A stretch of DNA of 64,000 nucleotides, from assembly GCA_963752475.1 (NCBI GenBank), contig CAVVYR010000006.1:64001-128000 (forward strand), read 5' to 3'. Below, piece after piece: positions 1 to 64,000 of this stretch. The notes below the pieces were generated by a model that was given only the letters and a program-made list of their open reading frames with translations, made no database searches and was not told where the DNA came from. The translations under genes and the position numbers were made by a program. How positions within the stretch are numbered: position 1 is the first letter of the stretch; each line of letters starts with the position of its first letter. This DNA is from an uncultured Chloroflexia bacterium (GTDB lineage Bacteria > Chloroflexota > Limnocylindria > Limnocylindrales > CSP1-4).

Positions 1-393
1 GAGGTGCGCGGTCACCGACTCGTTGGAGTTCATCGACTCCACGGTCCACCTGCCCAGCAGGGCCTGGAAGCCGGTGAGCAGGATCAGCACGACCGAAGCC
101 ACGACGATCGAGCGGGTCTGCCGATGGTGCCGCCATGCCTGGACCCCCAGCCAGAGCACGAGGAATCCGATGATGACGCCCCACCAGCGGTGGATCGACT
201 CGATCCAGTCCGCACGGTCCCAGGCGTTCGGCCCGTCGAGGGCTGGGATGATGGCGCCGCGACAAAGCGGCCAGTCGCCACAACCGAGCCCCGATCCGGT
301 GCTACGCACGATGACGCCGATGACGACCATCACGTAGACCGCGACGATGGTGGTGAGTGCCAGCTTCTGGAAGCTGGTCAACCTTGGGTTCAT
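1..393 (-). CDS. ctaA: Heme A synthase (COX15/CtaA family), runs off the window start
   Basis: Manual translation from ATG at 393: MNPRLTSFQKLALTTIVAVYVMVVIGVIVRSTGSGLGCGDWPLC...WIESIHRWWG; GxGCxDWPLC and E-x2-HR are CtaA signatures. Absent from the ORF track because it is open at the edge. Confidence 0.85.
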   Translation of the reverse strand, partial: MNPRLTSFQKLALTTIVAVYVMVVIGVIVRSTGSGLGCGDWPLCRGAIIPALDGPNAWDRADWIESIHRWWGVIIGFLVLWLGVQAWRHHRQTRSIVVASVVLILLTGFQALLGRWTVESMNSNESVTAHL

Positions 394-477
394 GAACGTC
401 GCGATCGTACCAGCGCTCAGGATCGATCGTGAGTCCGTGCCCTGCGAAGCTCGCGCGTCGGCGCTATTTTGGCCCTG

Positions 478-1494
478 ATGCACCTCGATCCTCAGCGCTC
501 CGCGACCGCCCTGCTCACCGGTGTCCTGATGGTCGGTGCCTGCACCGCGACCGAGGAGGCCACGCCCACGCCCCAGCCCGAAGCCGCCACGGGCCAGACC
601 GTCGCGGCGGCCGAGATGCCGGCCTGCTCGACGTCCGAAGGCGCAGCCGGCGACATCCCCGACTGGCCCTTGATGAGCTCAACCGAGCCGGACTTCCTGC
701 CGGTGGTGATGTCGTCGCTGGTGACGGGCGGCTACAACCGCTTCCTCTACAACGTCTACGACGCCTCCTACCGCCAGCTGGCGGCACCGGGGGTCGCCAG
801 CCGTGTCGATTTCTACGCCCTCGAGCGCGACCCCCAGGAGCCCGTTGCTCGCACCGGCGCCACCTACCTCAGCTCCGGCCTGAGTCGCGGGCTGTATCGC
901 ACGGAGGTCGAGTTCGACTGCCTCGGCGAGTGGGGTGCGGAGGTCTTCGTCGAGGGCGACGACGGTGAGTGGTTGAGCGAGCGACTGCGTTTCGCGGTCC
1001 ACCCGCTCGGCAGCACACCGGCCATCGGGGCAGCCCCGCCGCTATCGGACAGCCTCACCGCCACGACCGCGGACGAGGTCGCGCGGATCTCGACCGATCT
1101 GAACCCGTACCTGCCCGCCTACGACAAGACCGTGGCGGAGACGGTGACTTCGGGGGCGCCGTCGCTGGTCTTCTTCGCCACGCCCGCGTTCTGCCAGACC
1201 GGCTTCTGCGGACCCACCGTCGAGCTGGTCAAGTCCGTGGCCAAGGAGCATCCCGAAGCGCTCGAGTTCGTCAACGTCGAGCCCTACCACCTGCAGATGA
1301 CCGAGAACGGTCTGCAGCCGCTGCTCAGCGACGACGGTCAGCTACAGCCGGTCGACGCCGCCCTGGAGTGGGGCATCCCCGTCGAGCCGTACCTCTTCCT
1401 GCTCGATGCCGAGGGCAAGGTCTTCGCCAAGTTCGAGGGCATCGTGGGCGGCGACGAGCTCCGGGCCGCCGTGGCGGACGTCCTCGCCGCCTAG
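478..1494 (+). CDS. Lipoprotein with C-terminal thioredoxin-like domain
   Basis: Lipobox-like LMVGAC; FATPAFCQTGFCGP and EPYLFLLDAEGKV...FEG; divergent from ctaA. Confidence 0.7.
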   Translation: MHLDPQRSATALLTGVLMVGACTATEEATPTPQPEAATGQTVAAAEMPACSTSEGAAGDIPDWPLMSSTEPDFLPVVMSSLVTGGYNRFLYNVYDASYRQLAAPGVASRVDFYALERDPQEPVARTGATYLSSGLSRGLYRTEVEFDCLGEWGAEVFVEGDDGEWLSERLRFAVHPLGSTPAIGAAPPLSDSLTATTADEVARISTDLNPYLPAYDKTVAETVTSGAPSLVFFATPAFCQTGFCGPTVELVKSVAKEHPEALEFVNVEPYHLQMTENGLQPLLSDDGQLQPVDAALEWGIPVEPYLFLLDAEGKVFAKFEGIVGGDELRAAVADVLAA

Positions 1495-2447
1495 CGCCAG
1501 CGACGGCTGCCGCGGTCCTTGCGGCTGGGGAGCGCGCGACCCACGAGGTCCCGGACATCTGCCACCTCCTGCGCGTCACCCCACGCTCCCAGCTCCTGGC
1601 CCAGACGGCCGGGGAGTGACGGATCGGCCAGCACGGCCGTGGCCATGCCGACCGCACTGGCACCGGCAGCGAGGTAGTCGAGCACGTCGTCGAGCGAGGC
1701 GGCGCCACCGGCACCGATGATCGGCACCTTGACCACCTGTGCGACCTCGTAGACGAGGCGCAGCCCGAGCGTCTTGGTGGCCGGGCCCGAGAGCCAGCCG
1801 TACGTGGACCCCAGGATCGGCCCGGAACGGTCTTCGCTGAGCACCAGTGCCCGAGTGCTGCCGCTGAGGCTGATGACATCGGCACCCGCCGCGACCACGG
1901 CCCGAGCCACCGTCCGGATATCGGTCGCAGCCCCGCTGAGCTTGACGATGAGCGGCAGGTCGGTGGCGGCCCGGGCGGCCACGGTCGCGATCTCGCTGGC
2001 CTCGACATCGAGGCCGATGGGCTCGCCGCGTCGGCTCCGGTCGGGGCATTCGAGGCTCAGCTCCATGCCAGCCACGTCCGGCTGCATCTCCAGCGTTCGG
2101 GCCAGCGCCGCGATGTCCTCGGCATCCTCGGCGCAAACGCTCACGATGACGGGCACATCGCTCGCGGCCCAAGCCGGGCCCTGCCGCCGCAGGACCGCCT
2201 CGAGCCCCGGGTTGGGCAGGCCGATGGCGTGGAGCAAGCCGTCGGGGAGCGGCGCCATCCGCGGTGCGGGGGCACCCCGACGCGCCTCGCGGGTGACGCT
2301 GCGGGTGACCAACGCTCCCGGCTGCAGCTCCCCGACGGAGCCAAGCAGCTCGATCCCGTAGCCTGCGCCACCAGCCGCGACGATGAGCGGGTGGCGCAGG
2401 CGAAGCCCGCCATGGCGACCAGGTGCGAGGTCCTGCCGCAGCCTCAC
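1491..2447 (-). CDS. pyrD: Dihydroorotate dehydrogenase family 1B catalytic subunit-like protein (divergent active site)
   Basis: AIGLPNPG, ELSLECPD, VKLSG, WLSGPATK, PIIGAGG, AGASAV motifs; overlaps the pyrK-like gene by 4 nt. Confidence 0.8.
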   Translation of the reverse strand: MRLRQDLAPGRHGGLRLRHPLIVAAGGAGYGIELLGSVGELQPGALVTRSVTREARRGAPAPRMAPLPDGLLHAIGLPNPGLEAVLRRQGPAWAASDVPVIVSVCAEDAEDIAALARTLEMQPDVAGMELSLECPDRSRRGEPIGLDVEASEIATVAARAATDLPLIVKLSGAATDIRTVARAVVAAGADVISLSGSTRALVLSEDRSGPILGSTYGWLSGPATKTLGLRLVYEVAQVVKVPIIGAGGAASLDDVLDYLAAGASAVGMATAVLADPSLPGRLGQELGAWGDAQEVADVRDLVGRALPSRKDRGSRRWR

Positions 2448-3313
2448 GAGCGTGGCTCCCAGCGAAGCTCGGAGGCCGCGAAGGCCGGCCCTTCGCGGCA
2501 GATGCGAAGCGGCCCGTCGGCGCCGCCGATGGTGCAGCCGGCACAGACACCCAGCGCGCAGCCGGCTTCGTGCCGCAGCGCGACCTGCAGCCAGGCCTTG
2601 CGGCGGGCGTCAGCGCCACTGTTCTCGGACCGGCGTCCGCGTCGTCGTCCCAGCCGGGCCACGCCCATGCGTCCGTCGCGGCCCTTGGCCAGCTCAGCGA
2701 GCCGGGCCACGAGCGCGTCCGACCCGGCACCGAAACACTGGTCGGCCCAGGCCTCGTACTCGATCACCAGCTCGGCCACCTCGCCACGGTGCCCGAGCGA
2801 GCCGTCGGCGGTGGCCACCACGTACTCGGCCTCATCGGGCAGGAGCGAGGAGGGATAGACCTCCGCGACCGATCGGGCACCCAGCAGGACCGTGACCTGT
2901 CTCCCGCCCGCGACGGCCTCATCGACCACCGCGCGTACGCGCCCGAAGCCATCGACGTCTGCGACCACCAGCAGGTAGCGGCTCCGCGGGTCGATGGCGA
3001 ACCCTCGTCCGAGCGGCCCCTCGAATCGCGCCACATCACCGGTGCGCGCACGCGTCAGCGGCTCGGCCGAGCCCATCAGCGTCGTCACCGAGCCCGCCAC
3101 ACGGTCGTACCCGCTGACCGGCACGACCGGCAGCAGCAGACCCGGCCGCCGCGGTGCCAGCAGGTGCAGGAACTGTCCCGGTCGCACGCTGCGCGCGATC
3201 GCGGGCGCGTCCCAGGTCAGCAGGTGCCGGCCGGGCGTGACCTCACGCGTCTCGAGGAGGCGGACCTCCCCGCCGGGGTCAGTCGTCGGTCGCGGCGCCG
3301 TCGTCCCCGCCAT
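2444..3313 (-). CDS. pyrK: Dihydroorotate dehydrogenase electron transfer subunit (FAD/[2Fe-2S])
   Basis: RPGQFL, EGPLGRGF, TADGSLG, CALGVCAGC...ICREGPAF iron-sulfur motif. Confidence 0.8.
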   Translation of the reverse strand: MAGTTAPRPTTDPGGEVRLLETREVTPGRHLLTWDAPAIARSVRPGQFLHLLAPRRPGLLLPVVPVSGYDRVAGSVTTLMGSAEPLTRARTGDVARFEGPLGRGFAIDPRSRYLLVVADVDGFGRVRAVVDEAVAGGRQVTVLLGARSVAEVYPSSLLPDEAEYVVATADGSLGHRGEVAELVIEYEAWADQCFGAGSDALVARLAELAKGRDGRMGVARLGRRRGRRSENSGADARRKAWLQVALRHEAGCALGVCAGCTIGGADGPLRICREGPAFAASELRWEPRS

Positions 3314-4166
3314 CCTCGTCGGTCAACTCGGGCGCGACCTCGGGGTACGAGTCGGCGATGGCCTCGGCCAGGTCGCCGAAGAGGTCGGTGGGATCGTAGA
3401 ACTGGACCATATCGTCCGACGTGGCCAGCGGCTGCCAGTCGAGCTCACCTTCAGCCGCGCCTTCGCCGTCGGGCTCGGGCAGGACCTCGCCTTCGATGGC
3501 GCCGGTCGCCCGCAGCCACAGTCGCTCGTCATCGTCATCGACGAACTTGCTGTCACCGAGCATCGCCGCGGCCGGTGCGGCCCGATCGGCGAAGTCATCG
3601 ATGAGGCGGGCCTGCTCGAACTGACTGCCCTCCTGGAAGGTCAGCGCCAGGTCGTACATCAGGCGCGCCGCGTCCTGCTGGTCCGTTGGCGCCAGTGGCG
3701 TGCGATCGAGCCAGGCGTAGACCTCGTCGGGCTCGGGCGCGTCGTCGGGCGACTCCGACGATCCTTCTGCCGCTGTTTCGACCACGTCCTCGTCTTCGGC
3801 CTCCTCGTCGGCTTCGGCCGGGCCCGCGATCTCGGCCTCGGCAGCATCGACGAAGGCGGCGTAGAGATCGGCCGGGTTGTAGATCTCGACGAGCTCGGCG
3901 CCATCCTCGATGTCGTCGGTCTCCGAGCGCCACTCCCCGGTCTCGTCCTGGTAGCGGGTGCGCGAGCGGAACGCGCCCTCGGGCGAGATGTAGAGATAGT
4001 CCGGCTCATCGTCGATGAGCACGAGCCCATCGAGGTCCTTGAGGCGGGACTTGTTGGCCTCGAGGAAGCGGACGAACTGGCGGCCCGCATCGGTCAGGAA
4101 GTCGTCGCGGCGCCGACCGGCATCGGCCGCGAGCTCCTCCAGCACAGAGGCACGCTTGTCGCTCAT
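3279..4166 (-). CDS. Very acidic hypothetical protein with an internal two-domain duplication
   Basis: 295-aa ORF with GGAG RBS; repeats ELVEIYNPADLY and DMVQFYDPTDLF. Confidence 0.75.
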   Translation of the reverse strand: MSDKRASVLEELAADAGRRRDDFLTDAGRQFVRFLEANKSRLKDLDGLVLIDDEPDYLYISPEGAFRSRTRYQDETGEWRSETDDIEDGAELVEIYNPADLYAAFVDAAEAEIAGPAEADEEAEDEDVVETAAEGSSESPDDAPEPDEVYAWLDRTPLAPTDQQDAARLMYDLALTFQEGSQFEQARLIDDFADRAAPAAAMLGDSKFVDDDDERLWLRATGAIEGEVLPEPDGEGAAEGELDWQPLATSDDMVQFYDPTDLFGDLAEAIADSYPEVAPELTDEDGGDDGAATDD

Positions 4167-4193
4167 GGGTTCTCCTTGTCGGTGCTCGATGCG

Positions 4194-4520
4194 CTAGGGG
4201 ATGAACTCGAGGTCTTCGGTCATCCGTTCGCGCAGGATCATCACGTGGTGGCGCTCGAACATCCACTCACCGGCGCGGTGGCCGATGGCGCGGGAGCGGG
4301 GGTCCCCTTCGAGCTTGTCGATGGTCGCGAAGTCAGGCACCTGCAGGAGCATGACGTTGTCGAAGTCCCAGCCGTAGGCCACGTTGTACCAGCCGAGGAA
4401 GCGCATGCCGAACTCCTTCTCGTAGCGTTCGACCTGCAGCGGGAAGAGCTTCTGCATGAAGAACTTGAAGAAAGGGTCACGCCCGCGGCGAACCGAGAAG
4501 AAAGTGGCCAGGACCGGCAC
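4194..4520 (-). CDS. Small hypothetical protein, possibly NIPSNAP/dimeric alpha-beta barrel-like
   Basis: GTG at 4520 preceded by TGGAGA; GMRFLGWYNVAYG..DNVMLL.VPDFA pattern. Confidence 0.65.
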   Translation of the reverse strand: MPVLATFFSVRRGRDPFFKFFMQKLFPLQVERYEKEFGMRFLGWYNVAYGWDFDNVMLLQVPDFATIDKLEGDPRSRAIGHRAGEWMFERHHVMILRERMTEDLEFIP

Positions 4521-4570
4521 GTCGTCTCCATCTATGAGTCGTTGGATTGTCGCACGCAGCGACGGTGGGA

Positions 4571-5056
4571 CTAGCGGTCCAGCCGTGCGAGCAGTGTGTC
4601 CACGAGCGCGACCTGCGCCGGGTTCATGGCCACGCGAGCCTGTTCGGGTGTGAACCAGTCGACCCGGTCGACCTCCGGCACCTCGATGAAGATGCCCGAT
4701 CGTGGCGGCCACTCCATCTGGTAGGTATTGGAGCGAGCCTCATCGGGGTCGAGGTCGCCCTCGAGGGCCCAGGCATGGACGGTCTTGCCGCCGCGCTGCT
4801 TGATGCTGCCGAGCGCGAGGAGCCGGGAGCTCGAGCCCACGACGTGGCCGGTCTCCTCGCTGAACTCCCGCTTGGCCACGTCGACGAGCTGCTCGCCGGC
4901 TTCGACCTGGCCCTTGGGGATGGACCACGCACCGACGTCCTTCTTCTCGAAGTAGGGGCCACCCGGATGGCCCAGCAGGACCTCGACACCCGCGGGGGTG
5001 CGGCGGTAGAGCAGGATGCCCGCGCTCGTGCGCGTGCGGGAGACGGCGTCAGCCAT
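4571..5056 (-). CDS. NUDIX hydrolase
   Basis: SAGILLYR, GHPGGPYF, WSIPKG and Nudix box AKREFSEETG. Confidence 0.9.
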   Translation of the reverse strand: MADAVSRTRTSAGILLYRRTPAGVEVLLGHPGGPYFEKKDVGAWSIPKGQVEAGEQLVDVAKREFSEETGHVVGSSSRLLALGSIKQRGGKTVHAWALEGDLDPDEARSNTYQMEWPPRSGIFIEVPEVDRVDWFTPEQARVAMNPAQVALVDTLLARLDR

Positions 5057-5642
5057 CGGCCGGCTTCTCCTCGCTGGGCTCGGTCGGGGGATCGGCGCCC
5101 GCCGCTGAGGCCTCGGTGGCGGGCGGGGCCGGTGTCGCGGTCTGCGACGTGGCGCCCGCTGCTGCATCCTCCGGTGCCGCGTCCTCCATCTGGCCCACGG
5201 TCGGCTTGGCGGTCGTGCTCAGGGGCGTCCGGCGCGAGCGTCGGTCGGCCGCCACGAGGCGTAGCAGGAAGATGATCGTCTGGCCGCTGAAGAGCAGCAG
5301 GATGAGCGTGAGGATGAGCAGGATCGCGCTGATGGTGGGGTCCCAGCCCCAGGTCACGGTCAGCGGCGTGAGGACCAGGAAGAACGTCAGCAGCCCGATC
5401 TGGATCCAAAAGCAGCCCAACCCCGGACCGCGCTCGGCATCGAGCGGCTCGCCCTTGTACTCGGGCATCTGGCCCGACGGCGTCGCCGATGTGGCTGCCT
5501 CATCGTCGCCCGGAGTGGGCCCTTCGGCTGCCTCGACCTCGTGCGGGCGGGCAGCGACCGTCGGCACGTCCACGGGGGCCTCGGTTTCGGGCGTGGGCGT
5601 CTCGAGCTCTGACGCCGCAGCGTCGGTGGTTCGTTCGGGCAC
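5049..5642 (-). CDS. Hypothetical membrane protein with two TM helices and disordered termini
   Basis: GLGCFWIQ...two hydrophobic segments; overlaps the NUDIX start; TAGGAT 6 nt before GTG. Confidence 0.7.
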   Translation of the reverse strand: MPERTTDAAASELETPTPETEAPVDVPTVAARPHEVEAAEGPTPGDDEAATSATPSGQMPEYKGEPLDAERGPGLGCFWIQIGLLTFFLVLTPLTVTWGWDPTISAILLILTLILLLFSGQTIIFLLRLVAADRRSRRTPLSTTAKPTVGQMEDAAPEDAAAGATSQTATPAPPATEASAAGADPPTEPSEEKPADG

Positions 5643-5765
5643 GGGTGAATCCTACGCTGTGGCCATCGAACCGGCGCACGCGACCTGCGGCCGGGGGTCG
5701 GTCGGCCCTTGTCCGTCGTGCTAGGCCGTCCGATGATGGGTCCAGCCGCACCGGGGGAAGTCCAC

Positions 5766-6296
5766 ATGCCATGCGAAGGCCCTGTCCACTACCGCCGAGC
5801 CACGACCGCCGATGCCGAGGGCATCGCCAAGGTCCACATCGAGGGCTGGCAGCGAGCGTATGAGGAGCTCGTCCCGCCCGAGTACCTTGCCCGCAAATCG
5901 TCGCGTGGGCGTGCGGAGTTCTGGCGCGGGGAACTCGAGTTGGAGGCCGCGGACCGCAAGCCCTGGGTGGCTGTCGACGAAGAGCAGGTCATCGGCTTCG
6001 CGGATGGCGGCATCGCGCGCGACGACGATCTGGACTCCGGCACCGGTGAGGTCTACACGCTCTTCGTGACGCCCGAGTGTTGGGAGAAGGGCATCCGCTC
6101 GCGCCTCGTCGATCACGCCTCCCGCGACCTGCGCGAGCACGACTTCCGGCGGGCGGTGTTCTGGGTATTGGAGGCCGACCTCGTCATGCGCGCCTTCGCT
6201 GAGTACACCGGCTGGCGAGCGGATGGTCACCGGCGAGAGGAAGACTGCGGTGGCACCAGCGTGACCGAGCTGCGCTACGCCAAGGACCTCGTCTGA
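5766..6296 (+). CDS. GNAT family N-acetyltransferase
   Basis: RRATTADAEGIAKVH..W..AY, GEVYTLFVTPECWEKGI, FWVLEAD. Confidence 0.85.
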   Translation: MPCEGPVHYRRATTADAEGIAKVHIEGWQRAYEELVPPEYLARKSSRGRAEFWRGELELEAADRKPWVAVDEEQVIGFADGGIARDDDLDSGTGEVYTLFVTPECWEKGIRSRLVDHASRDLREHDFRRAVFWVLEADLVMRAFAEYTGWRADGHRREEDCGGTSVTELRYAKDLV

Positions 6297-6369
6297 CCGC
6301 TCGGCGAAGACCGTGGCGAGCGACTGACCCACCGACGGCGATCCCCGTCACATCTCGGGGTCGTTCGGG

Positions 6370-7290
6370 CTAGCCAGACGGTGGTGGGGCGATCTCCGTG
6401 CCCCGTCGGTCGGTGATGTTCACGCCGACGGCGGCGATGGTGACGAGGGCCACCGAGATCAGCGCCATGGGCGGCAGGGTCTGGCTGAGGATGATGGCGC
6501 CGACGATGACGGCCACCACGGGCTCAAGCGTCACCATCACGCCGTAGGCCCGCGCGGTCATCCGCTTGAGCGCCTCGAACTCCAGCGATAGCGGCAGGGC
6601 GGTGGACAACGTCGCGACCGCCAGCGCGCCGGCGAGGAGCCACGGGTCCAGCCGCTCCAGACCGCCGGCCACCAAGGCGAAGGGCAGGGTGAAGAGGCTG
6701 GCCACGACCATGGCCAGGGCCAACCCTGCGTCACCGACGTCCTGCGCCACACGTGGGCTGACGAGCACGAAGCTGGCCCAACCGAGACCGGCGAGGAGGG
6801 CCAGCACGACGCCGACGGGGTCGAGGCTGCTGCCGACGTCCGGCGTCAGCAGCACCAGCCCGGCGCCGGCGAGGATGATCCACACGAACTCCCGGGGCCG
6901 ACGCGACGTCAGGGCCGCCACGCCGAGCGGCCCGATGAACTCGATGGCCACCGCGATCCCCAGCGGGATGCGGGCGATGGCGCCGTAGAAGGCGAGGTTC
7001 ATCAGGCCGATGACGACACCGAAGAGCAGCAGCAGACCGAGGTGTCCGCCGGCCCGGGCGTCGATCTGGTGTCGCCTGGCGACGATGAGCAGCATCGCGG
7101 CGAAGGCGAGGCGCAGGAACGTCACCGCTGCCGGTCCGAGTGTGTCGAACAGCCCGACCGCGATGGCGGCACCGAACTGGATCGAGACGATCGAGGTCAG
7201 CACCAGCGCCGGCGGCGGCACCGCCGAAGCGGCCCGGGTCAATGAAGCAGCAAGTCCCTCTGGCTCGGACGACTGCGGCGGCAGGGGCAT
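6370..7290 (-). CDS. EamA/RhtA-like DMT transporter
   Basis: SIQFGAAIA, FYGAIARIPLGIAVAIEFIGPL, TLEPVVA; about 10 TM segments. Confidence 0.9.
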   Translation of the reverse strand: MPLPPQSSEPEGLAASLTRAASAVPPPALVLTSIVSIQFGAAIAVGLFDTLGPAAVTFLRLAFAAMLLIVARRHQIDARAGGHLGLLLLFGVVIGLMNLAFYGAIARIPLGIAVAIEFIGPLGVAALTSRRPREFVWIILAGAGLVLLTPDVGSSLDPVGVVLALLAGLGWASFVLVSPRVAQDVGDAGLALAMVVASLFTLPFALVAGGLERLDPWLLAGALAVATLSTALPLSLEFEALKRMTARAYGVMVTLEPVVAVIVGAIILSQTLPPMALISVALVTIAAVGVNITDRRGTEIAPPPSG

Positions 7291-7305
7291 GGAGGGCCGG
7301 GGCGC

Positions 7306-7863
7306 CTAGCCCAGCAGCACGACCTCGTCAGCCTCGGCACCGTCCTCGGTCAACCGGATCTCGATGCGTTCCTCGCGGGCGGTGGGTACGTTCTTGCCCA
7401 CGTGATCGGCGCGGATGGGGATCTCGCGGTGGCCGCGATCGACCAGCACCGCCAGGCGCACCGCCGCCGGGCGGCCGTGGTCCATCAGCGCATCCAGCCC
7501 GGCGCGGGCGGTGCGGCCGGTGAAGAGCACGTCGTCGACCAGCACCACCGTCGTCACGGCCGGGTCGAACGGCCGCAGCCCCGGCGCCGGGATGACCGCC
7601 GCGGCATCCGCGTCGAACACGCCGTCGCGATCGTCGCGATAGGGGGTGACGTCGAGCGCCACGACCGGCACGGCCACGCCCTCGCGGGCCTCGATGGCTG
7701 CGGCCAATCGCGCCGCCAGTGCCGGCCCCCGATGCTCGATGCCCACGAAGGCCAGGCCCTCCGCGCCACCATGCTTCTCCACGATCTCGTGGCTGACGCG
7801 CACGAGCGCTCGGCGCACATCGTCGGCTGACATGATCTGGCGGGCGGTCACGGTCGTCTCCAC
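7306..7863 (-). CDS. pyrR: Bifunctional pyr regulator/uracil phosphoribosyltransferase PyrR
   Basis: [45 protein letters not shown]. Confidence 0.92.
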
Positions 7864-7903
7864 CTCGCCAGCCTAGCCCATCCCCCTGGCTCGCTGATGG
7901 GGT

Positions 7904-8962
7904 TCAGCGCGGGAACTGGTCCCACGAACGGCCGGTGCCGGGATCGTCGTGCGGCGCCGCCTCGCCCGAGGCTTCACGGATGGTGGCCAGCAGCTCGTCG
8001 ACCGCACCCTCCGGGCTGATGGGGTTGACCGACAGACCCGTGCCCAGCTCCAGGCCAGCGATCTCGCGCAGCCGCGGGTGGATCTCCCAGTGCCAGTGGA
8101 ACGTCTCGCTCACGGACTCGTGCAAGGGCGCCGTGTGCAGCACGAGGTTGTAGGGCGGGCCGTCGAGCACGTCGAGCAGCCGGATGACCTTCTGCAGCGC
8201 CTCGGCAGCACCGGTCAGCTGATCGTCGGTGGCGCGACCGAAGTCCGACTCGTGGTGGCGGGGCACGACCCATAGCTCGAATGGCGAACGTGAGGCGTAC
8301 GGGGCGAAACAGACCGAGGCCGCGTCCTCGAACACGAGCCGATCGCGATGCTCCACCTCGTCCTGCACGGATCGACACCAAGGACAGCCACCCTCGCGGA
8401 TGAGGTAGCGGGCAGCGCCCCCGAGCTCCTCCCCGATGCGATGCGGCAGATGCGGCAGGTCGTAGACGTCGAAGCAGAGGTGGTTGGTCATGGCCCCTGC
8501 CTGCTTGCCCCAGTTCTGGACGATCTGCACGTACTGGGTGCCGCCGTCCTCGCGGGCGCGGGCCACGCGGTCACGAGCGAGCTGCAGCATCTCGATGGCC
8601 ACGGCCTCGGACTCCTGGCCCAGGGGCGCGTGATGCTCGAACGGCGCCACGATGGTCTCCCATGAGCCGATGTCACCGAGCAGGCCCATGCGGAGCCCCT
8701 CTTCCGTGTTCGACGTGTCCTGAGCGTCGTCCCGGTGGTAGCGGTCGAGCTCGCTGCCGGCGACAGTGAAGGCCTGGGGCTTGAGCACGCGCAGGCGCGT
8801 CTCGTCCTTGTCTCGGTCACAGTTCTGGCAGCGGCCGGAGAAGTCGCGCACGGGGGCCGCCTCGCGGGCGAAGCGGGCCCGGTTGAACTCGCGATCGACG
8901 ACGACCGCCACCCACCAGCCGGTGATGTCGTCGCGTCGCAGCTCGAACAGGCCCCCGGCCAT
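7904..8962 (-). CDS. Galactose-1-phosphate uridylyltransferase (GalT/HIT-like) homolog with altered catalytic motif
   Basis: ELRRDDITGWWV, C-x2-C zinc motifs, APYASRSPFELWVVP, YNLVLHTAP, HWHWEIHPRL, AGLELGTG..VNP; HPH replaced by HLC. Confidence 0.8.
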   Translation of the reverse strand: MAGGLFELRRDDITGWWVAVVVDREFNRARFAREAAPVRDFSGRCQNCDRDKDETRLRVLKPQAFTVAGSELDRYHRDDAQDTSNTEEGLRMGLLGDIGSWETIVAPFEHHAPLGQESEAVAIEMLQLARDRVARAREDGGTQYVQIVQNWGKQAGAMTNHLCFDVYDLPHLPHRIGEELGGAARYLIREGGCPWCRSVQDEVEHRDRLVFEDAASVCFAPYASRSPFELWVVPRHHESDFGRATDDQLTGAAEALQKVIRLLDVLDGPPYNLVLHTAPLHESVSETFHWHWEIHPRLREIAGLELGTGLSVNPISPEGAVDELLATIREASGEAAPHDDPGTGRSWDQFPR

Positions 8963-8964
8963 GG

Positions 8965-9696
8965 CTAGACGCCCGCCGCCGCTGGGGTTCGGGCTCTCGA
9001 GCGCTGCTCGGCCGACTCCACGACGGCCATGGCCAGGCGGCCGTGGAAGTCCTCGGCGAACCAGGTCGCGGCCTGCTCCACGCTGGCCGTCGAGGGTTCG
9101 GCCCGAGCGCCGCTCCAGCCCAGCTCGCGCGCGACCGAGGTCACGTCGAGACCGGCCATGCCGCAGGGGTCGATGAGCTCGAAGTCCTCCAGCCGGGTGG
9201 TGATGTTGAGGGCGATGCCGTGGTAGCTGATGCCGCGCTCGACGCGCAGGCCCAGGGCCCCGAGCTTCCGCGGCCGCGGCCCGTCCTGGTCGATCCAGAC
9301 GCCGGGGTAGCCGGGTCGAGGCGCGGCCACGATGCCGTAGCGAGCGGCGACGTCGCCCATCGTCAGCTCCAACGCGCGCACGAACGGTCGCAGCAGCACC
9401 GGCAGTTCGCGCAGCCGCACGATGGGATAGGCCACCAGCTGGCCGGGCCCGTGATACGTGACCTCGCCGCCCCGCTCCACGCGGATGACCTCGACACCGC
9501 GCCGCGCCAGTTCGTCCGGCGACGTGATGACGTGCTCGTCCTTGGCGTGGCGGCCCAGCGTGAGCACCGGCTCGTGCTCCACGAGCAGCAGCGTGTCAGC
9601 GATCTCGTCGGCATCACGGGCGGCGTGTCGTGCGCGCTGCACGTCCCACGCCTCGCGGTAATCCATGCGACCGAGCCACTCGACCTGAACGTCCAT
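8965..9696 (-). CDS. lipB: Lipoyl(octanoyl) transferase
   Basis: LLVEHEPVLTLGR, ERGGEVTYHGPGQLVAYPI, KLGALGL, SYHGIALN, IDPCG. Confidence 0.95.
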   Translation of the reverse strand: MDVQVEWLGRMDYREAWDVQRARHAARDADEIADTLLLVEHEPVLTLGRHAKDEHVITSPDELARRGVEVIRVERGGEVTYHGPGQLVAYPIVRLRELPVLLRPFVRALELTMGDVAARYGIVAAPRPGYPGVWIDQDGPRPRKLGALGLRVERGISYHGIALNITTRLEDFELIDPCGMAGLDVTSVARELGWSGARAEPSTASVEQAATWFAEDFHGRLAMAVVESAEQRSRARTPAAAGV

Positions 9697-9731
9697 GTTC
9701 GGAAGGTATCACGCAGCGCATCGCTGGTGGT

Positions 9732-10667
9732 TCAGGGCAGCAGCTGCCGCAGCGCGAAGATGACGTTGGCCGGACGCTCGGCGAGCCGACGCATGTACCA
9801 GCGATACCAGGCGTCGCCGTAGGCCACCAGGCTATAGGCGGGGTGGCCCGCGTCGCGCAGACGGCGCAGCTCCTGCTCGCGGATGCCGTAGAGCATGTGC
9901 ACCTCGAGCAGCTCGCGTGGGATGCCCTGCGCCTCCGTGATGGTCTGGATCTGGTCGATGAGTTCGACATCGTGGGTGCCCAGGGCCAGCCGCGCGTTCC
10001 CCGCTGCCGCTGCCTCGGCCACCATCAGCGCCAAGCCCAGGAAGTTGGCGTCGACATCGGCCGCATCCCGGTAGGCGATGCTGCCGGGCTCGTCGTAGGC
10101 GCCCTTGACCAGGCGGATCGCCGGTCGGCTCGGGAGCAGACGCACGATGTCGGCCGCCGAGCGCTTGAGATAGGTCTGGATGGCGATGCCCACGTTCTGG
10201 TGCTCGGCCATCAGCGCCTCGGCCAGGTCGAGCGTGCGCTCGGTGTACTCCGAGCCCTCCATGTCGATCCAGAACCAGGTGCCGGTGGCCGCGCACTCGC
10301 GGGCGATGTCGTGGCAGAGCGCGAGGCAGGCGTCGGTGTCCTGCTCGAGGCCCAGCTGCGTAGGCTTGATCGAGAGCTCGACGGGACCGACCACGTGTTG
10401 CCGTCGGCCGTCGCGGGCGAGCACCTCGCGGTAGTGGTCGGCCACCGCGTGGGCCTCATCGAGCGTGGTGATGTTCTCGCCCAGGCGCGTGAAGAGGACA
10501 CGCACCCGCTCGTCGCGCAGGCGTTCGGCAGCCGCGAAAGCGTCGTCGACGCGCTCGCCGGGCATGAACCGCCGGACCGCGCGCTTGGCGAAGCGCATGT
10601 TCGGGATCGTCTCCGCCAGTCGCTCGTTGCGAGCCATCCAGAGGAGCGCGGAACGCATCGGTCGCAT
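9732..10667 (-). CDS. Monofunctional proline dehydrogenase
   Basis: RRFMPGE, SIKPTQLG, IDMEGS, IQTYLKRS, RLVKGAY, GTHD, MLYGIR, YMRRLAERPAN. Confidence 0.93.
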   Translation of the reverse strand: MRPMRSALLWMARNERLAETIPNMRFAKRAVRRFMPGERVDDAFAAAERLRDERVRVLFTRLGENITTLDEAHAVADHYREVLARDGRRQHVVGPVELSIKPTQLGLEQDTDACLALCHDIARECAATGTWFWIDMEGSEYTERTLDLAEALMAEHQNVGIAIQTYLKRSAADIVRLLPSRPAIRLVKGAYDEPGSIAYRDAADVDANFLGLALMVAEAAAAGNARLALGTHDVELIDQIQTITEAQGIPRELLEVHMLYGIREQELRRLRDAGHPAYSLVAYGDAWYRWYMRRLAERPANVIFALRQLLP

Positions 10668-10788
10668 GTCTCGATGGTAGCCCCGTCACGGCCTCGCCAT
10701 CCCCGCCCTGCTCCGTCGTGCCATGTCGTCGTGGAGGAGTGTCCGCGGCCCCGGCCCTGTCGTCCCCATCGACATCGACTGCCACATG

Positions 10789-11021
10789 ATGGCCAGATGT
10801 CGCCGGGGTCGACGCTGTCGGTCGATCAGGCCCATCCATGTAGACGCCTGTCGGCGGAGTCGACGGTAGTCGTACGAGCCGGCCTGCAAGATCGGCGATG
10901 CGGTAATCGAGAGGGATCGGCTATGCCCGGTCACGCTCAGCGTCGGTCGGAGCTCCACGTAGCGACACGGATCCGGTGACTACGAGCAGCCCTACGGTCG
11001 ACCGGGGCGACGTTCGTCCAT
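10789..11021. repeat. Cluster A of the GTCG-N7-CGAC intergenic motif (two + copies, one - copy)
   Basis: Cores at 10799 (+), 10850 (+), 10997 (-); a weaker core at 10759. Confidence 0.7.
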
Positions 11022-11098
11022 CACGCGGTGCTCACCAGGTGGCCTCGCCTGACTCGGCGCGGCCGGCGACTGCCACCTGCCTTGGCGTGGCAGTCGGG

Positions 11099-11902
11099 TC
11101 AGGCGGGTTTGGTGGCGCGGATGATGGCGCTGTGCATCCCGTCCGCTACCGCGTGCGTGGGCTCGACCACGACATCGGCAAGGCCCACGGCCTGGAGGCC
11201 CTCGCGGAACTCGCTGATCGAGAGGGCGCCGGCGATGCAGCCGACGTAGTCGCCCCGCTCGGCCCGCTGCTCGGGCGTGAGGTGGTCCTCAGCCACGATG
11301 TCGGTGATACCGATGCGGCCGCCCGGACGCAGGACGCGTGCGACCTCACCGAAGACGGCGCTCTTGTCCGCGGCCAGGTTGACTACGCAGTTGCTGATGA
11401 CGACATCGACCGAGGCGTCCGGCAGGGGGATCGACTCGATCGTGCCCTTCATGAACTCGACGTTGGTGGCACCGGCCTCGGACGCGTTCTTGCGAGCGAG
11501 CTTGAGCATCTCGTCGGTCATGTCCAGGCCGTAGGCGTAGCCGTCGTCGCCGACACGCTTGGCCGAAAGGAGCACGTCGATGCCACCACCGGAACCCAGG
11601 TCGAGCACGGTCTCACCCTCGTGCAGCTCGGCCACCGCGACGGGGTTGCCGCAGCCGAGCGAGGCCAGCGTGGCGGCGGAGGGGAGACCCTCGAGCTCGA
11701 TGGTCTCGTAGAGCTTGGTGCCGAAGCCCTCCTCGGTCTCCACGGGGGAGGGCTCACAGCAGGCGTCAGCCGACGCCGCGGGACCACAGCATCCGACCTC
11801 GACATCACGGTCTTGCTCGAGCACCTGCAGCGCCGCGTCGGCATACCGCTCGCGCACGACCTCGTGGATGCGCTCGCCCTGGTCGTCCGTGGTCGTGGTC
11901 AT
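11099..11902 (-). CDS. arsM: Arsenite methyltransferase
   Basis: VRERY, CC pairs, SLGCGNP, VLDLGSGGGID, DVVISNCVVNL, GCIAGAL. Confidence 0.92.
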   Translation of the reverse strand: MTTTTDDQGERIHEVVRERYADAALQVLEQDRDVEVGCCGPAASADACCEPSPVETEEGFGTKLYETIELEGLPSAATLASLGCGNPVAVAELHEGETVLDLGSGGGIDVLLSAKRVGDDGYAYGLDMTDEMLKLARKNASEAGATNVEFMKGTIESIPLPDASVDVVISNCVVNLAADKSAVFGEVARVLRPGGRIGITDIVAEDHLTPEQRAERGDYVGCIAGALSISEFREGLQAVGLADVVVEPTHAVADGMHSAIIRATKPA

Positions 11903-11921
11903 GTCGTCACCCGTGTTGCTG

Positions 11922-11970
11922 TATCGATTGATATCAATATAACGAGTGACAATATCGATGTCAATCGATA
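11922..11970. promoter_or_regulatory. Probable ArsR operator in the divergent arsM/arsR promoter
   Basis: 19-bp arms TATCGATTGATATCAATAT / ATATCGATGTCAATCGATA (17/19 complementary), 11-nt spacer, AT-rich within a GC-rich genome. Confidence 0.75.
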
Positions 11971-11980
11971 TAGTAGCCAC

Positions 11981-12400
11981 ATGAAGCGAACCGAAGACCC
12001 GGACCTGGAGCTGCTGGAGGCAGCAGCAGACCCCGTCCGCCTGTCGATCCTGCGCCAGCTGTCGTCCGCTGGCCCCACCTGCGCGTGTGACTTCACCGAA
12101 TGCTGCGACATCAGCCAGTCGACGGTCTCCCATCACCTCAAGGTGCTGCGCGAGGCCGGCTGGATCGAAGGGGAGCGGCGCGGAACCTGGATCTGGTACT
12201 CCATCCGATCGGAAGCGGTCGAGCGCTTCTCTGCCCTCGCCCGTGCCATCCGCCCAGGGGGTGCTCGTCCGGCTGCCGATCTGGGACCCACGACAGCCGA
12301 CGCGGACGTCCGCCCGCTGGGCCCGGAGATCGCGCCTGTACCTGCCGTCGACGATCGGCGCTCCGTGCCTGTGCTCGAGAGCGATTGGCGCCAGTGGTAG
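11981..12400 (+). CDS. arsR: ArsR/SmtB family transcriptional repressor
   Basis: ADPVRLSIL, CACDF, SQSTVSHHLKVLREAG, ERRGTWIWY. Confidence 0.9.
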   Translation: MKRTEDPDLELLEAAADPVRLSILRQLSSAGPTCACDFTECCDISQSTVSHHLKVLREAGWIEGERRGTWIWYSIRSEAVERFSALARAIRPGGARPAADLGPTTADADVRPLGPEIAPVPAVDDRRSVPVLESDWRQW

Positions 12401-12431
12401 ACGTCTGCCTCGTACATGGTGAACTGTGACC

Positions 12432-12686
12432 ATGGGGATGAACATCAAGAACCCTGAGACGCACCAGCTGGCACGAGAAGTCGCGGCACTGACCGGTGAG
12501 AGCGTGACGGCAGCCGTGACCGAGTCACTGCGAGAGCGCCTCGAGCGGCTGCGCGCAGAACAACGGGACGGACTGGCGGCCGCGCTGATGGCCATCGGCC
12601 GGGACACCGCCAGGCGGCTCTCGCCAGAGCTCAAGGCGGCCGATGTCGACGAGTTGCTGTACGGCGAAGACGGACTGCCGCATTGA
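12432..12686 (+). CDS. vapB: VapB-type antitoxin (Rv0623-like)
   Basis: MNIKNPETHQLAREVAALTGESVTAAV...LYGEDGLP; 4-nt overlap with the PIN gene. Confidence 0.88.
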   Translation: MGMNIKNPETHQLAREVAALTGESVTAAVTESLRERLERLRAEQRDGLAAALMAIGRDTARRLSPELKAADVDELLYGEDGLPH

Positions 12687-13072
12687 TCCTCGATAGCTCG
12701 GCGGTCATCGCGATCCTGCGCGATGAGCCGGACGCCAAGCGCCTGGCGATGGCCATCCAGGCAGCTCGTTCGGTGCGTGTGTCTGCAGCGACGTATGTCG
12801 AGATCGGTGCGGTCATGGACCGAGCAGGTGATCCCATCGTCTCGCGGCGTGCGGATCAGCTGCTCGACGCTGCCGGCGCCGTCATCGAGCCGGTAACGAA
12901 GGAGCAAGCGTGGATCGCACGAGCCGCGTATCGAGACTTCGGCAAGGGCTCTGGTCATCCAGCAGGCTTGGACTTCGGCGACTGTTTCGCCTATGCCCTG
13001 GCCAAGGACCTGGGCGAGCCGCTGCTCTTCAAGGGTGACGACTTCGGTCACACGGACGTTGAGCTCGCCTGA
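12683..13072 (+). CDS. vapC: VapC PIN-domain toxin
   Basis: ILDSSAVIAIL..E, FGKGSGHPAGLDFGDCFAYALAK, LLFKGDDF. Confidence 0.92.
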   Translation: MILDSSAVIAILRDEPDAKRLAMAIQAARSVRVSAATYVEIGAVMDRAGDPIVSRRADQLLDAAGAVIEPVTKEQAWIARAAYRDFGKGSGHPAGLDFGDCFAYALAKDLGEPLLFKGDDFGHTDVELA

Positions 13073-13162
13073 GCCTGACGTCCCGTCGGGGTCTGGTCCC
13101 TCGGGTGTCTCGACAGGACATCGTCGACGCGGCAGGATGCACTCGACCCCATCCGTCTGGAG

Positions 13163-14200
13163 GTGCCTGCCGTGCACGTCGTCAAGCGCGTTCCCTTCGT
13201 CGCCGGCCTCGTGGCCGCGTCCCTCATCGTCGCCTCGCTCGGCGCCCTCGCACAGGAGTCACAGGAGTACCTGGGGCCTGATGCCGATGCGCCGCTGAGC
13301 GGCTACACGCGCACGGACGGCACGGTCGTCCTCACCGATGCGTCCTTCTGTCGCTACCTCCTGGGCACGGTCATCGGTGACGAGCGGCTGACCTACGTCG
13401 ACCTCCTCGACAAGACCAAGAAGCAGAAGAGGGCCAAGAGGGCGGCCTTCAGCGCCACCGACGAAGGTGCCGTCGCGCGCTGCGTCGAGGTGCTCACCGC
13501 CAGTCGCACCGACGTACCTGAGGACGACACGCTCGCAGCCTGGGCACGCGCCGCTGCCGTCGTGCCCGAGTCGATGGCCGGCCTCCTGCCCGAGGACTTC
13601 ACCGCGGAGCCATTGGCCCAGCCCGACGAGATCGGTGCCGCGGCGCGCACCAGTGGCTTCGGTGACCTGGTCTCCGCACCGTTCACGGTCACGCCTGGGC
13701 CGTGGCTGGCGCAGCTCGACGCCACTGCCTGCGCCGCCTGGGACGGCACCCTGCGGAACGCACGCGAACCGGACGACGCCATCACGTTGGAGGACAGCCG
13801 CGAGTACCTCTACGACCTCGAGGGCGGTCACTACTACTGGGACGTCTCCGCCTCCGATTGCGACTGGAGCGTGGACCTGGTGCCGGTCGTGTTCGAGCCG
13901 GATCCCACGCCGCAGCCGACGCCCCAGGCCATCGTGCCGGCGCTCTTCGCCGGCGACTGGAATCCGCGTCCGCACGCACCGAACTCCAAGCACCTGACCG
14001 CGGTGCAGGCGCGTGAGGCCGTGCTGGCGGCAGGCCTGATCACGGGCACCTGCCATCAGGATGGCTCGAGCGACCGCCAGAACCGCGTGTGGAAGCAGGA
14101 GCCCATCGCGGGGATGCTCGTCGAACCCGGCTCGGCCGTCGAGGTCTGGGTCGCGACCGACTGTGACGTCTACGAGGGCAAGCGTGTCATCCTCGACTGA
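13163..14200 (+). CDS. Secreted protein with C-terminal PASTA-like domain
   Basis: Signal peptide ending ALA-Q; Pro/Thr linker; AREAVLAAGL...VWKQEPIAG..VEPGSAVEVWV. Confidence 0.7.
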   Translation: MPAVHVVKRVPFVAGLVAASLIVASLGALAQESQEYLGPDADAPLSGYTRTDGTVVLTDASFCRYLLGTVIGDERLTYVDLLDKTKKQKRAKRAAFSATDEGAVARCVEVLTASRTDVPEDDTLAAWARAAAVVPESMAGLLPEDFTAEPLAQPDEIGAAARTSGFGDLVSAPFTVTPGPWLAQLDATACAAWDGTLRNAREPDDAITLEDSREYLYDLEGGHYYWDVSASDCDWSVDLVPVVFEPDPTPQPTPQAIVPALFAGDWNPRPHAPNSKHLTAVQAREAVLAAGLITGTCHQDGSSDRQNRVWKQEPIAGMLVEPGSAVEVWVATDCDVYEGKRVILD

Positions 14201-14207
14201 AGCCGGT

Positions 14208-15008
14208 TCAGTCTTCGTCTGAGTCGACCGACTCATCCGTCGCGGGTGCGACCGTGCCCTCGCGCCACTCGGTCACCGCCTGCCAGGCGATGCGTTGCAG
14301 GAACGCCGCGACCTCCGGGTCGGTCACGCCGAAGGTGTACGGATGGCCTTCGGGGCTGCGGTCGAAGAGCGTGGCGTAGATCGTCGCCGCCGCGAGATAG
14401 GCCCCCTCCCAGGTGGCATGCACCCGATCGGGATCCATCAATGCGACCTCCGGGCGTTCCGCCTCGGCCAGCTCGAACGCCAGGGCCGCCGGGGCCACGG
14501 TCGCTCCCAGTTCGGCCTCGACGGTGCGGTGAGCCTCGGCCACGTCGTCGTAGTCGGACCAGTCGTTGAAGCCGCGTGGCCAGGTCATGAAGAAGACGGT
14601 CTCGGCGCCGGCCTTGGTCACGACCTCATCGAAGAGCCGGGCGTGCTCCAGGAACGACTCGGCGTTGCGGGTGCGGGCGCCGGGCAGGTAGCCCTGCAAT
14701 ACGACCGTGTCGAACTCGCCCTGGCGGATGGCCTGCTTGGCGCCGTTGTCCCAGTGGTACTCGAGCGTGACGCCACCCTCGGTCAGGATCCGGCCGTCGA
14801 AGGCCCAGGGCGGGTCTTCCATGGAGGCGAACCCTTCGAGCTTCGCATCGAGCCCCCCGTGGCGCTCGGTGTGGCTGTTGCCGATGAAGAGCACGCGCTG
14901 GGGAAGCTGCTCGTCGGCCTCGGCCGCTTCCTGGGCAGCTGCGACCGAGGTCGTGGCGAGGAGGCTGATGGTGATGGCCGCAGCGAGGCAGGCACGTCCG
15001 GTTCTCAC
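14208..15008 (-). CDS. Secreted SGNH/GDSL-like hydrolase
   Basis: Signal peptide; VLFIGNSHT, VVLQG, FMTW, DRVHAT..GAYLAA; start estimated. Confidence 0.8.
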   Translation of the reverse strand: MRTGRACLAAAITISLLATTSVAAAQEAAEADEQLPQRVLFIGNSHTERHGGLDAKLEGFASMEDPPWAFDGRILTEGGVTLEYHWDNGAKQAIRQGEFDTVVLQGYLPGARTRNAESFLEHARLFDEVVTKAGAETVFFMTWPRGFNDWSDYDDVAEAHRTVEAELGATVAPAALAFELAEAERPEVALMDPDRVHATWEGAYLAAATIYATLFDRSPEGHPYTFGVTDPEVAAFLQRIAWQAVTEWREGTVAPATDESVDSDED

Positions 15009-15078
15009 GGCGGCAATGCTGCCATGTCTTGGCCGTACCATCCCAGCAGTACGAACGACGTATCCGGAGACCGACGAT

Positions 15079-16665
15079 ATGCGAGTCGACCGCATCGAGA
15101 TCGAGGCCTTTCGCGGCATCGATCGGCTGGTGCTGGACCTCGAGGAGTTGACGACGGTCATCGGCGAGCACGATTGCGGGAAGTCCTCGCTGTTGCGGGC
15201 GCTCGCACGCGTCTTGGGACCGAGCGAGCCGGACGTGCTCCCGGTCTTCGAGGTCGCCGACTTCCATCGACCGACCGATGTCGAGGCTGACCGCGCGACG
15301 ACGCTGGCGATCACGCTGGGGCTGCGCACCGGTGAGGACGACGACCTGGCCGATGGCTTGCCCGGCACCGATGACGGCGGTGTGAGCCTGCGCGTGCTCG
15401 CGAGCCGTCGCGCCCAAGGCGAGCCGACCACGACCGTGGACCTGCTCGATCGTGCCGGCGTGCCCCTCGAAGGCGCCGATGCAGCGGCGCTGCTCGAGCG
15501 CTTGCGACGACGCCACCCGGCGGTCATCGTCGCTGGCCCGCGTGCGGCCGTGGCGCGCGGCATCCGAGAGCGGCCCGAGGTGTCGAGCCGGCTGCGGTCA
15601 CTGTTGAGCGCGCGTCGCCGCGCTTCCGAGCCACTCACGTGGGACCAGATCGGCGAGGTGCGCGAGGACATCGTGCAGGCTGGCGGCCGGCTGGCCGATC
15701 AGATCGGACCGACCGTGGAGCGGCGACGCTCGGTGCTGGCCATGACCGATACGCCGCGGGCCCTGGTCACCGACCTCGCTGCGGCGCTCGACCCGGACGC
15801 CGAGGAGCAGCGCCGGGTGGCGGCGGTGTGGCTCCTGGCGGCGATCCTCGATGCGGTGCCCGAAGGTGGCCTCGGGGTCGAGGCCGAGCCGATCCTGCTC
15901 TTCGACGATATCGAGGCCAACCTCCACCCGACCTGGCTGGCGGCGTACGCGGCCGTGGCCTTCAACCTGCCCTTCCAGCAGATCGTCACGACGCACTCGC
16001 CGGAGGTGCTCGCATGGGTGCCCCTCAGCTCGCTGCGGCGCCTCGTGCGCCGAAGCGAGGGCATCGAAGCGCGGGCGGTGCGTACATCGCAGTACTCGGT
16101 GGGCGAGATGCGGCGGCTGACCTTCCACGTGCGCCTGAACCGAGGGTCCTCGTTCTTCGCTCGCGGCTGGATCCTCGTGGAGGGGGAGACCGAGGCCTGG
16201 CTGGTGCCAGAGTTCGCGCGCCTCGCCGGCGTCGAGCTGCCGGTGGAGGGCATCCGCGTCATCGAGTTCGCGCAGTGTGGCGTGGGCCCGCTGATGAAGC
16301 TGGCCGATGACCTTGGGATCGGCTGGGTCGTGCTGGCCGATGGCGACCAAGCGGGCAAGAGCTACGCCCGGCGTGTCGACGCGCATCTGGCGCAAGGCGG
16401 GGCAGGGGAGGTCGTGGTGCTGCCGGCACGGGATATCGAGCACTACCTCTTCAGGCAGGGCTATGCCGACGTCATCAAGGGTGCGGCCCGCGTCGGTGGC
16501 ACTCGCTCGGCAGGGAAGATCATCAAGGCTGCCACCGAGAAGGTGACCAAGCCCGGGCTGGCGCTGATCATCCTCGAGGCGGCCGACGAACGTGGGCCGG
16601 AAGGGGTGCCCGTGGTCCTGCGTGAGCTGGCCGAGTTGGCCCAACGCACGGCTCGAGGCGGCTAG
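15079..16665 (+). CDS. OLD-family ATP-dependent endonuclease (YbjD-like; ABC ATPase plus Toprim)
   Basis: IEAFRGI, Walker A GEHDCGKSS, Walker B LLFDDIEANLHP, VTTHSP, Toprim LVEGETE and ADGD; GGAG RBS. Confidence 0.88.
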   Translation: MRVDRIEIEAFRGIDRLVLDLEELTTVIGEHDCGKSSLLRALARVLGPSEPDVLPVFEVADFHRPTDVEADRATTLAITLGLRTGEDDDLADGLPGTDDGGVSLRVLASRRAQGEPTTTVDLLDRAGVPLEGADAAALLERLRRRHPAVIVAGPRAAVARGIRERPEVSSRLRSLLSARRRASEPLTWDQIGEVREDIVQAGGRLADQIGPTVERRRSVLAMTDTPRALVTDLAAALDPDAEEQRRVAAVWLLAAILDAVPEGGLGVEAEPILLFDDIEANLHPTWLAAYAAVAFNLPFQQIVTTHSPEVLAWVPLSSLRRLVRRSEGIEARAVRTSQYSVGEMRRLTFHVRLNRGSSFFARGWILVEGETEAWLVPEFARLAGVELPVEGIRVIEFAQCGVGPLMKLADDLGIGWVVLADGDQAGKSYARRVDAHLAQGGAGEVVVLPARDIEHYLFRQGYADVIKGAARVGGTRSAGKIIKAATEKVTKPGLALIILEAADERGPEGVPVVLRELAELAQRTARGG

Positions 16666-17192
16666 CGCGAGTACTCGCGGCGCATCTCCGCGAGAGCGGA
16701 ACCGATGTCCGCCATCGACACCGTGTCGATCGGACGATCGCCATATGTCGCCGCGGGCTCGGACGTCCGGGCCGGTCCCTCCTCGCGACCGAGTCCCATC
16801 GCGGTTGCCGCACGGTCGAGCGTGGCGTCGAGCGTGAGCAGCCGGCAGTCGGTGGCTTCTGCCGCGGCCAGATACGTCGCGTCGTACATCGACAGGCCGT
16901 GGGCACGTGCCAGCGTCAGCGCGCGCAGCCGGAGCGGCCGGCCCTGCGGTACCTCTTCGATCTGGAGCACCTCTGTCTGCAGCATGGCATCGAGCGCGAA
17001 CTCATCTCCGATGCTGGCCGTACGCGAAAGGCGGTTCCCGATCTCGAGCCAGATGAGGGATGGGGCAAGGAGCTGGATCCGTCCAGCGGGCACGTCGTCG
17101 ATGCAAGCATCTACCCAACCCGGCCGATCTTCGTCGAGCAGCCAGGAGATCACAGTCGACGCATCGATGACACGCTGCTCAGGTCCGTTCAA
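16662..17192 (-). CDS. PIN-domain (VapC-like) toxin with C-terminal extension
   Basis: VIDASTVISW, EIGN, LSMYDATYLA, LLTLD. Confidence 0.88.
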   Translation of the reverse strand: MNGPEQRVIDASTVISWLLDEDRPGWVDACIDDVPAGRIQLLAPSLIWLEIGNRLSRTASIGDEFALDAMLQTEVLQIEEVPQGRPLRLRALTLARAHGLSMYDATYLAAAEATDCRLLTLDATLDRAATAMGLGREEGPARTSEPAATYGDRPIDTVSMADIGSALAEMRREYSR

Positions 17193-17479
17193 TGGCTATC
17201 TCGGTCGGCGCGGATCCACTCGGCGGCGTTCGGCTCGTCGTGGTCGGGTGGCAGCGATGCCCGATAGCGTCGTCGCCATTCCTCGAGGCCTTCGAAGGCA
17301 GCGCGTCGCTGCTCGAGCAGCTTCTCGCGGTCCTGCTCGAGGCGCTCGGCCTCCTCCGGCGAGATGAGCACAGCCAACGGCTTGTGGTCACGTGTCACCA
17401 GGAACCTCTCGCCCGCGGAAGCTTCGTCCAGGATGCGCCCGAGCGAGCGGCGCATGTCCATGGGCGTGATGGTCTTCAT
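17189..17479 (-). CDS. Phd/YefM-family antitoxin
   Basis: MKTI...RRSLGRILDEASAGERFLVTRDHKPLAVL; 4-nt overlap with the PIN gene. Confidence 0.88.
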   Translation of the reverse strand: MKTITPMDMRRSLGRILDEASAGERFLVTRDHKPLAVLISPEEAERLEQDREKLLEQRRAAFEGLEEWRRRYRASLPPDHDEPNAAEWIRADRDSH

Positions 17480-17487
17480 GTCACCAT

Positions 17488-17522
17488 CATAGCGAACTAT
17501 GTCAATCGACTATGATAGTCGA
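17488..17522. promoter_or_regulatory. Palindromic operator pair upstream of the Phd antitoxin
   Basis: CATAG-cgaa-CTATG (17488-17501) and TCGACTAT-g-ATAGTCGA (17506-17522) at the TATGAT -10 element. Confidence 0.6.
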
Positions 17523-17526
17523 CGCG

Positions 17527-18072
17527 CTAGCGGACTCGAAAGCTCGGGCCGTGGCCGGGGATGATGATGGAGGCCGTCTCGAGGATGCGGGCGCGGTGCT
17601 CCTCGACGGCCGCTGGATCGACGTCGAGGCCACTCCCCGGCGAGTCCTGCCAGACCCAGAGGTGCGTGAGCGCGGCCACGCCGTCGTCGGTCTCCACGAG
17701 CGTGGTGATGTCCTGCGGTGTGTGGCCGGGGGTCTCGAGCAGCTTGATGCCAGTCGAGAGTCGGACACCCTCTGCGGGGCGCGACGTCCATCGGTCGCGA
17801 ACGTACGTGGCCCAGTGGTCGTGGACCGTGACGTCCTCACCGAAGAGGGCGATGTTCATCGTGTGGTCGGGGTGGTGGTGGCTGAGGATGATGTCGGTGA
17901 CCTGCTCACGGTCGACGCCGAGTGCGGCCAGCGGGTCCAGGATCGAGGCCCGGGAAGGGACCATGCCGGGGTCCACGATGGCCGTTACGTCGCCATCGCG
18001 TAGCAGGGTCACCGTGCCGGCCACGCCATCGTCGTTGCCGTAGCCGTCGAACAGGACATCCAGTCGCGCCAT
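17527..18072 (-). CDS. MBL-fold metallo-hydrolase
   Basis: IVDPG, SHHHPDH, ETPGHT, IIPGHG. Confidence 0.88.
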   Translation of the reverse strand: MARLDVLFDGYGNDDGVAGTVTLLRDGDVTAIVDPGMVPSRASILDPLAALGVDREQVTDIILSHHHPDHTMNIALFGEDVTVHDHWATYVRDRWTSRPAEGVRLSTGIKLLETPGHTPQDITTLVETDDGVAALTHLWVWQDSPGSGLDVDPAAVEEHRARILETASIIIPGHGPSFRVR

Positions 18073-18207
18073 CGTCTCTCCTCGTCTCGGGGTCGCGGCT
18101 GACGGTACAGGTGGGGAGTCGATGTCACACGGTCGACATGTTCCGGTCCGACCCTGCACGTCTGGTCCGGACTCTCCCTTCCGGCCCACATCCATGAGGA
18201 GGACGAG

Positions 18208-18531
18208 ATGGCGAAGTTCGTGGTGATCTACTCGGGCGGCATGGGCATGGCAGCCGAGCCCGACGAGCGGCAGCGGATCATGGATGAGTGGGGCGCCTGG
18301 TACGGCAAGATGGGCGCGGCCATCAAGGACGGTGGCAGTCCCTTCGCGGCCTCGAAGAACTTCTCCGGCGCGGGTGCCGCGTCGGCCGATGGCCCCGGCG
18401 CGGTCCCGGCCACCGGCTACACCATCATCGAAGCCGATTCGCTCGACGCGGCGGCGGCTGCCTGCGCGGATCACCCACACCTCGGGCACGGCGGACAGGT
18501 CTCGGTCTTCGAGGCCGTCGACATGGGCTGA
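18208..18531 (+). CDS. YCII/DGPF-related protein
   Basis: MAKFVVIYSGG...WGAW...DGGSPF...TGYTIIEADSLDAA; GAGGAGG RBS. Confidence 0.8.
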   Translation: MAKFVVIYSGGMGMAAEPDERQRIMDEWGAWYGKMGAAIKDGGSPFAASKNFSGAGAASADGPGAVPATGYTIIEADSLDAAAAACADHPHLGHGGQVSVFEAVDMG

Positions 18532-18764
18532 GGCCTCGCTCGAGGCACTTTCTATCTGGTCGTCCGCTTGGGGCCCGTCAGACGACACGCCGCTGCGTCT
18601 CGACCAGGATCCAGTCAGCTCTGGGCATGATCCGCGCGCCACCCAGCCAAGAACGAACGGCGCCGGCAAGATTCTCGTCTAGCGGACCCACAGCGGACAC
18701 CTGAGTAGAACCTCGGGCACAGGCCTTGGGGAGGGGCGCTGTGCTACTTTCTACGCACTCCCGG

Positions 18765-18840
18765 GCGGGAGTAACTCAGTTGGTAGAGTGTCTGCTTCCC
18801 AAGCAGAATGTCGCGGGTTCGAGTCCCGTCTCCCGCTCCA
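18765..18840 (+). tRNA. tRNA-Gly(CCC)
   Basis: GCGGGAG/CTCCCGC acceptor stem, anticodon arm TCTGC-TTCCCAA-GCAGA, GGTTCGAGTCCC T-arm, encoded CCA; 76 nt. Confidence 0.97.
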
Positions 18841-19221
18841 CTTCCCCTTCCGAACTCGGGACGACACTCTGCTTGGTCGCCGAAACCCCGTCTCACATCG
18901 CCGCGTTCGATTCGCCGTGGACCTCGGGCAGACGGACCTCGAAGATGAGAAGAAGTGCAGCGGGTGGGCTCGCGCGAGGCGCTGCGGATGGTCCTGGAGC
19001 GCTTCGGGATCGTCCGCTTCCACGGCATCATCGGCGTACTTCTCGCCTGCATCCTAGCGAGGTCCATGCTGGAGACGCGTGGCCTCGCGGGGGCGTGGTT
19101 CATCCACTTGGTGCAGGACGAGCTGGTGTTCGGGTTCATGGCGATCGGCGCGATCACACCGGGGGAGGCTGAGCGGCAAGGCTCGCCTCGCCGCTGACGT
19201 GCGCTCGGGCGGCCGCCCGAG

Positions 19222-20073
19222 CTACTGCGGGCGGAGCGTGCCGGACCAGACCTGCCAGGCCAGGAGCGACTTCGCGACCAGGCTCAGCACCATGTACGTC
19301 TTCTCGCCGACCAGGTAATCCTTCCAGCGGCCGACCTTCCGGTACTGCAGGACCATGGTGATGGCGAAGATGTTGAAGGCGACGAACAGGCTGGCGATGA
19401 TCACGTACACGAAGCCCGGGATCTGGGCCTCTGGCGGCAGGCCTTCCTGGGCCGAGTAGGCCCACACGATCGAGAAGATCGCGATCCAAGGGACGATGCC
19501 GGCGATGCAGCCGAAGATGTAGTGCTTCCAGTCGACACGCTCGCCCTTCGTCAGCCGTCCCTCGTTGCCCGCCTCCATGCTCCATCCGAAGAGGTTCATC
19601 GCGACGTTGCAGCCGGCGATCGCGACGAGCGCCGGGAACTCGGTGATGAAGCTGAGGTACGCGATGGCGACGATCATGACCGTCGACGAGAACGCGTACT
19701 CCACCCACCGAAGCGGGTTCATGCCCCGGGCGAGCCAGGCCTCGTAGCGGCTGCGCAGGAAGAAGCCGGCGGATGCGTGGGCGATGGCGCTCATCAGGAA
19801 GAAGCTGGCGATCAGGTAGACCAGCGGGAACGAGACGAGCATCACGCTCGACGGCTCGATCCCGGTGAACTCGCCGTTCTCGATGATGGGGCGGGCCGTC
19901 GGCACGACGACCTCGAAGAGCACGGCAGTTCCGGAGATCAGGAGCATGAGGACGAACTGGCCCCCATGGGCAAAGACCAGGAAGCGGTTCCAGCGGTTCA
20001 GCGAGCGGGCTCGCTCAGGCGCGATGGCCGGAGGGGCCGTCGCGCTGATCGCAGTCGCAGCAGGGTTGGTCAT
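19222..20073 (-). CDS. heR: Heliorhodopsin
   Basis: TM1 His (VFAHG), TM2 His (SAIAH), NPLRWVEYAFSS, MNLFGW.ME, EKTYMVLSLVAKSLLAWQ with Schiff-base Lys; GGAGG RBS before ATG at 20073. Confidence 0.95.
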   Translation of the reverse strand: MTNPAATAISATAPPAIAPERARSLNRWNRFLVFAHGGQFVLMLLISGTAVLFEVVVPTARPIIENGEFTGIEPSSVMLVSFPLVYLIASFFLMSAIAHASAGFFLRSRYEAWLARGMNPLRWVEYAFSSTVMIVAIAYLSFITEFPALVAIAGCNVAMNLFGWSMEAGNEGRLTKGERVDWKHYIFGCIAGIVPWIAIFSIVWAYSAQEGLPPEAQIPGFVYVIIASLFVAFNIFAITMVLQYRKVGRWKDYLVGEKTYMVLSLVAKSLLAWQVWSGTLRPQ

Positions 20074-20516
20074 GAACGTGCCCTCCGAGATACGCGGTTC
20101 CATCCTGGTGTTCCTGCTCGGGAACGGTCGGCCGCGGGCCTTCGTCGCAGCGAGAAACGCCGGGACGCCAAAGACGGACTGAGGGGGAGTTCACGAACGG
20201 GTCAGCGCCTTGAGTTGGAGTGTAGCATCGGGTCCCTGGGCCTCCGCGAGCCGTGCCGGCGTTTCGTTGAGCGAGACTGCCCGCCACGGGTCCCCGATGG
20301 GCCGCGTGTACGCGGCAGCGAGGACAGGGATCTGGCGCCCTCCGTCGCCCTTGAGCGTCAGCGACTCGCCGTCGACGGTGTCCCGAGAGAGCCTGGTCAG
20401 GCAGGACTCATCCACGGCGCGCCGATCGCATCGTTGGCAGCCGGGGTGGTGCTCGTGCTGGGTCGCCTCGGACACGCCGTCAGCCTTGGCCGTCCGCGGA
20501 CTACGATGGTCGTGCG

Positions 20517-20669
20517 ATGAGGACCACCTTGATCACCGGGGACGGGCGCGGCTTGGGCCGGGCCACCGCGGACAAGCTCGCCGCCGCCGGCTACTCAGGG
20601 CCGGCCCATCGCACTGCCCCACCCCGGAGCCCATGCCTGACGTGTGCCAGACCGGTAGCCGCATCGTGA
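20517..20669 (+). pseudogene. N-terminal fragment of a short-chain dehydrogenase (SDR)
   Basis: MRTTLITGDGRGLGRATADKLAAAGY (TGxxxGxG) followed by unrelated sequence and a stop after 50 aa; TGA overlaps the next GTG. Confidence 0.65.
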
Positions 20670-21169
20670 CCGGCCAGACCGGCGGGTCTTCTGCCCGGTT
20701 CCCGACCGTCAGCGCCCGGACACTCCTGGGCGTGGAGCTGGCGCTGCCGCACGGATTTCCCGCCGAACGGACGCTGGCCGTCGTGGCGTTCCGGCAATGG
20801 CACCAGGCCCGGGTCGACCGCTGGATCGCCCGCGCCGTGGCGGATGGTGTGCCGCCGACACCGCGGGGTCTCACCGGCGTGCTGCCCGCAGCCGTCGTGG
20901 AACTTCCCGTCCTCGCTACCAGGTGGCGACCCGTCCGGCGCTTCATCGATGGTGGCATGACAGCCGGCATCGGTGACCCGGACGTCCTCGCCCGCACCAT
21001 CACGATCTACACGGACGTGGGCGGCTTCCAGCGGTCCCTTGCGATCCAGGGTGGCGAGGAGGTCCACGCGCTGGTCGTGACCCGCGACGGCGCCATCCTC
21101 GCCCGCGGCGCCGGCGATCCGCAGGACCGCGAATGGGACGACATCCTGGCCGCGCTGCGGGGGGCGTGA
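20666..21169 (+). CDS. Hypothetical thioredoxin-fold protein (ATP10-like)
   Basis: FPTVSARTL.G..LALP..F...TLAVVAFRQWHQ..VD.W...FIDGGM..GI...TIT.YTD. Confidence 0.65.
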   Translation: MTGQTGGSSARFPTVSARTLLGVELALPHGFPAERTLAVVAFRQWHQARVDRWIARAVADGVPPTPRGLTGVLPAAVVELPVLATRWRPVRRFIDGGMTAGIGDPDVLARTITIYTDVGGFQRSLAIQGGEEVHALVVTRDGAILARGAGDPQDREWDDILAALRGA

Positions 21170-21365
21170 GCCGCCGGGCCACGCGAGGCGGCCGCCCAGG
21201 GCACGGGAGCGATGCTGCTGCCACTGTCGCTGCTCTCAAGGGGAGCCGCGACGACGTCTGGGCGCTGGGCGTTTCGATGCAGGAAGCGAGCTGGCGCGAC
21301 TCTCTACCTGAGCCGCTTTCGCTCGCCCATCCACGCTCGTGCCACTACGCTCACGAGCGCGACAA

Positions 21366-21411
21366 TTCCCAAGCAGAATGCCGCGGGTTCGAGTCCCGTC
21401 TCCCGCTCCAC
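21366..21411 (+). repeat. Duplicated tRNA-Gly 3' half (attR-like)
   Basis: TTCCCAAGCAGAATGCCGCGGGTTCGAGTCCCGTCTCCCGCTCCAC; no 5' half upstream. Confidence 0.92.
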
Positions 21412-21543
21412 GTCCCCAGTCTGAGCTGTTGCTCAAGGTTGGCGAGTCACGAGACGCACACCCGCGACCCTCGAGTGGACGATCACCCACGCTTGCTCCT
21501 CGATCAGTTCGGGCCCGACGCTCGAGTGGCATATGCTCATCCG

Positions 21544-22062
21544 ATGCGCGACGTGATCGACGCCTTGGAGCGCCTCGCCATGGCCTGGTATCTCACCGGA
21601 TCGGAGGCGCTTGCGGCATATGGCTCGCCACGTCAGACCCTCGACACCGATGTCCTCGTCGACACCACGGAGTCCGGGTTGCGCAAGCTCGCCGCGGCGC
21701 TGGGCCGCGATTACTACTTCGCTGAGCCATTGCGGGTCGGGCCGCGGTTGATGGCCTCGGTGGTCGAGCGCTCGGGTGCCGGCAAGGTCGACTTCATCGT
21801 CCGCGACTCGGACTCGTGGGGTCGCGAAGCCATGGCTCGTCGTCGACGATGGGACCATCCCGTCTGGGGTGCAGGCTGGGTATCAAGCCTCGAGGATCTC
21901 GTGCTTGCCAAGCTCGAGTGGTCGGAGGGCACGTCAGAACTGCAGTTGCGCGACTGCGGCATGCTGCTGCGCATGAACTCGGATGCGGTTGACCGTGAGT
22001 ATCTAGCCCGCTGGGCCCGTGTCCTGGGCGTTCACGACCTCCTCCGTGAGGACCTGCCGTGA
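21544..22062 (+). CDS. Nucleotidyltransferase-fold protein (putative TA component)
   Basis: YLTGSEA..AYG.PRQT.DTD (GS plus DxD), KVDF, EDLVLAKLEW, QLRD. Confidence 0.8.
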   Translation: MRDVIDALERLAMAWYLTGSEALAAYGSPRQTLDTDVLVDTTESGLRKLAAALGRDYYFAEPLRVGPRLMASVVERSGAGKVDFIVRDSDSWGREAMARRRRWDHPVWGAGWVSSLEDLVLAKLEWSEGTSELQLRDCGMLLRMNSDAVDREYLARWARVLGVHDLLREDLP

Positions 22063-22352
22063 GCCCCATGATGCGGCCTGCCCCGGGAGCGGACGTGCTC
22101 GAAGACATCCTGCGGGAGGTCGGACCTGATGAGCGCGCGCGCACCGGCGCCGACCTGCGTCGGCGTGGATTCCTGCTCGTCTGGGACCAGGTCGATCGTG
22201 CGCCCGCGATGACTCCCGTGGAAGAGGCGATGTTCGTGCTCGGTCGGCTCTATCCGGAGATGCCAGACGTGCATCGAGAATCAATCCGTCGCCAGCTGCA
22301 AGCCGACTATGACGGCGGGACGTGGCGAGGCTTCGAACGACCGGAAGGCTGA
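22059..22352 (+). CDS. Small helical partner protein of the nucleotidyltransferase
   Basis: GTGA overlap with the upstream gene; ends LGRLYPE... Confidence 0.6.
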   Translation: MSPMMRPAPGADVLEDILREVGPDERARTGADLRRRGFLLVWDQVDRAPAMTPVEEAMFVLGRLYPEMPDVHRESIRRQLQADYDGGTWRGFERPEG

Positions 22353-22468
22353 CGTAGGATCACGGCCCGACAGGCGCCTGTGGGGCGATAGGTCGACCCC
22401 GCGCCAGCCACGACCGGCCCCTGCGAGGACCGCGGCACGGACCCCGCGCGGACCGCGCCAGCCGCAGA

Positions 22469-23644
22469 CTACGGCGGTGTGATCCACGTGAAGTGGGACC
22501 AGAGCGCCAGGCACTGGAGCGCCGCGAACGCGAGCAGCACTACCGCCCGACCGATCCGTGATCGCCGGTTGGCGAGGACCCAGGCGAAGGGCCAGGCCAC
22601 GGCCAGGTACCGTGGTGCCGACGTCAGCGTCGCGGCGAGCACCAGGCTCACGACGGCCAGGATGGCCACGAGCCAGTAGGCCGGACGGATCCGGTCTGGT
22701 CGGAAGTAGACGAATAGGAACAGGTGGAAGGCCACGAGGCCGACCCAGATCGGGCCCAGCGTGGACCCCGCCGAGGCCCGGGCCGGTTCGGCCAGCCATT
22801 CGGTCACGGCTTCTGACTGCGCATCGACCGCAGTCGCCAGGTACTCCGGCGTGTCCCAATACCCCTGCGCCGTGAACGGCGCCAACGGATCGCCCGTGAG
22901 CCACCACAGGTATGCAAAGAACCCACCAAGTGCCAGCGGTGCGAGCGCCAGGGGCATCCATGCCCTCGTAGGTCGGAGTCCCTCGCGCTGGACATACAGC
23001 ACCACCAGCGGCAGCACCAGCAGGATGCCCGGAGCACGCGTCAGTGCCGCCAGGGCCACGGCGATGCCCGCCATCCACGGATGCCGTGTCTCGGCGGCCA
23101 GGAACGCTCCGACCGCGAAGAGCAGGAACAGCGACTCCGAGTACGACATCGAGAAGGCGGCGGCGCCCGGCGCCAAGGCCAGGAACCACAGGCTCAGCAG
23201 TGCCCGCTCCGGCGTCAGGAACCTGACCGACAGGGCATACAGCGCGACCAGCGCCAGTGCGAAGGCGACGTTGGCCACGAGGAGCCCGGCGATCGGAACA
23301 TCCCCAGCCAGGGCCAGCGAAGTGACCTTGGTGACCGCCGGGTATAGCGGGTAGAAGGCGTAGTCGACGTACAGCCGGCCGTGGATCGAGGTCGAAGGTT
23401 CGGCGTGATACCCGTCCTCGGCGATGCCGAGGTGCCAGCTCCCGTCCCACGTGGTCAGGCTGGTGATGATCGGGCGTTCATCGAAGGCGACGCCTTCGGG
23501 CGGATCGGGCTGGGTGAGCTCCACCGAGACGGCGACGGCCAGTACCAGCAGCCGCGTGACGATGAAGAGGACCGCGATCCGCGGGAGCGCCCAGCGCCAA
23601 TCGATGCCCGATGGGCGCGGTGGTTCGACGACAGAGGAGCTCAC
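22469..23644 (-). CDS. GT-C mannosyltransferase (PIG-V-like)
   Basis: WDGSWHLGIAEDGY, AFYPLYP, YSESLFL, LTRAPG, PRY; multi-pass membrane protein. Confidence 0.88.
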   Translation of the reverse strand: MSSSVVEPPRPSGIDWRWALPRIAVLFIVTRLLVLAVAVSVELTQPDPPEGVAFDERPIITSLTTWDGSWHLGIAEDGYHAEPSTSIHGRLYVDYAFYPLYPAVTKVTSLALAGDVPIAGLLVANVAFALALVALYALSVRFLTPERALLSLWFLALAPGAAAFSMSYSESLFLLFAVGAFLAAETRHPWMAGIAVALAALTRAPGILLVLPLVVLYVQREGLRPTRAWMPLALAPLALGGFFAYLWWLTGDPLAPFTAQGYWDTPEYLATAVDAQSEAVTEWLAEPARASAGSTLGPIWVGLVAFHLFLFVYFRPDRIRPAYWLVAILAVVSLVLAATLTSAPRYLAVAWPFAWVLANRRSRIGRAVVLLAFAALQCLALWSHFTWITPP

Positions 23645-23876
23645 GTGCGCCGAGTGTAGGCGGCGTGGCATCCGTCGCCAATGACCGAAGGTCAGGCCCG
23701 AGCCTCCGATTCCGGCCTAGGCGGGGCAAGCGTCGCCCCCGGTGTCTACGCGCCCATCGGATCCGGCAGGCCGCGCTCTGCCAGTAGGGGTGCCGCGGAG
23801 GCGCTCGACCGCGCCGACCTGACTCCCGACGATGTTCGGCCGTGGCTGGCGACCCGGAGGTCACGGTAGCCGGCGG

Positions 23877-24080
23877 TCAGCCCTTCCGGTCGCCCCGCGC
23901 CTGCTGCTCGAGGCCTGCGCCGACGGCCGCGCCGATGGCGACACCGATCCCGACTCCGAGCGCGATGTTGTCAAGGGCCACGCCGAGCGCCGCGCCGATG
24001 CCCGCACCGAGCGCGATGCCCACACCGATGCGGGTGCCCTCTGGCATGGCGTCCTTGCCTCGCTTCTCCCCGTCAGGCAT
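23877..24080 (-). CDS. Small glycine-zipper membrane protein
   Basis: GVGIALGAGIGAALGVALDNIALGVGIGVAIGAAVG. Confidence 0.75.
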   Translation of the reverse strand: MPDGEKRGKDAMPEGTRIGVGIALGAGIGAALGVALDNIALGVGIGVAIGAAVGAGLEQQARGDRKG

Positions 24081-24083
24081 CGG

Positions 24084-24893
24084 CTACTCCTCCGGAAGGA
24101 AGTCCCCACAGAAGCCGTTGCTGAACCGTTCGGCTGCCAAGAAGGCCTGCAGGCCCAGCCACTCCACGCCGGTCGCGACGAAGACGGCGATGCCGACCGT
24201 CGTACCCAGACTGACCGAGCTGCCGCGGCAGACGGCCTCGCGGTTCTCTGCTGCCCACTCCTGCGCCGCCACCACGGTGGCCTGGGCGTCGGTGACGGCT
24301 CCTTCGAGCCTCATGACCGCCTCGTCGACGGCCTCCTCGAGATCGGCCTCCTCGATGGCGGCCTGTGCTTCGGCCAACGCCTCGTCCACGGCGGCCCCGA
24401 AGTCGACCTCCTCGACGGCCGTGAGCGCCTCGGCAGCAGCCTCCTCGATGGCACCCTGGATGTCGACGTCACTCGGCAGCTCGAACTCATCGATCGCGGT
24501 CTGCGCGTCGGCGATGGCCTGGTCGACAGCCTCCTGGGCGTCGGCCAAGGCGGCATCGACGTCGAATTCCTGCGCGCTCGCGAGGGCGTCATCGAACGCC
24601 TCCTGCAGGTCCACCTCGCGGAGGTCTTCGAGCGTGTCGTCGACGGCGGAGGCGAGCTGGTCGAGCAGCGTCTGCTCTTCCTCGGGCTGGTCTGTGGTCA
24701 TGTCGACGAGCGCGGACTCGACCGACGAGATGCAGGTCTCGAGCTCCGTCGGATCGTCCGAGGTGGCAGCACAGAGGTCGCTGACGAGCCCGAGGCCGAT
24801 GGCTTCTGGAAGCGGCGACTCGGCCTGGGCAGCCACGGAAGCCGGCGTGACCGCGATGAGGAGACCGAGCAGGAGGGAGAGTCGTGTCTTCAT
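24084..24893 (-). CDS. Secreted acidic Ala/Glu/Asp-rich helical-repeat protein
   Basis: Signal peptide; repeated D-L/F-x2-A-x-D/E-x-ALA-x-AQ units; Cys pairs at both ends. Confidence 0.75.
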   Translation of the reverse strand: MKTRLSLLLGLLIAVTPASVAAQAESPLPEAIGLGLVSDLCAATSDDPTELETCISSVESALVDMTTDQPEEEQTLLDQLASAVDDTLEDLREVDLQEAFDDALASAQEFDVDAALADAQEAVDQAIADAQTAIDEFELPSDVDIQGAIEEAAAEALTAVEEVDFGAAVDEALAEAQAAIEEADLEEAVDEAVMRLEGAVTDAQATVVAAQEWAAENREAVCRGSSVSLGTTVGIAVFVATGVEWLGLQAFLAAERFSNGFCGDFLPEE

Positions 24894-25083
24894 GGTGCGG
24901 TCAAGGTACGCCCTTCGGCCAAAGTCGGCTACAGCGCGTCCGATGCAGTGCCGCGCATGTGCGACCTGGGCGCTGCCCTCGGGGGCTCGGGGATACTAGC
25001 CCCAGCGGTCCGGCGTGGCTTCGAGCCGTCTTCGGGGATCCGATGTCGCGCTGCCGCCCCCAGGCGCTCGCTGCCGTCCCCAA

Positions 25084-25376
25084 GGGGTCCGATGTCGCCG
25101 GACTCGACGCTAGTCCGACAGTGGCCCTGACGCTCTTGGACAGTCGTCGTCGTGGCCGACGCTAGCTCAGGATCCGCCCGAACACGGTAGCCAGGTGTCG
25201 CCTGAGTCGACGCAGTCACCGCTCCAGGCGGGCTCCATCGGCATGGAGCCCGTCCAGCGTCGGCCCGACCGACAGATGTCCACATGGCGGTCTCGAAGAC
25301 GCCGCTCATCGGGTGCTTGGAGCCGTAGCGATGACTACGACTAGGACTACCGTCGATATGGGCGACGTATGGCCAT
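25084..25376. repeat. Cluster B of the GTCG-N7-CGAC motif (three +, two -) around a central hairpin
   Basis: Cores at 25094, 25146, 25197 (+) and 25259, 25352 (-); hairpin CGGGCTCCAT-cggc-ATGGAGCCCG at 25229-25252. Confidence 0.75.
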
Positions 25377-25891
25377 GAGCTGCAGCCGCCAGCACCCACG
25401 TCGGCGGCACGCATGACTCCACCGGCCGTGAGCATCAGATCCGCCGCCACCGCCGCACCGCCCCGTCGCCCGCCCCGACGCACCGCCATGCCGCTGGCCT
25501 CGTCGGAGTGGTGCGCGTGAGCACCGGTCGTGACCTCCGGCCCCCGATTGTGGGTGCCATCCGGCACCACCGAGAGCGCTCCCACCAACCAGAGACTGGT
25601 CTCACTTCGCTGCCGAGGCGGAGCACCTGCTGATTGTGCCTGCGCAGGTCAACGCGAATACGCCTGACCTTGGGAGGGGAACCTTGGCACACATGCATCT
25701 GTCGTTCAGCCGCCAGCGCGTGCCGATGTTGGACGCATCGACACTCGAAGACCGCACGCGTCCGGCACTCGGCAGCACGGCCGGTGCCCGACTCCGCCTC
25801 TTTTCGTGGCCGCACTGGCGCTTCGAGGATGAGCCGACCCCGTCCCACCAGAGGATGCTCACCGCGGCCAAGCTCGGCCGCCGCTAGTCAC

Positions 25892-25954
25892 CCAGGAGCT
25901 CACGTCCCTCCGGTTCGCCAGGAGCTCACGTCGCCAGGAGCTCACGTCGCCAGG
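25892..25954. repeat. Short direct repeats CCAGGAGCTCACGTC x3
   Basis: Copies at 25892, 25918, 25934 plus a partial copy at 25950. Confidence 0.8.
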
Positions 25955-25979
25955 GTCAGCTCAGGCGCTCTCCGGGTCG

Positions 25980-27527
25980 CTAGGAACCCACGCTCGCCAG
26001 ATCGGGCACCTTCCGATCGAGGGTCAGTCGCAGCGCCCGCTGGACCGACTGGTATTTCCTCTTGCCAGCCTTGTTCTCGAGCATGCAGGGGTCGCCCGGC
26101 TTCTTGCGCCGCCAGGCGTGGCACTCTCCGCCGCTGAGGTCGTAGAGCTCGGTCTCGCCCGTCTCGTAGCGCGTGTACATCCAGCGACAGGCATCCTTCT
26201 TCTTGCCCTTGCAGACCTTCGAGGCCAACGGTGATGCCCCCGTCGTGGTGAGGCTCCAGTACCGCGGCACCCGGCGCTCCTCATCGAGGTAGCTGCCCAG
26301 CACGGTCTTGCGCCAGAGCGTCTGGCGCTCTCCGGTGATCAACTTCAGCAGCGACACGCCGTCGGCCTTGGGCTGGCCGGTGGGGTAGGGGCCCAGCCGA
26401 CAGCCGGCGATCTCGCACAGCGTCGGCGCGAGGTCGATGTTCTGCACTCGCTCACCGACGGACTTGGGCACCGTGCCCAGGACCCGCGGCCAACGGATCA
26501 TCAAGGGGATCTCCGTGCCGTAAGGGGCCTTCTTGTCGTGCAGGAAGCGCTGTGACCCAAAGGCCATGCCGTTGTCCGAGGTGAGCACGAACATCGTGTT
26601 CGCCAACCGCCCCTTCTTCCGTAGCTTCTTGGCGATGTCGCCGACCATCTCGTCGACCGAGAGCATGCCCCGGCAGACCCTGGAGAGGTCGTAGCCCTTC
26701 CGCTCCACGATGCGCCGCGCGCCCACGTACTTCGGCTTGTCGCGCACGTCGCGCTCCATGTAGCCCGGCGGGCGCCAGCGCGCGATGCCGTTGCACTTCT
26801 TCGAACGCTGGTGCCGGGGTGCCACGGTCCAGGGCTTGTGCGCGGTGTAGGGCGCGAGCCACATGAACATCGGCTGCGCCTTGGGGGCCCGGTCGAGCTG
26901 TCGCTTGGCGATGCGAGCGATGACGTCGGTCGAGTAGTGCCGCCTACCCTGCCCATGCCAGCGGGCCACGCCGTTGCTCCACATGTCGTAGTCGTAGTAG
27001 GCCCCGCGGAACCCGTGCATCTCGTCCCAGCCCGGGGGCGTCTTGTCCTCGAGCCGGTCGAAGAGGTTCATGTACTTGCCCACCAGGACCGTGTGGTACC
27101 CGCTGTCCTGGAGCTCGGTGGCCACGGTCATCCCGGGCTTGAAGTCCGACGTGGCGTCGGTCGTGATGGCGCCGTGGTGATGGGCGTGCAGCCCGGTCAG
27201 CAGGCTGGCCCGACCGGGCGTGCAAGCGGGCATCTCCGAGTGAGCGTCGGTGAAGCGCAGACCCTGACGCACGAACAGCTTCTGGATGTTGGGCAGCTTC
27301 TTCCACATCCGGCCGTCGAGCGGCGGGACGTCGTCGAGCACGAGCACCACGATGTCTGGGCGAGGGGAGCGCGGATCGGCCGATGGCGGCGCCGGCGGAT
27401 CGCCCTGCAAGACGGGATACGACTGGCCAGCAGCCACGCCCGCGAAGGTCACCGCACCCAGCGCGGCCACTGCCGTGGCCTTGAGCACGATCGACCGCAA
27501 CTTGCCCGGGACGCGCGACGACCTCAC
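25980..27527 (-). CDS. Secreted formylglycine-dependent (Cys-type) sulfatase
   Basis: Signal peptide; PDIVVLVLDD, CTPGRASLLTG (CxPxR), VGKYMN, TSDNG, NIDLAPT, ELYDL. Confidence 0.92.
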   Translation of the reverse strand: MRSSRVPGKLRSIVLKATAVAALGAVTFAGVAAGQSYPVLQGDPPAPPSADPRSPRPDIVVLVLDDVPPLDGRMWKKLPNIQKLFVRQGLRFTDAHSEMPACTPGRASLLTGLHAHHHGAITTDATSDFKPGMTVATELQDSGYHTVLVGKYMNLFDRLEDKTPPGWDEMHGFRGAYYDYDMWSNGVARWHGQGRRHYSTDVIARIAKRQLDRAPKAQPMFMWLAPYTAHKPWTVAPRHQRSKKCNGIARWRPPGYMERDVRDKPKYVGARRIVERKGYDLSRVCRGMLSVDEMVGDIAKKLRKKGRLANTMFVLTSDNGMAFGSQRFLHDKKAPYGTEIPLMIRWPRVLGTVPKSVGERVQNIDLAPTLCEIAGCRLGPYPTGQPKADGVSLLKLITGERQTLWRKTVLGSYLDEERRVPRYWSLTTTGASPLASKVCKGKKKDACRWMYTRYETGETELYDLSGGECHAWRRKKPGDPCMLENKAGKRKYQSVQRALRLTLDRKVPDLASVGS

Positions 27528-27560
27528 GCTCCGAATGTAGCGGAGCGTCGAATGCTTGGC

Positions 27561-27637
27561 GCGGCCACCGCGCGGCTAGGGCGGCCACCGCGCGGCTGGG
27601 CGGCCACCGCGCGGCTAGGGCGGCCACCGCGCGGCTA
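27561..27637. repeat. Tandem repeat GCGGCCACCGCGCGGCT(A)GG x4 in a divergent promoter region
   Basis: Four 19-20-bp units, flanked on both sides by ATGCTTGGC. Confidence 0.9.
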
Positions 27638-27686
27638 TGCTTGGCCCCGAAGCGACCGAACCCAGAACCACGCCCGGAGCCCGCCC

Positions 27687-29132
27687 ATGCGACCGACCAT
27701 CCGCATCCTTGACGACGCGCAGCTGGAGCTCGTGCTCCACGAGTCGCTGCGCATCCTCGAGGAGGTCGGCGTCAAGGTCGTCGGTGAGGAGATGAATGCT
27801 CGGCTCGGCGACGCCGGCTTCAAGACCAACGACAAGGGCCGCTGGGTGTTCTCGGCCGACCGCGTGCGGGCCGCCATCGAGACGGTCCCCGCCAGCTTCA
27901 TGCTCTACGACCGCAACGGTGATGAGTACGCCGAGTACGGCGTGGGCATCAGCCACTTCGCGCCAGGCTCGAGCGGACTCAACATCATCGACCACCGCAC
28001 CGGCGAGCATCGAGGGGCCGCGACAGGCGACTTCATCGAGTACATCAAGGTCGGCCACCAGCTGAAGCACGTGCGCACGCTGGCCACGGCCTTCTCGAGC
28101 AAGGAGATCGAGCCTGTCATCTCCGACGCCTGGCGGCTCTACCTGCTCCTGCGCTACACCACCAAGGCCTTCATCAGCGGCGCATTCACCGAGCACTCGG
28201 TCCCGCGGCTGGTGCAGTTGATGGGGCTGTACCGACGGGACGCGGCGGATCTTGCCGCGCGCCCGATGGCCATCTGCACCGTCACCGCGGCCGGGCAGTT
28301 CACGTACAACGAGGACTCCACGCAGAACCTCATCGATTTCGTCGAGGCCGGCATCCCGGTCGAGATCGTGCCCATCACGCTGATGGCGCTCAACGCGCCG
28401 GTGACGCTGCCGGGCGCGCTCGCCTTCCACACCGCGGAGGTACTGGCCGGCGTGCTCATGGCGCAGACGATCAAGCCGGGTGCACCGACGCTGTTCGGTG
28501 GCTCCGCAGCCGCCTTCCACATGCAGAACACGACCTCGCCGATGACCGCCATCGAGGCCCTGCGGCTGACCAACGCGAGCTCGCTCATGGGCAAGCACCT
28601 GGGCCTGCCGACGCAGGCCTACACCGGCTTCAGCGAGGCCAAGGTGCTCGATGCGCAGGCGGGTTCGGAGACGGCCATGGGTGCGCTGTTGGCGGTGCAG
28701 TCGGGGCTCGACTCGGTCTCGGGCGTGGGCATGCTCGACTACCTGCTCACGTTCAGCATCCCCAAGCTCGTCATCGACGATGAGATCGTGGGCCAGGCGC
28801 TGCACTTCCAGGGCGACATCGTCGATACCGGCGACATCCCCGCGACGGCCATCATCGAGGAGATGTTCGAGGAGGGCCACGCGCTCGTCTCCGAGCACAC
28901 GATGACCAACTGGCCGAGCGCGATGTACCTGCCGGGGGAGGTCTGGGACCGCGACGCCTACGATGCCTGGGCGGCCAAGGGCGAGCTCGACGTGGTGGCG
29001 CGGGCGACCGCCGAGGTCGAGCGGCTGCTGGGCACGTACGAGATGCCCGAAGCCGACCCCGCTCTCGATGCCGAAGCGCGAGCCATCATCAAGTCGGGCC
29101 AGACCCGCGACGAGGAACTACCGGAGGCATAG
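27687..29132 (+). CDS. Trimethylamine methyltransferase (MttB/MtgB) superfamily protein, no pyrrolysine
   Basis: LHESLRILEEVGV, APVTLPGAL...AEVLAG...Q..KPGAP, EAKVLDAQAG.E, GMLD, KLVIDDE; no in-frame TAG. Confidence 0.88.
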   Translation: MRPTIRILDDAQLELVLHESLRILEEVGVKVVGEEMNARLGDAGFKTNDKGRWVFSADRVRAAIETVPASFMLYDRNGDEYAEYGVGISHFAPGSSGLNIIDHRTGEHRGAATGDFIEYIKVGHQLKHVRTLATAFSSKEIEPVISDAWRLYLLLRYTTKAFISGAFTEHSVPRLVQLMGLYRRDAADLAARPMAICTVTAAGQFTYNEDSTQNLIDFVEAGIPVEIVPITLMALNAPVTLPGALAFHTAEVLAGVLMAQTIKPGAPTLFGGSAAAFHMQNTTSPMTAIEALRLTNASSLMGKHLGLPTQAYTGFSEAKVLDAQAGSETAMGALLAVQSGLDSVSGVGMLDYLLTFSIPKLVIDDEIVGQALHFQGDIVDTGDIPATAIIEEMFEEGHALVSEHTMTNWPSAMYLPGEVWDRDAYDAWAAKGELDVVARATAEVERLLGTYEMPEADPALDAEARAIIKSGQTRDEELPEA

Positions 29133-29138
29133 GTTCGG

Positions 29139-29528
29139 ATGTTGGATTTCCTGGTGGCGCTGTTCGCGGGCGTGATGGGTGCGGCCATGGCCGGCATCTG
29201 GGTCCGCGACATCATGAGCGGCCACGGCTTCGACGCGCCGCATGGGTTGCTTCGGGCGCGCGAGGCTGACTCGGACGACCTCATGGTCTGGCACTGGGCG
29301 GCCGAGTTCGGGACTGCGATCGCGCTGATGGTGGGCGCGTTCCTCATCCTCATCAACGCCGCGCTCGCGGAGCCGATCATGCTGATCGCACTCGGTGGGC
29401 TGATGTACACCGCCACCAACAGCCTGGGCTGGTCACTTGCGGCGCCCGAGCGCTCGCCCTACGTCTGGCCCATGGCCGGCGGCCTCATCGGCGGCATCAT
29501 CAGCGCGGCGGTGCTCATCCTGTTCTAG
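29139..29528 (+). CDS. Hypothetical four-TM membrane protein
   Basis: Hydrophobic ORF 6 nt after the mttB-like gene; HWAAEFGTA, YTATNSLG. Confidence 0.75.
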   Translation: MLDFLVALFAGVMGAAMAGIWVRDIMSGHGFDAPHGLLRAREADSDDLMVWHWAAEFGTAIALMVGAFLILINAALAEPIMLIALGGLMYTATNSLGWSLAAPERSPYVWPMAGGLIGGIISAAVLILF

Positions 29529-29714
29529 GGGCGCGTGGGACCAGCCACGGAGACAGCTGCAGCAGCCGCGCCCGCGTGCTCATGCGGTGAGCGATCTCGA
29601 CCAGCCGGCACGCGGATTCGCAGGTTCCGCTCACCGGACGAGCGAAACCGTCAGTCCTGCTCAGCCCATGAGCAAGGACCTTGAGTACCCCTATACCCTT
29701 TCTACCAAGGCCGG

Positions 29715-30713
29715 TCGAGCGAGGACGCGGCTGGCGAGGTCGGGCTGTCACCAGCGGTGGGAGCGCGCTGGTTCCGCCAGGCTGGCGGGATGCCGCCCAT
29801 CGACCTGGCTCCGGTGTCGGAGCGCTACCTGTCGTTCACCGAGCGGGAGGAGTTGGCGATCCTGCACGCACAGCGATGCGGCGTGCGCGAGATCGCTCGC
29901 CGCCTCGGCCGCTCACCCTCGACGATCTCCCGGGAGCTGCGTCGCAACGCGTCGACCCGCAGCCACACGGTGACGTATCGAGCGTCGACCGCGCAGTGGC
30001 ACGCCGAACGTCGCGCCTGCCGCCCCAAGGTCTCGAAGCTCGCCGCGAACGACCGGCTGCGAGCGTATGTGCAGGACCGCCTCGCGGGCGAGATCGCCAG
30101 GCCCGACGGGGAAGCCGTGCCGGGTCCGCGGGTGCCGTGGGTCGGTCGCCGTCACGGGCGCCGAGCCGATCGACGGTGGGCCACTTCGTGGAGCCCCGAG
30201 CAGATCTCCAACCGGCTCCGGCTCGACTTCCCCGATGATGCCTCCATGCGCATCTCCCACGAGGCCATCTACGGGACCCTCTACGTGCAGGGGCGCGGCG
30301 CCCTCCGCCGCGAGCTCGTGGCCTGCCTGCGGACCGGACGCACGCTGCGGGTACCCCGGGCCCGCACACAGGGGCGCGGCAAGACCTTCGTGACACCCGA
30401 GATCATGATCAGCGAGCGGCCCGCCGAAGCCGACGACCGCGCCGTGCCCGGACACTGGGAGGGCGACCTCATCATCGGACTCGGGAGCTCCGCCATCGGC
30501 ACCCTCGTGGAACGCACCTCGCGCTTCACGCTGCTGCTGCACCTGCCGCGCATGCCAGGCCACGGTGAGGGACGGCCACCCAAGAACGGACCGGCGCTCG
30601 CCGGCCACGGTGCGGAGGCCGTGCGTGACGCCATCGCCGCCTCGATCAGCACCCTGCCCGCGCAGCTCCGTCGCTCGTTGACCTGGGACCAGGGCGCCGA
30701 GTTGGCCCAGCAT
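29715..30713 (+). pseudogene. IS30-family transposase fragment, truncated at both ends
   Basis: RYLSFTEREE, EIARRLGRSPSTISRELRRN, WSPEQIS, ISHEAIY, GHWEGDL, SLTWDQG; similarity ends before the third DDE residue; no IRs recognised. Confidence 0.88.
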
Positions 30714-30744
30714 GGACAGGGATCGACGCAGACACGTCGAGATC

Positions 30745-30822
30745 GCTCACCAGGTGAGCAGCACCGACCTGCTCACTAGGTGAGCAGCACCGGCCCGCTC
30801 GCCGCGCGAGCAGCACCGACCC
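30745..30822. repeat. Three tandem 26-bp units, each with a GCTCRC-N3-GYGAGC palindrome
   Basis: gctcaccaggtgagcagcaccgacct / gctcactaggtgagcagcaccggccc / gctcgccgcgcgagcagcaccgaccc. Confidence 0.8.
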
Positions 30823-32015
30823 TACGAGGCGGCCGCCGTCGAGGACGAGGATGTCTCGTGGTGTTCCTCCGAGCCCCGGACCCAGCCCGTGACCGGCAGG
30901 CGCACGGCCACGGCCGAGGCACCGATGGTCAGCGTGATGGTCGCGAGCAGACCGGCGTAGAGCTCGGGCGAGACGTCCCCGGCCACGAACACGAGCGACA
31001 CCAGCACGAACGAGAACTCACCCAGCTGCGCCAGACCGGTCGCGATCTGCGAGGGCCGCTCCATCCCACCGAGTTTGCTGTAGATGTAGATGATGCCGGT
31101 CTTGAAGGCGAGCATCAGGCCCACGAAGATGAAGACCCACTGGAAGCCGTTGAAGAGCGCCTCGGGGTTGAGCAGCGAGCCGACCGACACGAAGAACAGC
31201 ACCGCGAAGACGTCACGGAAGGGGAGCAGTCGGCGCCGCGCCTCGCCGGCCATGGGGCTATCGGCGATGACGAGGCCGGCCACGAAGGCCGCCAGCGCCA
31301 GCGGGATGCCGAACACGACAGCTCCCACCCCCGCGCCGATCAAGCCCGCCGCGATCGAGACCAGCAGGAAGAGGTCGTGGTAGTTGCGCAGTCGGCCGAG
31401 CACGGCGGGGAAGAGGCGCGCGGCCAGGATGGCCATGAGGAAGAAGAGCCCGAGGCCGATCATGGCCTCGATCGGGTCCCGCTCCTCGGCGTTCCAGAGC
31501 GCCAGCACGATGGCGCCGACGATGACGCCGGTGAGGTCCTGCAACAGGCTCCAGCCAAGCAGCGACATCTCGGTGACCTTGTTCGTACGGCGTGTGACCG
31601 AGCGCGTGATGTTCACGACCACGACCGACGAGGACATGGCCACGCACAGGCCCAGCACCAGCGCCACCTCGAGCGGTTGGCCCAGCAGCGTCAGGGCCAG
31701 GCCGGCCAGCACCGTCGAGGTCACGATCTGCAGGGGGGAGGCCAGCAACAGCGACCGGTGCTCACGGCGGAGCCGCCCCACGTCGAGCTCGATGCCGACC
31801 TCGAAGAGCAGCAGCACCACGCCCACGTCAGCCAGCAGGCGTACGAACTCCTCGTCGGGTCGGGAGCCTTCGGGCAGCAGCTGGAAGCCGACCAGGCCGA
31901 CCATGAGGTACCCGATGACCGCGGGCAGCCCGGCGCGACGGGCGACGAACCCAGCCACGGCAGCGGCAAGGAAGACGATGCCGAGCTCGAGGATCGGGAT
32001 CGCGGTCTCTTCCAT
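30822..32015 (-). CDS. CPA2-family cation:proton antiporter (YbaL/Kef-like, no TrkA domain)
   Basis: LPAVIGY, GVVLLLFEVGIE, SSSVVV, LLQDL, PFRDVF.VLFFVSVG, LAQLGEFSF. Confidence 0.9.
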   Translation of the reverse strand: MEETAIPILELGIVFLAAAVAGFVARRAGLPAVIGYLMVGLVGFQLLPEGSRPDEEFVRLLADVGVVLLLFEVGIELDVGRLRREHRSLLLASPLQIVTSTVLAGLALTLLGQPLEVALVLGLCVAMSSSVVVVNITRSVTRRTNKVTEMSLLGWSLLQDLTGVIVGAIVLALWNAEERDPIEAMIGLGLFFLMAILAARLFPAVLGRLRNYHDLFLLVSIAAGLIGAGVGAVVFGIPLALAAFVAGLVIADSPMAGEARRRLLPFRDVFAVLFFVSVGSLLNPEALFNGFQWVFIFVGLMLAFKTGIIYIYSKLGGMERPSQIATGLAQLGEFSFVLVSLVFVAGDVSPELYAGLLATITLTIGASAVAVRLPVTGWVRGSEEHHETSSSSTAAAS

Positions 32016-32067
32016 CTGCAGAGCGTACCCGCTGGATAGTGCGCAGCGTGACTACAATCCCCGAGCC

Positions 32068-33609
32068 ATGACCGAACGCCTATCTGACCGCGCCCACGAT
32101 CCCTTCCAGCCCGCCGCACCCGAGCGTCCCGCCGGCGACCCCGATGTCGCCGCTGTCGCCGACCTGACCGAGGCGGTCGGGTCCATCCTTCCCGCACTCG
32201 ATGCCTTCAACCGTTTCGAGGGGCAGGACCGCTCGTCGTTCCGTTCGGAGTGGGGTCCGATCCTCGACGAACCACTGCCCGAGGAGGGCGTCGGGGTCGA
32301 GGCGGTGATGGAGATCATGCGCGACACGCTCATCCCCAACGGCCTTCGCCTGGGCCACCCCGGCTTCACCTCCTGGGTCACGACCTCGCCCTCGACCACG
32401 GGCGCGGCCGGCCTCCTGGCCTCGGCCGTCGTCAGCGCCCAGCGCTGGTGGCTGCAGCCGGGCAACCACCTCGACAGCATGTCGGTGCGCTGGATCATCG
32501 ACCTGCTCGGCTTTCCCGAGTCGTTCGTGGGCACGTACACCTCCGGCGGCAGCACGGCCAACCTCGTGGGCATCGGCGGCGCCCGGCAGCACGCGGCCGA
32601 GAAGCTCGGCATCGACGCCGCGCTCGACGGCATCGCCGCCATCCCGGAGCCGCGCGTCTACGCCAGCCCGGAGGTGCACCACGTGGTCACGCGGGCGATG
32701 GGCGTGCTGGGCCTGGGTCGACGCAACCTGCGCACGGTCGACCTCGATGCCGATCGTCGCGCCGACCTGCGCCAGATGGAGGCGTTCATCCGCGAGGACA
32801 TCGCGGCCGGCCGGACGCCCGTCGCCATCGTGGGCAACGCCGGCGACGTCAACACCGGCATCGTCGACCCGCTGCCACAGATGGCGGAGCTGGCGCGCGA
32901 GTTCGACATCTGGTTCCACGTCGACGGCGCCTACGGCGGCTGGGGCATGCTCGACGAGCGCGTGGAAGACGCCTACGGCGACCGTGGTCTCTACGACTCC
33001 TTCGCGGTCGACCCGCACAAGTGGCTGGCGGCACCGGTCGGCACCGGCCTGGCCATCTGTCGCGACGGGGAGCTGCTCAGCCGCGCCTTCACCATCGAGA
33101 CCGGCGCCTACGACCGCGAGCGCAACCAGCAGGAAGCGCCGGTCGGTGACACCGACTCCCCGTGGGGTGCGCTCGGCGGCGGTACGCCCGACTGGGGCGT
33201 GGACTTCTCGACGCCGACCCGCGGCATCCCGGTGTGGGCCATCCTCAAGGAGATCGGCGCCGAGGGCATGCGCGAACGCGTGCGTCGTCACAACGACTTC
33301 GCCCGCATCGTGGCCGAGCACGCCCGCCGCGAGCCCGAGCTGGAGCTGCTCTCGGAGCCACAGCTGTCGATCGCCTGCTTCCGCTATCGGCCGGAGGGTT
33401 GGGACGACCAGGAGCGGCTGAACGAGCTCAACGCCGACATCCTCGCCGAGCTGCGCCGGGTGGGCCGCTCACTGCCGTCGAGCACCAACGTCGATGGCGC
33501 CTTCGCCATCCGCGCCTGCTACATCAACCCGCGCAACGACCGCGAGCACGTCGAGTTGCTCGTGCAGGACGTGCTCGAGATCGGCCGCCGCCTGAGCACC
33601 GCCGGCTAG
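32068..33609 (+). CDS. Group II PLP-dependent decarboxylase (aromatic amino acid/glutamate type)
   Basis: TSGGSTANL, AGDVNTGIVDP, WFHVDGAYGG, DPHKWL with the PLP Lys. Confidence 0.92.
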   Translation: MTERLSDRAHDPFQPAAPERPAGDPDVAAVADLTEAVGSILPALDAFNRFEGQDRSSFRSEWGPILDEPLPEEGVGVEAVMEIMRDTLIPNGLRLGHPGFTSWVTTSPSTTGAAGLLASAVVSAQRWWLQPGNHLDSMSVRWIIDLLGFPESFVGTYTSGGSTANLVGIGGARQHAAEKLGIDAALDGIAAIPEPRVYASPEVHHVVTRAMGVLGLGRRNLRTVDLDADRRADLRQMEAFIREDIAAGRTPVAIVGNAGDVNTGIVDPLPQMAELAREFDIWFHVDGAYGGWGMLDERVEDAYGDRGLYDSFAVDPHKWLAAPVGTGLAICRDGELLSRAFTIETGAYDRERNQQEAPVGDTDSPWGALGGGTPDWGVDFSTPTRGIPVWAILKEIGAEGMRERVRRHNDFARIVAEHARREPELELLSEPQLSIACFRYRPEGWDDQERLNELNADILAELRRVGRSLPSSTNVDGAFAIRACYINPRNDREHVELLVQDVLEIGRRLSTAG

Positions 33610-33628
33610 CCGACCCGCGCACAGAACG

Positions 33629-33657
33629 GAGGCCCGCCCCTTCGCGGGACGGGCCTC
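33629..33657. terminator. GC-rich hairpin between convergent genes
   Basis: GAGGCCCG...TTCG...CGGGCCTC. Confidence 0.6.
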
Positions 33658-33706
33658 GATATCCGATCGTGGTTGGTCGGACGAACGGTCGTTCCGACCG
33701 GAAACC

Positions 33707-34585
33707 CTACCCGGCGATGACGAACGTGGTCAGGTCGTCGGTGTTGTTGCCCGGGTCAGCGTCGATCGCGCCATCCGCAGGCTTGACCTCGACCTCGAGG
33801 GTCACGTTGTCGAAGATGGCGACGCAGGTGTAGGCGTAGACCCAGCTCTTCTGATCGCCCGATGCGAGCTCTGCCTTCTTGCCACTCGGCGACTGCGTCG
33901 TGGTGCAGGGGTCGCCTTCGGGCTGCGTGAACACGGGGACGAGCGAATACGTCGCCGCGTCGGGCCCATCGTTGGAGACGACCGCCTCGAACGACACAGC
34001 TCCGCCGAGGGTGATCTCATTGCCGGTCACCGCCACCGAGAAGTCGGCCTCGGGCGGGGGCGGCGGGGGCGGCGGAGGAGTGGGCGTCGGCTCAGGCTTG
34101 GGCGGGGCTACCGGTGCTACCGGCGCAGCCGGCGCCTTGCCGCAACGGACCATCGGGCCCATGCCGGTGTTCTGCCAGCACTTGTCGGTGCCGCGGCCGC
34201 CGTCGATGTTGTCGTTGCCGGCGTTGCCGAACAGGCGGTCTGGTCCGAGGTTGCCCAGGACCCGGTCGTTGCCCTGTCCGCCGTAGACGAGGTCAGCGCC
34301 CTTGTTGGCGGCGATGACGTCGTTGCCGGGGCCGCCACAGATGACGTCGTTGCCCCGAAGGCCGAAGATCTTGTCGTTGCCACCCAGGGCGGCGATGACG
34401 TCACGCTTGTGCGTGCCCTTGATGACCTCGCTGGCGGCGGTGCCCACGATGGTGGCGACTCGGCCGGCACACTTGACTTCCGGGCCAGCCGCAGCCGGCG
34501 CAGCCACGGTGGCCACGGTCAGCGACGCGAGTAGCGCTCCTGAGGCCACGACGGCCACAAGGCGCGAGATACTGCGGTGCTTCAT
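33707..34585 (-). CDS. Secreted protein with hemolysin-type Ca-binding repeats, poly-Pro linker and DUF11-like Ig domain
   Basis: Signal peptide; CAGRVATIVGT; repeated GGxGND; PTPPPPPPPP; VSNDGPDAA...DADPGNN. Confidence 0.85.
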   Translation of the reverse strand: MKHRSISRLVAVVASGALLASLTVATVAAPAAAGPEVKCAGRVATIVGTAASEVIKGTHKRDVIAALGGNDKIFGLRGNDVICGGPGNDVIAANKGADLVYGGQGNDRVLGNLGPDRLFGNAGNDNIDGGRGTDKCWQNTGMGPMVRCGKAPAAPVAPVAPPKPEPTPTPPPPPPPPPEADFSVAVTGNEITLGGAVSFEAVVSNDGPDAATYSLVPVFTQPEGDPCTTTQSPSGKKAELASGDQKSWVYAYTCVAIFDNVTLEVEVKPADGAIDADPGNNTDDLTTFVIAG

Positions 34586-34781
34586 CTTCGTTCCGCACTC
34601 CTTCTGCATGGCCACGTCACTGCGCCGATGAACATGATGTGGCGCTCAGGCTGGTGGCCGGATGGCGACGTTAGGTACAGAGGAATGCAGGGTCCACCGT
34701 TCGGATGGGACGGGTGGGGCAGGACCTTTGGCTCCACGGTCGACGAAAGCGTGGCCCCCATCCAGTCGCCGCTCGTCGCCT

Positions 34782-35512
34782 CCGGCCCGATGTCGGTGGG
34801 GACGACGTTACCGGCCGGTTCCGCCGTTCCATGTAGACATCTGTCGGTGGAGTCGACGGTGGCGAGGATGGGCCCGACCCCCGGCACCGTCCGCAAGAGC
34901 GGCACGTACTCGTGGTCGGCCCCGAGCCGTGCCAGCTCGGCTTCGCAGCCGCGGATCTCGGCCTCGAGCGCGTCGAGCCGCGCGAGGCTCGCTGCGAGCG
35001 TCCGGTCCCAGGCTCGGGGACCTCGAGCGCCGCGAGCAGCTCCCGGCCCCGGACCCCGAAGAGTCCGTGGCGGGCACGCTGTGGCCGAACGCGAAGAGCG
35101 TGGCGTGGACCCGGTTCTTGATCGAGGTGCGATGGCGCACGAGGTACAGCCGATAGCGGGCACGCTCGCGCTCGGCACGGATGGCCGGGTGGACCAGCCA
35201 GACCGCGGGCACGAGGTCGCGCCAGCGAGGATCGCGAGCACCCGCGCGTCGATCTCGTCGGTCTTGGCCGCGAGCGGTGCGAGGCCCTTGACCCTGGCTG
35301 CGTCGGCGATGAGCACGTCCCAGCCGTGGCCCTGCAGCTCGTCATGCACGAAGCGGGCAGTCACACGAATCGGCCTACCTGTACCGAGAAGCGGTCCCAC
35401 TCCTTGTTCGAATATGCCCTGGCACGCTCAGCACTGGCGGCCACGCGCCTCCGCCATCCGTTTCGGGTGACCACGAGCATGACTACGGTCGACTCGACCG
35501 ACATCTGTCCAC
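34782..35512. repeat. Cluster C of the GTCG-N7-CGAC motif, interrupted by an IS110 fragment
   Basis: Cores at 34792 and 34843 (+, 51 bp apart) and 35488 (-). Confidence 0.7.
34858..35360 (-). pseudogene. IS110-family transposase internal fragment, frameshifted
   Basis: ARFVHDEL, AKTDEIDARVLA, RERARYR...KNRVHATL, LLRTVPGVGPILA; N and C termini missing. Confidence 0.85.
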
Positions 35513-35651
35513 ATGACACACGCCAACCCCGTCGACTTGCGTGCAACCCCGGCCACAGGCGCTCGACCCCGACTACACGCGCGCACGCGCCATGCAGGAT
35601 TGCCGGGCGCGGCACCGGCGTGGCCGGCTCCGGTGTGGCCCTGTCGGGTGC

Positions 35652-36362
35652 CTACAGATCCTGCGGGCGAGGGCCGGCGAGCTTGTCGAGGAAGAGCAGG
35701 ACCGGGCGGGCCGCGTCGAGGTCCTTGGCGATGATGTCCGGCAGCTTGGCCGAGAAGACATCCTTGTCCGCGAGCGGCCGGCTGAAGATGACGTCCTTCA
35801 GCCGCAGCAGATGCCCGTACGGATGGTCCTTGGGGAAGCCCTTGGGGTTGCGCGTCAGCGACTCACCGGTGACCGAGCCGAAGACCGAGCGGAAGCGCCG
35901 GTCCTCGATGGCCCTGAGCACGGCACTCGGGTCGCGGTCGAGCTTCTCTCGGAACGCCGCCAGCCGGGACCGCTCGGGGTGCCACATGCCACCCCCGACG
36001 AAGATGCTGCCCGGCTCCAGGTGGAAGTAGCCACCGACCGCACCGCGCGGGCGCAGCTCGTCACCGCGCGAGTCGTTCCAGGGGAAGTCGGCCCCGATGC
36101 CGGTCTTGTACGGCGACTTGTCCTTGGAGAAGCGGACGTCGCGATAGATGCGGAAGGGTGAGCGCTTGGGGTCGGCCTCCAGCGGCAGCCGAACCTCGTC
36201 GAACCGATCGGCCAGGGCCACGCAGAGGGCTTCGAGCGGCTCCTTGATGAGTTCCTCGTACTGCGCCTTGCGCGGCTTGAACCAGGCACGGTCGTTGTTG
36301 GCGGCGAGATCGGCGAGGAACTGCAGGGCCTCGGGGGAGAAGCCGTTGAACGCGTCTGGCAT
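35652..36362 (-). CDS. DUF2461 (TIGR02453) family protein
   Basis: FLADLAANNDRAWF, FRIYRDVRFSKDKSPYKT, GGGMWHP, PKGFPKDHP. Confidence 0.9.
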   Translation of the reverse strand: MPDAFNGFSPEALQFLADLAANNDRAWFKPRKAQYEELIKEPLEALCVALADRFDEVRLPLEADPKRSPFRIYRDVRFSKDKSPYKTGIGADFPWNDSRGDELRPRGAVGGYFHLEPGSIFVGGGMWHPERSRLAAFREKLDRDPSAVLRAIEDRRFRSVFGSVTGESLTRNPKGFPKDHPYGHLLRLKDVIFSRPLADKDVFSAKLPDIIAKDLDAARPVLLFLDKLAGPRPQDL

Positions 36363-36597
36363 GGGTCGTCTCCTGCGGGTCGCGACCCGCGCTCCGAAAG
36401 GTTCGTCGTTGCCTATGATGGCGCCGGATGGCAATGCCCGCGAACCGACCCGCCTGCCTCGGTCCGTCGTTGGTATCGGTGCCTGCGCGCCGAACGTCCC
36501 ATTCCCTTCGCCCACCCGATGGCTCAGTCTCCGACGCCATGGACTGCCTGCCCAGTGGTGACTCGCTGTGCCCGCGCCCGGCTGATGGTGATTCGGG

Positions 36598-39500
36598 ATG
36601 ACCGACGACCAGCGGCCGGATATGGAGTGGCCGAGCGAGGACCTGGCGCGGTCGCCCGACAAGCCTGAGCCCAGGCCCGAGGTCGAATGGCCCAGCGAGG
36701 ACCTGGCCAAGGCCTCGAAGGCCCAGCCCGAACCCCCTGCTCCCACACCTGAGCCTGCCCCACCAGCGCCCGAGCCTGCCCCTCCAGCGCCGGAGCCCGC
36801 CCCTCCAGCACGCGAACCGGCTCCGCCCGTGCCCCCGACGCCCCCGCCCCCTGAGCCTCCGCCCGTTGCCCCTGCGCCGGCCGCCCCAGCGCCTCAGCCC
36901 CTGACCCCTGCGCCGCCGCCCGCCGCGCCCGAGCCCACGCCGGCTGCAGCCGAACCCCCGCCCGTCACGCCCGAGCCGGCCGCCCCCGTGCCGCCACCCG
37001 CTGAGCCGGCCGCCCCGTGCCGCCACCCGCTGAGCCCGTGATCCCGGCCCAGCCGACGTGGAACGAGACACCACCACCAGCTCCACCGGCGGAACAGCCG
37101 CCCGTCACGCCCCAGCCGGCCACACCTGAACCTCAGGTCCCCGCCTTCCAGCCGCCGGTCTCCCCCCAGCCCACCACGCCCGACCCCCAGGTCCCGGCCT
37201 TCCAGCCGCCTCCTGAGCCCGCTGCGCCGGCGGAGGAGAACCCGTGGGACAACCGGCCGAACCAGACGCCACCCGACCCGTTCGACATCCCGCCGAGCGG
37301 ACCACAGCAGGATCCCTACGACATCCCGCCGAGCGGGCCCCAGGATGGTGCCTACACTCCGCCGCCGGAGTACCAGCAGCTGCCCGGCGAGAACCCGTAC
37401 GCCGCGCCCCCGCCCTACGGTCAGCAAACGTACGAGAGTCCCTACGGCCAGGCGCCTGCCCCGCCAGCGCCGGTCGACCCCGGGCCGTTCGCGGTGGCCG
37501 GCATGACCGCTCCCGCCGAGACCGGTCCGGTCGAGACGGAAGACCGCACCGAAGGCGACAAGCCCCACTTCCGCCGGGACATCGAGGGCCTGCGCGCCAT
37601 CGCCGTGCTGGCGGTGCTGCTGTTCCACGTCGGCGTGCCCTACTTCGACGGCGGCTTCGTGGGTGTCGACGTCTTCTACGTCATCTCCGGCTTCCTCATC
37701 ACCGGCCTGCTGCTGCGAGAAGGGGAGCAGACCGGCAAGGTCGACCTGCTCCGCTTCTACGCCCGACGCATGCGGCGCCTGCTGCCGGCAGCGCTGCTGG
37801 TCATCATCGTCACGCTGGTCCTCTCAGCGTTCATCGTCTCGCCGCTGCGGCTGACCGAGATCGCCGGCGATGCCGCGGCTTCGGCCCTCTATGTGGCCAA
37901 CTTCCGCTTCGCGCTCGAAGCGACCGACTATCTCGCCACCGCCGCGCCCTCGCCGTTGCTCCACTTCTGGACGCTCGGCGTGGAGGAGCAGTTCTACCTC
38001 GTCTGGCCGCTGATCCTGCTGCTGGTCGTCCGCTTCCTGCCCGGTCGCCTCGTGGGGCTCTTCATCCTCATCCTCGCGATCGTCTCGTTCGTGATCTCGT
38101 TCGTGTGGACGACGTCGCTTCCCGAGTGGGCTTTCTACTCACCGGTGACCCGGGCCTGGGAGCTCGCTGCGGGCGCCCTCATCGCCATCGGCCTGCTGCG
38201 CATCCCGGCGCGGGTGCCGCGCATCGCGGCCAGCATCGCGGTCGCGCTGGGCCTGCTGCTCATCGCCGGCTCGGTCCTGCTCGGCGGGGTCCTGGCCGAG
38301 CTAGGGATCGGCGGCGAGATCGCCAACGCCCTCTTCGCCACGCCGGACACCCCCTTCCCAGGCGTCGCCGCGATCCTGCCGGTCGCCGGCACGGCCCTGG
38401 TCATCATGGGCGGCAGCCACAGCCGCACGCTCATCAGCCGCTTCCTGCTGGGCAACCCGCTCAGCCGGTATCTCGGTCGTATCAGCTACTCGCTGTACCT
38501 GTGGCATTGGCCCATCCTCATCCTCGTGCCCATCCAGCTGGGTGTCGACGACCTGGCCACGCGGCTGATCCTGGCTGGTGTCGCAATCGTCCTGGCCATC
38601 CTCAGCACCGAGCTGTGGGAGCGGCCCTGGCGCAAGTCCGGCGCGCTCGAGAAGCGGACCGGCGGCACCATCCGCCTGGGCCTCGTGGGCTCGGTCGGCG
38701 TGGGCGTGACGGCGCTCTTCATGAGCGGCGCCATCGTGCTGCCCTCGAACATCGAGCTGCCCTGGATCCAGCCATCCAAGGTCGTGGCCGAGCTGGCCGG
38801 CGTGCGCGAGGACCTGCCTGCACACGTCGACGACGGCTGCCACCTGCTGAACTATCGTCAGCAGAGGCTCAAGACCGGCTGCGTCTACGGCGACCCCGAT
38901 GGCGATCAGACGGCCATGCTCATCGGCGACTCGCATGCCGCGCAGTGGATGCCCGCGCTGGACACCTATGCCCGGGAGCAGGGCTGGCGGCTGGAGACCT
39001 ACACCAAGGCCGCCTGCGCGGTCATCGACGTGCCCGTCTGGGAACGGTCGCAGCGCAGCGTCTTCGAGCAGTGCCTCAACTGGCGGGACAAGGTGCTCAA
39101 GCACGTCCGTGAGACCAGGCCGGACGTCGTCTTCGTGGGGCTCTCCCGCGACTACGACCTGCAGAACGGCACCGACGTCATCCAGTCGCAGGACGCCACC
39201 AACTACTGGCGCGAGCAACTCACGGCGTACCTCGAGACCATCGGCAGGCCGGCCGGTGAGGTCGTGCTCCTGGCCGAGACGCCCTTCTTCCCGTTCGACC
39301 CCGTGGACTGCCTGGCCGATCCCGACATCGCCAACTGCGACCCCTCGACCTCGATCGTGGTCGATGAGGAGTACGCGGCGCTGGAGCGGCGTGCGGCGAA
39401 CGCGTCGGGCGCCGAGCTTCTGTCGATCAACGAGATCCTGTGTCCCGATGGCACATGCCCCGTGGTGGCCGACGACATCGTCGTCTTCCGTGACAACCAC

Positions 39501-39626
39501 CACGTGACCGCGACGTTCATGGAGCACCTGGCCGAGCCCATCGGCAACCTGCTCGAGGGCAAGCCGGCGTATCCGACCCCGGTGCCGACGCTGACGCCCG
39601 CGACGGCCGAGCCCGCCTCTTCCTGA
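36598..39626 (+). CDS. Acyltransferase-3 plus SGNH O-acetyltransferase (OafA/YrhL type) with a long Pro-rich N-terminal extension; one frameshift near 37015
   Basis: FRRDIEGLRAIAV, GGFVGVDVF, HFWTLGVEEQFY, ISYSLYLWHWP, IGDSHA, RDNHH; the upstream ORF 36598-37041 joins through a C-run indel. Confidence 0.9.
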
Positions 39627-39832
39627 CACCCCGGGGCCACTCCCTCCCGGACCCTCGCGTTGGCTCGCCCAACCCCTCCGACCGCACCCCTGCGTACCGC
39701 ATCAGCTGAAACTCGATTCGGGCTCGAGTCGGGTCTGGTGTAGTTGCTGATGGTTCCGTATCCCACCCGGGTCATCCCCGGTGGTACCCGCGTGTGGGAG
39801 TCGGCCCAGCCCGTGCTGGGGACAGTCGGGAC

Positions 39833-40717
39833 ATGCCCGCATTCCGAACCATCTCCGTCAACCGAGTGGCCGTGGCAGCGCTCGTTGCGGCGATGCTTCT
39901 TGCACTCGTTCCTGCCACAACGATGGCCGGTGTCAACGACGCGCCCAAGGCCGTCCGCGAGGCCGAGTGGGAGGTCCTCGGGGCGATCAACCACTATCGC
40001 GTCAGCCGTGGCCTGGCCCCGGTGCGCATGGCTCAGCAGGCCCGCCTGGTCGCCCGCGATCGCTCGCAGGACATGGCCGCCAGCGGCACGCTCAGTCACT
40101 CCTCGCCCAACGGCCGCGACGCCGCCAGCCTCCTGGCCAGGCGCAACGTGAAGTACCAGGCGGGTGCCGAGAACATCGGCCGCGCCACGTTCGTCGACTG
40201 GGACAGCGCCACCAAGGCCATCATGTACGGCTGGAAGGGCAGCTCCAGCCACAACGCGACCATCCTCAGCGGGAAATACAACTACGTCGGCATCGGCGTG
40301 GCCCGCGGTGGCAAGTACGCCTACTTCACGACCATCTTTCTGAAGCAGAAGGACCACACCGCACCGCGCGCCGGTTTCGTGGAGCCGAAGGACCAGGCTG
40401 CGCCGCACTCCGGCATGGTCGCGGCCTCGACCGGCAAGACGGTGGCAGCCCGACAGGACGGCAAGAAGCGCGTGACCATCCGCTGGTGGGGCCGCGATCC
40501 CAAGATCGCCACGCGCCACTCGGGCATCAAGCGGTTCGTCCTCCAGCACAAGCGTGTCGGTGGCGACAAGGGCTGGGTCACGATCAAGAAGAACACGCTC
40601 TCGCACAAGCTGACGCTGACCTTGACCGAGGGTCGGCACAAGTTCCGCGTCCGCGCCATCGACCGCGCCGGCAACGTCGGCAAGTGGCACCGACCGCTGG
40701 TCGTCCGCGTCACCTAG
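39833..40717 (+). CDS. Secreted CAP/SCP-domain protein with C-terminal Ig/FN3-like domain
   Basis: INHYR...GL, SQDMA...LSH, AENI, WKGSSSHNATIL, VGIG; FRVRAIDRAGN. Confidence 0.88.
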   Translation: MPAFRTISVNRVAVAALVAAMLLALVPATTMAGVNDAPKAVREAEWEVLGAINHYRVSRGLAPVRMAQQARLVARDRSQDMAASGTLSHSSPNGRDAASLLARRNVKYQAGAENIGRATFVDWDSATKAIMYGWKGSSSHNATILSGKYNYVGIGVARGGKYAYFTTIFLKQKDHTAPRAGFVEPKDQAAPHSGMVAASTGKTVAARQDGKKRVTIRWWGRDPKIATRHSGIKRFVLQHKRVGGDKGWVTIKKNTLSHKLTLTLTEGRHKFRVRAIDRAGNVGKWHRPLVVRVT

Positions 40718-40736
40718 ATCATCGACACTGCCACCT

Positions 40737-40771
40737 GAAACGCCGGGCCACGTCCACTGGCCCGGCGTTTC
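40737..40771 (+). terminator. Intrinsic terminator-like hairpin after the CAP gene
   Basis: 14-bp stem GAAACGCCGGGCCA / TGGCCCGGCGTTTC. Confidence 0.75.
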
Positions 40772-40819
40772 GAATTCGGGCTTTCGATGCGCTGGTCCGG
40801 CCGAGGTACTGCCGCTTTC

Positions 40820-41122
40820 GTAGTCACGCGTCGTCCCTATCGACGCTTGGCCGACACGTAGCCACTCCCGGTCGCTTGAGCGGAGCCAGATAGCGCCCGA
40901 CGCGGCCCGGATCGGCGCCCTGGGGCCTCGACGGTAGTCATCTGTCGCCCTGGTCGACGCTACCGACCCGCCGCTCGGATATGGTCGGCTGAGGCGACAC
41001 CTGGCCATCGAGGATCCCCCGATCAAGCCGATACCGTCGCCCCCATCGACGACTGACCACGACGACCTGCCGAGCGGCGACGATCCGTTGGACTACCGTC
41101 GACCCGGACGACATCCGGCCAC
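40820..41122. repeat. Cluster D of the GTCG-N7-CGAC motif (two +, three -)
   Basis: Cores at 40830, 40944 (+) and 40984, 41036, 41098 (-). Confidence 0.75.
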
Positions 41123-41165
41123 AAGCCGAGGCACCCAGCCTGGAAGCCGCGGTACCCAGCCCGGG

Positions 41166-41724
41166 TCAGGCTCGAAGGCGGGCGATAGCTCCGCGGAACG
41201 CGGCCATGACGTCGGGTCCGCGGAGCACCCAGATGATGTCCTCGATGCCGCTGGCGGGATGTGTGCTGAGCCACTCGCGCACGGCGCCGACCGATTCCCG
41301 AGCGGCCTGGTCGAGCGGGTAGCCATAGATGCCGCAGCTGATGGCTGAGAACGCGACGGTCTGATCGCCGGCTTCGGTCACTCGGTCGAGCGAACTCGAG
41401 TAGGCGCCACGAAGCAGGGCCGCTTCATCGTGGTCGCCGCCCCGCCAGATGGGCCCTACCGCATGGACGATGTGACGAGCCGGCAGGTTCCCTGCGCCGG
41501 TGATGACGGCCGAGCCGGTGGGGCAGCCGTCGTAGCGCTCGCGCAGCTCGGCCATGACCGCTGGGACCGGCCGCGGCGTGGATAGCCCCATCGACGCCGC
41601 CACCACCGGCGAGAGCACTATTGGCCGCGTTGACGACGGCATCCACACTGACCTGCGTGATGTCGCCTGCCAGTAGACGTACACGCGTGCCGTGCCACCG
41701 TGCGTCCGGGTTCTCGCCTTCCAT
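41166..41724 (-). CDS. Macro-domain O-acetyl-ADP-ribose deacetylase (YmdB-like), one frameshift near 41565
   Basis: [24 protein letters not shown], then [29 protein letters not shown] in another frame. Confidence 0.88.
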
Positions 41725-41760
41725 CTGCCCAGTCTCGCGGCTCGTCACGCCCGGAGGCAA

Positions 41761-44087
41761 GTGGTGACGCGCCCGGTCGAGGGCTCGAGCACGACCGAAC
41801 GCCCGCCTCTGCTGCCGCTGCTCGGCTGGCTGCTGTTCGTGGTCCTGGTCGTGTACGCGCTCACGGTCGGAGGCGCCTACGGCGGCATCAGCGATGTCGA
41901 CCGGCGGATCGTGAGCCTCGGCCTGATCGGCGTCACGCTGGCTGGCTGGGCGATTCTTGCCCTGCTCCGCCCCGAGTGGCGTCCGGGCACCGCGATCTGG
42001 CCCGCGCTCGTGGCGCCGCTCGTGGCCATGGTCGTGAGCCTCCTGCTGGCCGAGTTCCCGCGCCTGGGGATCGAGTACGTCGCCTGGGCCTTCCTGCTGG
42101 TGGCGATCTACCTGCTGCTGGTGCGGATCCTGCGGACCGAGTTCGCGCGGCGACGGATCGGCGGCCTGGCGCTGGTGCTCGGGCTCGTGGTCGGAGCGGC
42201 CTACCTGGGCTTCGTCCTGCTGTACTGGGTCGAGTGGTGGGACCTGCTGGGGCGCTTCGAGATGCCGCCGCTGCGACCGAAGATGTCCGCCATGCCCCTC
42301 GGGTTGAACGTGCCCAACGTCGTGGCCTCCGTGATGGTGCTGCTGACCGTCCTGGCTGCGGCCGGGCTCGGCCTCGGCTCGCGTGGCCGACAGGTGAGCC
42401 TGGTGCTCCTCGCTGGGCATCGCCGCCGCGGTGGTGCTCGTCACGCGGCAGCCGTTCGTCGTGGCTCGGGCTGGGAGGCGCCCTCGTGCTCGTGGGTGGG
42501 CTGTGGCTGCTGGCGAACCGAAGCCGGTTCCTCCGCGGGACGCCTCGGTCGACGCGGCATCGCGCTGCTGGGCGGCGGCGCGGGCGCCGTCGTGGTCGCG
42601 GCCCTGGTGCTGGGGCCGACCCTGCTCGACCGATTGCTCAACTCCGGTGATGGCGGCCGGCCCTCGTACTGGGCTGCGGCCTGGAGGATGTTCGAGGACG
42701 CCCCGCTCACCGGGCTGGGACCTGGTGCCTGGGCCGCTCGGCGGCTGGCGTACCTGGAATCCGGCGAGGTCGACTTCTCCGTGCCTCATGCCCACAACGT
42801 CTACCTGCAGACTGCCGCTGAGCTTGGCGTGGTCGGACTCGCCGCGGGTGTGATCGCAGGACTGGCGGTCGGCTGGCTCATCTATCGGGCGCTGCGCTCC
42901 GGCGACGGACTCCGGACGACATGGGCCTGGGCGGTGCTGTTCGGGGCGACCTACCTCGCCGTGGTCGAACGTCGTCGACTTCTACGCCAACCTTCCGGGC
43001 GTGCTGATGCTCTGGATCATCCCGCTGGCCATGCTCGACGGGCTAGCCACGAGGGGCATCGGCGTGCCACGCAGCCTGGCCGTTGCGGCCACCGGTCGGG
43101 GGGCGAGCGTCTTGCTGGCGATCGCGTGCGCCGGCTCCATCGCGCGTCCTCGGGATGGCCGAATCGAGTGCCTTGACCCTCGATGTCGCCACGAGGGCAG
43201 CCAATGAAGGCGACTGGGACCGCGTCGGATGCGGCCGCGAGCGCTGCCGAGAGCGACGCGCATCCCGGCCATGACCTGATGGTCGCCTGACCGCGATGCA
43301 GGCGGAGGACTGGGACACGGCCATCGAGCACTACGAGCGGTCGCTCGAGGTGGACGACCTGCCGCACGCGTGGCTGGGGCTGGCCCTGGCCACCATGGAG
43401 ACCGGCGGCAGTGAGGACGAGGTCGTTGCCTATCTCGAGCGAGCGATGCGCATGGGCGGCAGGACGCGGCCGTGGCGGTGGCGGTCGCAGACGTCTACGA
43501 GCGTCTCGGGTGGACGGACGCGGCCGAGGACGCGTTGGCTACCGCGATCCTGCACCAGCCGGCGCTCGCGGGCGACCCGACGTGTCGGACGCTGGACGCC
43601 GTCGATGCGGCGATCGAGCGCGCTGGCGATCGGTGGCTGGCGATCGCGCTCGCGGCCGGTGATGTCGAGCGGGCACGCAGCCTGGCAGAGGCGGCCGGTG
43701 CCAGCGCACCTCACGCTCGACATCATCGACGCCTGGGGCGGGGATGCGGCGGCACTCGCGCGCGTGCAGGAAGCGGCGCTGGCCGACCCGACTGGCACGG
43801 GGACTGCTCTCGACCGCGTCGAGGCTGAGCGACCAGGGCAGGGGACGAGGACCAGGCGACCGCTTCCGGGAGCTGGCGCTCTACCGCAAAGAGGGCGGGG
43901 CGTACGTCGGGGCTACCGTTGCGAGGTCGCCGACACGTGTGAGCCGGGCACCGAGGCGCCGTCGCGCACGGAGCTTCACGGGCTGTGGGCCTACCGCCGT
44001 GACCTGCCTCGGCAGCTGCTGCCTCGCGGCGTGCCGTGTCGCTGCTCGCTGACCGATGTCGAGTATGCTCGACCCGTAGCGGCGTAG
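41761..44087 (+). CDS. O-antigen ligase-like membrane protein with TPR-like tail, multiple frameshifts
   Basis: [42 protein letters not shown] spread across frames. Confidence 0.75.
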
Positions 44088-44170
44088 CAGCACGGACTCC
44101 CACCGCGAACTGCACTAGACCCTACGTACCATTGCCAGAACGCACCACTTCTCCGTAGGGTGACTCGGAC

Positions 44171-45573
44171 ATGATCCGGCGCCACATCCTCGGCCCTGCG
44201 TGCCCTGCTGATGCTCACCGACGGCCTGCTGGCCGCGGTCGTGCTTGCTGCTGCTGTCTCGCGCTGCGCTTCGGCGAGGACTGGGCCGTCTGGTGGCGGG
44301 AGATCATCCCCAACGCGGAGGCCCTGCTCCTCTTCTACGCCGTAGGCTGGGTCGTGGCCCTCGCGCTCAACGGCATGTACCGGCCGCGCGCGCGCTGGTC
44401 GATCCGCTCGGAGGCCTGGGACCTGGTCCGTGCGACCGTGCTCATGGCCGTGGCCACGTTCGCGGTGCTCTTCTGGTTCAAGCTGCCGGACGTCAGCCGT
44501 CTCTTCCTGGTGTTGCTCTTCCCGACCCAGTACGTCGTCACGCTCGTCACCCGCGCCGTCCTGCGCCTGGCGTTCCGTCAGCCACGTGCAGGCGGTCGCA
44601 ACGAGCGCTACGTGCTGGTCGTGGGCGCCGGGCCCGCGTGGCCAGGCCTTCGCCGCCACCATCGAGAGCCACGCGGAGCTGGGCCTGAAGGTCGTCGGCC
44701 TGCTCGACGACGAGCCCGACTACGCCGAGGGCGCGTCGTGGCCGTGGCTCGGGCAAGCTCGAGGACCTGGAGCGGGTCATGGCCGACAACGTCATCGACG
44801 AGGTCGCCATCTGCCTGCCCTTCAGCCAGTGGGAGTACCTCGATGGCATCGCCTACGCGGCGGAGGAGGCGGGCAAGATCGTGCGCGTGCCCATGGACGT
44901 GCTGCAGCACCCATTCGCGCAGGGCAAGGTCGAGGATCTCGAGGGCACGCCGGTCTACTCGCTGGTCTCCGGCCCCGATCGCACGCTGGCGCTGTGGGCC
45001 AAGCGCGGCATCGACATCTTCGTCGCGGCCGTCGGGCTGGTCGTGCTCTCGCCGCTGTTCGCCGTCGTCGGCTGGTCCGTGCGGCGCGACGGGGGGCCGG
45101 CGCTGTTCCGGCAGACGCGCGTGGGGCTCCACGGACGGCCGTTCGAGATCGTCAAGTTCCGCTCGATGGCCATCGATGCCGAGGAGCGCCTGGCTGAGCT
45201 CGAGGCGCAGAACGAGCTGGAGGGCCACGCCTTCAAGATGACCGACGATCCGCGCATCACGCCCATCGGGCGGACCATCCGCCGCTGGTCGATCGATGAG
45301 CTGCCGCAGCTGTGGAACGTGCTGCGTGGTGACATGTCGCTCGTGGGGCCGCGGCCGCCGCTCGCGTCCGAGGTCAGCGACTACGACCTGTGGCATCGGC
45401 GCCGGCTGAGCATGAAGCCCGGCATCACCGGCCTGTGGCAGGTCCGCTCGCGCCAGGAGACGCTCTTCGACAAGTGGGTCGAGGACGACCTCGAGTACAT
45501 CGACCGCTGGTGCCTGTGGCTCGACCTGCAGATCCTGGTGCGGACGATCCCCGCAGCACTGGAGGGACGTTGA
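44171..45573 (+). CDS. Priming undecaprenyl-phosphate sugar phosphotransferase (WcaJ-like), frameshifted
   Basis: KRGIDI, FRQTRVG..GRPF...KFRSM, DDPRIT, SIDELPQLWNVLRGDMSLVGPRP, KPGITGLWQV. Confidence 0.9.
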
Positions 45574-46610
45574 GCACCAAGAAGGCCCTCGATCACGGGC
45601 ATCACCGGGCAGGACGGCTCGTACCTGGCCGAGTTGCTGCTGGCGAAGGGCTACGAGGTCCACGGCATGATCCGCCGCTCGAGCTCGTTCAACACCGGGC
45701 GGATCGACCACATCTACCAGGACCCGCACGAGCGGGACGTCGCGGCTGCGCCTGCACTACGGCGACCTGACCGACGCAGTCGTCGCTGATCGAGCCATCC
45801 TGCACGACGGTCCAGCCGGACGAGGTCTACAACCTCGGCGCGCAGAGCCACGTCAGGGTCAGCTTCGAGATGCCCGAGTACACGGCCGAGTCGGCGGGCT
45901 GGGCACGCTGCGGCTGCTGGAGGCGATCCGCGACGGCCGGACTGGCCGATCCGCTTCTACCAGGCCGTCGCTCAGCGAGATGTTCGGCAAGGTGCGTCGG
46001 AGATCGCCGCAGACCGAGACGACGCCCTTCTACCCGCGCAGCCCCTACGCCGCGGCCAAGGTGTTCGCGCTACTACATCACGCGTGAACTACCGCGAGGC
46101 CTACGGCATGTTCGCCTGCAACGGCATCCTGTTCAACCACGAGTCGCCGCGGCGCGGCGAGACGTTCGTCACGCGCAAGATCACCCGCGGCGCGCCGCGC
46201 ATCAAGGCCGGGCCTGCAGGACAAGCTCTACCTGGGCAACCTCGACGCGCAGCGCGACTGGGGCTATCGCCGGCGACTACGTCGAGGCCATGTGGCTGAT
46301 GCTGCAGCAGGACGAGCCCGACGACTACGTCATCGCCACCGGCGAGACGCACTCGGTGCGCGAGTTCGTCGAGGTCGGCCTTCGGCCATCGTCGGCCTCG
46401 ACTGGCAGCGACTACGTCGAGATCGACCCGCGCTACTTCCGGCCGACCGAGGTCGACGTGCTGCTCGGGCGACGCCACCAAGGCGCGAGCGAAGCTCGGG
46501 CTGGGAGCCGCAGGTCGACGTTCGAGGAGCTGGTCGCGGATGATGGTCGACGCCGACCTGGCTGGCGAGGCCGGAGCATCGAGGCATGCGCGCCGACCAG
46601 CTGCGGGTGA
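45570..46610 (+). CDS. gmd: GDP-mannose 4,6-dehydratase, heavily frameshifted
   Basis: [65 protein letters not shown]. Confidence 0.9.
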
Positions 46611-46616
46611 CGCCTG

Positions 46617-47560
46617 ATGAGCGGATCTCTGCACGGCCGGCGGGTCGTGGTCACCGGCGGCGCCGGCTTCCTCGGCGCGCCGTCGTCGAGCGGCTGCGAG
46701 CCGGCCGGCGTGCGCCGACGTCTTCGTGCCGCGCATCGCGGACTACGACCTGCGCACGCGCGAGGGCGTCCGGCGCGCTGCTCGACGACGGCCGGCCGGA
46801 CGTCGTCATCCACCTGGCCGCCGTGGTCGGCGGCATCGGCGCCAACCGGGAGAACCCGGGCGCGTTCTTCTACGACAACCTGGTGATGGGCGCTCCACCT
46901 GATCGAGGAGGCCCGGCTCGCCGGCGTCGAGAAGTTCGTCTGCAGTCGGCACCATCTGCGCCTACCCGAAGTTCACGCCGGTGCCGTTCCGCGAGGACGA
47001 CCTCTGGAACGGCTACCCCGAGGAGACCAACGCGCCCTACGGCCTGGCCAAGAAGATGCTGCTGGTCAGGCCCAGGCCTACCGCGCAGCAGTACGGCTTC
47101 AACGGCATCTACCTGCTGCCGGTCAACCTCTACGGGCCCGGGCGACAACTTCGATCCCGCGTCGTCGCACGTGATCCCGGCGCTGATCCGGAAGTGCGTC
47201 GAGGCGCGCGAGGCCGGCGCCGACCACATCGACGTCTGGGGCACCGGCACCGCCACGCGCGAGTTCCTCTACGTCGACGACGCGGCCGAGGGCATCGTGC
47301 TGGCCGCCGAACGCTACGACGAGCCCGAACCGGTCAACCTCGGCCCGGCCGCGAGATCTCCATCAGCGACCTGGTGGAGCTCATCGCCGAGCTGACCGGG
47401 TTCGAGGGCGAGATCCTCTGGGATCCACCAAGCCCGACGGCCAGCCCCGCCGTGCCTCGACACCAGTCCGCGCCAAGGAGCGCTTCGGCTTCGAGGCAAG
47501 GACGTCCTTCGAGGAGGGCCTCCGCGGACGATCGACTGGTACGAGGTCCAGACATGGCGC
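46617..47560 (+). CDS. fcl: GDP-L-fucose synthase, heavily frameshifted
   Basis: VVTGGAGFLG, HLAAVVGGIGAN, GYPEETNAPYGLAKK, SSHVIPALIRK, WGTGTATREFLYVDD; end approximate. Confidence 0.88.
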
Positions 47561-47633
47561 AGGGCCGTGCCGGTAGTGGCCGTGCGCGCAGATCCATCCC
47601 GGTGAGCGCGCATCCCATCTCGATGGTTGGCGG

Positions 47634-48612
47634 ATGAGTGCCGCTCGGCAACTTCCGGCCATGGGCCTGTTGAGGCGAACCAGGAACCTCGTCACCTCTC
47701 CGGTCGAGCAAGCCCTGTACGGCCCCGTCACATCGGATGCAGACTACCCCGGCCGGATCGTCTCCGACGAGGCTGCCACCGATCTGATCGGTCGCAGTCT
47801 GCGGGCGGATGGTCCGCGTCTTATCGCACGCCCCGGAATTGTCGAAGCCAAGAGTCCCTGCAGCTATTGGTTGCGTTGGCGCGAACATGGGGCGAGCCGC
47901 GGTCGCCGTGGCTCCGAGCTGACAGTAATGCGACGCGCACGAACACAGGCTTCTTCCCGATCGACGGCGCCAGCCTTGACCGGTTCGCACGCGAGTACCT
48001 TGATGCAGTAGCGACGGCTGACGTCCTTGCGGTCTACCCGACGATGACGCGGGCGGCCCCTCATGTCGTTCGAACGCTACTGCCCATCGGCGGCAGTCAT
48101 TCACGGTGCTGCCCTCAACCCTCTGCAGCCGAACCCATGGTCAGCCGGCGCTGGAGGGCCAACGGGTTCTGGGTGGTGCACCCGTTCGCCAAGACCATCG
48201 AGCAGCAGTACCGAGAGCGACGCAGCCAGCTGTTCGACGACCCGCGCATGCTGCCGGAGTTCGACCTTCAAGTCCTGCCCGCCGTCCAGTCCATCGCCGG
48301 CAACGACGTCGACTTCGCATCCTGGTTCAGCGCGCTCGATCACATGTGCCAGCAGATGGACCGCCTCGACTACGACGTGGCGCTTGTGGGCGCTGGCGCC
48401 TATGGGTCAGGCTGGCCGCGCATGCCAAGGCAAGCGGCCGCAAGGGTATCCATGTCGGTGGGGCAACGCAGTTGCTGTTCGGCATCATCGGTCGCCGGTG
48501 GGAGGTCGAGTTCGACGATGTGGACAGGGTCTCCAACGAATGGTGGGTTCGGCCGGCCGCCGAAGAGACGCCACCCAACCACGACCGCGTCGAGCACGGC
48601 TGCTATTGGTAG
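47634..48612 (+). CDS. Conserved polysaccharide-locus hypothetical protein (GT-D-like), frameshifted
   Basis: NTGFFP, VVHPF, AVQSIAG, DYDVALVGAGAYG, HVGGATQLLFGIIGRRW, EHGCYW. Confidence 0.7.
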
Positions 48613-48864
48613 GAGGTGACTGTGATGGATCGGAGTGGACGGCCGTGGCCGTGGGTCCAGTTTCGAAGGAGGTTCCATGCGCGGTCGTTTGGCGTCGCTC
48701 AGGCTTCGTTGGTGACGAAACCGCTAGCCTGCACCGGACCTCTTGACGACTGTCCGAAGTGAAGTACGCGTTCGTCGGTGTTGGCTGCACAATCTCGCTG
48801 AGTCGATGTCTCTCCAGCGCGGGCCGGTTGGCGGCGGACCGCCGCTACTCCGGAGCATCATTGC

Positions 48865-50399
48865 GTGACTGAATCTGGGCCAGACGGCGACACAGGCACG
48901 CCCTGGGGCGTGCCTGTAGACCGGGACATGGGGCTGCGCCGACACTCGGTTCGACAGTCCTCGATGACGGTCTCCGGGCAGGCGATTCTCGCGGGTGTCC
49001 AATTGCTGTCGACCCTCGTACTGGCTCGGCTACTCGTCCCAGGTGATTTCGGTCTCCTCGCAATGGTGGCGACACTGGTGGCGTTCGTGAGCCTCTTCGG
49101 AGACTTCGGGTTGACACAGGCCACGATTCAGGCACGAGACATCAGCACGCGGCAGGCGACCGGATTGTTCTGGTCTAGTGCGGTCATCGCAGTTGTGCTC
49201 GCGCTTGGTACGGCGGTGATGGCGCCGGTCATCGCTCAGCTGTACGGTGAGCCTGAGTTGGTCCCGGTCACTCTAGTCTTCGCCGTGGTCGTTCTCGTGA
49301 ACGGCCTAGGCAATATCCCTCGGGCGATCCTCTCGAGGCAGATGGCCTACCGGTGGGTCGTCACGGGCGAGGTCGTCGCCGGCATCATCGGGATGCTCGT
49401 TGCCTTCGGCATCGCGCTCGCGGGTGGTGGCTATTGGGCCTTGGTCGCAATTCCCGGTCGTGCGAGCTGCGATCGGGACTCCATTCCTGTGGATGAGGGT
49501 GCCTTGGCGGCCACGCCGGCCGCAGTCGGCGTTCCGGGATTCGGCCGCTGTTGCACTTCGGGGCGAAGGTGAGTGCCTCCAATGTCGTGAACTTCTTCAA
49601 CAGGAACGCCGACGACGTCCTTATCGGATGGAGATGGGGCCCCGATGTCCTAGGCCAGTACGCAGCAGCCTACCGCGTCCTGATGATGCCGCTCACGCAG
49701 ATCAGCGCTCCGGTTTCACGAGTGGCGATGCCGGCACTGGCAAGGCTCCAAGACGACGCCGAGCGATACAGGGCTGCCTACGTACGGCTTGTGCGGGTCT
49801 TGGCCTCGGTCACATCCCCGCTCATGGGCTTCGTTGCCGTCAGCTCGACTTGGGTGATTGCGATCTTGCTGGGCCCCGGCTGGGAAGAGGCCGCAGAGAT
49901 TCTGACTTGGCTGGCTGTGGCTGGCATCGCGCAGCCTCTCACCAACTCGACTGGCTGGCTGTTCATCAGCCAAGGAAGGCTTGGGGAGTACCTCCGAGGG
50001 ACCACTGTGGCTGCCGTCGTCGCGGTGACAAGCTTCGTTGTCGGCCTTCCGCTTGGGGCTGTCGGTGTCGCGGCTGCGTACGCCGTAAGCGGGATTGCGA
50101 TCCGATTGCCCCTGCTGCTGTGGTGGGTCGGTCGGCGCGGCCCCGTCTCGACTTCGGACCTAGTTGGGGTATCGGTCCTGCCGCTTGTCCTCACCCTGCT
50201 CGTGATGTCCGCAAGCATCGCGGTCCAACTGGCGGCGCCCAACATCGCCCCCATCGCGGGCGTGGCTCTGGCCGGTCTGCTGGCAGCTGTGGGCATCCTC
50301 CTCGTGCTCATCACCCCTGCCGGTAGAGCGCTGCGCGCGGACATCCGGGTGATTGTCGGGGATCTCAAGCGCCAGCGGGGACGGGTTCGTGAAGGCTGA
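48865..50399 (+). CDS. Polysaccharide flippase (WzxC-like), frameshifted near 49460-49550
   Basis: LARLLVPGDFGL, DFGLTQATIQ, GGGYWAL, NADDVLIG, LGQY, LLGPGW. Confidence 0.85.
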
Positions 50400-50605
50400 G
50401 GACCTGGCTCGAGACTGGGCTAGCAGGGGCGACGTTCGACGATCCAGCGCCACCGTCTCGGGAGGCTGGGACTCGGGATCAGTAGCGCAGATCCGATCCG
50501 GCCCCATTGCGATGCTGACTTGGCCGCCTTGAGGAGCGAACGTGGTGAGGGCTGCTGCCGTGCCCGGAGGCGATGCACCAGGATGTGGTGGACGTCCTGT
50601 CCTAG

Positions 50606-52138
50606 GAGCCTGCGTCGGTAATGGTCACCGGCCGAGTCTGGCACATGCCAAAATCCAGTCATGCGCACCAAGACCTTCCGCCCATACGACCAGGACACGC
50701 TCCTGCTTGATGCCGCCGTCGGTGCGTGACTGGGTCGATCCCGAGTCGTTGCCGGCCTTCATCAGCGACCTCGTCGACGACCTGGACCTGACCCCCTTCC
50801 TCGCGGCCCACGACGAGCCCCGGGGCATGCCGCCCGTATCACCCCGCGATGATGCTCAAGGTCCTGCTGTACGGCTATGCGGTCGGGGTGCGCAGCTCGC
50901 GCAAGCTCGAGGCCCGGCTGCGAGAGCGACGTCGGCTTCATGTACCTCGCGGGGCAATGCGCGGCCCGGCCACAAGGCCATCGGCGAGTTCCGCCGCCGT
51001 CACCTCGAGGCCTTCGAGGCGCTCTTCCTCGACATCCTCCACCTCTGCCAGGCCGCCGGCCTGGTGCGACTCGGGCGGGTCGCGCTCGACGGCACGAAGG
51101 TCAAGGCGAACGCGAGCAAGCACAAGGCCATGAGCTATGCCCGCATGGACGAGCGCGAGGCGGCGCTCGCGGCCGAGGTCAAGCGCATCCTCGAAGAAGC
51201 CGAGGCCATCGACGCGGCCGAGGATGCCGAGTACGGGGACGCCCGCGGTGACGAGCTGCCAGCGGCGCTGCGCACGCGCGAGGGCCGCTTGCGCGCCATC
51301 CGCGAGGCCCGGGCCGCCCTCGAGGAGGAAGCGAGGGAACGCAGTGGCGATCCCGAGGCGGTGCCCGAGCCGCGGGCCCAGCGCAACTTCACCGACCCCG
51401 AGTCACGCATCATGCCCAGCCGGCCCGATGGCTGGGTCCAGGGCTACAACGCGCAGGCGCCGTCGTCGACGACGGCGCCACCAGGTCATCGTGGCCACGA
51501 GCATCGACGACCGAGCACGACCGACACCGCGCTCGCTGCCCGACGCTCGCCGACCAGGTCGAGGCCAACACCGGCCGACGCCCCCGACGAGCTCCTCGCC
51601 GATGCCGGCTACCAGTCCGACGACAACCTCGAGCACCTCGCCGCAACGGGGCATCGACGCCTATGTGGCGGTCCGCCGCGACAAGCACTCCGCCGCCACC
51701 GACCAGCCGCACCGCGGGGTCGCATCCCCACCGCAACTCTCAGCCCGCGGCCGCATGGCCCGCAAGCTGACCACGAAGGCGGGCCGGACCGAGTACGCGA
51801 GGCGCAAGATCATCGGTGGAGCCGGTCTTCGGCCAGATCAAGGAGGCCACCGGCTTCCGCCGCTTCAGCCTGCGGGGCAGGGCCAAGGTCACCGGCGAGT
51901 GGCACCTCGTCTGTGCCGTCCACGACCTCGCCAAGCTGTTCCGCAGTGGCCGGGCCGGGCGGGTCATGCCCGGCTGGGACCGCCCCAAAGGTCAGGCTAG
52001 GGCCACGAAGGCCCTCGGATGGGCCTGATGGGGACCGATCATCGGCCTGCCCAGCGCCGGGATGGGTCCTGGGCTCACCGATCTGGCGCTCGCGGCCTCG
52101 TCAGACGCCTGCGCGCCGGCGATTACCGGCACAGGCTC
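50606..52138 (+). mobile_element. IS1182-family insertion sequence, complete ends, transposase frameshifted
   Basis: IRs GAGCCTGCGTCGGTAAT and (revcomp) GAGCCTGTGCCGGTAAT, flanked by duplicated CTAG; LLMPPS, LLYGY..G.RSSRKLE, LDGTKVKANAS, TDPESR, QGYNAQ, ADAGY, EPVFGQIK. Confidence 0.92.
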
Positions 52139-52327
52139 CTAGGTGACGGCAGCGGCTTGGCTGCAACGAAACCAGGTTCAGTTGAGTGCGGGCCCCGATG
52201 CTCTGGCACAGTGGCTTCGCACGCGCCTTGACGCCGTGAACGCCACGCTCAAGGATTGCTACTGAACGGTTCTTGGTGGCGATGGCGACCGGTGGGTGAC
52301 GACTAGGAGCACCAGAGCGATGTTGGG

Positions 52328-53065
52328 ATGAAGAACGCTGAGGCATGGCGACCCACGAAGTACGTCCTGCGTGCCGGACGTCTTCGCGCGACACGCGACC
52401 AGAGTTACCTAGCGCCTACGTCGCGGCTCGCTGCCGACCTATCCGCACAAGCATACGGAGAGGCTCTGCCTGCCCATGCCCATGGCCGCCTGCTGGATTT
52501 CGGTTGTGGACGGGTGCCGTTGTACGGAGCCTATCGGTCGTTCATTGACGTCAACATCTGCATGGACTGGATGGAGCCACCCGGAACGAGCCACGTGGAC
52601 GTGGTGTCGGACCTGTCTCGCGAGGTGCCGCTTCCGTCGTCATCGACAGACACGATCATCGTTTCCTCAGTTCTTGAGCACCTACCCGACCCCGCCCGTA
52701 CATGGAGCGAGTTCGAGCGGCTGCTGGCCCCAGGAGGCCGAGTCATAGGAAACGTTCCCTTCTATTACCAGCTGCATGAGGCACCGCATGACTACTTCCG
52801 ATTCACGGAGCACGCGCTTCGGCGGCACATCGAAGCAGCTGGCCTCGCCGTCGTGGAGCTTCGCCCGACAGGCGGTACACCGGAGATCCTCGCCGATCTC
52901 GTACCGAAGACGATGGAGACGTTTCGCTACATGCACCGGGCGGCACCGGCCACGCATCGTCTCATGGCGATGCTCGCGCAGTCTCGTCTTGGCGCCAGGG
53001 TGTCAGCCAGAACCGCCGCCCGGTTTCCCTTCGGCTACTTCTTCGTGGCCCAGAAGCCTACGTAG
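52328..53065 (+). CDS. Class I SAM-dependent methyltransferase
   Basis: LLDFGCG, VLEHL, LAPGG, VPF...HEAPHDYFRFT; intact ORF. Confidence 0.88.
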   Translation: MKNAEAWRPTKYVLRAGRLRATRDQSYLAPTSRLAADLSAQAYGEALPAHAHGRLLDFGCGRVPLYGAYRSFIDVNICMDWMEPPGTSHVDVVSDLSREVPLPSSSTDTIIVSSVLEHLPDPARTWSEFERLLAPGGRVIGNVPFYYQLHEAPHDYFRFTEHALRRHIEAAGLAVVELRPTGGTPEILADLVPKTMETFRYMHRAAPATHRLMAMLAQSRLGARVSARTAARFPFGYFFVAQKPT

Positions 53066-53100
53066 TCGCCTCCGTTCGCTTCGCGACCCCACCGCTCTCG

Positions 53101-53491
53101 ACTAGACCGTACGTACCATTGCCAGAACGCACCACTTCCTCCGTAGGGTGACCCGGACATGATTCGGCGCCATGTATCGACCCTGCGTGCGTTGCTCATG
53201 CTCACCGACGGCCTGCTTGCAGCAGTCGTCCTGGTGGGCCTGTCTTGGCTGCGCTTCGGCGAGGACTGGACCGTGTGGTGGCGCGAAATCATCCCCAACG
53301 CCGAGGCCCCGCTGCTCTTCTACGCCGTCGGCTGGGTCGTGGCCTTGGCACTCAACGGCATGTACCGAACGCGGGCGCGCTGGTCAATCTGCACTGAGGC
53401 TTGGGATCTGCTGCGCGCGACCGTGCCCATGGCCGTGGCCAAGTTCGCCAGGTCGCGTCCCGAGATCGCTGAAGGAGTGAGAACGACATAA
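53101..53491 (+). pseudogene. Partial duplicate of the priming transferase promoter and 5' coding region
   Basis: 53101-53448 closely matches 44114-44463 (same upstream 58 bp and MIRRH...WWREIIPNAEA...MAVA), then diverges and stops. Confidence 0.88.
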
Positions 53492-53598
53492 GCTCCGAAC
53501 CGGACCTGCAAGTTCGCAAGGGAGGACTACGCCGTGGAACGAACGATGAATATGGGTCTGCAACTGCGCGACTACGCCTTCTCGTGGAGCAGTTCACC

Positions 53599-54681
53599 AT
53601 GAAGCTCGAGAGTCATCTCCTGTACCGGGCGGCGCGCAAGCCGTTTCGCCTCATGGTGCGGGGCGCAGACATGCTGCAGCGGCGCTCGAGCCTGGCTGCA
53701 GGAAGATCCCAGCCGGCGGGCCGCGCATCTTCTACATGCTCACCCCGCCGCCCGTGCTGCGCAACATCGGCGATCACGCTCAGGCCGTCGCCATCCACCA
53801 GTGTTCGGGCAGAAGTTTCCCGGCGTGCCAGTGGTCGAGCTCACCAAGGACGACGTGCGCGATCATCTGGGTGTCGTAGTTGAGCGGATCGCGTCCGGGG
53901 ACGTCATCGTGCTCCACAGCGGCGGAAACCTCGGCGACCGGGGGATCTGGTCGGAGAGCCTGCGCCGGCAGATCATCCAGACCTTCCCGGGCAACAGGAT
54001 CGTTAGCCTGCCCCAGACGATCTACTTCCACAACACGCCAACGGGCCGCGCCGAGCTCGAGGAGAGCCGCAGAAATCTACAACGCCCATCCCGACCTTGT
54101 CGTCTACGCCCGCGACGATCGCAGCTACGAGTTCGCCCGCGAGCTACTTCCCCAATGCGACGACCGGCGCGGCGCCGGATTTCGTGCTGCGTTACGACTG
54201 GAGCCCGAAGGGCCCCGCGGGCGGGAACGCTCGGACGCTCCTCTGCCTGCGCAACGACGATAAATCGGCGCTCACCGACGCCGACATCGCCGCCCTGCGT
54301 GAGACCGTCTCGGGCGGGAGCGACATCTTCGACTCCACGCTTCCCGAGCAGATCGCCCTCTCCCGGCGCAAGAGCCTCCTCGAGGAGACGCTCGAGATGT
54401 TCTTGGGCTACGACATGGTGGTGACCGACCGTTTCCACGGGCTGATCTTCGCGACCCTCACCCGCCGTCCCGTCGTCGCGCTGCCAACGGTCGACCACAA
54501 GCTCACCTCCGCCTTCAACTGGTTTGATGGGGTTCCATTCGCGCGGCTCGCCCCGACCCTCGACGAGGTGGGCGGCGCGCTTGAGGCGGTCCGGGCCGTA
54601 GAGCCGGGGGCGCTACCCGATTGGGACGGGCTTCACTTCGACGCCATTGCCGAGCAAGTCTTCAAAGCAGGGGTGCGCTAG
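53599..54681 (+). CDS. Polysaccharide pyruvyl transferase family protein, frameshifted
   Basis: NIGDHAQ, LHSGGNLGD, LPQTIYF, ARD..S, APDFVL, VVTDRFHG. Confidence 0.85.
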
Positions 54682-54682
54682 C

Positions 54683-55639
54683 GTGGCGGATACACCCGAC
54701 GTCGACAAGGTCATCGGGAACGGCTTCTGCATCGGCTGCGGCGCCTGTGCGGTTGTGAGCCCAGAGGTCTTCGAGATCGCCGTGGATGCGGAAGGCAAGA
54801 AACAGGCGGTGCGACGTGCGGGTGCTGGTTGGGGCGCCGACACGGACGCTGCCGATCTCGTTTGCCCCTTCGGCGACAAAGCGGAGGATGAGACGAGCAT
54901 CACAGTGCGGCTCTATCCCGACCTCCGGGAGGACATGGTCATCGGGCGCTATGCCTCAGTCCATGCGGGCCACGTGACGAGCGGCGGCTTCCGCGAGCGT
55001 GGCAGCTCGGGCGGCGGGGTGTCGTGGCTCGTGGCCGAGCTCTTCGCCCGGGACGAGATCGAGCTCGTCGTCCACGTCGGGCAGGCACGGAGGACGGCGA
55101 GCTCTTCCGCTGCAAGATCTCGACGAGCGCCGAGGAGGCGCTGGCGGAATCGAAGTCGAAGTACTACCCGATTTCCCTCGACCGGATCGCCGACGAGATC
55201 CGCCGCCAGCCCGGGCGCGGCCTCTTTATCGGCATCCCCTGCTTCGTCAAGACCATGCGCAACCACTGCGCGGCCGACTCGGCGCTCGACGCCCGCATCG
55301 CCTACTTCGCCGGCCTCGTCTGCGGGCACCTCAAGACGGCGCAGTTCGCGCAGAACTTCGCCTGGCAGCTCGGCAGGCCGCCCAAGGGCATCCGCGAAAT
55401 CGACTTCCGCCACATGCCGACCGGCCCCAGCGGCCCGGCGAGCAAGTATTTCGTCCGCGTGGTCGCCGAGGAGAACGGCGAGACCCGGGAGGCCATCGGC
55501 CAGAACAGCTCGTTATTCTGCTATCTCTGGGCCCCCGGCTTCTTCAAGTACAAGGCTTGCGACTACTGCGACGACGTCTTCGCCGAGACCGCCGACATCT
55601 GCTTCGGCGACGCTTGGATCGAGCCCTATGTCTCGGACC
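54683..55639 (+). pseudogene. Coenzyme F420 hydrogenase beta subunit (FrhB)-like Fe-S protein, 5' part
   Basis: CIGCGAC...CPF, GSSGG, SKYY, IGIPC, GLVCGH, ACDYCDDVFAETADICFGDAW; breaks after YVSD. Confidence 0.85.
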
Positions 55640-56311
55640 AGGCCGAGCTCGGCCATGAGGCGTCCGACCCGGTCACGACCGACCTCGCAGCCCTCGCGTC
55701 GCAGCTGGCGCCAGACCTTGCGCACACCGTAGACCGCGAAGTTGCCCTCGTGCACCCGCTCGATCTCGGGCTTCAGCTGCGGCGTCCCGACAGGTCCGGG
55801 CCGACGGTGGCCGGGTCTTGGCCGCGTAGTACGTGGAGGGGGCGATCGCCGTGGTCCGGCAGATCAGCTCGACCCCGAAGGGTGTCGCGGTGCGCGTCGA
55901 TGTAGCGGGTCATCGCTTCGAAAGGGCGGTCGAGCTCCGCCGTGAAGAGAGCCGATGCCGACTTGAGGATCGGCTCGCCCCGGCCCAGCAGGGGGTTCTC
56001 CCGTTCGAGCTCCTTGAGGTGCTCACGCTCTTCGGTCGTGGTGCCGGCGCGCCCGCCGCCGTCGACCTCGGCCTGGCGGACCCACTTGCGCAGCGACTCG
56101 GGGCTGATGCCGAGCTCATCGCGATGCGGGTCACGGTGCCGAAGCGCTCCTCGTCCCGGTCATACCAGTCGAGGACCATGCGGATGGCCCGTTGTTTCAG
56201 TTCGGGTGGGTACTGGCGCGGCTTTGGGCGCCCGGTGCTGCTGGTGTTCGTGTCTGCCAGCACTCCCGTTCCTCCAACTGCTGGAGTCTCCATCGAAGTC
56301 AGGGCGGTTCA
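55640..56311 (-). mobile_element. Truncated IS3-family element (IS6110-like): IRL, orfA and start of orfB
   Basis: Terminus TGAACCGCCCTGACTTCGATGGAGACTC at 56311; orfA RQYPPELKQRAIRMV; orfB YGVRKVWRQLRREG..VGRDRVGRLM; no IRR. Confidence 0.88.
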
Positions 56312-56862
56312 GGCTATTTCTCACGCAGAACCGCGACCGGGAACTTCTGCAATGGGGCCTTGTTGCTGCCTTGTTGACGGTTCCGTTCATCCTGATTGGC
56401 CTCCCGCACGGAGCGGTGGGCGTTGCGGCGGCCTACGCACTCTCTGGGGTGCTTCTGCGAACACCCCTCCTGATGGTCTGGGTCGGCAGAACCGGCCCCG
56501 TCGCCGCCCGCGACCTCGCGAGCGTCATGCTGACGCCCTTCGTCCCGGTGGTTTGGACCGTAGGAACGTGCCTCGGTGTTCGAGCTCTGCTACCCGAACT
56601 CGGTTCCCTCGCCGCCTTGGCGCTTTGCGCACTGCTCTCGATCGCAGGCTACGCGGTCTTCGTCGGCTGGATTCCGCAAGGCCGCCATGTGCGAAAGGAC
56701 GTCAAGGCCGTTGCCGCGGACCTGAGAAGCAAGGCAAACACGGGTAGCCGCCGACTCAGAGCGCACACAAGACCAGGGAGTCCGGTTGTATCGTGGCGGT
56801 CGGCGAACTGGGGATACGGGAGGTTGCCATCAACAGCGGATACCGCAGCGCACGCAGGCTGA
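56312..56862 (+). pseudogene. 3' fragment of a second flippase paralog
   Basis: LFLTQNR...IGLPHGAVGVAAAYA...WVGRTGPV aligns with the C terminus of the 48865-50399 flippase; begins at the IS3 end. Confidence 0.75.
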
Positions 56863-57759
56863 TCGGCAAGGCCGTCCCTGCGCGCGTGAAGGAACGGCTG
56901 AAGACAGCGGACCTCAGGCAGTTGAGCACAGAAGAGCTCCTAAGCCTGATGCGCCACGAGAGCCACCGCATCGAGAAAGCCGTGTACAACGACATACTCG
57001 CGTCCAAGAACGACGTATACCGCGCGAAGCGAGATCGACTCTCCTCAATCTATGTCGAACTCGATCGGCGAGGAATACCAGCTGACGAGGCCACCATCGT
57101 GTGGTCACGCCAGATCTACGACGCTTTCGACGACCTCGACGAAACGTTCATCCAACCGAACTCGACACCACTGCCGACTCCCGATCCCTCACGCGCCGAT
57201 GCGTTTGTCAATCTCGTCAGCGCCAGGCGCTCAGTTCGGGTGTGGGCCGATCAGCAACCCTCGGTCGATGAGCTCATGGTTGTCGCCGACGCCATGATGG
57301 ACGCGGCACGGTGGGCACCCACATCGGGCAATCGTCAGCCGTGGCGATTCTGCAGTGATCGTCGACGAAGCTGACAAGAAGGCACTCATAGGCCTCAAGG
57401 AATCACACTGCGTGACAGCGCCGATCCTGATTTTCGTGGGCATGGATATCCGCGTCTACGGCGCGCTCGGCGATGACGAACGGTCGATCTACGTGGATGC
57501 AGGCGCTGCAATCATGCAGATGGTCCTCCTCGGCCACGAGTGCGGATATGGCGTCACGTGGAACCACTTCGCGGATGATCTTGTCCAGTCTCGGCAGAAG
57601 AACGTTGACCTCTACGAGGCATTCTCTGAGCGGATGGGCATCCCGCCGTTCGTTGCTCCGATCGCCATTGTCGCCTTCGGAGTGGGCGCCTTTGCTCCTC
57701 CTGTACCCGCACGCATGGACGTCTCCAGGCTTCAGCTGCCCAAGCCCCAGGACCGGTAG
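56793..57759 (+). CDS. Nitroreductase-family protein, frameshifted near 57350
   Basis: HRIEK, ARRSVRVW, ARWAPTSGNRQPWRF, VDAGAAIMQMVL..HECGYG. Confidence 0.85.
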
Positions 57760-58003
57760 GAGGAGTTCGCCGAGCGCCAGACGGTGCCCGACCGACCGTC
57801 CGTGCCACGACGGATAGTGCTTCTGCCGATTCTGCTCAGTGGGGTCGATAGACCGTGACTGAGGCCACCGACGACCAGGCCCTCAGGCTCCCTCGGCGTC
57901 GTTGCCAAGCCAGACGTGGAGCGCCGTGTTCGCCAGTGCCGGCGCCAGCGTGACCGGATCGCGGGCCTGCCAAGTCTCGGCCTGCGCCGATTCGTCGCCC
58001 CGG

Positions 58004-58057
58004 TGTCGACGCCGGGTGAAAACTGAACACTCCCCGCCGGCTGAAACCCGGACACCC
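58004..58057 (+). mobile_element. Isolated IS21-like terminal repeat
   Basis: TGTCGACGCCGGGTGAAAACTGAACAC followed by the internal repeat CGCCGGCTGAAACCCGGACAC; no istA/istB. Confidence 0.65.
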
Positions 58058-58086
58058 CACCGGGCTTCACAAGGCACCCTCGGGCC

Positions 58087-58536
58087 GACCCGAAGGGCGA
58101 CAACATCTTCGTCATCCGCAACCCGAGGCTAGGCGAGATCCTCGCCGAGGCGTCGGGCGCGGGGGATCTCAAGATCGACGAGATTACGCCTGAGCAGGCG
58201 TTCCTCAGCCAGCGCGCAGGCGTGCTGCACCGGCGCGACGGCATGCGCACACGCGTGAAGCTGCGCCGGCGTCTCGGATATTGGACGCCCGAGAAGGGCT
58301 TTCTGGACAGCGCGCCCCTCGAGCCGAGCGGATTGGGTCGCGCGATGGTCTTCTGCTACCGCGAGTTCATGTCCTCGCAGAGCCGCAAGGCCTTCCGGCG
58401 CGCGCTCGACGCGGGCTCATACGAGGTCTTCCGCAAGCGTATGAAACGGGTTCTCTTCTTCTACGAGAAGGTCCTCCACTTCAGGTGGGCGAGCATCACC
58501 GGCCGCCTGCGACGGCTCTTGCCGAAACGGTCGTGA
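58087..58536 (+). pseudogene. 3' part of the split FrhB-like gene
   Basis: DPKGDNIFVIRNPRLGEIL...AFLSQRAG...RR continues in frame from ...AWIEPYVS at 55635. Confidence 0.7.
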
Positions 58537-59016
58537 CACGCCGCGCGCGGTCGGCGCGCAGTCTGGAGCACGGCCAAGTGGATGAGTGACATGCTGGCAA
58601 TCTCTGCAGACAATTGCGGGACTTCATCTAGCAGGAGAGCTCCATCGTCACAAGCCACCGCCCGTACTCGTGGGGCGTCAACTGGGGTTGGTGGCGTCCA
58701 TGGGAAGGAAGGTGTACGGGCGACCTGAGTACCATCCGACCACCGTCGGATAGTCCGGATGCGTCACGATGGCGTCCGTCATCATGAGCGCCTCGGCCTT
58801 CACGGCCTCGAGTTCGAGCTGGTAGTCGGCTCGCCAACCCCTGGCGACTACGGTGAGCGCGACTGACAGGACGATGATGCCGGTGGCGGCCAGCAGAGCT
58901 CGGGGTCGGTTCCATGGGATCGCAAGTCCGACCATCAGAGAGAAGGGCCGGCAGGGCCGCAATGACGTGGCGCGGCTCCGTCAGTGTGCACAGGGTCGTC
59001 GCGGCAACCGCCACGA

Positions 59017-60439
59017 GAGCTCTTGTCAAGACGTGTGGAAATCACCCCTTCCGTGTGGTCGTGACGTCGTGCTCGATCAGGCCGCCATCGGCACCTCCTC
59101 CGCGTCTGGCCGGGTGCTCGACGAGGACGCCGTCGCGGAACCTGGCTCCGGCGAGGAGCAGGGTCATGATCGTGGCTCCGCCGTTGAGCTTGCGCGAGTG
59201 GCCAGCGAGGCGTCGACGATCTTGAAGACGAGTAGAGCGCGTTCTCTCTCACGCGGGCCCGCTTCGCCACCGTCGTGCGAGGCGTACCCCGCGAAGATCG
59301 ACTCCACGACGTTGCAGGTCCGGAGGTGGATATGGTGCTCGGCGGGAAAGTCGTAGAAGGCCACCAGGTCATCCCAGTCCCGCAGCAGCGTCGCTGCGGC
59401 GTCGGCCTGGCCCGCGGCCATGGAACCAGGCCACGGTGGCGTCGCGCTGCCGCTCGGCCTCGGCCCTGGTCGGTGCGCCCCAGACGGCCTGCAGCCGGGC
59501 CTCGCCTCGGCATGGAGCCGCTTGGGGAGCCGGTCGATGACGTTGATCGCCTTGTGGTTCCAGCATCTCTGATGGGCGGTCCCGGGGAAGACCTCCCGGA
59601 GGCGGGCCCAGAAACCCAGCGCCCCGTCGCCCACCGCGAGCAGGGGTGCCACGAGGCCGCGCTCCCGGAGGCCCCGCAGCACGCCGGCCCAGGACTTGGT
59701 GGCTCGCGGTAGCCGAGCTCCATGGCGAGCAGCTCCTTGCGGCCGTCCTCTCGCGCGCCGATGACCACGAGCAGGCAGCTGTGCTCCTGGCTCCAGCCCG
59801 GCACCGAGGTAGATGCCGTCCGCCCAGATGTAGGCGTAGCGGGCGTGATGGGCCGGCGAGCGGAAGGTCTCGTACTCGGCCTGCCACTCGGCCTTGAGCC
59901 GGATGATCGTCGAGGGTGACAGGGTCGCCTCTCGCCCATGAGCTCGGAAGGCGGGCTCGAAGTCCCGCTCGAGAGGCCCTCGAGGTAGAGCCGGGCGAAC
60001 AGGCGCTGGGTCTCCGGAGAGGTAGCGGCGCTTGGGCAGGATGGCCGAGGCGAAGGGCTCGCTGCCGCTGGCAGGTCGCTGACCCGGGGCTGCGGACCGG
60101 CACCGACCAGGTGCCGATGCCGACCTCGCGCTCCCGGCCGTGGCCGTTGCGGTAGCCGGTGGCCCGGCCACCCGGCGCGTAGCGGGGTCGACCGAGGAAC
60201 GCGTCGACCTCCTGGGCGAGCATCCGCTCGAGCATCGCCCGGGCGCCCTCGCGGGCGATGCTCGAGCGTATCCGTAATCACCGCGCCTTCCTCGGGCGCA
60301 CTTGCTGAGCGTGATACCTTGCCATCGCGGCGTACCTCCTGTCCGTGAGTTCCAATCTCATCGGAAGGGTACGCCGTGCTCTTGCCCGGTCAGGCGGCTG
60401 GAGCGTCGGCGCCGTTTCCACACATCCCGACATTAGCTC
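59017..60439 (-). mobile_element. IS256-family insertion sequence, transposase frameshifted
   Basis: IRs GAGCTCTTGTCAAGACGTGTGGAAA / GAGCTAATGTCGGGATGTGTGGAAA; GYRNG, YIWADGIY, LAVGDGALGFW, HQRCWNHK, RTCNVVES; no clean target duplication. Confidence 0.9.
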
Positions 60440-61034
60440 CGGACGCGACGACATAGCCCAGTGGTAGGAGGACTTCACGCGGACCACGGATCGCCAGCGC
60501 GGCCCCGACGGCGCCGAGCACCACGCCGATGGGAGTCGTGACGTGCCTGAAGATCACCTGAGGCCAGCCCTGATCTCCGGCCTCACGGGCATAGCTGGCG
60601 TCGCCGACCGCTGACCCGACCCAACGTCGTAGTACAAGCTGGAGCCGTTGCGCATCGAGGAGGTAGGCCCAAGCGAGCCACACGAGCATGGCTAGGCCGG
60701 ACGGCAGCGCGAACAGGATCGCTCGTCGCCAGCCGTGCAGTGCCAGGGTGTAGACCGCCGCGACGGCAACATAGATCAGGGCGAACTCCTTCGTCAGCAC
60801 TGCGAACGCCGCGAGCACACCGGCTAGGGCGACGCGCCTACGAAGGAGCGCCCACATCGACAGGGCGACCAGGAAGGCAAACATCACCTCCATGTGTGCC
60901 GATGTCGATTCACGCAGGAACATCGGACTCCTGGCGAGCAGAAGGCCCGCGACGAGCACCACCCCAGCCACCGACCGTTACGACGAGGACACCGACGGTG
61001 CCGGCACCGAAGGCTACCGACAGCAGTCGGCTAG

Positions 61035-62173
61035 TGTCCCGAATTCACTATTCGCTGGCGGCTTGCGCACCGCCTTGGCGAGGATCTGGTCGGCGGTCTT
61101 GACCCAGGTGAAGGGGCTGGAGCCCTCGTTCCACTGGCGGGTGAAGGCGTCGATCATGGCGATGAGTTCCTTGACGCTGCCGAAGCTGCCCCGGCGGATG
61201 GCCTGGCTGGTGAGGATGCCGAACCAGGTCTCGATCTGGTTCATCCACGACGCGCTGGTGGGCGTGAAGTGGAAGGTGATGCGCGGGTGCTTCGTCGAGC
61301 CACGCCCGGACGTCCGGCGTCTTGTGCGTCCAGACGTTGTCGAGCACGATGTGCAGCTCACCGCTCGGGTACGCCCGGGCGACCCGCTTCAGGAAGGCCA
61401 GGAAGTCGGCCCCGGTGTGACGGACGCGGTGGTCGGTCGTGACCTGGCCCGTGCCCACCTCGAGCGCCGCGAACAGGCAGGTCGTGCCGTTGCGCTTGTA
61501 GTCATGGGTATGGCGCTCGACCTGGCCCGGGCGCATCGGCAGCATCGGCTGGGTGCGATCGAGCGCCTGGATCTGGGTCTTCTCGTCGACGCTGCAGCAC
61601 GATGGCGCCGTCGGGCGGGTCGAGGTAGAGGCCCACGACATCGCGGACCTTGGCCTCGAGGGCGGGGTCGGTGCTGAACTTGAAGGTCTCGGTGCGGTGC
61701 GGCTGCAGGCCGCGCTCCCGGAAGAGCCGATGGACCGTGGCCGGGCTCATGCCCGTCCGCTTCGCCACCTCCCGCACGCTCCAGTGGGTCATGCCCTCGG
61801 GCGGTGGTCCCATGGCCATGGTCATGACCCGGTCACGGTCCTCGCGGGTGTAGGTGGGCGGGTGGCCGGGACGGGGCGCATCGGCGAGGCCCGTCGAGTC
61901 CCGCCTCGGCAAAGCGCCGTCGCCACAGCTTCACCGTCATGACCGCGACGCCCAGCTCACGGGCGACATGGTCGATGGCCACACCCTCCGCGGAGCGCAA
62001 CACGATGCGGGCGCGGGTCGCGAGCCGCTGCTCGCTCGTGGGCGCACGGGCGATCGCCTGCAGGGCTGCCAGATCGGACTCGTCGACGACCAACGGAGGA
62101 GCGGGTGGATGTGCCATGGGCGCATCGTAGCGGGCATCAGCTCGATACCGCTAGCCATCAGTGAGACGAGACA
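61035..62173 (-). mobile_element. IS630-family insertion sequence, transposase frameshifted
   Basis: CTAG on both flanks; imperfect IRs TGTCCCG..TCACT / TGTCTCG..TCACT; RARIVL, HWS, VDEKTQIQAL, HDYKRNGT, VLDN, TPTSASWMNQIETWF. Confidence 0.92.
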
Positions 62174-62564
62174 CTAGGTGCCTCGCCGGCCCATGACACG
62201 GCAGCCAGCGTGTACGAGTACAGGGGTGTGTGGTTGAAGAAGAAGACACCATCGGGGGCGATGTTGCGGATAGGCAACCCCTCTTCTCGAATGGCTTGCG
62301 CCACGTCGAGGAAGATCGCTTCGTCGTAGTCCGCGACCCGTACGACCGAGAGCGTGATGAGGCAAACGATGACGAACAAGCTGACCGGCACGGCCACGAC
62401 AGCAGTCGCTGGGCTACTCCTCCCATCGCGCAACCCTACGCTGGTGACTCCCACTCCGCGCACCGACATTCGCAGCCCGTGGCGCGTCAACTACACCGTG
62501 GTTTGCAGCGCGGAGTCAGGATGAACCTGCAGCCGACGTAGTCGGCACACTTGGAGACGTGGGC

Positions 62565-63593
62565 CTACGGCTTCCGGAAGAGGTTGCGAAACCGCCACCA
62601 TACGACATGGGCCCAGCGGTCAGGTGCTTCGAGAACGCCAAGCATCCATCGACCCAACTGGTAGCGTCGCGACGCCAAGAGGCGGTCGACATCGTCCATT
62701 GGGCGCAGCTCCACCTTGTCGTGCGGAAGACCGGACAACATCGCGACGACTTGGTCAGGATGGTCGCCTTCGTGGCGCTCGAGCCAGCTGGGGAAGTCGA
62801 AGACGTTATGGACTCGATAGGGTCGATCCAGTCGTGCGTATGATCGCTCAGCCCACTCGAGGGCGTGCGGCCGGGCTTCGGTCGCCCATCCAGCCTTGCT
62901 GTAGTACTCGGACTTCTCTGCTACCTGCTTCGGAAGGAGCAGTGAGTAGTGGTAGAGGCGTACTCCGGCCAACGCGATGTCACTTGTATCAAGCCAGTGG
63001 CCGTCGTACATGCTGTGTCCGTCTCGGTCGACGACTGTTGGAGGTCGGTGGCTGACGTGCTCGTAGCCAGGCCCCCACTTGAACACGCGACGGAAGTACC
63101 TCTCATGTCGCCGTTGGTACCAGCCGTCCACGCGGTACCCACTTCCACCCCAGAACGTGAACTGTTCGAAGCCGATGCCGTCGATACTCGGGTCGTCAGC
63201 CAATAGTCCCCGCACGCGGTCGATGTCGGCGTCGAAGTAGAACTCGTCGATGTCGACTTGCCACACGTAATCGCCGGTCGCCCGCTTGGCCCAGGCGCGG
63301 CTCTGCTCGTGCTTCTCTCCCGGCCAGAAGCCGTTTTCGTGCCCTTCGTTCTCCGCTGTGACGATCGTGAGCTTCCCCTCGGTGTCTTCGTGTCGTCGGA
63401 AGTCCTGCAGAACCTCTAGCGTCCCGTCTCTTGAGTGTCCATCACTTCTGGAGATGCCAGCAGCTGCCATGGCGGCGCCCTCAGCGACAATGATCTCGTG
63501 CGCGTGCGGGTACAGAGACCGCAGCAGATACCGCGTGAAGGGCTCACCATTCAGCACGATGATTCCGAACGTGATTCGCGGGAGTTCAGTCAT
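62565..63593 (-). CDS. GT2-like glycosyltransferase
   Basis: FGIIVLNGEPF, EIIVAEGA, SRDGT, WQVDIDEFY (DxD), LYHYS. Confidence 0.85.
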   Translation of the reverse strand: MTELPRITFGIIVLNGEPFTRYLLRSLYPHAHEIIVAEGAAMAAAGISRSDGHSRDGTLEVLQDFRRHEDTEGKLTIVTAENEGHENGFWPGEKHEQSRAWAKRATGDYVWQVDIDEFYFDADIDRVRGLLADDPSIDGIGFEQFTFWGGSGYRVDGWYQRRHERYFRRVFKWGPGYEHVSHRPPTVVDRDGHSMYDGHWLDTSDIALAGVRLYHYSLLLPKQVAEKSEYYSKAGWATEARPHALEWAERSYARLDRPYRVHNVFDFPSWLERHEGDHPDQVVAMLSGLPHDKVELRPMDDVDRLLASRRYQLGRWMLGVLEAPDRWAHVVWWRFRNLFRKP

Positions 63594-63642
63594 CGACTCA
63601 AGTGGAACTCAGCTGGTGCCGTCTCGACCCCGGAGAGCGCGC

Positions 63643-64000
63643 TCACCGCAGGAGCTCTCCATAGAGGCGTTCGAGGCGACCCAGGTTGCTTGTGAGGTCG
63701 TGGTGCTCGACAACGAACGCTCGGCCCTGCGTGGCGAGCCTCTCACGTAAGTCGGTATCACGTGCCAGTTTCGCGAGGGCGGCGGTCAGCCCGTCAGAGT
63801 CGCGTTCGGCGACCAATAGCCCGGTCGTGCCGTCGATGACCAACTCAGGAATGCCGCTGTGGTTCGTCGATACGACAGGTACGCCCATCGCCATTGCCTC
63901 CATGATCGCGACCGGGATGCCCTCCATGTCGCCATCGGCCGCTGTCACGCTGGGTGCGACGAGGACATCCGCGCGCCCTAGCTCAGCCCGCACCGCGGCT
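63643..64000 (-). CDS. GT4 glycosyltransferase (WcaL-like), 5' part outside the window
   Basis: ADVLVAPSVTAADGDMEGIPVAIMEAMAMGVPVVSTNHSGIPELV. Confidence 0.9.
   Translation of the reverse strand, partial: AAVRAELGRADVLVAPSVTAADGDMEGIPVAIMEAMAMGVPVVSTNHSGIPELVIDGTTGLLVAERDSDGLTAALAKLARDTDLRERLATQGRAFVVEHHDLTSNLGRLERLYGELLR

Follow-up and report, generated by a model that had tools for sequence, protein, structure and literature searches.

A heliorhodopsin gene on a putative non-autonomous integrative cassette at tRNA-Gly(CCC) in an uncultured Chloroflexota bacterium

The tRNA-Gly(CCC) locus and its heliorhodopsin segment

We analyzed a 64,000-nucleotide stretch of DNA (the window) from C6, an 863-kb contig of the uncultured Chloroflexota bin G000 (4.25-Mb assembly, 88.8% complete, 5.8% contamination). 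All genomes compared here are metagenome bins. The window holds one tRNA gene, an intact tRNA-Gly(CCC) at 18765-18840 (+) identified by ARAGORN, and the Rfam tRNA model RF00005 matches the same interval with 71 bits, the sole Rfam match in 18600-21600. A repeat search identified two direct copies of a 52-nt sequence, at 18796-18847 and 21366-21417, which differ at 2 positions (96% identity) and start 2570 nt apart. The repeat opens at tRNA position 32, where the anticodon loop starts, and extends past the CCA. The initial annotation had described a 46-bp repeat with one mismatch running from the anticodon loop past the CCA, and this is what we find within the longer repeat, whose first 46 nt contain a single mismatch. 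The segment is thus laid out like a tRNA-gene island made by a tyrosine integrase, in that an intact tRNA stands at the near end and a copy of its 3' part closes the far end. The features of the locus are as follows.

14707-16662 (+): left flank, OLD-family nuclease (Pfam)
16662-17192 (-): left flank, PIN toxin (Pfam)
17189-17479 (-): left flank, Phd/YefM antitoxin (Pfam)
17527-18669 (-): left flank, MBL-fold protein (Pfam)
18765-18840 (+): tRNA-Gly(CCC) (ARAGORN, Rfam RF00005); equals attL once the 3'-half copy of the element is joined on
18796-18847 (+): direct repeat copy 1, attL core, from the anticodon loop to CCA plus 7 nt (repeat search)
18850-18881 (+): tRNA-side arm (P'), CGAACTCGGGACGACACTCTGCTTGGTCGCC; travels with the heliorhodopsin cassette in G014, G050, G054 and G049
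18955-19197 (+): 80-aa membrane ORF, probable Rce1/CPBP-like protease stub (homologue match weak)
19222-20073 (-): heliorhodopsin, 283 aa, intact (PF18761, NF038020, alignment with solved chains)
20191-20475 (-): 94-aa ORF without known family, upstream of heliorhodopsin on the same strand
20517-20666 (+): short-chain dehydrogenase (SDR) remnant, a pseudogene with a deletion joint between 20595 and 20596 (Pfam, copy alignment)
20633-21169 (+): 178-aa ORF of unknown family (Pfam, NCBIfam, copy alignment)
21292-21365 (+): distal arm (P), with a CGAC-CTCTACCTG motif, CTTTCGCTCGCC and a hairpin (21334-21341 / 21352-21359)
21366-21417 (+): direct repeat copy 2, attR core, a displaced tRNA-Gly 3' half with no tRNA gene (ARAGORN, Rfam, repeat search)
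21433-22062 (+): right flank, 209-aa ORF without family
22469-23671 (-): right flank, PIG-V-like mannosyltransferase (Pfam)
24084-24893 (-): right flank, conserved 269-aa gene

The four left-flank genes also precede the tRNA in G013, G056, G005 and G053 (72-82% DNA identity), and synteny with G013, G056 and G054 picks up again at the 269-aa gene. Between the repeat copies lie an intact heliorhodopsin (HeR) gene, a decayed SDR gene, unnamed ORFs, and no recombinase gene; Pfam and NCBIfam scans of the ORFs called in the segment detect no recombination, conjugation, or mobilisation genes. The HeR gene, recognized in the initial annotation, is confirmed. Its product covers profile positions 1-242 of 242 of PF18761 (E 2.7e-76; 256.6 bits against a cut-off of 26.7), scores 252.9 bits against a cut-off of 100 with the NCBIfam equivalog NF038020, and aligns end to end with solved HeRs with the SLVAKS lysine stretch retained. 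The retinal-binding lysine is present, as the query LSLVAKSLLAWQ aligns with LSLVAKSALAWQ of the solved chain 9ljj_A, and we take this last-helix lysine to form the Schiff base. The GC3 of the gene is 0.93.

The remaining genes are small or decayed. The SDR stub was also correctly called at the outset: adh_short aligns with 20517-20666 over its initial 26 positions alone (E 2.9e-4, short of the cut-off), and alignment shows that the gene is an internally deleted pseudogene in other copies too, with a further 181 bp lost in the window copy. An ATP10-like gene that had been annotated here finds no support, given that the 178-aa ORF and its 215-aa homologue have a best Pfam E-value of 0.098 (PhoR, chance level) and no NCBIfam match. 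This ORF has 95-96% DNA identity to four other copies and 87% in G053. The window copy of the membrane ORF has no Pfam match; a 123-aa homologue in G053 matches PF02517 at E 0.011, below the cut-off, and the CPBP-like stub adjoins HeR also in loci L112 and L114. In other cassette copies, a 157-aa ORF (L041:11705-12175) lies upstream of HeR and on its strand. The stub ORF (18955-19197) and the 94-aa ORF (20191-20475) are additions to the initial gene list.

Cassette arrays and the distribution of heliorhodopsin in relatives

In relatives of the same genus, the site after tRNA-Gly(CCC) is occupied by tandem arrays of 0.8-6.6 kb cassettes, each of which ends with a conserved arm of about 75 nt and a tRNA 3' half. 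Using blastn with the tRNA, we find that the array contigs carry one to five additional tRNA 3' halves (positions about 31-77) after the tRNA-Gly(CCC) gene: five in G050; four, and one more at the contig end, in G054; three in G014; two each in G053, G013, and G049; and one each in G005, G021, and G002. Genus-wide, 16 of the 49 genomes have at least four tRNA matches, relative to a baseline of two to three tRNA-Gly genes, and units that include the distal arm are found in 12 of the 49. Alignment of 33 junctions places the distal arm left of most displaced tRNA halves, such that conservation reaches beyond the tRNA part, and between genomes the junction units share 76-94% identity across some 85-130 nt. 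Searched against G000, a profile built from 18 arms matches the window's distal arm once at E 1.8e-17 and has two weak matches at other tRNA arrays. A degenerate regular expression of a 14-nt arm motif was uninformative: of its seven matches in G000, a single one is at the cassette and the others are scattered over unrelated sites.

The cargo of the arrays includes PIN/VapBC pairs, ECF sigma factor modules, and HeR. Among 157 ORFs scanned on array loci there is a single PF00589 gene, which is truncated (G005), and none of the 17 PF00589 matches in G014, G050, G054, G053, and G013 lies on an array contig. The HeR cassette is first in the array in G000, second in G050 and G053, and third or later in G054. 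Homology between HeR cassettes sets in at the edge of the repeat (query 2296-2300), also in genomes with different cassettes next to it.

The HeR cassette is present in six other species with 89.5-98.8% DNA identity, whereas their syntenic core DNA is 80-87% alike. For instance, cassette and core identities (the former including intergenic DNA and the SDR pseudogene, the latter from two core segments per genome pair) are 93.7% versus 84.5/84.9% for G000-G014, 97.9% versus 82.0/86.9% for G014-G054, 95.0% versus 81.8/83.2% for G014-G053, and 89.5% versus 80.8/81.9% for G000-G053; the G014 and G050 cassettes are 98.8% identical. The distribution is also patchy. With a threshold of at least 86% DNA identity in the HeR part, the cassette is listed for 8 of the 49 genus genomes, and one of these copies (G013) is a pseudogene, its HeR broken and flanked by no recognisable repeats. 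The left flank and the tRNA are also shared by G005 and G056, genomes that are as close or closer in their core (84-89%), yet these have no cassette and carry no HeR at this position.

As had been proposed with the initial annotation, we compared HeR with the species relationships and looked for an empty site in sister genomes. HeR departs from RpoB-based relationships: HeR genes are 93-94% identical at the nucleotide level across genera whose RpoB domain is about 80% identical. Four of these loci in other genera (L111, L112, L113, and L131) share only the HeR gene body (93-94%), with the CPBP-like stub region in addition in L112 (77%), and have no tRNA-Gly repeat within 6 kb; HeR therefore moves by other routes as well. 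A tRNA is found within 6 kb of HeR in 9 of 26 other-genus loci (L110-L135), compared to a rough expectation of about four with related loci being non-independent, and we give this count no weight. In G000, a second HeR is only 53% identical to the cassette HeR and groups with the usual HeR of the genus. The search for an empty site gave no clean example in any sister genome compared, as the DNA after the tRNA is different in each. In G054, G059, G044, and G007, the right-flank gene of G000 (21433-22062) is found at a distance of 7-23 kb to the tRNA or on a different contig, and G056 has the same left flank and tRNA with no repeat in the next 13 kb. For an excised circle or an empty site, Logan contigs from four runs contain short pieces of the cassette and no joint of about 18840 to 21366-21417, though such contigs cannot show rare forms.

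A tRNA-linked family of tyrosine integrases

No integrase lies in or near the segment, as first annotated, and the same is true of the entire 863-kb contig for PF00589. The G000 assembly has three PF00589 matches, two on C14 and one on C1, and no match to PF00239. Of the integrase family described here, G000 (88.8% complete) has no intact member; it carries relics only, a 151-aa relic beside tRNA-Gly(UCC) on C29 and a fragment on C1. Relics are also found in G005 and on contig C19 of G021. The G005 gene, the only integrase on the scanned genus array loci at tRNA-Gly(CCC), is missing the C-terminal part with the catalytic tyrosine.

Across the order, this family is associated with tRNA genes. 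Its members adjoin a tRNA gene at 10 of 12 genus loci and at 11 of 11 order loci; five of the latter are tRNA-Gly(CCC), with intact HxxFRH...RY C-termini, and at this same tRNA the integrase lies inside the island, next to an att end, in G169, G281, G210, G248, and G118. A match at E <= 1e-55 is found in 115 of 401 order genomes, a tally that includes two unpublished genomes (G273 and G294). The intact integrases beside tRNA-Gly(CCC) sit in 12-17 kb ICE/IME-like elements of sister genera in Candidatus Limnocylindrales (Chloroflexota). The elements of G169 (16.5 kb) and G281 (12.2 kb) lie between the tRNA and a 47-48-nt repeat and carry the integrase and Replic_Relax, and that of G281 also HTH_17 and a TrwB/HerA-like ATPase. 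Replic_Relax (PF13814) has no match in G000, a negative without weight given that the control matched in none of the genomes.

The ends of these elements resemble those of the HeR cassette in part. The core repeat is identical in extent (positions 32-78), and the window's tRNA-side arm matches the arm beside the G169 and G281 integrases at 27 of 31 positions and at the same offset, a score reached by none of 500 shuffles. The search for a tRNA-Gly-targeting integrase suggested with the initial annotation thus identified intact candidates with a matching tRNA-side arm in sister genera. With 42 of 500 shuffles reaching its score, the likeness of the window's distal arm to that of G169 is no better than chance. 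In G050, the cassette preceding HeR has a distal arm that matches that of G169 at 29 of 32 positions (0 of 500 shuffles).

Origin, movement, and meaning of the cassette

Based on this data, we propose to read the 2.6-kb segment as a CIME-like cassette (CIME, cis-mobilizable element), integrative but non-autonomous, that has spread horizontally, a reading to which we assign a probability of roughly two in three. The founders would be the ICE/IME-like elements of Candidatus Limnocylindrales, whose Xer-like tyrosine integrase may join the element site to the part of tRNA-Gly(CCC) from the anticodon loop to the 3' end. Every insertion would restore the tRNA and displace the old 3' half downstream, so that repeated insertions would stack cassettes, each a unit of tRNA-side arm, cargo, distal arm, and tRNA 3' half. 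Since the HeR cassette has both arms and no integrase, excisionase, or transfer gene, it would move only with the integrase of a related element, either alone or as a composite with a helper element (accretion). We infer that the integrase acts on the cassette arms and that the cassette excises and is mobilised in trans. One property of the family integrases, that they are two-domain and Xer-like, counts against this reading given the 75-nt arm. So do the lack of an intact family integrase in G000, the truncation of the G005 gene, the chance-level likeness of the window's distal arm to that of G169, and the other-genus loci that share only the HeR gene body. Mobilisation in trans, or such movement assisted by homologous exchange between conserved junctions, would have carried the cassette into at least seven species of the genus once these had diverged. 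The HeR gene itself has also crossed genus borders, and G000 has gained through the cassette a foreign HeR paralogue next to its resident one.

An unlikely alternative is that the cassette was exchanged by ordinary homologous recombination after DNA uptake, with the tRNA gene and junction units of about 150 nt, or the neighbouring cassettes, as homology arms, and a site-specific step only at the origin of the array. The likeness of the junction units between genomes fits this scenario, as does the fact that the carriers have no integrase at hand. However, the homology between copies starts at the repeat boundary despite differing neighbour cassettes, and the tRNA-side arm matches the arm of integrase-bearing elements. 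In addition, homologous exchange between species about 82% alike works poorly with arms of 100-150 nt and 80-90% identity, a further point against it.

Less probable still is a fossil scar, in which a single ancestral insertion of an autonomous island into tRNA-Gly was followed by deletion of the integrase and by vertical descent with losses in most lineages, HeR being kept by selection. G000 without an integrase, the integrase relics elsewhere in the genus and on C29, the decayed cassette genes (the SDR remnant and the CPBP-like stub), and the broken HeR of G013 without recognisable flanking repeats are all compatible with such a history. Against it, the excess identity of the cassette (94-99% between species, with a core at 80-87%) extends to spacers and a pseudogene, which are not expected to be under selection, its array position varies between genomes, and relatives closer in their core have the same flank without it. 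In addition, independent clean deletions would rarely yield the many small integrase-less cassettes with both arms. The initial annotation had left open a decayed island or a minimal non-autonomous element; the arms on both sides, the integrase-less family of cassettes, the excess identity, and the intact tRNA-Gly(CCC)-side integrases with a matching tRNA-side arm in sister genera favor the element. Its suggestion of a route for the horizontal spread of HeRs also gains support, from cassette identity above that of the core and from HeR not following RpoB. The refuting outcome named with the initial annotation, relatives with HeR at this position but no repeat and an HeR history along the species tree, is not what these comparisons show. 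Lastly, an assembly or binning artefact, in which the repeat made the assembler join foreign DNA to the tRNA or one contig piece was spread across bins, is very improbable: all genomes are bins (with 5.8% contamination in G000) and several carriers stem from one large survey, but the repeat is no longer than 46-52 nt, long contigs enclose the cassette both in G000 (863 kb) and in four other carriers (245 kb to 1.06 Mb), the copies differ by 1-10% and have different neighbours, and short contigs from four public runs of four studies cover parts of the cassette with variants of their own.

The preferred reading, a mobile integrase-less cassette, has precedents. CIMEs and site-specific accretion were defined for ICESt1/ICESt3-type islands of streptococci. 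Like a CIME, the HeR cassette is without integration and transfer genes, stands in tandem with others at one site, and is expected to move only via a helper integrase; its ends are putative attL and attR sites of an integrative element family. It differs in that the cassettes here are very small (0.8-6.6 kb), occur up to five in a row at a Chloroflexota tRNA gene, and have no helper in the same genome for their putative mobilisation. A second example comes from Dehalococcoides, of the same phylum, where the sections of PMC3146451 on ssrA islands describe several islands in tandem behind one t(m)RNA gene. Each island closes with a repeat of the 3' end of that gene, has a conserved motif just upstream of the repeat, and carries niche genes; 15 of these islands are without an integration module, and the authors suggest that they are cis-mobilizable. 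In those sections the target is a tmRNA gene, the repeat is 20 bp, and the recombinase is a CcrB-like serine enzyme (PMC3146451), whereas here we find tRNA-Gly, a 46-52-nt repeat from the anticodon loop, and a Xer-like tyrosine integrase, with HeR, toxin-antitoxin pairs, and ECF sigma modules as cargo. In a third example, the Prochlorococcus tycheposons as outlined in parts of 10.1101/2020.12.28.424599, tyrosine integrases target a few tRNA genes, later insertions push older ones inward, and the islands contain scattered partial tRNAs, fragmented integrases, and 'plug-in' trait cargo. Tycheposons as outlined there carry their own integrase and often replication genes (10.1101/2020.12.28.424599), whereas the HeR cassette has no integrase and its intact relatives look ICE/IME-like (Replic_Relax, TrwB/HerA-like ATPase).

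The arrays also resemble integrons, with small, often single-gene cassettes (toxin-antitoxin cassettes among them) at a fixed site, each ending in a conserved recombination unit, and a recombinase outside the cassette. Unlike in integrons, there is no IntI-type integrase or attI beside the array (with the integron integrase model, the family integrases reach 58 bits, far from its cut-off of 265 bits), the junction is a tRNA 3' half plus an arm and not an attC hairpin, and genes lie on both strands. We speculate that a gene-capture system resembling integrons may operate in Limnocylindrales, and perhaps in other soil monoderms, with the HeR segment as one of its cassettes. It would comprise fixed tRNA docking sites (Gly-CCC, Gly-UCC, Gln-CUG, and others), very small cargo-only cassettes (toxin-antitoxin pairs, ECF sigma modules, HeR), and a pool of Xer-like integrases on ICE-like elements acting in trans. 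The cassettes would share the arm of about 75 nt whichever tRNA they target, an arm that would recur even in a viral contig of 44% GC. If this tentative idea were true, HeR would stand alone as an exchangeable trait and require no partner gene.

Heliorhodopsins are light-sensing membrane proteins whose cellular role is still debated. In this cassette, an intact HeR is essentially the only working gene. That HeR is near-lone cargo, added beside a resident HeR and exchanged between species and genera, suggests that it confers a self-contained benefit, and the data also suggest that HeR distribution cannot be read as vertical descent. The arrays indicate how a flexible gene pool may arise in uncultured Chloroflexota that have few integrases and whose bins, as compared here, show neither plasmids nor phages, and concrete att sites and integrases of the G169/G281 type are now available for bench work. 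The element is of a known kind; its cargo and lineage are new. We found no report of HeR on an att-bounded island in titles and abstract openings, and heliorhodopsin is mentioned together with mobile-element terms in the full text of PMC7701988 and PMC12747079.

Two further readings were considered and rejected. As a structured RNA, the unit at 21290-21413 folds no better than shuffled sequences (z-score -0.61; 58 of 200 shuffles fold at least as well), and only the tRNA is matched in Rfam. For a phage origin, a 40-nt exact tRNA-half pattern matches 0 IMG/VR contigs. A 28-nt pattern matches 20, of which 8 have a partial tRNA-Gly and only L080 a similar arm, and the G005 integrase has no tblastn match at E <= 1e-5 among the pattern-matching contigs.

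The heliorhodopsin cassette at tRNA-Gly(CCC)

The window (C6:64001-128000) sits within an 863-kb contig, C6, of the source bin (G000; 4.25 Mb, 88.8% complete, 5.8% contamination) and has a single tRNA gene, tRNA-Gly(CCC). The initial annotation had described a direct repeat at this gene, and we find 52 nt with 2 mismatches, extending from the first base of the anticodon loop to 7 nt beyond CCA, with the second copy 2570 nt downstream. This second copy gives no tRNA call and no Rfam tRNA match.

Features of the site and of the cassette between the repeat copies
18765-18840 (+): tRNA-Gly(CCC), Rfam tRNA 71 bits
18796-18847: first repeat copy
18955-19197 (+): 80-aa membrane ORF; a longer homologue in G053, a genus member, is weakly like the end of an Rce1/CPBP protease (E 0.011, below cut-off)
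19222-20073 (-): heliorhodopsin (HeR), Pfam E 2.7e-76, NCBIfam equivalog
upstream of HeR: 94-aa ORF
20517-20666: short-chain dehydrogenase (SDR) remnant
between the repeat copies: 178-aa ORF, no family matched
21366-21417: second repeat copy

The HeR gene, named in the initial annotation, is intact, and its product aligns full length to solved HeRs, lysine stretch included. The SDR stub was likewise recovered as a remnant, from which a further 181 bp have been lost in G000 between 20595 and 20596; other cassette copies keep the first ~28 codons, and an apparent C-terminal piece lies in a different reading frame. An "ATP10-like" identity for the 178-aa ORF is unsupported at Pfam E <= 10 and NCBIfam E <= 1. 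Gene calls beyond Pfam matches are from our own GC3-based ORF picker, which misses genes. There is no recombinase gene between the repeat copies, and the reported lack of an integrase holds: the assembly's three PF00589 matches all lie on contigs C14 (two) and C1 (a fragment). The C14 pair, 42 kb apart, is present again in all relatives searched and resembles XerC/XerD; no serine recombinase was found in the assembly. To the left of the tRNA (14707-17479) are an OLD-family nuclease (DUF2813 + TOPRIM) and a PIN/Phd-YefM pair, syntenic in several relatives.

Cassette arrays and the distribution of the HeR cassette

A 7-kb stretch around the site served as query against 49 genomes of the genus; 16 regions were fetched and compared with the tRNA by blastn. 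Every genome compared is a metagenome bin. Downstream of tRNA-Gly(CCC), many relatives have several displaced copies of its 3' half (about positions 31-77 of the tRNA): five in G050 (cassettes of 1.06, 4.29, 0.96, 0.81 and 1.0 kb), four in G054 plus one at the contig end, three in G014, two each in G053, G013 and G049, one each in G005, G021 and G002, and zero in the stretches fetched from G056 and G009. When arm and core together were searched across the genus, 16 of the 49 genomes gave at least four matches, against a baseline of two to three tRNA-Gly genes, and 12 gave units including the arm. The cargo comprises PIN/VapBC pairs, ECF sigma factor modules, hypothetical proteins and HeR, and one integrase, that of G005, occurs among the 157 ORFs scanned at array loci. 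Many of the tRNA-Gly cassettes open with a gene for an ECF sigma factor and continue with an unnamed gene (L049:4970-10255, L052:5446-7861, L054:10225-10785 and L046:16465-17025), as if sigma/anti-sigma modules were common cargo. G014 has an IS21-type pair, IstA-like with a Mu-transposase C-terminal domain plus IstB, inserted beside the repeat that heads its HeR cassette (L041:13705-15695).

Besides G000, the HeR cassette was found in G014, G050, G054, G049 and G053; in G048 only the HeR part was seen, on a 6-kb contig, and in G013 the cassette HeR is a broken gene, giving 8 of 49 genomes with these two counted. Homology of the cassettes to the window begins at the repeat boundary (query 2296-2300). 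Within the array, the cassette comes first in G000, second in G050 and G053, where it is fused behind a toxin-antitoxin pair in the latter, and third or later in G054. Pairwise cassette DNA identity is 89.5-98.8%, versus 80-87% for two syntenic core segments in the same genomes; core relatedness was judged from these segments and one RpoB domain. G013, G005 and G056 are at least as near to G000 in core DNA (84-89%), and G005 and G056 are without the cassette. This pattern points to horizontal movement of the cassette.

Pairwise DNA identity (%) of the cassette and of the two core segments
G000-G014: cassette 93.7; core 84.5 / 84.9
G014-G054: cassette 97.9; core 82.0 / 86.9
G014-G053: cassette 95.0; core 81.8 / 83.2
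G000-G053: cassette 89.5; core 80.8 / 81.9

The simplest account of the site is tandem accretion. Elements of one family would insert at the anticodon loop of tRNA-Gly(CCC), each of them rebuilding the tRNA and pushing the old 3' half away. Spread of the cassette through homologous exchange at the conserved junctions has a small though appreciable chance of being the explanation instead. We consider a vertically inherited fossil quite improbable: the decayed genes in the cassette and the integrase relics fit it, but the excess identity covers the pseudogene and spacers too, array position changes between genomes and the distribution is patchy. An assembly artefact is unlikely because contigs are long, cassette copies diverge from one another and have different neighbours, and parts of the cassette are also present on independent short contigs of four runs.

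Conserved arms and candidate helper integrases

Under tandem accretion, cargo-only members would retain both arms and rely on the integrase of a helper. When 33 tRNA ends and displaced halves are aligned, conservation extends past the tRNA part. Left of most displaced halves is a ~75-nt arm in two variants, composed of CGAC-ACCCTAACTG, next CTTTCGCTCGCC and next a hairpin; a second arm with the same GACACCCTGNCTGG-type motif is often found right of the tRNA or displaced half. We infer a function for these arms.

Other tRNA genes of G000 have comparable structures. At C29:234956-240499 (L056), tRNA-Gly(UCC) is accompanied by an integrase relic of 151 aa, and a repeat with the same type of arm lies 5.5 kb off. 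A tRNA-Gln(CUG) 3'-half array, whose arm resembles the tRNA-Gly arm, is split over two contig ends (C10:18947-25838 and C29:6973-18062); ARAGORN names two of its arm-plus-half units "tRNA-Gln" and "tRNA-Leu", which are therefore pseudo-tRNA calls. At C1:192458-215152, tRNA-Thr(CGU) has a partial copy 22.6 kb distant with an integrase fragment between. We also observed a tRNA-Gly 3' half after an arm on a 44%-GC IMG/VR contig (L080:151-270), with motifs and spacing as in the 68%-GC G000; a 351-aa tyrosine integrase 1.3 kb from this half (L080:1476-2528) is only 26% identical to the genus integrases.

The G005 integrase directly adjoins tRNA-Gly(CCC) and heads a 6.4-kb island closed by a 48-nt repeat. 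It stops after the HxxFRH box, and the C-terminal end that completes the Gly(CCC)-side integrases described below is absent in all frames. Its relatives in the genus are 40-50% identical and about 310 aa long, Xer-like by NCBIfam yet far under the Xer cut-offs, and adjoin a tRNA gene in 10 of the 12 loci returned (Pro, Arg in six, Ala, Val and Gly). Across the order, a match with E <= 1e-55 occurs in 115 of 401 genomes (unpublished G273 and G294 included), 114 of them among the 358 of the family, and in 21 of 44 genera. Each of the 11 new order loci returned includes a tRNA: Gly(CCC) at five, Gly(UCC) at three, Lys at two and Thr at one. C-termini are complete (HPHxFRH ... GWxSxxMxxRYGAS) in all five Gly(CCC)-side integrases, those of G169, G281, G210, G248 and G118.

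The integrases of G169 and G281 each stand at the head of an element, 16.5 kb long in G169 and 12.2 kb in G281, that closes with a 47-48-nt repeat of the same tRNA positions. Both encode a Replic_Relax protein, and the G281 element also has HTH_17 proteins and a 761-aa TrwB/HerA-like ATPase; HTH_17 is the fold of many excisionases. In gene content they correspond to small elements of the integrative conjugative or mobilizable kind. The tRNA-side arm of the window (18850..18881) matches G169 at the same offset (27/31 identities) and G281 likewise, with both scores reached by 0/500 shuffles; against G210 there is no match above chance (105/500). The distal arm of G169 matches the arm of the cassette preceding HeR in G050 (29/32; 0/500 shuffles) and not the window's own distal arm (21292..21365; 42/500).

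Cargo-only members that keep both arms and need a helper's integrase would by definition be CIMEs (cis-mobilizable elements). The second reading of the initial annotation, a minimal non-autonomous element, is supported, with mobilisation in trans itself putative. The copy in G000 probably cannot move at present, unless the bin misses a helper.

Comparable systems are known. Dehalococcoides has tandem islands at its tmRNA gene, 15 of them without an integration module and proposed by the authors to be cis-mobilizable, with a conserved motif immediately upstream of each repeat (PMC3146451). Islands of Prochlorococcus contain partial tRNAs and fragmented integrases, left behind as one tycheposon after another inserted at tRNA genes (10.1101/2020.12.28.424599). 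New relative to these accounts are the HeR cargo, the lineage, the small cassette size, and an arm common to several tRNA targets and a 44%-GC viral contig.

Related heliorhodopsins outside the cassette

G000 has a second HeR outside the window (C6:700368-701159), 53% identical to the cassette HeR. In the tree it groups with HeRs of eight other genus members, and the cassette HeR falls in a different major clade. Of 80 loci bearing the closest HeRs, five have the same DNA as five other handles and did not enter the count as independent cases. A further six loci (L110-L114 and L131) have HeRs with 91-96% protein and 88-94% DNA identity; the RpoB domain of their genomes is only 76-86% identical to that of G000 (none was found in L113's genome), versus 94-99% inside the genus. 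The cassette HeRs and five of these six form one well-supported clade (13 rows, SH-aLRT 97) in a tree that left out rows with < 240 aligned residues or with stops, including L131 and the G013 pseudogene. L111, L112, L113 and L131 share little DNA beyond the HeR gene body and have no tRNA-Gly fragment within 6 kb. In L111 (1718-7003), from another genus, the 93%-identical HeR lies in a different array. Its boundaries are four direct copies of another hairpin-like repeat, 37 nt long, with GGGCGCGCCA at its end. The clade of the cassette HeR is also found on contigs labelled Acidobacteriota, Deferrimicrobiota, Binatota and Actinomycetes (rows L156, L180, L184 and L144), reflecting either mis-binning or wider transfer.
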